Below are positions 1 to 64,000 of a DNA stretch of 64,000 bases, in pieces; the first letter of the stretch is position 1; every line of letters starts with the position of its first letter. Location of the stretch: positions 90,644,001 through 90,708,000 of the forward strand of contig OX597822.1 in the NCBI GenBank assembly GCA_951406725.2, in the 5' to 3' direction. Below the pieces are notes generated by a model. That model did not search any database. It was not told where the DNA came from and saw only the letters and a program-made list of their open reading frames with translations. This DNA comes from Octopus vulgaris (Eukaryota). A program made the position numbers and the translations under genes.

Positions 1-991
1 ATAACATATATATATATATATAAAATTTTAGTTCATCACAAAACCTCGCTAAGATAAGTATTTATTTATATTTAAGATCTTTTAAATTGTAAATTTTAAT
101 ATTTTATAAGTCTTTGGTGTAATATTTTTCTTATGTAAATATCGTTGTTTATGTAATGATCTAATTATCGTAATTTTCTATATAATTATTAGATATTAAA
201 TTTAAGTTTATTCGTAAGATATTACTTAGCGATAGATATGTTGTTTGATAGCAAGAATACGAGTTGTCTAAAGTTAGGTTTATGTATATACATGTATTAA
301 TAGCATTAATTGTAGTTTTAAATTTCTTATAATTAAAATTAGATAAACTTAGATAGACTTAGATATGTTTCGACCAAAGATTGGTCCAGGCCATGTCTAA
401 CTTAATAGCATAACTTAGTTATTGTCTTTTTAAATTGATATTTGCTAGTTTTTTCCCATTGATAAATATATTTATAGTATTTATAGTATTTATTCGATAC
501 TATATAACTACGAATTGATTATTTCTATAAGTATTTTAAATATAAGATTTCCGAAAGTTCGTTTAAGTTTGTTTGTATTTTTGAAATTAGCTATTTCATC
601 TTTAAATATGAAAAATTAATTTATTAGGTCTTTATTATATGTGCATATATATTTATTTATAGAGATTATGTTAGATCTTAATTATAATATTTATATACAT
701 TTATATATTTTCATTGATAATTTATATATAATAGTCATTTAAAAATTTTTTTTTTTTTAATATTTATGTAATTAGATAAAGACTATTACCGATATTAGAT
801 TATTGGTGGGTTTCTTACCTTAAAAATTAAAATTTATATTTAACATTATAATCGATTTTGATATAATCATAATCGTTAAGTTTTAAGTTTCTAGTTTGAT
901 AATAGAGTTTATTATAAGTAAAATTATTATATTATTTATATCTTAAAAATATTGTTTAAATATTTCTGATTATTTTAAAAATATTTCAATT

Positions 992-1086
992 AACCTGAAG
1001 ATTGACTGTAACCATAATTCGAATTATTAATTGAATTTAAATTATTGTTATTCGAATTGGTACAGCCATGAAACGATCGTAGTGTT
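992..1086 (+). ncRNA. Degenerate hammerhead-like motif
   Basis: CTGAAGA(995-1001); long stem II (CTGTA/TACAG, AATTCGAAT/ATTCGAATT); GAAA-C-GATC-G-TA^; stem I poor. Confidence 0.4.
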
Positions 1087-1342
1087 TTACTCTTTATCTT
1101 TTATTAAACTTTTAATACTTTTGATATTTATATTTAAAAAAAAAAAAATTAATAAATAAAATAATATATAAATATAAATATACATATATATATATATTTG
1201 TATATATATATTTAAAATTTATAAGTTTAAATTATTTAAATAATTTTTTAATTTTTAACTTTTATATTTTTAAATTAATTTAAGTATTGGCTTATGTTTT
1301 TCACTGTTTGATTTGCCTAATAGTGGTTTTATCTCTAATTTA

Positions 1343-1388
<46 letters not shown>

Positions 1389-1394
1389 TACAAT

Positions 1395-1553
1395 GGGCTT
1401 CTTTCAGTTTCCTTCTACCAAATCCACTCACAAGGCTCTGGTCAGCCCGAGGCTATAGTAGAAGATACTTGCCCAAGGTGCCACGCAGTGGGACTGAACC
1501 CAGAACCATGTGGTTGGTAAGCAAGCGACTTACCACACAGCCACTCCTACGCC
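1395..1553 (-). mobile_element. tRNA-derived SINE, 5' part
   Basis: Reverse strand reads AGGAGTGGCTGTGTGGTAAG...GGTTCAGTCCC (A/B boxes); recurs many times in the window. Confidence 0.8.
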
Positions 1554-2414
1554 TAAAAAGGCAAAGTTGACCTCTGCGAATTTTGAACTCGGAACGTTAA
1601 GACAGACGAAATACTGCTAAGCATTTTGCCCATTGTGCCAGCTCACTTGTAGATAATCACCAGACTTCTTCAGTATTTTTTTCTTTTTTCCTTATTATTA
1701 TTTTATTTTTTTTTTTGATAAGATCAATATACTGTTAGAATTTCAGTTTGCATTTATAAAAATCATTTTACTTTTTATTTCCTAGAAATTATCATGTGGG
1801 TAACCATGCCATTTTTATTATTATGAAACCAACACTTGAGCAGATCATATTAAATTGTTATGCTACTGATCTTGGCCAGTGGATTTAATGCTTTCTTATT
1901 TGGTAACAGCAACTGCAGACAAATTTCTGCCACGCCTTTTTAAAAATATTTCCAAGAAATATTTTCAGTATCTACAGTTTTTAGCAGACATGAGTGGAAA
2001 AACACATGGGATATGGGTTTAAATTTTACTAGTCATTCATTCTGTTGTGCCTGTTTGCTTCATTCAAAAGGCTTTGGTTGACCTGAGGCTATCGTAGAAG
2101 ACACTTGCCCCCAAGGTGTGTTGTGGAATTGAATCTGAAACCACATGGTTGGGAAGCAAGTTTCTCAATCACAGTCATACCTGTATATGCATGTGCACAT
2201 GCACACACACACACACACATTAGGCTTCTTTTAGTTTCCTTTTACTAATCCACTCAAAAGTTGTCTTTGGTTTAGGTCTATAGTATTTTGATGTATAATT
2301 AGTTTATTACTATGTATGTATGCACATACGTACGTACGTATGTACATATATGCATACATAGATACATACGTATATGCTTATTTATATGTATGTATTTATT
2401 TGTGTATGTACTTA

Positions 2415-2449
<35 letters not shown>

Positions 2450-5400
2450 ACGAAGGGGTGCTGAAAAGTTCCTGGCTTTGGGTAAAAGAAAATGCAGGAG
2501 GGTCAGTTATAGTTTTATTCAACATACTAGGCTATCCGTGACCTGTTGAAGCTGATTTCAATATTGCATTGAAATGGAAGTTAATTCAGTTCATCCGTGT
2601 CATCATAAGTTTGGTCTACAAGTTATGTTTAAGGTTTTATTGATTATTTATCAGGAATGTCTTTCCTGTCCCACCTGAAGCATCAATGAAAAACAATGCA
2701 GATGTGTTCCTCCCCAAACTGTTAAAAACAAAGTCGTACACATCTTTTTGCTAACTGGAGAGTCTGGCATAACTACAGATGTCTACCCCCCACTAACTTC
2801 ATTGGGGAAATTTACCCTTTGTTGCCTCATAACTTCCAGAAAAATAGATACTCTTTAACGAAATTTTCAGCAAATACCGCTTAGATGTTGTAGATTCAGA
2901 ATATCTAGGGATTTATGGGAAAGAATCTTTCCAAGGAGGTGGGGAGGGTTAACGTTTACAAGTACACCGGCATGAAAATATCAACCTTTTTTAAAAAATT
3001 TTTTCAGCAGATTTCTTTGTTTGCAATGACAGAGATTCTGAATATGCTAAAAACCATGTTTTCAAAATGTTCACTTCCCTCCTCCCCACTCCAAATTAAA
3101 AAATTTTCTGTGAGGAAACTCCAAAATTGATTTATTCACCCCTCCCGCTATCTAAAAGTGAAAATGAACGGCTTGTGTGTTTGTGTGTGCGAATGAACAG
3201 AGAAAATACACTGAAATATGTTTTACATACCTGTCATATACGTCGGTTTTGCTTTTTCACTTTAAAGGTATACGATCCTGATAGAAGCAATCATGATATT
3301 CAACAATATGTTCGTGTTCTTTATTCAGAAAGAATAAAAACTTCAAGGGACTTCGTTCATGTGTATCTCCACCCCACACCAAAATTTTGTATATTCAGAA
3401 TCTACATGATATAACACATATTCGTAGAAAATTTCATTAAAAAATATCCACTTTTCTGAAAATTATGATCATCCAAAGTCAGTGGGGTGGAAATCTTTAG
3501 TTATGCCTTGATTTTAATTGCATGGTGCCCACAAAATTGACCACTATCGCTCCAGAGAAGGGAAGATAAGTTTTTTTGTTAAACAGATACTCCAGATCAT
3601 TTCCAAGGACACTGTAAAAAGATATCTGAAAAATCTCTGCCAAAATGGAGAAATTCCAACTTGTTGGTGCTTCCTAACTCCGAAGTCAGCCTATATATGT
3701 ATGTATTTATGTGTGTCTTTGTGTTTGACAACCTGTCACCGCTTATAACCGCAGTTGCTGTACATTATTTACAATGAAGAGATAGTTGTCCTCGTAGTGC
3801 TTGTTGTTATCACGTTTCGGCTGATGTACTCTCCAGCCTTCATCATGTGTTCTGGTGGAATTTTGAACCCAACCCTTTACTTGACTAATATTGCGGTGTT
3901 TACATCCCCATAACTTAGCGGTTCAGCAAAAAAGCCCCAATAGAATAAGTACTAGGCTTCAAAAATAAGGGTTGTTTCATTTGACTAAAGCCCCTCAAGG
4001 CGGTGCTCCAGCTTGGTCGCAGTCAAGTGACTGAAACAAGTAAAGGAGTAACTCCACAATGTTGCCTTTCTTCTTGATGAACATCCATTGCCCTTCTATA
4101 GTCTGAGTATGGATGTTGTTATTTGGATAAAAAAAAATTGAGTGAATCATTGACCCTCATAAAAAGACCCCCATTGAATATCAAACGTGTTTCATGAAAT
4201 TTTGGTATATTACTAGGCATAACTACAGATTTCTGCCCCACCCCGACTTTGGATAATCATAACTGTCATATAAATGGATATTTTTTAATGAAATTCTCTA
4301 CAATATGTAGATTTTGAGGACATAGGAATTTTGGGGGAAAACAATTGGGGGTTATTTTTGAGAACTGTTCCCCACTCGTGGGTGTTTCTGAACAAGTCCA
4401 TATTTGTAGAGAATTTCATTAAAAAGTATCCGTTTTCTTGAAAGTTAAGACAAATTGAAGTGGACTCTGGTGAATTTTCCAAAATTCCCCACCTTACCTC
4501 CAAAATTAGGCCAGTGGTGCTATTGAGTTAGACATGGCCTGGGCCTATACTGGCCAAGACCTATCAAAGTTATTCTAATATGCCACGTATTTTATGCATT
4601 TTAGAAATAGTTCCTGATGAACAAGGGGCTTTTATAGTCTTCATATTCTTAACTGCTGCCAAGAAGAATGGTTGGACCCTCACTTATGTTCAGATTAGGA
4701 CAGCTCTGTCACATTTAGTAGCCTTTCATGTTTGCAAGCTTTTCACTTTTCGATTGCGGGATGGACTGGCAAGCAGTGTATGATTCAATTTTGGAGTTTC
4801 CTCATAGAAAATTCGAAATTATTATTTTTTTTCCATATTCTTAATCTCCATATTTTTCCACTCAGATTTAAAAAAAAAAAAAAATTCGAAAAAAGTTAAA
4901 ATTTAAAAATTTGGGGAGTTGAAAATTTTGAAAACATGTTTTTTGGTATATTTAGAATCTCCGTCATCAAAAACATAGGAATCCACTGAAAAAATTTCCA
5001 AAAAAATTTGTCACCACCAATACCAGATGTCTCTTCTCTCAATTCCCCCTCCTCACTGGTACTGTTCCCTATATAACCTGCACTCTCTATTTCTCTCCCT
5101 CTCTTTCTCTCTCTCTTTACTGGGACAAATGCAACCAAGTTATCTGCCCACCTACTTCACCAGCTATCTTTTTGTTTTCGTTCCATCTAGAAACATGCCA
5201 ACAACTACCCAGGAATTTTCCTTGGCCTTATCAAGTGAAGGAGAAAGCTATTTGGCTGTCCATGTGTGCTTGTCCCTGTGTGTGGGTGCGCATGCATGCG
5301 CTTGTATGTATGTAGGGATGAGCTTGTTTCCCCTCCCTCTGTCTGAACCCTCCCCCACTGGTGGTACCCTCCATCATACCTGCAATCCCCCTCTTCCTGG

Positions 5401-5689
5401 ACAAATGCAACCAGTTTTAGCTGGCTCCCTACCTAATCTAACATTGGAATATCCATATTTTACTACACTGCTTAAATTTACATTATTCGATGACCATAAT
5501 GCTTATGCTTACAACGCCGCTAACACCTGCTCCCACATCCAGTAGGGGCAACAATCTTAACATGCTTGAATGTTTGAATATTGTCAGCTCGGAAGTGAGA
5601 ACAGGTGAAGCATGCCTAACAAATGAACATGACAACCTCCCTCTTCTTTTCAGGTGCTGAATAACATCTCTCCTCCCCAAGCCTCACCC

Positions 5690-6410
5690 CACATTCCCTT
5701 CCCAATTTTCAGAGTTGGCACTGTCAATGTAGGCACACTGAAAGGTAGATCTAGAGAGATTGTAGAGATACTTGAAAGGAGGCGGGTTGATGTATGCTGC
5801 ATACAAGAGGTAAGATGGAGAGGAGGTTCAGCTAGGATCCTCACAGGTATAAAGTCTTCTAGCAAGGTAACATAGATGGAGTAGGGGGTGTAGGTATACT
5901 CCTTGCAGAGAAATGGGTGGATAAGGTCATAGAGGTTGTCAGGGTATGAGATAGAATGCTTAAGCTCAGGCTAGTCCTGCAAAACAGCACAGCTACAGTT
6001 ATCTCTGCCTACGCTCCACAAGCGGGGCTGCCAAATGATCAGAAGGACCATTTTTATGATAACCTCTTACAGGCTGCCTCAAAGACGAGTGGCAATGACC
6101 TCACCTTCGAGGCTGGAAATTTTAATGGGCATGTCAGGCAGAAATCCGGTATCTTCACTGGTGTACACGGGGCATGGTATTGGTTCCCAGAACGATGAGG
6201 GAACTAGGCTACTAGAGTTCTGTGATGCATGTAACCTTTTAATCAGCAACACTAAGTTCAGGAAGCCAGACAACCACCTGATAACCTATCAATCAGGGAC
6301 TCTGCTGGCCAGATACATTTCATCCTTACGAGACAGAGGGACGCAGGGTTGCTCATAAATACAAACACCCTCCCGGATGAGGAATGCACCCCACAGCATA
6401 GACTAGTCAT
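5690..6410 (+). mobile_element. RTE-clade LINE APE endonuclease remnant
   Basis: FRVGTVNVGTLKGRS...VDVCCIQEVRWRG, ISAYAPQ, GNFNGHV, GTRLLEFC; broken by stops and frameshifts. Confidence 0.85.
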
Positions 6411-6469
6411 TAATAAAGGTGTACGTATTCACATATGATGCGTGCACACACACATACATACATACATAA

Positions 6470-6645
6470 ATTTCTCAGTTTCTTGGAATATTGTTTCTTC
6501 TGCCCCTTATAGGATTAGAAATAGAACTTGTCTTTTATGCCTAGAAGAGTCTTATATAATTATGAAAATGAATGGTACCATCTTAAATTTGAGAGATGAA
6601 AGAGTTTTTTCTTGTAAACATATATCCAAATTCCTTTTCATTAAC
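6470..6645 (+). mobile_element. Penelope-like element C-terminal remnant
   Basis: SWNIVSSAPY...TCLLCLEESYII...LNLRDE...SCKH resembles the Cys-rich end of the Penelope GIY-YIG region. Confidence 0.55.
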
Positions 6646-6650
6646 CTTAA

Positions 6651-6869
6651 CCCTTTAGTGTTCAGATTATTCTATCAAACATAATGCTTATTGATTCCCA
6701 TTGATTTGAATTAATCATGCATTATCTCATATCTCCAAGATCTTGATGGTGTAATTACTTAATGTAGAATAACATTGTAGGGTAGATGTGAGAGCCTGGA
6801 TCTGGGCAGTTTGAACATAAAACAGATTAAATATTTTGGCTGGATATGGCCGGTTTAAATACTAAAGGG
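6651..6869. mobile_element. piggyBac-like MITE
   Basis: TTAA|CCCTTTAG...CTAAAGGG|TTAA (TIR plus TTAA target duplication); inverted sibling copy at ~11182-11393. Confidence 0.75.
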
Positions 6870-8408
6870 TTAAATAGTCTTTTTGATTACCTCTCTTTCA
6901 TTTTTTATTAGTTCTTATATACTCTTAGGTATATGTGTATGTATGTCTTCTCTATGTGTGTTTGTGTGGGCATGTTTTTATATGTAATGTGTATGTATAT
7001 ATTTGTATATTCCCCACTGGAATTTCCTAATTTTCAACTGTTTTTCAAATTTTGTTTTTTATGCGTGCATAAAAATACAGAGATTACGAATGTAGGAAAT
7101 ATAATTTGTTTCTGAAAATTTAATTTTTCTGAAAGAAATACTGAATGCCCCTTCCCCCACCTCAGCCACCAATCAGCAACCTGCTTTGTTGGTGAAATGC
7201 AAATCTCCTGTATGGAAAAGTAGGAATGTGAGTAAATTGAGGAAAGAAATAGTGAGGTAGGGGTGCGCATGCAAATGTCATCTTGGACATGCTAGAAACA
7301 ACAGGTAAAGGACTGAGATAACTTCTTTGTAAGTTTAAATGGAAGATCAAGTTTTGAAATACGCTCATCACAAACAGGAATGAAAGAATAGGAAAAAGTA
7401 ATTTCCATAAAATTTGAGCTGTAATTTAGCGCACAGCAAAAAATAACAATTCATACATGGGACAAAAATGAAAATGACCTTAAAATTGTATGACACGACC
7501 TCATTTCAGGGGTTCTTGGCATCCCCTTCTCTCCCGCTTTCCCCCCTCTCTTTGTGCTGGCTTTCTTTAACCTTCACCTATAGAACATACAGTATCAATT
7601 TTGTACTGTCTTTCAACTATAGAACATATGTAGGGAATGAAAGATCAGCGTCTGTCTCTTGCCCGCTGTCCCTGTCTTTCAACTTCTCCTATAGAGACTT
7701 TTTGTCTGTCTCTGTGTCTTTCTTTTGTCTCTCTGTCTTTTTCTCATTCTGCGTATCAGTTGGTCATTCTGTAAAAATCTATTTCTTTATGCTTTGAGGA
7801 GAGCAGAAAGTGAAGGAAATGAGAAGTGAAAGATGTATGTTTATGTATATGAAATGGATGTGTGTGTATGTGCAAGTGAGTGAGTGAAGGTGTGTGTTGT
7901 GATGATGGATGTGTTTTAAAGTACACACACACATATAGAAAATATAACGTCATCATCAACATATAAAATGTTTACAATAGTTGACTTCCGGAAAAGATTA
8001 TAATTTAAAATTTTTGAAATGCAAATATGTCAATGAAAATAAAGTTTAGTTGGTAACAGAAATAATGCTGAATCTTTTGATACCCCATTATGCCAAAATC
8101 GGCAACTCTGTTTTGGAATACATAAGGAACATATGCACACACACAAACTCTCTTTAATATATATATATATGTGTGTGTGTGTGTATGTTGCATAAGGATT
8201 GAGCTCTGAGTGCTCTGCTTGCTATTGCAAAAACAGCTGTAAGCTAATGAAACTGATGATGTAATTCCCATTCTCTTATCATTCAATAATTAATACTACT
8301 GTCTGTACTTGCCTAACACTAAAGCATATGCATATTGAGTTGTAACAGTTCATTATTAGTATTGCTTAATTAAAATCATAAAATATATCTATAAATTTAT
8401 ATATATCT

Positions 8409-8445
<37 letters not shown>

Positions 8446-9021
8446 ATAGTGTGGCTCTATTGTTAAGTGCTTTGCTTCTGAATTATGTGATCTCGGGCTC
8501 AGTCCCATTTCAGGGAACCATGAATAAGTGACTTCTAGTATAGACTGGGCTGATCAAAGCTTTGAGATTGGATTTGGTAAATGGAAACTGAAAGAAGCCT
8601 GTTGTGTTGTGTGTGTATCCCTTGACAGCACATGATAGCTTTAAGTGAGCATCATTGTCATATAAATGATGTTTGTTGCTAGTCATACGAGAAAAATATC
8701 TTGCCAAAGAAAAATATTACCTCTCTTAGAAACAGGTGAGTGTTGATGACCAGAAGAGTATCTGGTCATAGGAAATCTGTCTTAACAGATTTCGTCAGTT
8801 TGTTGCAAGTTACCTGTTGTATGATAGGTAAGTTTGGAAGTATAGCTTTTCTCCTATGAGCAATATTAGGAATTATGGCATGTATACAATAATTAGAGTT
8901 CAATTTTTATGAAATTTGTTGCTATCTTTCCTGTGTTAATCTTGTACTTTCTTTGCTGAGTTTTTTCCATTTTGTAGTTTCAGGAAACAATTGAAAAAAA
9001 AAAATTACCCATACTTTATAG

Positions 9022-9160
9022 GTGCAGGCATGGCTGTGTGGTAAAAAGCTTGCTTCCCAACCACATGGTTCCAGGTTCAGTCTCACTGAGTGGCACCTTG
9101 GGCAAGTGACTTCTGTTATAGTCCCGGGTTGCCCATGGAAACTGAAAGAAACCTGTCGTA
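9022..9160 (+). mobile_element. tRNA-derived SINE head
   Basis: GGCATGGCTGTGTGGTAA...GGTTCAGTCTCACTG...GGCACCTTGGGCAAGTG; same family as 32240. Confidence 0.75.
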
Positions 9161-9479
9161 GATATATGTATGTCTTAGTGTACTGGGGTTAATTTGTTCA
9201 ACTAAAATCCTTCAAGACAAATAAAAGATAAAAGAAAATATAAAAGAAGATACACTTGAGTAACACTTGTTTTCACTCAAAAACACATTCCAAGCACATA
9301 AGTGCAGGAACCACATTTACTTAGAAGGTACAAACCCAGGTCCAAAATATCTTTACAAAGTTGATTAATATGAAAGCAAACATGGGTATAATAATAATAA
9401 TAATAATAGTAATAATAACAATAATAATAATAATGGTATCAAATTTTGCCATAAAGACAGCAATTTGGGGGAAGGGGAT

Positions 9480-9648
9480 GAGTTGATTACATTGACCCCA
9501 GTGTTCAACTGGTACTTGTTTTATTGACTCTGAAAGGATGAAAGGTACAGTCGACCTCGGCAGAATTTGAACTCAGAACATAGTGACAGGCGAAGCACTG
9601 CTAAGCATATTGTCCGGTGCGCTAATGCTTCTGCCAGCTCATTGCCTT
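9480..9648 (-). mobile_element. SINE with MetaSINE-like central domain
   Basis: Reverse strand GAGTTCAAATTCTGCCGAGGTCGAC...CCTTTCATCCTTTC; siblings at ~1556, ~24800, ~31450, ~55480. Domain name assigned from memory. Confidence 0.65.
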
Positions 9649-10342
9649 ATTAATTATAATACTAATCATTATTATTACTTTTGTACACCAATCAAACTGG
9701 CTAAATCCAAGTAATGTTTCAAATCAGTCCAAAAACGTTTCTATGCTCATTCATGTTGGCGGTGAAGTTTTCAAGAGGATGTTGAAAGCATTTTTATTGC
9801 TCCCTGAAAATTTTAGGGGGTGCAAGTGCACACCTTCATGAGCATATGTTCAACCATTGTAAATACGATGTGCTTGTTTATGAATGGTATACACACTGTT
9901 TACATCGTTTAATTGTTAACTGAAATAATTGTTAATTAAGAAGAAAATTTGATCAACATATTACTGTTTGCTTCAGCTTGTCTGCATCTCTTTTTTGGTC
10001 AGCTAGCCTGTTCCTGTTTGGTTTTGTCTGTTAGTCTCTTTAATTATATCATTGAAAATCAGATATTTGTTGTTGATATCTATTCTTTACTGTACTAACC
10101 AGCTATATTGTTTCTACAGATGTTTCTGCATTTTATTTGGAGTGGGTTGTAAATTTTTGAAGTAGCTTATAAGCAGTCATGATGCAGCTGGTTATTTTCT
10201 GTTGTTTGAAAGAGATCTTGTGATTGAAATCAATGTTTCTTTGAGCTTCATATCTTTTTGATGGCTATTAATTGATATATTGCTCATTAACATATGTTGT
10301 TTCATTTCCAGTTGCTGGCAAGGTGCACAACTCTGCAAAAAC

Positions 10343-10450
10343 ATGTCGAAGGCCAAGGCACAACAACCTGCTGTGATCCACAAAGTCATTATGGTTGGTA
10401 GTGGTGGTGTTGGCAAATCTGCCCTCACCCTACAATTTATGTACGATGAG
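10343..10450 (+). CDS. Ral: Ral GTPase coding exon 1 (exon starts at 10312; ATG at 10343)
   Basis: Translates [36 protein letters not shown] (Ral-type P-loop). Acceptor ttcatttccAG ends at 10311; donor GAG|gtaagt, phase 0. Confidence 0.97.
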
Positions 10451-10855
10451 GTAAGTTAGTTAAGTACTTCAGGTTTTTAGTGTTGCAGTGCTAAAGATTT
10501 CAGAAAATTGAATGTAGGGTTGAATTTGTCTTAGAGATGAAAATTATTTCTTTTACTTAAGTGAGATATATGATTCCTTTAACTGTTTTTCGTTGCACAA
10601 ATGTCACAAATTACTTTGTAAAAACACATCTAGCATGTGCACACACACAACTAGGGGATATAATACCTTGCTTGGAAACAGTTGAGGGTTAGCAGCAGCA
10701 AGGACATCTGGACATAGAATTTTAACCTTGATGCGTCTTATTTGATCAAAGCAAGCATAGAAAAGTGGACATTAAGCAGTGATGATGTATGTATATGAAT
10801 GTGTGTGTGTTTGTGTTTGTATAACTGTGTCTTTATATGTGTATTTATGAGTGTA

Positions 10856-13800
10856 CTAGCTGAACTACATGGTGTTGCCTGAATTGAAAACTCAAGAAAT
10901 TAGCAGCAACATTGGAATGCAATTTATTTGATTTATAGTAAATCTTTTAGAAAAATATTCACCAAAGTTTCTGGCTAAGTACACTTCATAGATTTTGTTT
11001 CTAAATACATATTTTTAGATATTCTGTTTTAAATGTATTCAATTTTAATTCTGCAAAATATTGTACACAAATTCAAATCTTTTCATTTCCCCAATTTGCA
11101 TATAATTGTTATTTTAACCTTAACTCAACACCCTAAGCTTAAGTGCTAACTATGAAACCTAGCCCTAAACCCTTACCTTAACCATTTAGCATTTAAACTG
11201 TCCATATTGGGCCCAAATATTCTTACTACTTTTTGTTGAAATTGGCCAGATCCAGCCTCTCACATCTGCCTTACAGTGTCATTCTAAAAATAAACAATCA
11301 CATCATTGAAATTGCAAAGCTGCAACATAATGCATAATCAATTAGAAAATTGTGAAGCATTACATTTGACAGAGTAATCTGAATGCTAGAGGATTAAACC
11401 TTCACTTCAAAATCCTAACCCAATCCCTGGCCGTAATCCTATTTTTTGTGCAGACTCACCATCTCCTATGTTTAAAACATATGCTTCTTGCAAAATGTTT
11501 TGAAAATGAAAAAGCTAACACTAAGTATATACCGTAAAAACCCATGTAATTTGCGCACATGTGTAATTTACGCAGGTGATTTTCAGGGTAAAAATTATTA
11601 AAGCTACTCATGTAAAACTCGCACCCAAAAGTTTTCAGAATTGCTGATATGGCCAGGGGCAAAAGGTTTTCAATTTAGTTGTATTTAGCATAATTTCACT
11701 TACTTATGGTTAGATTTTATTAAATTTTCATTAAATAAAAATAATTTCTGTTTAACAGGTATCACATTGAAAGCTATTGAATTACGAAGTGTTTGTGTTT
11801 ATAATAGACTTTATTTTACACTTCTTGCCTACAAGAGATTATGTCCAATCTTTAGCATACTCCTGTATGTCATCTCAAATCACGATCACAAGAAAAGTTT
11901 TTGATAATTCTTATCAACAAAAACAAAGCTGATAAATATGCACAAATGTTGCAAAATAAGTTTAATTACCAATGAACATCAGCTTGGATGACACTATACT
12001 CAACCAACACAGGAAGGTGACTGATCAAACTGATTATATAAACAGAATTCTGATTGGTTGAAAGTGTTTTCTTGTCTGAAGCTCTGATTTTTCTGCCTAT
12101 TCTTGTTGGAACCTTTGATACGGAGTATTGACATTTTAATCCCTTTGGCACTTATAAAATGTCAAGCAAGCTTAAAAATTTGTCATTACTGTTTTAGCCA
12201 GGAGATCAAACTGATAGTTTGGTAACCCACTAAAACAAACATTAAAAATCAAAAGGAGAAAATAAATAGCTTTGCAAGTTTAACTTGATGTTTATTGAAC
12301 AAGTGAGGTGTGAAATTTAAGAAGCAACTTGTTAGAATATACACTTCTACGAGGAGACATAAACAAGAATAGCAAAAATCTGCTATACCAAAAGAACTGG
12401 TAATACGTACATTACAAGTGTTCTATGAAGAGAACATAAGATTGCTGCATAATTCAACATGAATGTGAAATGATATTAAACATCGTATAAGGTAAATGAA
12501 GGTTTCTGTAGGAACGCTTAATCATATCCACTTAGTGAGTTTACATGCGCAAGGATAGATTATGATGTTGTTGTTGTCAGGTGCAGTAAGAGCTGGTAGC
12601 AGCGATGTCAGCGGTGATGAATTTCATTGTCATAATGTATAGAAAGTGAACAATAGCTTCCCGGAGGCAAACACAAGCTAGACTTCTTAAGCAGAGAAAA
12701 ACTGATCTATTTAAGGAAATTGCTGGGCTCCATTATGATAAGTACACACTCCAAGCAATGTAAAATATGGCCCGGACTGTGATTACCTGCATGAACATCA
12801 AACTTCAAAAAGTAGTTTACCATTTAATAGTAAAGTTATACAGAAAAAGTAAGCATTATACCATCCAGCATAAATAAAAGTCAACTTCATATTTTTTCTG
12901 TGAAAACCTATTCTGATATTAAATGAGTTAACTTCCTGTATAAATGTTTACATTTGTACACCATTTTTCAACAACAAAAAGAAAATTCTAAAAAAAAATT
13001 CTCGACACAGTCTACTCATGTAATTTACGCACCCACTAAAGTTTATTTTTCTTTTTGCGAAAAAAGTGCATAAATTACATGGTTTTTTTCCGGTAATTTG
13101 AAACTAAGTGGGTAAAAAACCTATAAATAATTGCAGTTTTGAAAAGCTTTTTATTTAAACAATTGTAATTTCATTTCTAGTGTTTAAAAAATAACAATCA
13201 GGAGAAATTTTCAAATACACACACACACACATATATAAGTTGTGTGGAGTGTTATGACTTTGCCAAAAAAATATTGGAGCACTAGTATACCAGTTTTGTC
13301 AGTTGTGGAATTTCTGTTATTTATGGAATCAATCTCATTAGGATGCAAAAACCAGATTGATATATGAGCATGAGGCAAGCCTCTTTTTTGCCATGTAAGT
13401 GGCAATGTACTGGTTGAAATATGTGCAATATACTCACAAGGTCTATCAATTTGGAAACCTTGAGATGAAAAACTCTTGCAATTAGGTGGTGTTGTCTGAG
13501 TAGAAATGTCATAGAAAAAGCTTTGCTTAGGTTTTGTTCCATTTAGCATTACAAGCTTAAGGAATGGACAAATTTGGATGTCCATAATTACATACATATG
13601 TCATGACATTCTACCCTCTCATGCATTTTTCTTGGGCTTTGTATAAAACTGGATGTGAGAATACAAAGTTATCCTAGCTCCGAGTGGCAATATCATTGTA
13701 AATGCATCTACAATTCTGAATATACTTCTTTTGATGTATTTTATATACCACAACCTCTTATTCTCTGTTTTGGCATACATAACAATATACAGGTGAAAAA

Positions 13801-14400
13801 ACATCTTGGCAGTAATGAAAATAATTAAACAAATTACTTTGAATCATCGATTGAGAAGCATAATGATTCATATAGTATACAATATCTTTTTCTTTTTTAA
13901 GTGATTCCATTAATATGTTGTGTACCACCAAAGTGGTACTCATCATCTCCATCATGTTGTGCTTGGGCAGTGTTTGCTGTGACATTGTTTCTTGAATGTC
14001 ACCTATAAATTATATCAGTAAAAATTGTGGATTTTTATTCTGTAAAAGCTCTAAGAGAGCCAATTCTGCGATGAATTTGTTGTGGCACTTTGAAAGACAG
14101 CATAAATCTAATTTATCTATTAATTGTTGCTCAAAATTATGTTATTTGTAAAGCACTGTCAGATGCTCAAATATTTTTGAGAAAGTGTTTTATTCTCAAG
14201 TGGTATTCAAAAAGAAAAGCCATTTCGAATTTTGATGGCTCACTTATAGGTAAAAGGACCTTATAATTTACCTAATACTCAATGATTCACTGTCACATGT
14301 TTTGCACATAGAGTCCAGGCATAACATTTTTACAGATGCATAATCATGATTAAGAATATAATTTAATGCCATACCCTGCTATTGAATTTATCCATACTTT
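10856..14400 (-). mobile_element. Decayed Helitron (Rep remnant) in Ral intron 1, with nested inserts
   Basis: Minus-strand fragments HFLKNI, FKVPQQIHRRIGSL, MYAKTENKRLWYI, HHLIARVFHLK and WQKRGLPHAHISIW (HUH motif) at ~13320-14400; possible 3' CTAG terminus at 10856-10859. Linking the two parts is inferred. Confidence 0.7.
11532..13093. mobile_element. Tc2/pogo-like TIR element nested in the Helitron
   Basis: TA|CCGTAAAAACCCATGTAATTTGCGCAC ... GTGCATAAATTACATGGTTTTTTTCCGG|TA; subterminal repeats; no intact ORF. Confidence 0.65.
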
Positions 14401-14763
14401 TTCTGCAGATTGTCTCTGCAAAACTTTTCCTTTTTCATCTTATTTTTCATTCTTTTTCAGTCATATACTCTATTTATTCTATCTTTCTCTCTCTCTCCTT
14501 TTTTTTACAATTGTATTTTTTTCTTGTGCTTTTTTTATTTCTCTAATTCTCCTCTCCTTGTAATTATGTTACTCTACCTTTATCACTTTCTTGTTCTCTT
14601 GGTCATCTCTCATATTCCCTTTCTCTTGCAACCCTATTTTCATCATTTTTTTTTTTTTAATTTCTTCTAATATTGTCTTGCTACTATGCACTGTTAATTT
14701 TTTAATTCTCATTCCATTATTTTCTTTTTGACTCACTTGTGATGTTTCTTTTTCCTCTATATT

Positions 14764-15119
14764 TCTTTTATACTCTTGACTGCAGCCATGCTGGAGCACT
14801 GCCTTTAGTTGAGCAAATCGACCCCGGGACTTATTATTTGTAAGCCCAGTGCTTATTCTATCGGTCTCTTTTGCCGAACTGCTAAGTGAAGGGGACGTAA
14901 ACACACCAGCATCGGTTGTCAAGCAATGCTAGGGGGACAAACACACACACACACACACACACACATACATATACATATATATACATATATACGACAGGCT
15001 TCTTTCAGTTTCTGTCTACCAAATCCACTCACAAGGCATTGGTCGGCCTGGGGCTATAGCAAAAGACACTTGCCCAAGATGCCACGCAGTGGGACTGAAC
15101 CCGGAACCATGCGGTTGGT
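14764..15119 (-). mobile_element. tRNA-derived SINE, near full-length
   Basis: Near reverse complement of 32240-32615, including the internal (CA)/(TA) tract and the GCTCCAGCATGG tail. Confidence 0.85.
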
Positions 15120-16726
15120 TATGAGAAAGAGAGCATTGTAGTGATAGTTGTCAATTTGACCACTTTATAATTCAGATATGTCACTTTTGAATCTGTATGA
15201 TGAACAGAAGAATAATTTTTGCAATGAACCTGTAGAATTGTAGAATTCCCAAATATCCAGCTAATTCAACATTAAAGACTTACATCCTTACTCATGCATG
15301 ATTATTATTCCTGTATTATGCTATTAGGAATTGCAGTTATTGCATAGGTACTGTACAGCTTCCTTTTGAAGAGTTTGGAAAATTAAGCTGTTATTGAGCA
15401 ATAGTGATACTGTTCTAAACAGGCAATAATCATCACCCATGACTTTTTTGAAAAAGATATGATTTTGTTCTATATTTTTCAATGGATTTAATGAATTTAA
15501 ACTTTAGATGGTTACTTTGCAAAGAGAATGGTGATTGATAATCTCAACCCCAAAGACTGAGAAGAGTGAAGCAGTACCAATTTCCTTAGATAATATCAAT
15601 TGTCTCAGTTGGTTATTATGCTTGGGAATCCAGTCGGAAAGTGTAATGACAGCTGCTTCTGATATGACCCAATGGAAGAGGTGTCTGATCTACCCCCATG
15701 GCTCTCCCAGGAATAGTGGGCAGAAAAAATGGATGACTGGATATCTCCAAGTTTATAGGTATGCATGCACATGGGGATAGATAGGTATGTGTACATATAT
15801 GTACATATCAGTGTATTACTTTTCTAACTTTGTGATAGATGACTGGCTAAGTACAATTTATAAGTAGTAAAGAAAAAAAAAATACCAAATATTTCTCCAA
15901 AAATTCAGTGTTTCACCTTCCTTGTTGATTTCTTGTTTATAAAGAGTGCAGTAATTAATCATGGCATCAAGCGAAAGTTATGAGTCTAAGCAATTGATGA
16001 AACTTCTTTAAAAGTTATCTTCTGCTCCCAACTAGAAAAAGGAATACTTCAGTTGTTTCTGGTTAATTTCAGCTTAAATGTTAGTCAAATAACTGTGTGT
16101 ATGTATGTGTGTGATAGAGAGGGAGACAGGAGCAAAAGAGTGGTATGAAAGACAAGAAAGAGAGAGTAGGAGAGAATGAGTTGCAGACAGGGGAATAAAA
16201 AGGAATGTAAAAGATAGGGAGAGAGAGAGAGAAAGAAAAAATCAGTTTGACTTAATTGCAACTATGTGCCTGTTTGTGAAATGCTATTTTCTTAGATTTG
16301 TATGTAATGTTCTATGTGTACAGCATACATGATCAAGTAGATCTACAAGCTAAAGTATTCAAGCTATAAATTGTCTTTGTTTTCTTCTCATCTAATGAGT
16401 CGTTCCATTTTTTAAAGATGGCAGTGTGTGATATTGAGGTAGATTTGGTTATTTTTAGCAACTGTGCAGAGATTTTCTCATTTGGCTTGTGTCTAGACAT
16501 ACATACATACATACATATAAATACTCAAACATTAATACATACATGTGTATATAACGGGAAGCTTTATGAAAATAGACAAAAGACGAAGGCAGGTGGAATA
16601 CAAACAAACAATTGTATTAGTATGGCGCTCAGGAATATAAATAAAACAAGTCTTTAACATTTCGAGCCTACACTCTTCAACAGAAAGATACACAGAAAAG
16701 AAACACAGAAAGAAACAAGGAGAGAA

Positions 16727-17215
16727 ATGCATACCTATATACTTAGAGATATCCAGTCATTCTTTTATTTTCTGCCCACTATTCCTGGGAGAGCCATGGG
16801 GGTAGATCAGGCACCTCTTCCATTGGGTCATATCAGAAGCAGCTGTCATTACACTTTCCGACTGGATTCCCAAGCATAATAACCAACTGAGACAATTGCT
16901 ATTATCCAACCATCTCATTCTTGGTCTACAGCTATGTCTCCTGCTAATTGGCTTGGCTTGAAAAATCTATCTTGTGATTCTTTCCTGCAACTTGCTAATC
17001 CCATGTCCATAGTACCAGAGTTGTGATCTGTCAATGTGTAGAAGTAATGGCTCCCTGATCTCCAAGCTACACATCCAGCTGAGTGACGTTACTCCAGAGA
17101 TCCTTCAGAAGAACCCCATTTTGGCCACTCGTATTTGCAATCGTACTTTTTCAATCATTACCCAACATTCATGATCATAGATGTGGATTGGCACGGAAAC
17201 TGAATTGAAGGCTGC
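16727..17215 (-). mobile_element. RTE (Rex3/Expander-like) LINE 3' remnant
   Basis: Minus strand reads VPIHIYDHECWVMIEKVRLQIRVAKMGFF*RISGV...EPLLLHIDRSQLWYYGH...RPRMRW. Confidence 0.75.
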
Positions 17216-17666
17216 CTGTTTGACAGAAGTGTCAATCTTTTATCTGGATGAAGCTAGTTTGAGAGGAATGAATGGTCATATACATTAGAAAGTGTATGAT
17301 TAAAGGTGACCAAATCTTCTGTGAATATATTTAGTATAATGTACAAGTGGTCAGTGAGGAGAGAACATTCATGTCAGTAAAGAAGGTGACATTCACATTT
17401 GGAAGTGAAGGCAATAAACTAGTGGTGAGCATAATCTGAGAGGCTACCATTTTTGGAAAGGGGACGCTATCATGTTTCCACAACTTCAAATAGAAATCCA
17501 AAGAAAGAAAGTTTGTTTACTATAAGGATTTCAACTTAAGACCTACAGTTTAGGCTCTATGGTTAGAACATTGGAATAGTTAACTGATGAAATTAATATA
17601 CATAGTAGTTGTTTGTATATGTTGATGAAGGAAGTAGATTTAAACATATTTTAAAATGGACCATTG

Positions 17667-17928
17667 TTTGGAGTAAAGATTGTTTGCCAACATAACATGG
17701 CAGTCCTGGTTTAGGACAAATGTTGTTGCAATTTAGCTCCAAGAAACATCATCTCCAGCTGGCTATACAACACGATCTGTGTCCTTATAATTTCAAACAA
17801 AGGAATATAAGGTCACAGATTGTATCGTATAGCCAGCTGGAGACAATGTCTCTTGGGGCTAAATTACAGCAACATTTGTCCTAAATCAGGACTGCCATGT
17901 TATGTTGGCAAACAATCTTTACTCCAAA
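17667..17928. repeat. Foldback/MITE-like inverted repeat
   Basis: ~123-bp arms (17667-17789, 17806-17928) with about 11 substitutions; outer 42 bp perfect. Confidence 0.9.
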
Positions 17929-18377
17929 GTACTGTTGCTGAATATCTCTTGTGAGATTTAAAAAATAGTAATTTTCGGACCATTGTTTGTTGTATATGTG
18001 CATACTGTAGATTGGGAAAGTGGCCCAGAGTCGTGTATTATATATTTTGTTTGTACTGCAGTGGTGGTGTTTATTATGAATTACTGGATTATGGGTATCA
18101 AGTGTATAAGTCTCTGTCAATCACTAAACTGTCTCAAGTGGGTTTGGATTAAGGACATTTGCTGTCAGTGGCTGTCAGAATTAGAACCAATGAAGTTCTC
18201 TGACTGATTTGAAATAACAGTCAGTGTAGTGTTTTAAAATTTAGTGACCTGCAATGGGAACCTATTAATACAGATCTTGGGATGTTTGAGTGAGAGATAG
18301 GTTTTAAGGTAAAGAAAATATTGAAAATATCTGAAAAGTCAGTGGATTGGTTAAGAATAGTTCCAGTTTCTTTGTAA

Positions 18378-18635
<258 letters not shown>

Positions 18636-18802
18636 TGAGTACATAGCTTTCTCTATGTCTTTTTTGCTCATTTAAATGATGTTATGATTTCTTTGAATAT
18701 ATGCTTATCTATGAATGTTGATAAAACTCTTGTTGTGATGTTTGGTAGTACGCATAGTCCTTTGAGACAGATTTGAGTATGTTAGGTACGGTTTTGTTTC
18801 AA

Positions 18803-19520
18803 TCATCCTCATCATCATCATCATATGTCCGCTTTCCATGCTAGCACGGGTTGGGTGATTTGACTGAGGCCTGGCAAATCAGATGGCTGCACCGGACTCC
18901 AATCTGATCTGGCAGAGTTTCTACAGCTGGATGCCCTTCTTAACACCAACCACTCCGAGAGTGTAGTGGGTGCTTTTACGTGCCACTGGCATGAAGGCCA
19001 GTCAGGCGGTACTGGCAACGGCCACGCTCAAATGGTGCTTTTTATGTGCCACCTGCACAGGAGCCAGTCCAGCAGCACTGGCAACGACCTCACTTGAATG
19101 TTTTTTCACGTGCCACCAGCACAAGTGCTAGTAAGGTGATGCAGGTAATGATCACGCTTGGATGATGTTTTTAACGTGCCATCAGCTTGGAGGCCAGCTT
19201 GTTGCTCTGGCCCCGATCTCACTCGTATGGTACTCTAAGCGCTCCACTAGCACGGATGCCAGTCATCGAATTTGATTTCGATTGCCTCAACAAGTCTTTG
19301 CAAGCAGAGTTTAGTGTCCAATGAAGGAAAGACACACATAAGGGGACTGGTTACACCCCTGGCATAGGCCACAAGGTTATGGTCTCACTTGCGCTTGCCG
19401 AGTCCTCTCAAGCACAGCATATTTCCAGAGGTCCTGGTCACATTGCCTTGGTGAGGCCCAGTGTTTGAAGGTCATGCTTCACCACCTCATCCCAGGTCTT
19501 CCTGGGTCTACCTTTTTTAC
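18803..19520 (-). mobile_element. RTE LINE 3' end with (GAT)n tail
   Basis: (CAT)n followed by GTCCGCTTTCCATGCTAGC...CTACAGCTGGATGCCCTT; same family as 57414-58405. Confidence 0.8.
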
Positions 19521-21071
19521 AGTGAATATCCTTGACTGTCCTACTGTTTTCCTTATCTTTACATCATTAAGGCCCTTTTGGTTGTATAGCTGGAACCTTA
19601 ATTTCACAGATCTAGTATGTGGCTTATGGCAGGTTGTCCTATAGAAACTCTCAGTTTTCTGTTATAAGACTATCACATCTTCACCATAGGCACAATCTAA
19701 TACTTTTATGAACAGCCATATGGCAAAGGCATTTTTCAGTTTTCATACTTTTCTTCTCTAGTTTCTCTTGTGTCTGTAGGTGTGTTTAGTTCATATCTCT
19801 TATCCTAGGGGAAAATTTAGTATTCACATCCAACAGTCATGTTTCTTGAAGAGTATGGACTCATGTGTTCACTTGAATGTTAGATGATCAAGTGGCTGAA
19901 AATTGTTGGGTCATTTGTGCAACAAAACATTGATCTGTTCTTCATTCTTTGTGTCATAGCCATAACCTCCATGTACACTGGAGTAACAATTCTGTTGATC
20001 AACATGTTCATTAATGTCTCCAGCTATGCTGTTGCCTGTTATTGAGGTAGATAAAATAAAAATGTGTCTGAGACTTCAAACTGCATTGGTGGAAGATTAA
20101 ACTGCTTTTGTATTGTCAACTGGGGAAATGGTCTGTCTGATTCATGCGTTTTCTTCAAACTTTAAGAGTTCTTTGAATCTGTAGTTGTTGCATTAGCATG
20201 TCCCTTAATTGAAGATTAAATTGCTGTTACACTGTCAAATGGATGACATGTAGAATAGTGGGATATCTGCTTGAGCAACTTCAATATGTGACCAGTGACC
20301 AAACAGATGAACATGTGCCTATCCCCTCTGCTGATCTTCTGCAAATTAAGGTGTGAAACTTCGTTTCAGCATGTTTTCATTGCTGACTAATCTTGGGAAA
20401 TTTCTATTGATTTAGGCCCTTTCGTTTATCTTGTATTGAAGTTTTTCCAATAAATTTGTAATTATTGTGACTTCATGACGACTAGGCTGTTTTTAATTAA
20501 TGAGCAATTCGTGGAATGATGTGAAAGAGAATTGGTTAATTCAGCTGTTGTCTAACTGTTGTAATTTTCTAATGTTGTCTCTCTCGTGTTTTCCATGCAA
20601 TGACAGGCTGATGTGTGTTTGCAGATATTTTTGATTAGATCAATGTCAACAGTATATCCAGTCCCTACATGAAAGCCATATCAGCAGACCATAATTGAAA
20701 ATATACATTAACCATTTAGATAAGTTGTAACAATCGCTCTAGCAATTGATTATTTATAGGGATTGAAAGACTCAAAATATTTTATTCATATTGACAAACA
20801 TGTTGACAGTTTTTCCTACACCAAATCTATTGCATTGATTTTAGTTCTATTTTATAAAATAGAACTAAAATTGCTTTTTAGTATCATATTCTGCCGTTGA
20901 AGTGTGTTTGCATTGAGATACAAATATTCAATTGCTGGTGATGATAATTTTAAAATGTGTGAGTTGAGTAACTGCTCCGAGAGAAAGTCACACATTTGAA
21001 TTTAATTTAATGTCACCAAATGTTTTGATTTCTTCAAATTAGTAATGTTACACTATTTTTTTCTTCCCCAG

Positions 21072-21246
21072 GGAACAAATTCTAAGAGTTAAAAATGATG
21101 ACAATATTCCATTCCTACTAGTTGGCAACAAAGCTGATCTTGAGGACAAACGTCAAGTCAGTGCAGATGAAGCTAGTCAGAGGGCTGTCCAGTGGAATGT
21201 GTCTTATGTAGAAACTTCAGCTAAAACTAGAGCTAATGTTGATAAG
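21072..21246 (+). CDS. Ral: Ral GTPase coding exon 3 (175 nt)
   Basis: Translates [58 protein letters not shown] (NKxD and SAK motifs). Acceptor ttcttccccAG; donor AAG|gtatga; phase fits exon 2. Confidence 0.98.
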
Positions 21247-21599
21247 GTATGAATTGTTGATTAATTATTGACCTTTGTGTTTGAATATTGTTGGATATAT
21301 TGCTTTTACAGATGGATTCCCTTCAAGCTACTAATCATTCAAGTTTGTAGTCTATCACTAAAACCACAATTATTAATTTCTACTCAAGTTTTTATATTGG
21401 TGATCCATAGCAACCTATAGGGTGTCCACAGGGTGATTAGCTCTGTTTGTATGATCAAAGTTATCAAACCAGAATTTTTTCATGATTAATGTACACTTTC
21501 TTATAAGTTCTGTAGAGCCTTACTCTGCTTTCCTTACAGTTGCCCTTCTGTTTAGTTGTATCTAAATTGTCTTATCAGATTTTACCACTGTAGGATGTG

Positions 21600-22195
21600 T
21601 TGGGACTCCTGCTGTCACACTCTCAATCGACTTGAATGTTTGTCAGGGTTTGGTTTTGTCCCCAACTCTCTTCCTTCTGTGCTTCAATGATCTACTTACT
21701 GCCACATCCAACAACACCCATGCTGATGACATGAACCTTCATTCCTCCTTAACATTCCCTAACCATATTTCATCCACACATAACCTACATACCACACACC
21801 AAACCTGGATTGATTCCAGAAATGAAAATCTTGAGAGCATATTCTGTGGGGCCTTGCTAACCTTGTCTCTTTTAACAATGAAAAAGCTAAAGCACTACTC
21901 ACAATGCCATAGTCCCCCTTAAGCATGTATGACAATCAGCTAGAGCTTCACAGTCACTTCAAATGCTGGACCTTACTATCACCAAGGATCTCTCCAGGCA
22001 AAAGCATATCAATAAGGTAGTGAGGACCGTATCCCAAAATCTGGCCATTCACTTTAGGGTCAGAACATATCTCAGCCCCTATCAGCTGTTGACTCTCTAC
22101 AAAGCTCAGTTGAGGCTTTCAGTGGAGTAGTGCACACACAAATGGGATGGTATTGCTACTGGACACACAAACATCCTAAACTGGATCCAGAGAAT
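21600..22195 (+). mobile_element. CR1/Jockey-like RT remnant
   Basis: QGLVLSPTLFLLCFNDLL...HADD (RT motifs), decayed. Confidence 0.7.
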
Positions 22196-23329
22196 GTTTA
22201 TTATTAGTAAATGTTATCATTCATTACATATTTCTCCTTATTTTCTCAACTATATATTTCTGTTAGTATTAAACAGTCTTTAATTTTCATTCTTTACAAT
22301 GTTAGCTTCGTTTTTATCCATTTTCTCTCACCTATAACCCTTTCTTTGAAGGATGTATATAATTTACTCCCCAAACAACTCATTACCAGCTCTTCCTCCT
22401 ATGTATGAGTATGGTGTATATGTATGTGCACATATGTCTGTGTGTGTGTGTGTGTGCAGCCCTTATTCCCACACCCACTCTATCCCTGTCAAGCCTTCCC
22501 CATCTCTCATCTTCCTAATACCCATCCCTCCATCTAACTATGGCACTATTCAGCTGCTGTAATTATATGAGAGAATTGCATGCGTTTCATTATTATATTG
22601 CTCCTCTGCACTCTTTCTGTACTGTCACTTATCAGCTCTTTCTTCTTGAGCCACTCCTGTTTCTTTCCCCTTTTCCCGAAACTCATATATACCATCCACC
22701 ATATCTCCACCTTTGTTTGCCATTCACTACATTCACTTCTATCTCTATCTTTAACTGTCTGTCACTTTCCTCTCTTGCACACTGCCAACCATTCCAGGTC
22801 TTCTATCACTATTCTTTCTTTTACACACCTTGTACCTTAATATGTCCTGACATTTATCTCTACCATCTTTAACTCTCTTTCCTGCTTCTCCCATTCACCC
22901 TTATATAGTATGGGGCAGCCATGTATCTCTGCTACATCATGACCTTGTTTGTCCATCTGTCATATGTGGCATACATCTTCCTCCCTTTCTACTACCCCAC
23001 TCAGTTGAGAGCTCTATTTTGTCTTGTGAGTTACATGGCTACCTCATTTGTGCTGGTGCCATGGAAAAGCATTCAGTACACTCTGTAACATGGCTGACAT
23101 TAGGAAGAGCATCAAACATAGAAATCATGCCTTGGCAGACATTTAAGCTTGACACAGTCCTCTTGCATGTAGGATCTTGCAAAATTGTCTAACCCATGCC
23201 AGTATGAAAGGTAGACATTAAATGATGATTATGATTGTGTGTATATGTGTCTTTTTGCATCTCATCATCAATTAACATCAGGCTTCCATAAGTTTTAGCG
23301 ATTCATAAGTTGTTTCAACACCCAGTCAT

Positions 23330-23990
23330 AATGCTGCAGAAGCCATGTAAGCCAGCTTCTTCCTGAGCAGAAGCCCTGCTGGGTGTCAGGAAGCAAGTCA
23401 TTATCTTCTAAGAGTATGATCAGCTTCTTATTGACAGTTCATTCTATGAATTGGCTGGCATGTGAAGTTAGAGAGGCAAGCCTATAAATTTTAATGTCCT
23501 TTATGGACAGGACATATTTGCTTTGTCTTTAACTTTCTGAGAAGTCTATCACTTGCAAGGAAGCTTTGGAGAAGATCTGCAGTGGTTTTGCTTGGGCTTT
23601 TTTTTTTTTTTTTTTTTTGAAGATTGCTGGGAATCCATCAGGGCCAGTGACTGAGTCTAAGCTCATTTGATCAATGGCTGATATTACATCAGTTTTCTCT
23701 ATTTCCATGTAATTGATAATTGCCATTCCTTCATGTAGAGTGGTGGTGTCAAAGAACTCATCTAGCATATTTATTTGCAAGTGTTCCAATAGAAATGTAG
23801 TAACACTTTTGTATTGCATATTTAATTTTTCACTTGTTTTTTTGGGTGTCTGCACTCAGTGAGCCATTTTCTTCAAACAGTGGCCCTATCTTGTACTGTA
23901 TTGAAGCAGACTCTTTTGCAAATCTATTGAAGGCATTAGCCCTGGCTTCTTTGTCTGCTCTCTATTTTGAGAGTATTTGAGTTAATTTTT
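23330..23990 (-). mobile_element. CR1/L2-like LINE remnant
   Basis: DVISAIDQMSLDSVTGPDGFPAIFKK...AKPLQI; homologous to 62350-62950. Confidence 0.7.
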
Positions 23991-25652
23991 TTTTATTTCA
24001 AGCAGTGCTCACTTTACCTAGTAAGGAAATTTTTTTCTGTTAAACTGCAGGAGTGCGAAGCTATAGGACCCATTGTTCACAGGGCTTATAAAATGTCATT
24101 ACTATTTGTGTTTTACTCAGATGATTTGAATCAAAGAATGTTCTGTGTTCAAATCTCACTGGGGTCAATTTTTGCCTTGCATTGTTTCAAGGTTAATAGA
24201 ATAATTACCAATAAAATACTGAATTGATTAAATCAAATCACCCCCAAAGTTTGTTCAATTGTAGTGTTATCCTAATATTATGAACCATTATTACTTTCAT
24301 TATAATTTGGCGCAAAACCTATAAAGTCTGAAAAATAGAATTATTTTAAACTAGTAATGAAGTATACCCATGTATACAAATTAAGAAATTTATGTAAATT
24401 TGCTACAGTTCCATATAAAACATATACTGAGGTAAGTTTCATACCCTATTTCAATGTTTTACTGATTAATTTGATTTAAAATCGAGAGGTGGGATATAAT
24501 CTGATGTAAAGGCTACCACTCAAGGAAGATTAGTTTATGTCTTGCAGCAGTGTTGGACCTAACATATTTTGAAATTATCAATAATCCTCAACCTAAATAT
24601 TCTCTAGTATAATTATGTAACACATCTTTATTGATACTGAAAACATCCTTCAATGTATGTTCTGTAAAATGTGATCCTTATAATAATAGTAGCATTTTTA
24701 TTACTATTAATGATAATGACTTCTCAGGTAGGCACAATGTCATGTGTTTATTGGGAAGGATATAATCATGGAATTATTGGGGTAAAGCTATAGTTGTTTA
24801 ACATCAATCCCTGTCTAGTATATCATATTTTATCAACTCCTGACAGATGAAAGGCAAATTCTATTTTGGAAGGATTTATATAGAAAATATAAACAGGATA
24901 TAAGCACCACAAGATACTTAATCTAATTGATTATTGTATCTATCACTTAACTGATCTGCTGCAATAATAATAATGATTTCTTTTATTTGTCACAAGGCAT
25001 AGATGAAGGGAACATTACAAGAATATACTTTTTGTGGTGGGAAAAGACAGTGAAATAAGATAAAAGCATGCGCCATATATAAGCATGTGAATACATGAAT
25101 GATGCAATCCTCCTGATACAGGAGGATTGCATCATTCAAGGGCCAACTAGATTCATCATTACCTTGACAACCAAAAGCATGAGCCCTAACTCAACTGTTG
25201 TTCTCTAAACTATAAGTGCATGCTTAGAGTAGGTCCATACACCCTAACCATTTTTGTAACAAATTTTTGCTGTTTTTTTTCCCAAATTAACAGAGAGAGA
25301 GCATTTCCCTCTCCACCCTCACTTTCCTTTTCAAATGGAACTTAAAAAGTCAATGAAGGCTTGGCTGAAGAGGGAGGTGTCTTGACTCAATCCTTTCAGA
25401 CTTATCCACTACAAAACCTCTTTTTCCATAACCACTAGACAAAGGAATAATAATAATAATAATAATAATAATAGTGTTATTTGTTTCTTTGAAAATTATA
25501 ATGTCTTTTAAGTCCTAATGTATAATTATGGGAATATAAGTTTGAGGCTGTTGCATAATTTATGTAGTAAACCATTACCATTGTTTTAACATTGTCTTTT
25601 TAGCCAAATCATTAATGCACTATTACGTGAATTATTCTTTTTCTTTTTCCAG

Positions 25653-25793
25653 GTGTTTTATAATCTTTTATCATTAAGCCAGAAATGGAAACGATCTGTT
25701 GGCTCTTCTCAGACCCAACATGCCAATATTTCTGTGGGAAATTCAAGCCACAGAAAGGGCACCAAACATAAAAAGAAATGTACTATTCTGTGA
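25653..25793 (+). CDS. Ral: Ral alternative terminal exon 4a (divergent tail, CAAX CTIL; predicted 210-aa isoform)
   Basis: Strong acceptor ttctttttctttttccAG; in-frame VFYNLLSLSQKWKRSVGSSQTQHANISVGNSSHRKGTKHKKKCTIL*; polybasic stretch plus CAAX; AATAAA at 25860-25865. Confidence 0.85.
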   Translation: MFYNLLSLSQKWKRSVGSSQTQHANISVGNSSHRKGTKHKKKCTIL

Positions 25794-28137
25794 TTTTGGT
25801 AGCTAGCTTTAGCCTTCTTAAGTCCTCCAAGTAATTCTTAAAAAATGTTCAAAATATCTAATAAATTCCCTTTTCCTTGTTTTTCTTTCCTTAATTTATT
25901 TTGCTTTAATTCATCTCAGTTTTTATCTTCCACCCCTTATGCTCTTACTCTTACAATTTGAATTATTTTTGGTGAACCATTTTTTGTTATTAGTTTCAGT
26001 GTTAAATTTTGTAATGTAAGATACAGCATGGGCTAAATACATTTCAGTATTTAGTTCCCCTAACTTGTTTCCAAGCTAAAATTCTATCAAAAATCACTTA
26101 AAACTCAGTATTCTTTGGGCTGAAAAAAAATGTGTATATAATGTACTTAAGTTAAAATAATTGACTTTGATACTTTTCTTTACAAAATTACATAGGAAAA
26201 CATCCTCCACCACTAAAATATGAAAATTTATCCCCATTAGAAACAAAAGATTCAAAATGTATATCCATGAAAAACAGGGCTACACATTTTGTTCAATGTA
26301 CTACCAATTCTGCCAATGCATGTCCTCGTGCACGCACACATACACTCACACACACACAAAAAGAAAACTGGCACATTTTTAGAATTTTTCAAAAATTGGT
26401 ATATTTTGCCATTAAAAAATTTATTGTTAGCAATTTAACCTCTCAACCAAAAAAAAAAAAGAGTCCAATATTTTAGTTTCCTGGATTTTAAGCCAATGTC
26501 TCTACACATATAGTAGACTTTTGATCTAATTTAATGTCAACATTAAATTTCTCTTCTTTCAGAGTAGAATTGCTTCAAAATTTGGCAAGCTGCTTGTATT
26601 TCTTAGTTTTGATTGTTGATAGCTCATTCAATACTCATACTTTTGAAAAAGAAATGAGCATTGTGCAATCTCATATCTACATTTCTATAAATATGAGGTT
26701 TTTTGGTTAAAAATTCCATACTTTTGATTTGGGAGTGTACGACTATAACGAAATGTCTAATTAATGAATACATAGCTCTAAGAGTATATACCAGGTCCAT
26801 AAGCAGGTTTCAATTGGCTGTTAACTATTTAACACCATTTTTTCCTTCCCAGTGAACTTGACTCTAGCAAGCATAGCTATGCAGTTAAGAAGCCTGCTTC
26901 CCAACCATGTGGACTTGGGTTCAGTCTCACTGTGTGGAAACTTGGGTAAGTGTCTTCTAGTGATATTGCTCATTTCTAGTCTTCCTTTAGGGAGTATTAA
27001 CTTGCTTGGAAACAAGTGCGGATTGGCAGCGAGAAGAGCATCTAGTTGTAGAAAATCCAATTCAGAAACTTCTGTTTGGCTCCTGCAAGCATAGAAAAGC
27101 TCACAATGCAAACATGGTGAAACTCTCTCTCTTTCTCTCTGTTGCATTACTCTGACTGGATAATAGATGAGTTCTTTAGTATATTACTTACCTTGACTGA
27201 AATCTTGCTTTACCTTGTTAAATTATAATCCTTCTCTTTTGATTCTGGAATGTGGAATTGGAGAGCACTTTTGGCTTCATAAAAACCAACCAAGCATCTA
27301 ATTTAAATCTGTCACAAATGTCACACAGAGAGCTCTGCTGAATATTGTGGGAAGTTGTTGATGATGTCAATTTAATTACAGCAGAATATTAATGATGGTA
27401 CAACTCCAGCTGACAAATCAATAGGGTTACACTACTGACAAGATACAGTGTCTGTCTATATGGAGGTTCAGAGCCCCATTCCAGATTGCAATATGTGTTT
27501 GCCAAAACACATAATACATGTTCAGTTTATTCAGAGGTACATAAATACTAGAAGTTGTAAGAAATAGACACACTACAATTATTTTATTAGCTTTATAGTG
27601 CTGACTCCAGTTATCCCAAAGTTCTGTTGAAGGTGGTAGTAATCACTTTGTATCCCCTTCCTTTGAAATTTGTTTTTTGATTTTTGACTTGCTGAAGACA
27701 CTTTCACAAGTTTACTTATTTTTGGTGGGGCAATAACTAAACTTTTATGCCATGTCAATAAAGAAAATCATTTCTGATATTCTGGTTATGTGGATCTAGT
27801 TATAGCTGGACCCTGCTACCACTAATATCTCAATCAGCCAAATCTTGGGTAGTCTGTTTGAAAATAAGTAGCTTTACTTCACAACTATTATGGTTGGTAA
27901 ATAATCCACTAATTTTTCTTGTAATTCTATAAATAGCAATGTCCAACTATTGGATGGAAAGCAAAAGTTAAAAATAGCTATAAAAACATAGTAAAATATA
28001 AGAATTAACAAATTTTCAGATTGTTGCTCTTGAGCCCTTGTTTTTTCATTTTCTCCCTTTTTTAACTTGACCCGAATTCATTTGCTCCCTTTTTTTGTTG
28101 CTTTTCCCAATCAATTCTCCTTCACTTTTGCTTGTAG

Positions 28138-28251
28138 GTATTTTATGATTTGATGAGAGAAATCAGTTCTCGGAAAATGGCTGCCAGTCGACAAAATAAT
28201 GGCAAGAAGCACAATGGAGACCGACGCAAGAAGAAGTGTATAATTCTTTAA
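28138..28251 (+). CDS. Ral: Ral terminal exon 4b (canonical-type tail, CAAX CIIL; predicted 201-aa isoform)
   Basis: Long polypyrimidine tract and tgtAG acceptor; VFYDLMREISSRKMAASRQNNGKKHNGDRRKKKCIIL*, resembling the vertebrate Ral VFFDLMREIR...CCIL end. Confidence 0.95.
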   Translation, partial: VFYDLMREISSRKMAASRQNNGKKHNGDRRKKKCIIL

Positions 28252-30561
28252 CTGTGAGCAAGAGCAGTTGATCACTGACTATATTTCTGGTCCTTTTCCT
28301 TGCTTGTCCTCCTTTCCTTCCATCTCGTTGGTCCACCCACTCTTTTGGTTCATCAACTACCATTAACCTAGGCTATCACCTCCTCATCTCAACTGTTCCC
28401 TTGTGCATGTGCAAGGAAGTGTGTGTGCGTGTATGTATCTTTGCTTGCTTGTATGCATTGATGCATGCACTTTGCATCTGTCAGTATAAATTTGCTAAAC
28501 TTACACATCAATGTGACAGACTGTATCAGTGTGACAGACTCTGAATACTTAATACAATTTCTTCCATTTTTCTCAGGAGGAGATTAAAGCTTTTCTTTTG
28601 CAGCTTATGTTTGCAGAAATGCAAAAAAACAAACTTTTTTATGCAACATAGAGACTTAATCTCTCTCTCTCTCTCTCTCTCAGTGGAACACTAAGCACAC
28701 TCACTGCTGAATCTGACATTCCTTTCTTTTTTAAATAAAATTTAAAAACTTCCTGTTGTGTTGGAAGATGAAGCCATTGATTTATATGAATAATGAAGTG
28801 GCTGCAATAACTATGTAACCAATAATTATAAGGTTCAAACCAGGCAACTAATAATGAAGAAATGAAAAGTGGAGAAAAGAATCAGTTCCTGCAGAAATTT
28901 CGATTCTAGCAGTGTGTGTTTGTGTGAAATTATACTATCTCTGTTAGGGGCAGGTAATAGGATGGTATTATTGACACTGAAGATGCTGTGAGGAGTGGGG
29001 AACTCTTACTCATAACAGTTGTGGAGAGAAGTTCTGTTAATTACCTGTAACTTAGAGGGAAAAGTGGCTTAAATTCTGTTATTTTGAAGCTCATCAATTT
29101 CAAATTTGTTGTACCTCAATAGCTTTTGATTTCAGACCAGACATTCATTTGTTAAACATTTCTTCTTCAGTAAGAGTAAATTCCCTCCTTCCACAACCTT
29201 AGTCATTTGATAAGTAAAAATGTTTTCAATAGCACCTGATTTAATATATTGTTGTTGAAATAATAAATAACTTGGCCAGTTCTGTGATGAGACACTATTT
29301 AACATTGAATGATAGTGATACATTTTGCTGCTAGCATTTGAAATTCTTCTGGAGTATTGGAAATTGCTACTCAGTGTTTGCATCTCTTCCAAGTCCATTC
29401 AGTGAGTTGATGGCAAAATATCATATACTTGATTTGTTTTCCTTTTGAGTAAATTATAGAATAAAAGAACACATTGAAATTTATGCTATTTGATGATGTT
29501 TTGTGATGTTTGCTAACCATCTCTAAGATCTAAAAAGATGTATTTTTTTTTCTTGTTTCTAATAATTGTGGTTGTAGAAGCTCAAAGTGATAATATAAAT
29601 AATTATGTGAGAAAGAATTTTGAAAATAAGTGAAACAATTGCCATCATACAAGTTGACTGGCCATTTGATATGCAAGATATATTAAAGTGCAAATTAAAT
29701 CAACTTAACAAAATAAAGTATGATAAAAGAGAATTAATTTGACTGAGAAATTTCTGCCTTCATCTCAATGTCCTTAATAAAAATGTTTAAAAATCCCTCA
29801 TTTTGTAGATTTTCATTGCAGCATTTACTTGTTTAACATTTAAATGAAGTTGGATGTTTTCATATGGACCATATCCTATACGAAATTTTTGTTTACATTC
29901 CTTGTTTTCCACAAAATCTTCTTTTAAAAAAAAAAAACACTATCTGAAATCTGTGAATGCATATCTTGTATATTACTATGAGGTGATGGAGGGATGATTC
30001 TATCATTACATCAATTCTATTAGCTGTCTTTTACAATATTTCTATTTGTCTTTTAAAACTTTCTATACACTTTTTTTTTTACCATACTTTCACTCAACAT
30101 ACACATTTATTTATTTACTAATTGCTAGTTATCAGTCCAAAATCTTCATGTGAGTACTTGCAGCCCATTGTTTATGGAAAAAGTTTAAGTGTGTTTGTGT
30201 TGTGATTCTATTGAAATCCTGAAGCTGTACATAAACTAAGCATAGACTGCAAAATTTTTTTTAATTCTATGTATATTAAGGTTTACTTAATTGCTCATTT
30301 AGCATTACTTATCCAGTCTTACTAAAAATAACTCAGCCACAATAAATGAACTTTTAGTAAAAATTTCTTGGTATAGTCTTATTTTTTAATATTTTTTTCT
30401 ATAGCCTTATCAGAACTTTTTTTGTTTTTAAAGTCTTGAGACATTCAGCTATTTGCTTTTCAGGCGAACAGAATTTCATTTTGTGTCTATATAGCAAAAT
30501 AGAATTTCATACAGATGATAAAACATGCCAAATACATTGTCCGCATATGCATGAGTGTACA

Positions 30562-30592
<31 letters not shown>

Positions 30593-32239
30593 TCTCTCTC
30601 TTAATTCGGATAGTTAATGTCAGACATGATCCTAATACCATTTTGTGTTCAATCATTATTATTGTAAGCAGGTTTCAACATAGTCTTGAACAATTATCAA
30701 TTATCAGTCAGAATACTGGTCATGGGGAAGCAATAATTGTCTGATCAGATTATGTAGTTGAGAGTGGGAAAAGGACTTATTGTGCAGAATAATGACTAGT
30801 CAGTTTTTGGTGTGCATGTGTACTTAATACTTTTTATTTACTTTTGTTTTAAAAATGATATCAAAGCTTGAACGAGACGAACTGCTTTTAATTTTGACAT
30901 TAGTTTACTGCGTTCTCAGTCACTATTCTTTAACCCTTTTAAAAACAGAATATTTATTTTTTTTTTGTCATAATTATTTTTGTCTCAATATAACCTTGGA
31001 AGCTTGGCTATTCTTTGCCTACCTATTTCCATATATTTGTGTAAATGCCTTTCACTCAGCTTTTCTTCACCTTAGCTCTTTGCTCATGACTAATTTGACT
31101 CTATTTTCTCTCTCTTTTCATTGTCCATCCATCTATCCATCTCTTTTTCTTCCCCTCTGTCTCTCTTACCTTTTTCTTCTTTTTAAACCATAACTTAAAA
31201 TGATTTTTTGAGGCTTTATATTTAACCAGTCCTAAAAGTATGAAATGGCATCATAGTCAGAAATTTATGCATTTTTTAAATTTCAAATATAATAAACATT
31301 GCAATGGAGTGATAACTATTTTGACTTTTGTGTTTCTTGAATCTTTTAAGTTAAGTTTTTAAAATATAGCTTTCTGTCTCTGCTAATTGGCAGAATTATT
31401 AGAGCATCAGACAAATTGTTACACAGTATTTAGTTATGGACCTTTACATTCTGAGTTCAAATATCACTGCTGTCAATTTTGCTTTTCATCTTTCCAGGGT
31501 TGATAAAATAAATACCAGTCAAGTACTGAGTTTAATGGTATTGACTAACCCCTTCTCTCTAATTTCAGACCTTGTACCTATATTAGAAACAGTTATACTT
31601 GTGTGGATGATGGACTGCCCAGTCAATAGACCATTTAACAAAATGACTTGCAAAATTTCATTAGTTCCTTTTACAATCTGGTTCTGAATCCTACTATGGC
31701 TTACTTAGCCTCCCTTTCTACTAGCTGATAAAATTTTAAACTTTTAGTCAAATAGTGAATGGGGTCAACTTAATTGGCTGCACACTATTTTGTGAATTTG
31801 AAGTTAAAATAGAATTCATTCATGAAGAAGGCTGGACGAAATTCTTTGTGCTCTTTGGCTGCATCTGTTTAAATTCTGAATTCAACTTGTGCTGTGGTTG
31901 ACTTTGCTTTTTCATCTTTCCTTGGTTAATAAAATGTGGGATCAATTTTATACACGTCATTCCAAAACCACAAAAGTTACAAGCTGTTATTGTTCCTGGC
32001 AGGAAAAAAAACAAAAAAAAAACACCCTCTGGACAGTTTTCTATTGGTCTGTGTAATATCTATAATCTCATCTTTTTATATCAGATAGCATTGTCCATTG
32101 TCTTTAAATGACTTATAAAAGATCAAAACTTGTTAAAATAATGAAATATGAATAACAGGAAACAGAGACCTTATAACTTTTATTAAACATTAATAAGAAA
32201 AAATGAAATAAATAGGGAAGTAACCTTAAAACATTTAAT

Positions 32240-32615
32240 AGGAGTGGCTGTGTGGTAAGTAGCTTGTTTACCAACCACATGGTTCCGGGTTCAGTCCCAC
32301 TGCGTGGCACCTTGGGCAAGTGTTTTCTACTATAGCCTCGCGCCAACCAAAGCCTTGTGAGTGGATTTGGTAGACGGAAACTGAAAGAAGTCCGTCGTAT
32401 ATATGTATATATGTGTGTCTGTGTTTGTCCCCCTGGCATTGCTTGACAACCAATGCTGGTGTGTTTATGTCCCCGTTACTTAGTGGTTCGGCAAAAGAGA
32501 CTGATAGAATAAGTACTGGGCTTACAAAAGAATAAGTCCCGGGGTCGAGTTGCTCGATTAAAGGCGGTGCTCCAGCATGGCCACAGTCAAATGACTGAAA
32601 CAAGTAAAAGAGTAA
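32240..32615 (+). mobile_element. Full-length tRNA-derived SINE
   Basis: A box TGGCTGTGTGG, B box GGTTCAGTCCC, internal microsatellite, tail ending GAAACAAGTAAAAGAGTAAA. Confidence 0.88.
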
Positions 32616-34015
32616 ATGTTAAACATTTCTATGAAAAATTGCATGTTATAAAACAGGGAAATGTGAAACTATTGGTTGTAACAAAAAGTCTGTGGTGGTT
32701 TCAGTGTCAGCAAATGCTATTATGACACAATTAGTTGGAGATGTAATAATGCACCCAAACCATAGTTTTAATGACATAGATCAGTGGTTTAAGTAGCGAT
32801 GCTCAGCATGATGATAGATGTATCGAAATGGTTAAGAAATGATTTTTAATGGCATGACTCAGTAGTTTTTAATGATACAGATCAATGTTGATTGTTTATG
32901 AGACAGTGCAGATAGCTGAAATGAGAACTTGGTGTTGGTTGTCATGACATAACTCAGTGTTGCTTAGTGATGATTGTAATGACACAAACAAACTGTAGTT
33001 GTAATGAAACATTGTTTATCGTAAAGAGATTTTAGAAATTTTTGTGGCAATTCAGTGGTGGTTATAACGAAATAGCTTAATAGTGATTCTAGTAATAAAA
33101 CGTTTTGGTGATTCTAGTGAAGCAAACCAGTGATGGTGGTTGTTATGGCTTCGTTTTTATACACTCAGTGTATAAACAGCTAACGCTTAGCTGTTTTAGT
33201 GAAACAGCTGAGTATTAGTTGTATTGAAATGGTTAAATGATGGTTGCAATAACACCTCTCTGTGATGGTAGAAATGACTTAGCTTGTCGGTGAGATTTTT
33301 GCATTTGCTTATGAAACACAGTTCAGATATGCTTATGAAAATATTCAGCAGTGAGAAAACTGACTCAGTCTCCTGTATCTTTAATCTAGAGTCTCTGCTA
33401 AAAGTTGATTCTTGTGCTTGAGAAATCCTGGCAGAATCAGGTTCCTTTTGTTTTCATTGAGGTTCATATGCAAGCATTTGGTTTGGTTTTCCAATTTCTT
33501 CTCTGATCTAATCACCCTTCTGTTACTTTATTGTTCAGCATTTACTACCAACCATTCAGACATAGCTGCCTACATCTGATTTGTGTGTAAAGTCTATTTT
33601 ACAAAAAGTAAAAATTGAATATAACAAACATTATGTGAGAATAAAAAAAAAAAAGCAGAGACAGTCCTATCAAGTTGAATAATTTCATTATTTTGTTGAC
33701 CTCACAAATTGTGTGACTCAATAAGAAAAAACTTTTTCTTTTTAACTATTCAATAACTAACAATTGTTGCACAGTATAACAACAGGAAATAAAAGAAACA
33801 GAACACATTGCAAGATATTCAAAATTATTTTGATAAAAATTGTAGTGGGGGGGGGGGGTAGACATAAAATCAATGAGCACAAGCAAGTTAATGAACTGTT
33901 AAAAAGGTATTGATTTTTTTTTGTGTGTGTGTGTGTGTTCTTAATTAAAAATAATGTAAAAAAAAATGTGCACCTTTGAAAACATATTTGTGCATTAGTT
34001 GGTAAAATAATGTAA

Positions 34016-34322
34016 TGTGGCTTAGTGGTTAGGGCATTCGGCTCACAATCATAAGGTCATGAGTTCAATTCCTAGATAGAACAAGACACTTTATTTCCTC
34101 TTGCTCCAGTCCACTCAGCTGGCAAAAGTGAATAGTACCTGTATTTCAAAGGGCCAGTCTGCCTTGTCACACTCTGTGTCACGCTGAATCTCCCTGAGAA
34201 CTACATTAAATGTACACGTGTCTGTGGAGTGCTCAGCCACTTGCACGTTAATTTCACTAGCAAGCTGTTTTGTTGATTGTATCACTTGGGACCCTCAGCA
34301 TCATAACTGACGGAGTGCTCCC
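34016..34322 (+). mobile_element. Second tRNA-derived SINE family
   Basis: TGGCTTAGTGGTTAG (A box)...GAGTTCAATTCC (B box); inverted sibling at ~39075-39300. Confidence 0.7.
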
Positions 34323-35227
34323 CCTAATATAATATATCTCTTAGCATGTGATTGAAATGAAAATATAAATATTAGGACATCAAAACAAAAAAATCCAATA
34401 AAGAAATAAATTATCCATTTATCAACATCATTCCAAGTGTTACCATCAAGTACTTTTTGTTTCTAAACATACTAGGTGGAGTTTTCTAATAGCAGAGCCT
34501 TGAAGTCTCATACATCAAGGTAAATGAAAAGCAATTTTTTTCTTCATTTTTTTAGTATCCTTGTGTCCTATAGAACAGGAATTACAATTCAGAAAACATT
34601 TTTATCCAAACATGGAAATTTTTTTTAATATTGTTTCTGAGTTCTGTACTCTTTTCTTTCCCATTAATTATAGGATTCTAGGAAAAGATATATTTTCCAA
34701 TGCTGCCTTCCTTCTCTCTAAGGCTATGATTTCAGGATGGAGTTGCGATGTGGGGGTCATTTATGATTGAGTGGCAATGTGGGGGGTCATTGAATCACTC
34801 ATGGGTCAATTGGTAAATGCGGCGAATTATATTAAGAAATTGTGAATATGTAAAAACATGGTAGTTTAATTCAAGTACTGAGACGAAATAGTGTTTACTA
34901 TACAGGTAAGTGATACAGCAGTGGTCAGAAATGTTACTACTGTCGTTATATATCATAATGCTAAATGATTATTTTTCTACAATATCCATTCTTTTAAAAA
35001 TAAAAGTTCATATTCACTCTGCAGTAAACATTTCGTTTGTGTTTTGAAAACATGAAAGTATTAACATAATGAATATGCAATATGTGCTTAGAGTCTGTGT
35101 GTGTGTCTGTCTGTTTGTCATCAGGAAAGCAACAGACACTAAAAGAAGACAGCATGGAAAAGTCAAATTTAAAAAAAAAATGTTTTAGTTTAATTCTCAG
35201 GGGAAAAAATGGCATATATATAAACAC

Positions 35228-36385
35228 AAAGGTAAGTCAAAAATTATCTGCACTTTCACGAAAACTTTCTTTAAGCTAGCCACGCTGCCTTCAGCACTCA
35301 TGTGCAAAAAGATGGTACTCTTTTGATTACATTACCCAGGTTTGACCTTTGATTGCTCCAGTTTTCTGATGTTACGAAGTAAACATGGCCACTGATTCAG
35401 TTTCTCTGGTTTGAAGGTGCTTCAGTGACTGAAATTCACTGCAGGTTTTCAGAGCAATATGAGAATAGTGCTCTACTACATAGAAATGTGTATGGATCAA
35501 GAAGTTTAGAAATGGCCAAACGAGCACGAAGAGGGGCGGGGGTGCAAGATGCCCATCAACTTCCACCACCGATGTGAAAACTGGAGAGATAGTTTTGGCA
35601 AACCAACAAGTGACTATGATGTGGCATATTCTCTGCAAATTAGTCATGGTTCTGCATAGAAAACCCATCCACAACAAGCTTTCTTTTTGTGAAGATCTTG
35701 CAAGATGTGTACCTAGAGAGTTTACTGAAGCCCATACGTACAATTGTATGGAGATCTGTCAACACTTATTCAACTGCTATACTGATGAAGTTTAAGAGAA
35801 TAGACACTAGCAATTAGATCTGGATTCACTACTTTGAGTAAAAATCCAAAAAGCAGAGTATGGTGTGGAAACACCCAGAATTGCCAGCATATAAAAGAAA
35901 TTAAAGACCCAACCTTCTGCAGAATAAGTGGCACTAACCGTTTTGGGGATGCAAAAGTGCCTATACTGGAACATTACCTGGAAATGGGGCCTACGGTCAC
36001 TGTCAGCTATAGCGAAATTCTGGTCATCAAACTGAAACCAGCAATTCACACCAAATGCCAAGGTCTATTGTCAAAGCAAATGTTGCACAATAATGCACCC
36101 TGTGCCCTGCATGCAGTCCATATCTCATCCCTTGTGACTATCACCTCTTTGATCTGCTCAAACCTCTTTTGTGAGGTTGTCAATTTGTTATAGATGAAGA
36201 AGTGCATAAATGGCTGTGTGGCCAGCCAAAAACCTTCTTCGGTGGAATAAGTAAGCTTGTGGACCACTGGAAGAAGTGCATTGAAAAGCAAAGAGACAAT
36301 GTCAGAAATGAGGCAATTACTCAATTTTTGTTTTTGTTTGAATAAATTACAGAAACAAGGCTGTGTGTAATATTTGACTTATTGT
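35228..36385 (+). mobile_element. Decayed mariner transposon
   Basis: Remnants WIKKFRNGQTS, ARCVPREFT (WVPRxLT motif), HNNA (HDNA); TIR-like TAAGTCAAA.../...TTTGACTTA. Confidence 0.7.
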
Positions 36386-36515
36386 ATGTATGTATTAAGT
36401 CTTATTTAAAAATTTCTTGCCAATAGAGAAAGAACCAGTTTCTAACCTAGACCCAAGGCTCCTTCATTGAAATTTCAACATCATCAGGGTATTTTTTCAT
36501 GTATGTGTGTATATA

Positions 36516-36905
36516 CTCTTTACTCTTTTACTTGTTTCAGTCATTTGACTGTGGCCATACTGGAGCACCGCCTTTAATCGAGCAACTTGACCCCGGGACT
36601 TATTCTTTGTAAGCCCAGTACTTATTCTATCGGTCTCTTTGCTGAACCGCTAAGTTACAGGGACATAAACACACCAGCATTGGTTGGGGGGACAAACACA
36701 GATATACAAACTCACATATATACATATATATACATATATACGACAGGCTTCTTTCAGTTTCCGTCTACCAAATCCACTCACAAGGCTTTGGTCGGCCCGA
36801 GGCTATTAGTAGAAGACACTTGCCCAAAGTGCCACGCAGTGGGACTGAACCCGGAACCATGTGGTTGGTAAACAAGCTACTTACCACACAGCCACTCCTG
36901 CGCCT
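36516..36905 (-). mobile_element. Full-length tRNA-derived SINE
   Basis: Near reverse complement of 32240-32615. Confidence 0.88.
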
Positions 36906-36999
36906 ATGTGCAGATTTGTATGTTTTGTTTTATGTATTCTTATGCATATAGTTGCCTGTTTAGACATGTGCATATATACTTAAACGATAAACTTCTGAA

Positions 37000-37725
37000 A
37001 AGTTTTAGAGGTTCCAGTGCTTGCTTGGATCTGTAGTCTTTGAATCAGCTTTCTCCTTTCAGGTCTTGAGAAGCCTGAGTTCTTAAGAGTGGTACTTTGT
37101 CAGTGTGTTACATATTCCAGTAACCCCATAATTACAGGTACAAACCTGGACTTGTAATCTGGATAGAGTAACTAGATTTCTCAATAGTTCAGCAAAGGTA
37201 TTTTCCTTTTCACTGACATTTAGCTGTATATTCACATCTGCTGGGCAGCTGATTTCTGCTACTGTACACAGTTTCTCATCTTTGTCCCAAATCGTTTCAT
37301 CAGGTCTATTATGTTTACATTTTATTGACACATTCTATCATTCCTATCATGAGTGGTTATGGCCTCTACCATACTGTGGGCTTTTATTCCTTTGGCCTTA
37401 GGGTTACTCATTCTGAAGGATCTCATAGTGCAGTGCCCTGGCTACAGCACCATGTCTCATATAATACTGATGAGATTTTTGAACAACTACTGATGATGTA
37501 GGTGATGTCTTCAGTGTCAACACCACAAAGTCTGCATCGCTTATCACATTTTGACATTTCCCCTGCATCTTTGTCCCTTTTGAGCATCAGGTATTTGGTT
37601 GATATTTTTTGTTCTGGAGTTGCAAACACACAACCTTCAAAGTGAGAGTTAGTAATCTAGTTGTTGGTCCATGATAGATGACTTTGATTATCATTGTTAC
37701 TATCATCCTGGAGCTTTCTGCTAAC
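37000..37725 (-). mobile_element. R4/Dong-like LINE 3' remnant
   Basis: CRLCGVDTEDITYIISSC (zinc knuckle) followed by KHNRPD..IWDK...AEISCP (restriction-like endonuclease). Confidence 0.7.
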
Positions 37726-37759
37726 ATATCTATGCATGTTTTGTGTATGTATGCATACC

Positions 37760-38260
37760 CTTCCCCTCCTTCAAACGAGCCACAACCTATGAGACCTCTT
37801 GTTCCACAGCTTCTTCTCTAACCCAACCTACCAACCCAGCTTGTTCCCTTGCTCTCACCCACGCTGCTGCACTTGCCCTTACTCTCCAACACCACCCTCC
37901 TCACCAGCACCCATCAATAACCCTATCATATCACCAACTCCTTCACCTGCATTTGTAGCAATGTCATCTACTGCATCGCCTGCTCTCTTTGCCTTTCTCT
38001 CTACATTGGGCAAATGGGACGCCACTTGGCTGACTGGTTCGTGGAACACCCCCAAGACATCTGATTCGACAATAACACCCTGGTCTCGTGCCATTTCCAG
38101 TCACTCTTTGCAACCCCTGTCTGTGTTTGGATTGTCCTTGCACAGGGGCGATCCGGACAAATTGACTCCTGTCTTCACAATGAACATGGATTAATCTTCC
38201 CTCTTTGATACTTTGCGTCCCATGGGCTCAAGTCTCCTCCCCTCTTCATCTAACTCTCTT
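37760..38260 (+). mobile_element. Penelope-like GIY-YIG endonuclease remnant
   Basis: ~37938-38060 reads SFTCICSNVIYCIACSLCLSLYIGQMGRHLADWFVEH (VIY-YIG motif). Confidence 0.8.
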
Positions 38261-39301
38261 CCTCTCACACCTACTTCCTCCCATCCACCTCTCCTCTTGC
38301 CCCAACTTGTACTTCTGCTCTTCACCCCTACCCTCCTCTCTTCTCGTCACTTCTACCCACCTTCTCCCTTCATCGACACCTCCCTCATAACCCTACCCCT
38401 ACACAATCCAACCCCACCTTCAGTCTAACCCACACCCCACCCTTGCTTTCCCAAATCTCGCCTCTCCACATCCCAACACAACGACACCACACAATAACAA
38501 CACACACCACTAATACCACACAATACCACATCACACCACCACGCACACACTAGCACTGACCACTTCCCAGCACCTACACCATCATCTGCACACATACACA
38601 TGCACACACACACACTTCAAGGTCAGCAGCCCTCCTCCACACGCACATACATGCTCTCTTATACACACGCACCTTCGTTTTGGGATCACCACTACTTTAT
38701 TATCTCCCCTTCTTCCTAACTCTCCTGTGTGATCCCTCTGTGTGGCATTCACCATGATAGATCGCTAGCCACTACACATGTTAACCTTAAGACCGAGGAA
38801 GCTAAGTGCATCAGGTCCTACTAAGTCCATCCAGAATGTACCCATTTACACTTCTAGAGATGGCTAAAATGTCTTCTCTATATAGACCAAAGTGGATTGA
38901 TGGGAACCTCTTACTTAAGATGTCCAGTATATATAAGCTTATGAGGTCGCAGGTATCCACCCATCGTCACATTGAAGGATTTTTCTGGGTTAGTTTATTT
39001 GACTTAGGTTGAACATTTGTTGAACAACCTTCGTTGAGTATCAGTTTTCTTCACTTATGGAAAACTGGCACTGCAGTGAGAATTCAGTTGATCCTATCAA
39101 CAGAACAGCTAGCTCGTTGAATTAATGTGCAAGTGGTTGAACACTTCACAGACACATGCACCCTTGACATAGTTTTCAGGGAGATTTAGTGTGACAAAGC
39201 TAGTCCTTTGCAAAACAAGTATGACTCATTTTGCCAGCTGAGTGAACTAGAACAACGTGAAGGGACTCAACTCACCACCAGGCATCGAACTCATGACCTA
39301 G

Positions 39302-42170
39302 CGATCTAGTAGACCGCTACCGACTGGATGAGTCGAGCGTTTCACAGTGGACGTGGAGTAATAACGGCGGCTCATGCAGATCGTATATAGATAGAATTTT
39401 TGTTAAGGAAAGAGATAAGCATAGCTTTAGCTGTCCACAATTTTGTATTGTGCCTTACACGGATCACAAACTTGTGACGTGTGAGGTACATGTAGATAAG
39501 TGTCATAGACAAGGACCCGGGTATTGGAAATTGAACAAGTCTATTTTGACTTGTGAAGCTTTCCGTACCCGAATTAAGGAGATAGTGCAGAGGGCATTAT
39601 GTGGCACCATCATTAATAATAGGTGGTGGCACGCCCTCAAGAGAGCCATCCGTCTTGAGTCCATTAGATTTAGCAAGCAGCTGAGTTTAGATAAGACTAG
39701 ACTAGAGGGTGACTTAGTTAAGAGCCTACATGAGGCAATGGAATTTGGCTCCGCATCTAGAGTGTCGGCGGCGAGAACGGTCCTGTACCGTCACCTCAAT
39801 GCCAAACATGAAGTGTATCGAGTTAGAGCTAAGTTACGCGCTAGGAAACGAGAGGGTATTAACGTAGCCAGGTGGGCACGTCGTGTGGAGAGTCAGAAGG
39901 GTAAGAAGTCCTGTATTAAGTCTTTAACTGACGAGCAGGGACGCAAGATCTATGAATAGGAGAAGATGCAAAAGGCTTTTCACCATCCTTTTGTTCGGGG
40001 AGAGCGGTCCGCTTGAGCGCGGGGAGCTCTTAAGGGACTTCTTAGCTGGTGGGCCTCGACTCTCGGCACGTGAAACTGAAAGCCGTGAAGGCCCGATCAC
40101 TCCTGCGGAGGTAAGAGAGGTGCTGGCCGAGTGCGCCGGGGAAAAGTCTCCGGGACTGGATGGTCTGTCCTACGAATTTTATCGCTTAATGCCGGACTTG
40201 TTTGGGGATGTTCTGGCAGGCGTCTATGCAAACTGGCAGCAGAATGGGAGAATTCCCAGTTCTGTAAGCCGGGGAGTTGTGACACTGATCCAGAAGGACC
40301 CAAGCAAGGGGGATAGGATTAGTAACTACAGGCCCATAACTCTGCTTAACGTAGAGTTAAAGATTTTGGCCAAGGTGTTAGCAAAAAGGTTGACGGCTGT
40401 CGTGGAGAAGCTTGTCGGAAAGGCACAAACTTGTGCAATACCAGGCAGGTCGATCCAGGACAATCTTCATCTTCTCTGCTACACCTTAGAGAGGGTGGGT
40501 AAAATAGCCGACAAAGGAGGGGCATTGGTCCACTTAGACCAAAGTAAAGCATTCGACAGGGTAGACCACCGGTATCTGGGGGCTGTCCTCGAAACGGCTG
40601 GGCTAGGCCCTGGCCTTCGCGGGCGGATCTCCGCTATATATAGCAGCATCAAGTCCACCGTTCAGATAAACGGTTATTTAACGGAGCCGTTTTCGATTAA
40701 GCGGTCTGTTCGTCAAGGTTGTCCCCTGCATCCGATTCTGTATGTTTTGACCCTGGAGCCATTGCTGCGGAGGCTGGAGAAGTTAGGCGGCAACCCTAAT
40801 GAGATTGGATGCGGTAAGTTCACTTCTGCTTATGCGGACGACGTCACTCTCATCGTGTCTAAGGAGGCACAACTACCTCATGTAGAAGATGCTCTCTGAA
40901 GATACGAAACGGTGGCAGGAGCAAAGGTTAACAAGGACAAGTCCATCGGTTTGCGCCTCGGCACCTGGCGGAACAAGCCGATATCGTCCAGTGTCGTCGG
41001 ACACTGGACAGATGGTCCTGTTAAGTTGCTTGGGGTTTGGTTTGGTTGAGACTCCCAGACGGAGAAGAATTGGAGCGAGGTACTGGACAAGGTGGAGGCC
41101 ATAGTACGGAAGTGGTCCGGAAGGTCTCTGTCCTTGAAGGGTAGAGCGGAGGTGGTGCAGGTGTTTATAGCATCGTTAATCACCTACCACCTGTCCGTTG
41201 TGCCTTCCTCCGACTTTTGGCTAAACAAGCTGGTACGACTCCTCTTCCGCTTTTTGTGGAGAGGGGGAAAGCCACTTGTGAGGCGCTCCGTATGCTGCCA
41301 GGAACCGCTAAAGGGTGGCTTGGGGATGTTCTGGCTAATGATGCGCAGACATGCGTTGAGGCTGAGACATCTCTGGTGCCACCTGGGGGGTGATAAGGTG
41401 TGGAGTCCGTTGGCGGAAGAGTTCTTGCCGCGACCGGCCTCGCTGGAAAGATTTAAATTCGGTCTCATTAAAAGACGTAAGCTGACTTTACGGCAGAAGG
41501 AGTGCCGTCAGACAAGACGGGCAAGGCTAGCTGCGGGAATACCACCTCGGTATTCTATAGAGGGCTTGTGGAGGGAAAAAAATGATGACGTCTTAGGAGG
41601 GGCTCTGGGGTTCGACGAGAACCAACTTACCAACCTGTTTTGGAAAACCTTGAAGCCGGAGTATTTGGATAATTTCCAAAAGTCTCTGACTTGGCAGTGT
41701 TACAGGAATGCTTTACCTGTTCGCGAGAAGTTATCTAGGCACGGTATGGCAGTGCCACCGACATGTCCAAGATGCGGGCGGGACAGTGAAACTGTCCAGC
41801 ATGCTTTTATACATTGTCGGCAGCTTTCCAGCTTGATAATTTACGTAGAACACGTGTTTTTGCATCTGGGACGAGTACAGCTGTCAGCTGGATCTATGAT
41901 AAAGATGATACCGCCAACTGGACTCTCAAAGGAAGGCGAGGCTTGTTTTTTCTGTACGGTAGCAGTGTTGAAAGAGTGTATATGGAGGACTAGAATGGAA
42001 GGTTTTGTGACAGGGGCCTGGATTGCTGCTTTACTTCAGATACCATCTAAAGAGCAAGATAGGGCTGGAAAAGAGGACCCTGTCAACTAGAATATATGAA
42101 CAAAGATGGAAGGAAGTGGTGAAAAAGGTGGGTGTAAGTTACCCAAATCGATCATCGAGGGAATAAAAAG
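39302..42170 (+). mobile_element. 5'-truncated Tx1/L1-clade LINE ORF2 pseudogene
   Basis: End of APE domain (SYIDRIFV, TDHKLV, GYWKLN), RT (KSPGLDG, NYRPITLLN, DQSKAFDRV, RQGCPL, YADD) and C-terminal CPRC...HAFIHC. Few frameshifts/stops; CpGs retained. Confidence 0.92.

Positions 42171-64000: not shown

Follow-up and report, generated by a model that had tools for sequence, protein, structure and literature searches.

Two homologous last coding exons in a single octopus Ral gene, and pairs of Ral tails in gene models of other protostomes

According to our analysis, the window, by which we mean the whole stretch of 64,000 nucleotides of Octopus vulgaris DNA that was analysed, holds a single Ral gene on the + strand, with coding exons at 10343-10450, 18426-18634 and 21072-21246 followed by two alternative last coding exons, here called 4a and 4b. 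Exon 1 (10312 to 10450, ATG at 10343) carries the P-loop GSGGVGKS, exon 2 (18426 to 18634) the effector loop YEPTKAD and the DTAGQE motif, and exon 3 (21072 to 21246) the NKAD and ETSAK motifs together with a phase-0 donor, AAG/GTATGA, which is common to 4a and 4b. The encoded G domain, with the effector loop YEPTKADSY, is that of a Ral GTPase: among structures, the protein matches RalA chains at E 2e-94 and RalB at E 9e-86, and it shares 75% identity with a vertebrate RalA. A search of the 2.8-Gb genome with exon 3 returned one match at 100%, while at least six further matches reached 40-67% over part or the whole of its length, in agreement with the single gene proposed by an earlier, sequence-only reading of this DNA. 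Judged from this search, there is one Ral locus in the octopus genome, and no second Ral gene was found in it as an exon donor.

The 31 nt preceding the exon 1 ATG (10312-10342) are in frame with an exon that lies beyond the window. This upstream exon (L002:1501-1523, at G000:C9:90579392, ~65 kb before the window) has its own ATG and a GT donor, and it extends the N-terminus by 18 aa, two of which are Cys (P0001 and P0121). Cys-bearing extensions ahead of the usual start are also found in scallop, pearl oyster, Aplysia, nemerteans, Limulus and insects (28 proteins listed), often as F-S-C or P-S-C, and such an extension could offer invertebrate Ral a second choice of membrane targeting, at the N-terminus. 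Elsewhere in the window, 39297-42090 contains frameshifted endonuclease and reverse-transcriptase-like frames which, judged by eye, belong to a LINE-type element, and 51776-54207 is a tandem array with a unit of ~90-100 nt, (TA)n runs between units and long open frames.

The coding part of exon 4a (25653 to 25793) encodes 46 aa and a TGA stop, comprising helix 5, a Ser/Thr-rich linker, a basic patch and the CaaX box CTIL, and that of exon 4b (28138 to 28251) encodes 37 aa and a TAA stop, with a basic patch and the box CIIL. Both follow exon 3 in phase 0 behind YAG acceptors, with pyrimidines at 18/20 positions for 4a versus 17/20 for 4b, and the polypyrimidine tract and CAG acceptor of 4a (25631 to 25652) rank first for pyrimidines among the strong intron-3 acceptors listed (n = 17). 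The sequence-only reading had described these two in-frame tail exons with good acceptors, had taken 4b for the canonical Ral tail and had attributed the pair to exon duplication, all of which our results bear out. When both strands of the window were scanned, only two of 7,002 AG-led frames combined a helix-5-like start (x-F/Y-F/Y/C-x-L) with a CaaX end, namely 4a and 4b, and the alignment of these two scores above every one of 2,000 codon and 5,000 residue shuffles, so that the pair is not due to chance. Adjacent, homologous, both in phase 0 and each completing the protein, they are tandem duplicated C-terminal exons. Splicing in silico with 4a reproduces P0149 (210 aa, RefSeq Octopus sinensis isoform X3) letter for letter, and splicing with 4b reproduces P0122 (201 aa) exactly; the window proteins thus have identical counterparts in records under the names Octopus sinensis and O. 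vulgaris. No third CaaX exon was present among 349 AG-led frames in intron 3 (oysters have three tails), and when RNA pairings around 4a and 4b were inspected, no inverted repeat joining the donor region to either acceptor stood out. A perfect 20-bp inverted repeat with a 3-nt loop lies at 25096-25138, ~515 nt upstream of the 4a acceptor.

For transcripts, we mapped Logan contigs of four runs, labelled by code as X1, X5, X6 and X21, on 18300-30000. Their RNA status is guessed, since none of the 24 runs found is recorded as RNA; small shares in X18-X20 were left out. Contigs of X1, X6 and X21 skip introns at GT..AG, joining exon 2 to exon 3 and exon 3 to 4b. Of the two joints that the sequence-only reading had singled out for checking, 21246-28138 is therefore seen in three of the four runs, at depths of 391 (X1), 241 (X6) and 26 (X21), whereas 21246-25653, which would lead into 4a, is not among the joints listed (15 of 49; 4 runs). 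In X1 and X6, the exon-3 contigs stop at 21250, up to which intron 3 and 4b have the same letters, while a surviving 4a branch would cut them at 21248. Together with the missing 4a joint, these ends mean that 4a is rare or absent in the X1, X6, X21 and X5 samples, or that its short junction, being a rare variant, was lost from the contigs; because contigs drop rare variants, the missing joint limits the level of 4a, not its existence. Behind 4b, contig pieces reaching 29514, 29801 and 29924 define a 3' UTR that extends at least from 28252 to 29924. The start of intron 3 (21247-22312), which has an in-frame stop two codons past the donor, is covered at depth 7-11 in two runs. Models that read into intron 3 exist for O. 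vulgaris (P0147), Sepia, Lingula, Mytilus, Anabrus and others, and a tail-less Ral produced by slow splicing or intronic polyadenylation at intron 3 is possible.

The contig of run X1 that covers 4a (25486-28165, depth 16.5) begins upstream of the 4a acceptor and is therefore unspliced. That of run X5 (25651-26326, depth 2) starts two letters ahead of the exon, with the A of the AG in the 4a acceptor, an offset equal to that of the spliced contigs at exon 2 (18424) and 4b (28136), where it arises because the preceding exon ends in AG. Such an edge is what mixed spliced and unspliced molecules would leave, which we take as a hint only: X5 contains no Ral splice of any kind, so that it may not be RNA and the start of its contig may be fortuitous. 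The two contigs give the 4a form a likely 3' UTR of at least 25794 to 26326. The X5 contig stops at 26326 beside a CA repeat and the X1 contig runs on into 4b, and contigs cannot mark RNA ends. Run X6 holds 0.94 of the words of 25620-26300 and yet shows no contig cover there, but the filter omits records, so that such holes are uninformative. Hexamers follow 4a at 25860, 26411 and 26542. The first of these, an AATAAA that had been assigned to 4a as its own signal, is indeed in the sequence, but its use is unsupported, the contigs running past it to 26326 and 28165.

A similar outcome applies to the donor proposed at 25831, which would make 4a a cassette exon, spliced on to 4b, with 4b then serving as 3' UTR. 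The sequence CAA/GTAATT is present there and is a plausible donor, 37 nt past the 4a stop, close enough to escape decay under the rule of 50-55 nt from stop to junction. However, the X1 and X5 contigs both read through 25831, and the joint 25830-28138 is not among the joints listed (15 of 49; 4 runs), which leaves its use unsupported and the cassette arrangement very improbable.

Among protein records, 4a is found in the RefSeq O. sinensis isoforms X1 (P0001) and X3 (P0149) and in the older O. bimaculoides isoform X1 (P0150), in which 45/46 residues are identical (R14Q) and the CaaX box is intact. It is absent from the O. vulgaris records listed, which include 4b and the intron-read-through form P0147; the newer O. 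bimaculoides record lacks an isoform suffix, and no 4a-like tail was found in it, in five squid/cuttlefish-type (decapodiform) proteins (one on 140 contigs) or in the Argonauta protein. When the 4a peptide was searched against longer proteins, P0001 was the sole match among 124 candidates, and a search of the 46-aa peptide against 1.84 billion cluster representatives gave 0 matches, a result that is uninformative, as Ral forms collapse at 50% identity.

These absences would fit a decaying relic of an old alternative exon, reached by occasional splicing or present only in unspliced RNA, that yields no working protein. The lack of a listed joint into 25653, the unspliced state of the X1 contig over 4a and the place of 4a in the longest-branch class of the tail tree described below point the same way, as does helix 5 itself: N4, S7 and S9 of 4a occur in 0/145 other CaaX tails compared, and position 9, S in 4a, is I, M or V in 145/145. 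Three conserved helix-5 positions are broken in 4a, and a relaxed constraint on this exon is possible. Decay is harder to reconcile with the 45/46 identity and intact CaaX box between two Octopus species, with an acceptor that has the strongest pyrimidine tract among those listed for intron 3, and with the X5 contig edge at that acceptor. Nor does the low variation over 4a and the 590 nt behind it suggest decay. The X1 contig, which represents one haplotype, differs from the window at 33 positions, 1 of them in 25653-26379 versus 31 in 26380-28137 (scan P 0.0065, with the boundary chosen after looking); the sole difference in 4a is synonymous (CGA to CGG), and 25794-26379 has none. Two structure models of the 4a form, of low confidence (mean pLDDT 47 and 61) and not informative on stability, still draw helix 5 through the start of 4a, to about residue 182, one of them over 164-182. 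We therefore deem the relic unlikely. It is instead probable, in our view, that the single Ral gene of octopuses has one exon-3 donor followed by two homologous last coding exons, 4b giving the main form and 4a a likely minor but maintained alternative that was likely inherited. For the use of 4a, we draw on the RefSeq models in two Octopus species, the strong acceptor and the contig starting at it, which make use at a low level likely.

The two tails end in KKKCTIL (4a) and KKKCIIL (4b), each directly followed by the stop, and, as the sequence-only reading had stated, 4a is longer by nine residues, is Ser-rich (11 Ser/Thr versus 3 in 4b) and, like 4b, lacks a second Cys. The change of anchor that had been suggested by analogy with KRAS4A/4B or Cdc42 is not supported in octopus, where the 15 residues before the CaaX box carry a net charge of +6 in both tails and each tail has one Cys and a terminal Leu. 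Because 4a keeps a basic, single-cysteine tail, the lipid class would stay the same. Kinase-type sites, identified by regular expression, adjoin the 4a basic patch at S32 and T37. In the portions of PMC8345156 available to us, which we used for the prenyl and palmitoyl rules, phosphorylation near the basic patch, at S194 in RalA, lowers membrane affinity.

Under the reading that we favour, the 4a and 4b acceptors would compete for the exon-3 donor. The 4b acceptor wins by default, as the exon 3-to-4b splices demonstrate, and a minority of transcripts would choose 4a, giving a Ral of 210 aa in which the switch regions and the effector loop are unchanged and helix 5 and the tail are new. The 3' UTR of such transcripts would reach at least 26326 and either end near 26411-26560 or read on over 4b. 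Both tails are predicted to be geranylgeranylated, because of their terminal Leu, and to bind acidic membranes via the basic patch. With its 11 Ser/Thr residues and the kinase-type motifs beside the basic patch, 4a may be a tunable anchor on a longer linker, that is, by analogy with S194 in human RalA, the tail whose membrane grip phosphorylation could adjust.

The two-tail layout, which had been ascribed to this lineage, is spread across Mollusca, Nemertea, Annelida and Insecta. Among 244 proteins with an exon-3 end, 149 carry the canonical tail and 71 a different CaaX tail, which leaves 24 with neither; the class of 71 includes no fewer than two misfiled rows, as well as many single forms of the annelid type. 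The G-domain core is identical in 20/21 hand-picked tail pairs. Beyond Octopus, pairs occur in 17 named genera, comprising 8 gastropod, 4 bivalve (Crassostrea twice) and 2 nemertean genera, Owenia and 2 mayfly genera; one JGI pair is counted apart, and the Ruditapes pair, whose cores differ, is excluded. Both exons are thus conserved across species, the homology of 4a to the alternative members of these pairs being moderately supported. The gene structure of the pairs was taken from names and proteins, which at NCBI are isoforms with neighbouring accessions or entries under one locus tag. The Biomphalaria model P0177 has the alternative tail followed by the canonical one, as in octopus. Full-length alternative-tail proteins are encoded on Logan/JGI contigs of 1.0-2.2 kb (P0152, P0155, P0157, P0194 and P0242), which implies that the alternative exon is spliced in these animals. 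In a sample that is not exhaustive, Aplysia had the canonical tail in all four of its isoforms, and no alternative CaaX tail was found either for Lottia, Liolophura, Mizuhopecten, Limulus, Tachypleus, Uloborus and Glandiceps or for vertebrates.

Canonical tails are all basic over the 15 residues before the CaaX box, at +6 in octopus 4b and +7 or +8 in the others. In 15/20 non-octopus alternative tails, by comparison, a second Cys stands just upstream of the box and the net charge is -1 to +2. By sequence, these 15 tails, from most snails, bivalves, nemerteans and mayflies, would represent a true switch of the KRAS/CDC42 type, with a second Cys in place of the basic patch, and the alternative tail is predicted to give a palmitoylation-anchored form in these animals. 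The Mya alternative tail has neither a second Cys nor a basic patch, and those of Haliotis, Patella, Owenia and the JGI pair are basic with one Cys, like octopus 4a. It is likely, then, that invertebrates obtain two differently anchored Ral proteins from one gene. Mayfly Ral occurs in 201-aa and 197-aa tail forms; in fly Rala, we presume that the duplicated exon is the last one (197-aa isoform). Oysters have three CaaX tails (P0035, P0038 and P0023), of which the 33-aa one (ending TTKCCVLM) resembles the 34-aa mayfly tail (ending ATKKCCVIM), the two grouping weakly (87/76, on a long branch). In the annelid records P0013, P0066, P0104, P0009 and P0012, the sole Ral tail collected is of the alternative type, basic with a single Cys, hinting that this type of tail may be the main form in several annelids.

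Vertebrate RALA and RALB resemble the octopus pair in that two Ral proteins differ mostly in the tail, but they are two genes rather than two exons, and both end in CCxL, a motif that is palmitoylated. No CaaX-bearing alternative exon was found in the vertebrate Ral proteins collected. The closest parallel is KRAS4A/4B of jawed vertebrates. Like octopus Ral, this Ras-family gene has a phase-0 junction just before helix 5 and ends in two homologous coding exons, each of which supplies helix 5, the hypervariable region and a CaaX box, the alternative exon lying upstream of the canonical basic one (PMC9882654, in the sections available to us). It differs in that the KRAS tails belong to distinct anchor classes, whereas octopus 4a and 4b belong by sequence to the same class and most other protostome pairs to distinct ones. 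Moreover, the KRAS 4A exon was reportedly derived from NRAS exon 4, and the octopus has no second Ral gene as donor. CDC42, with its exon 6/exon 7 forms (Cdc42-palm, CCIF, and Cdc42-prenyl, CVLL), likewise has alternative 3'-terminal exons of which the upstream one is minor or tissue-restricted and which carry different lipid tails (accessible parts of PMC4870516 and PMC9868626). It belongs to the Rho family, however, and Cdc42-palm has its second Cys within the CaaX box, while the protostome alternative Ral tails have theirs just upstream (CC-aaX or CxC-aaX) and octopus 4a has none.

For the human Ras superfamily, the portions of PMC9882654 at hand, 10 supplementary files included, report only KRAS and CDC42 as switching membrane anchors by splicing and do not mention RALA. 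Among invertebrates, Drosophila Rala occupies one row of Table S4 of PMC9741552, which covers 154 genes with tandem duplicated-exon substitutions and, as far as the available table goes, does not state which exon is duplicated; the literature surveyed gave no account of the function of this event. C. elegans ral-1a and ral-1b are, as in octopus, two isoforms of one invertebrate Ral gene, but they differ at the N-terminus (exon 1a/1b) and not in the tail (PMC12407918, available in part). Alternative Ral tails are not described in the accessible parts of PMC8373072, PMC9868626, PMC5307359, PMC9013439, PMC11540318, PMC4870516, PMC6191721 or bioRxiv 10.64898/2026.09.05.749416. We found no report of alternative Ral tails in invertebrates, the fly row in PMC9741552 being the sole trace, although supplements and subscription papers may hold some.

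With regard to its origin, 4a shares L6, K11 and an aromatic residue at position 12 with gastropod alternative tails, features that occur 0, 2 and 0 times in 87 canonical tails, and its profile score is 12.6 on alternative tails versus -5.0 on canonical ones. With 4b randomised at the 8 positions in question as the null, the profile of the 8 gastropod alternative tails gives P 0.002-0.016, and that of all 20 gives 0.017-0.11, a weak result. These affinities speak against a fresh duplication of 4b in octopods, combined with several independent origins of two-tail Ral genes, a reading that is compatible with 4a being in use. So do the Patella, Haliotis and Owenia alternative tails, which likewise end basic with one Cys, and the identical exon order of Biomphalaria. 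A fresh duplication would account for the KKKCxIL end common to 4a and 4b and for their alignment at the DNA level; oysters, with three tails, illustrate that new duplications do occur, and convergent duplicated exons are common according to the available part of PMC9741552. The tail tree, built on 23 columns and lacking resolution, with octopus 4a on a long branch, also leans this way, since it needs three label changes and recovers a single alternative-tail clade in 0/200 bootstrap trees. On balance, we find a fresh duplication rather unlikely and favour descent of 4a from an older two-tail Ral gene, which the sequence affinities make likely, over its creation in octopuses. A broader scenario, which we put forward tentatively as possible but short of probable, is that the single Ral gene of the protostome ancestor had a basic and a second-cysteine tail exon, a pair that insects and spiralians have retained for >550 million years and that deuterostomes, having diversified Ral through gene duplication instead, do not have, and that octopus 4a would be a derived, phospho-tunable version.

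Two-tail Ral is thus present in public gene models and catalogued by name in fly, and as a cross-phylum feature it is apparently undescribed. The octopus is the weaker example, with a likely minor form that is predicted to carry the same lipid, is already in RefSeq models and is seen without a listed junction. If the ancestral two-tail reading is true, "one invertebrate Ral", the fly model for RalA and RalB included, would be two differently anchored proteins, and Ral would be a third, older case of the anchor switch known from KRAS and CDC42. With Ral tail pairs in four protostome phyla, invertebrate work that treats the gene as one protein may mix two isoforms with different membranes. With the same arrangement, knocking out one exon at a time could test how much is decided by the Ral tail on its own, which is the long-standing RalA-versus-RalB question.
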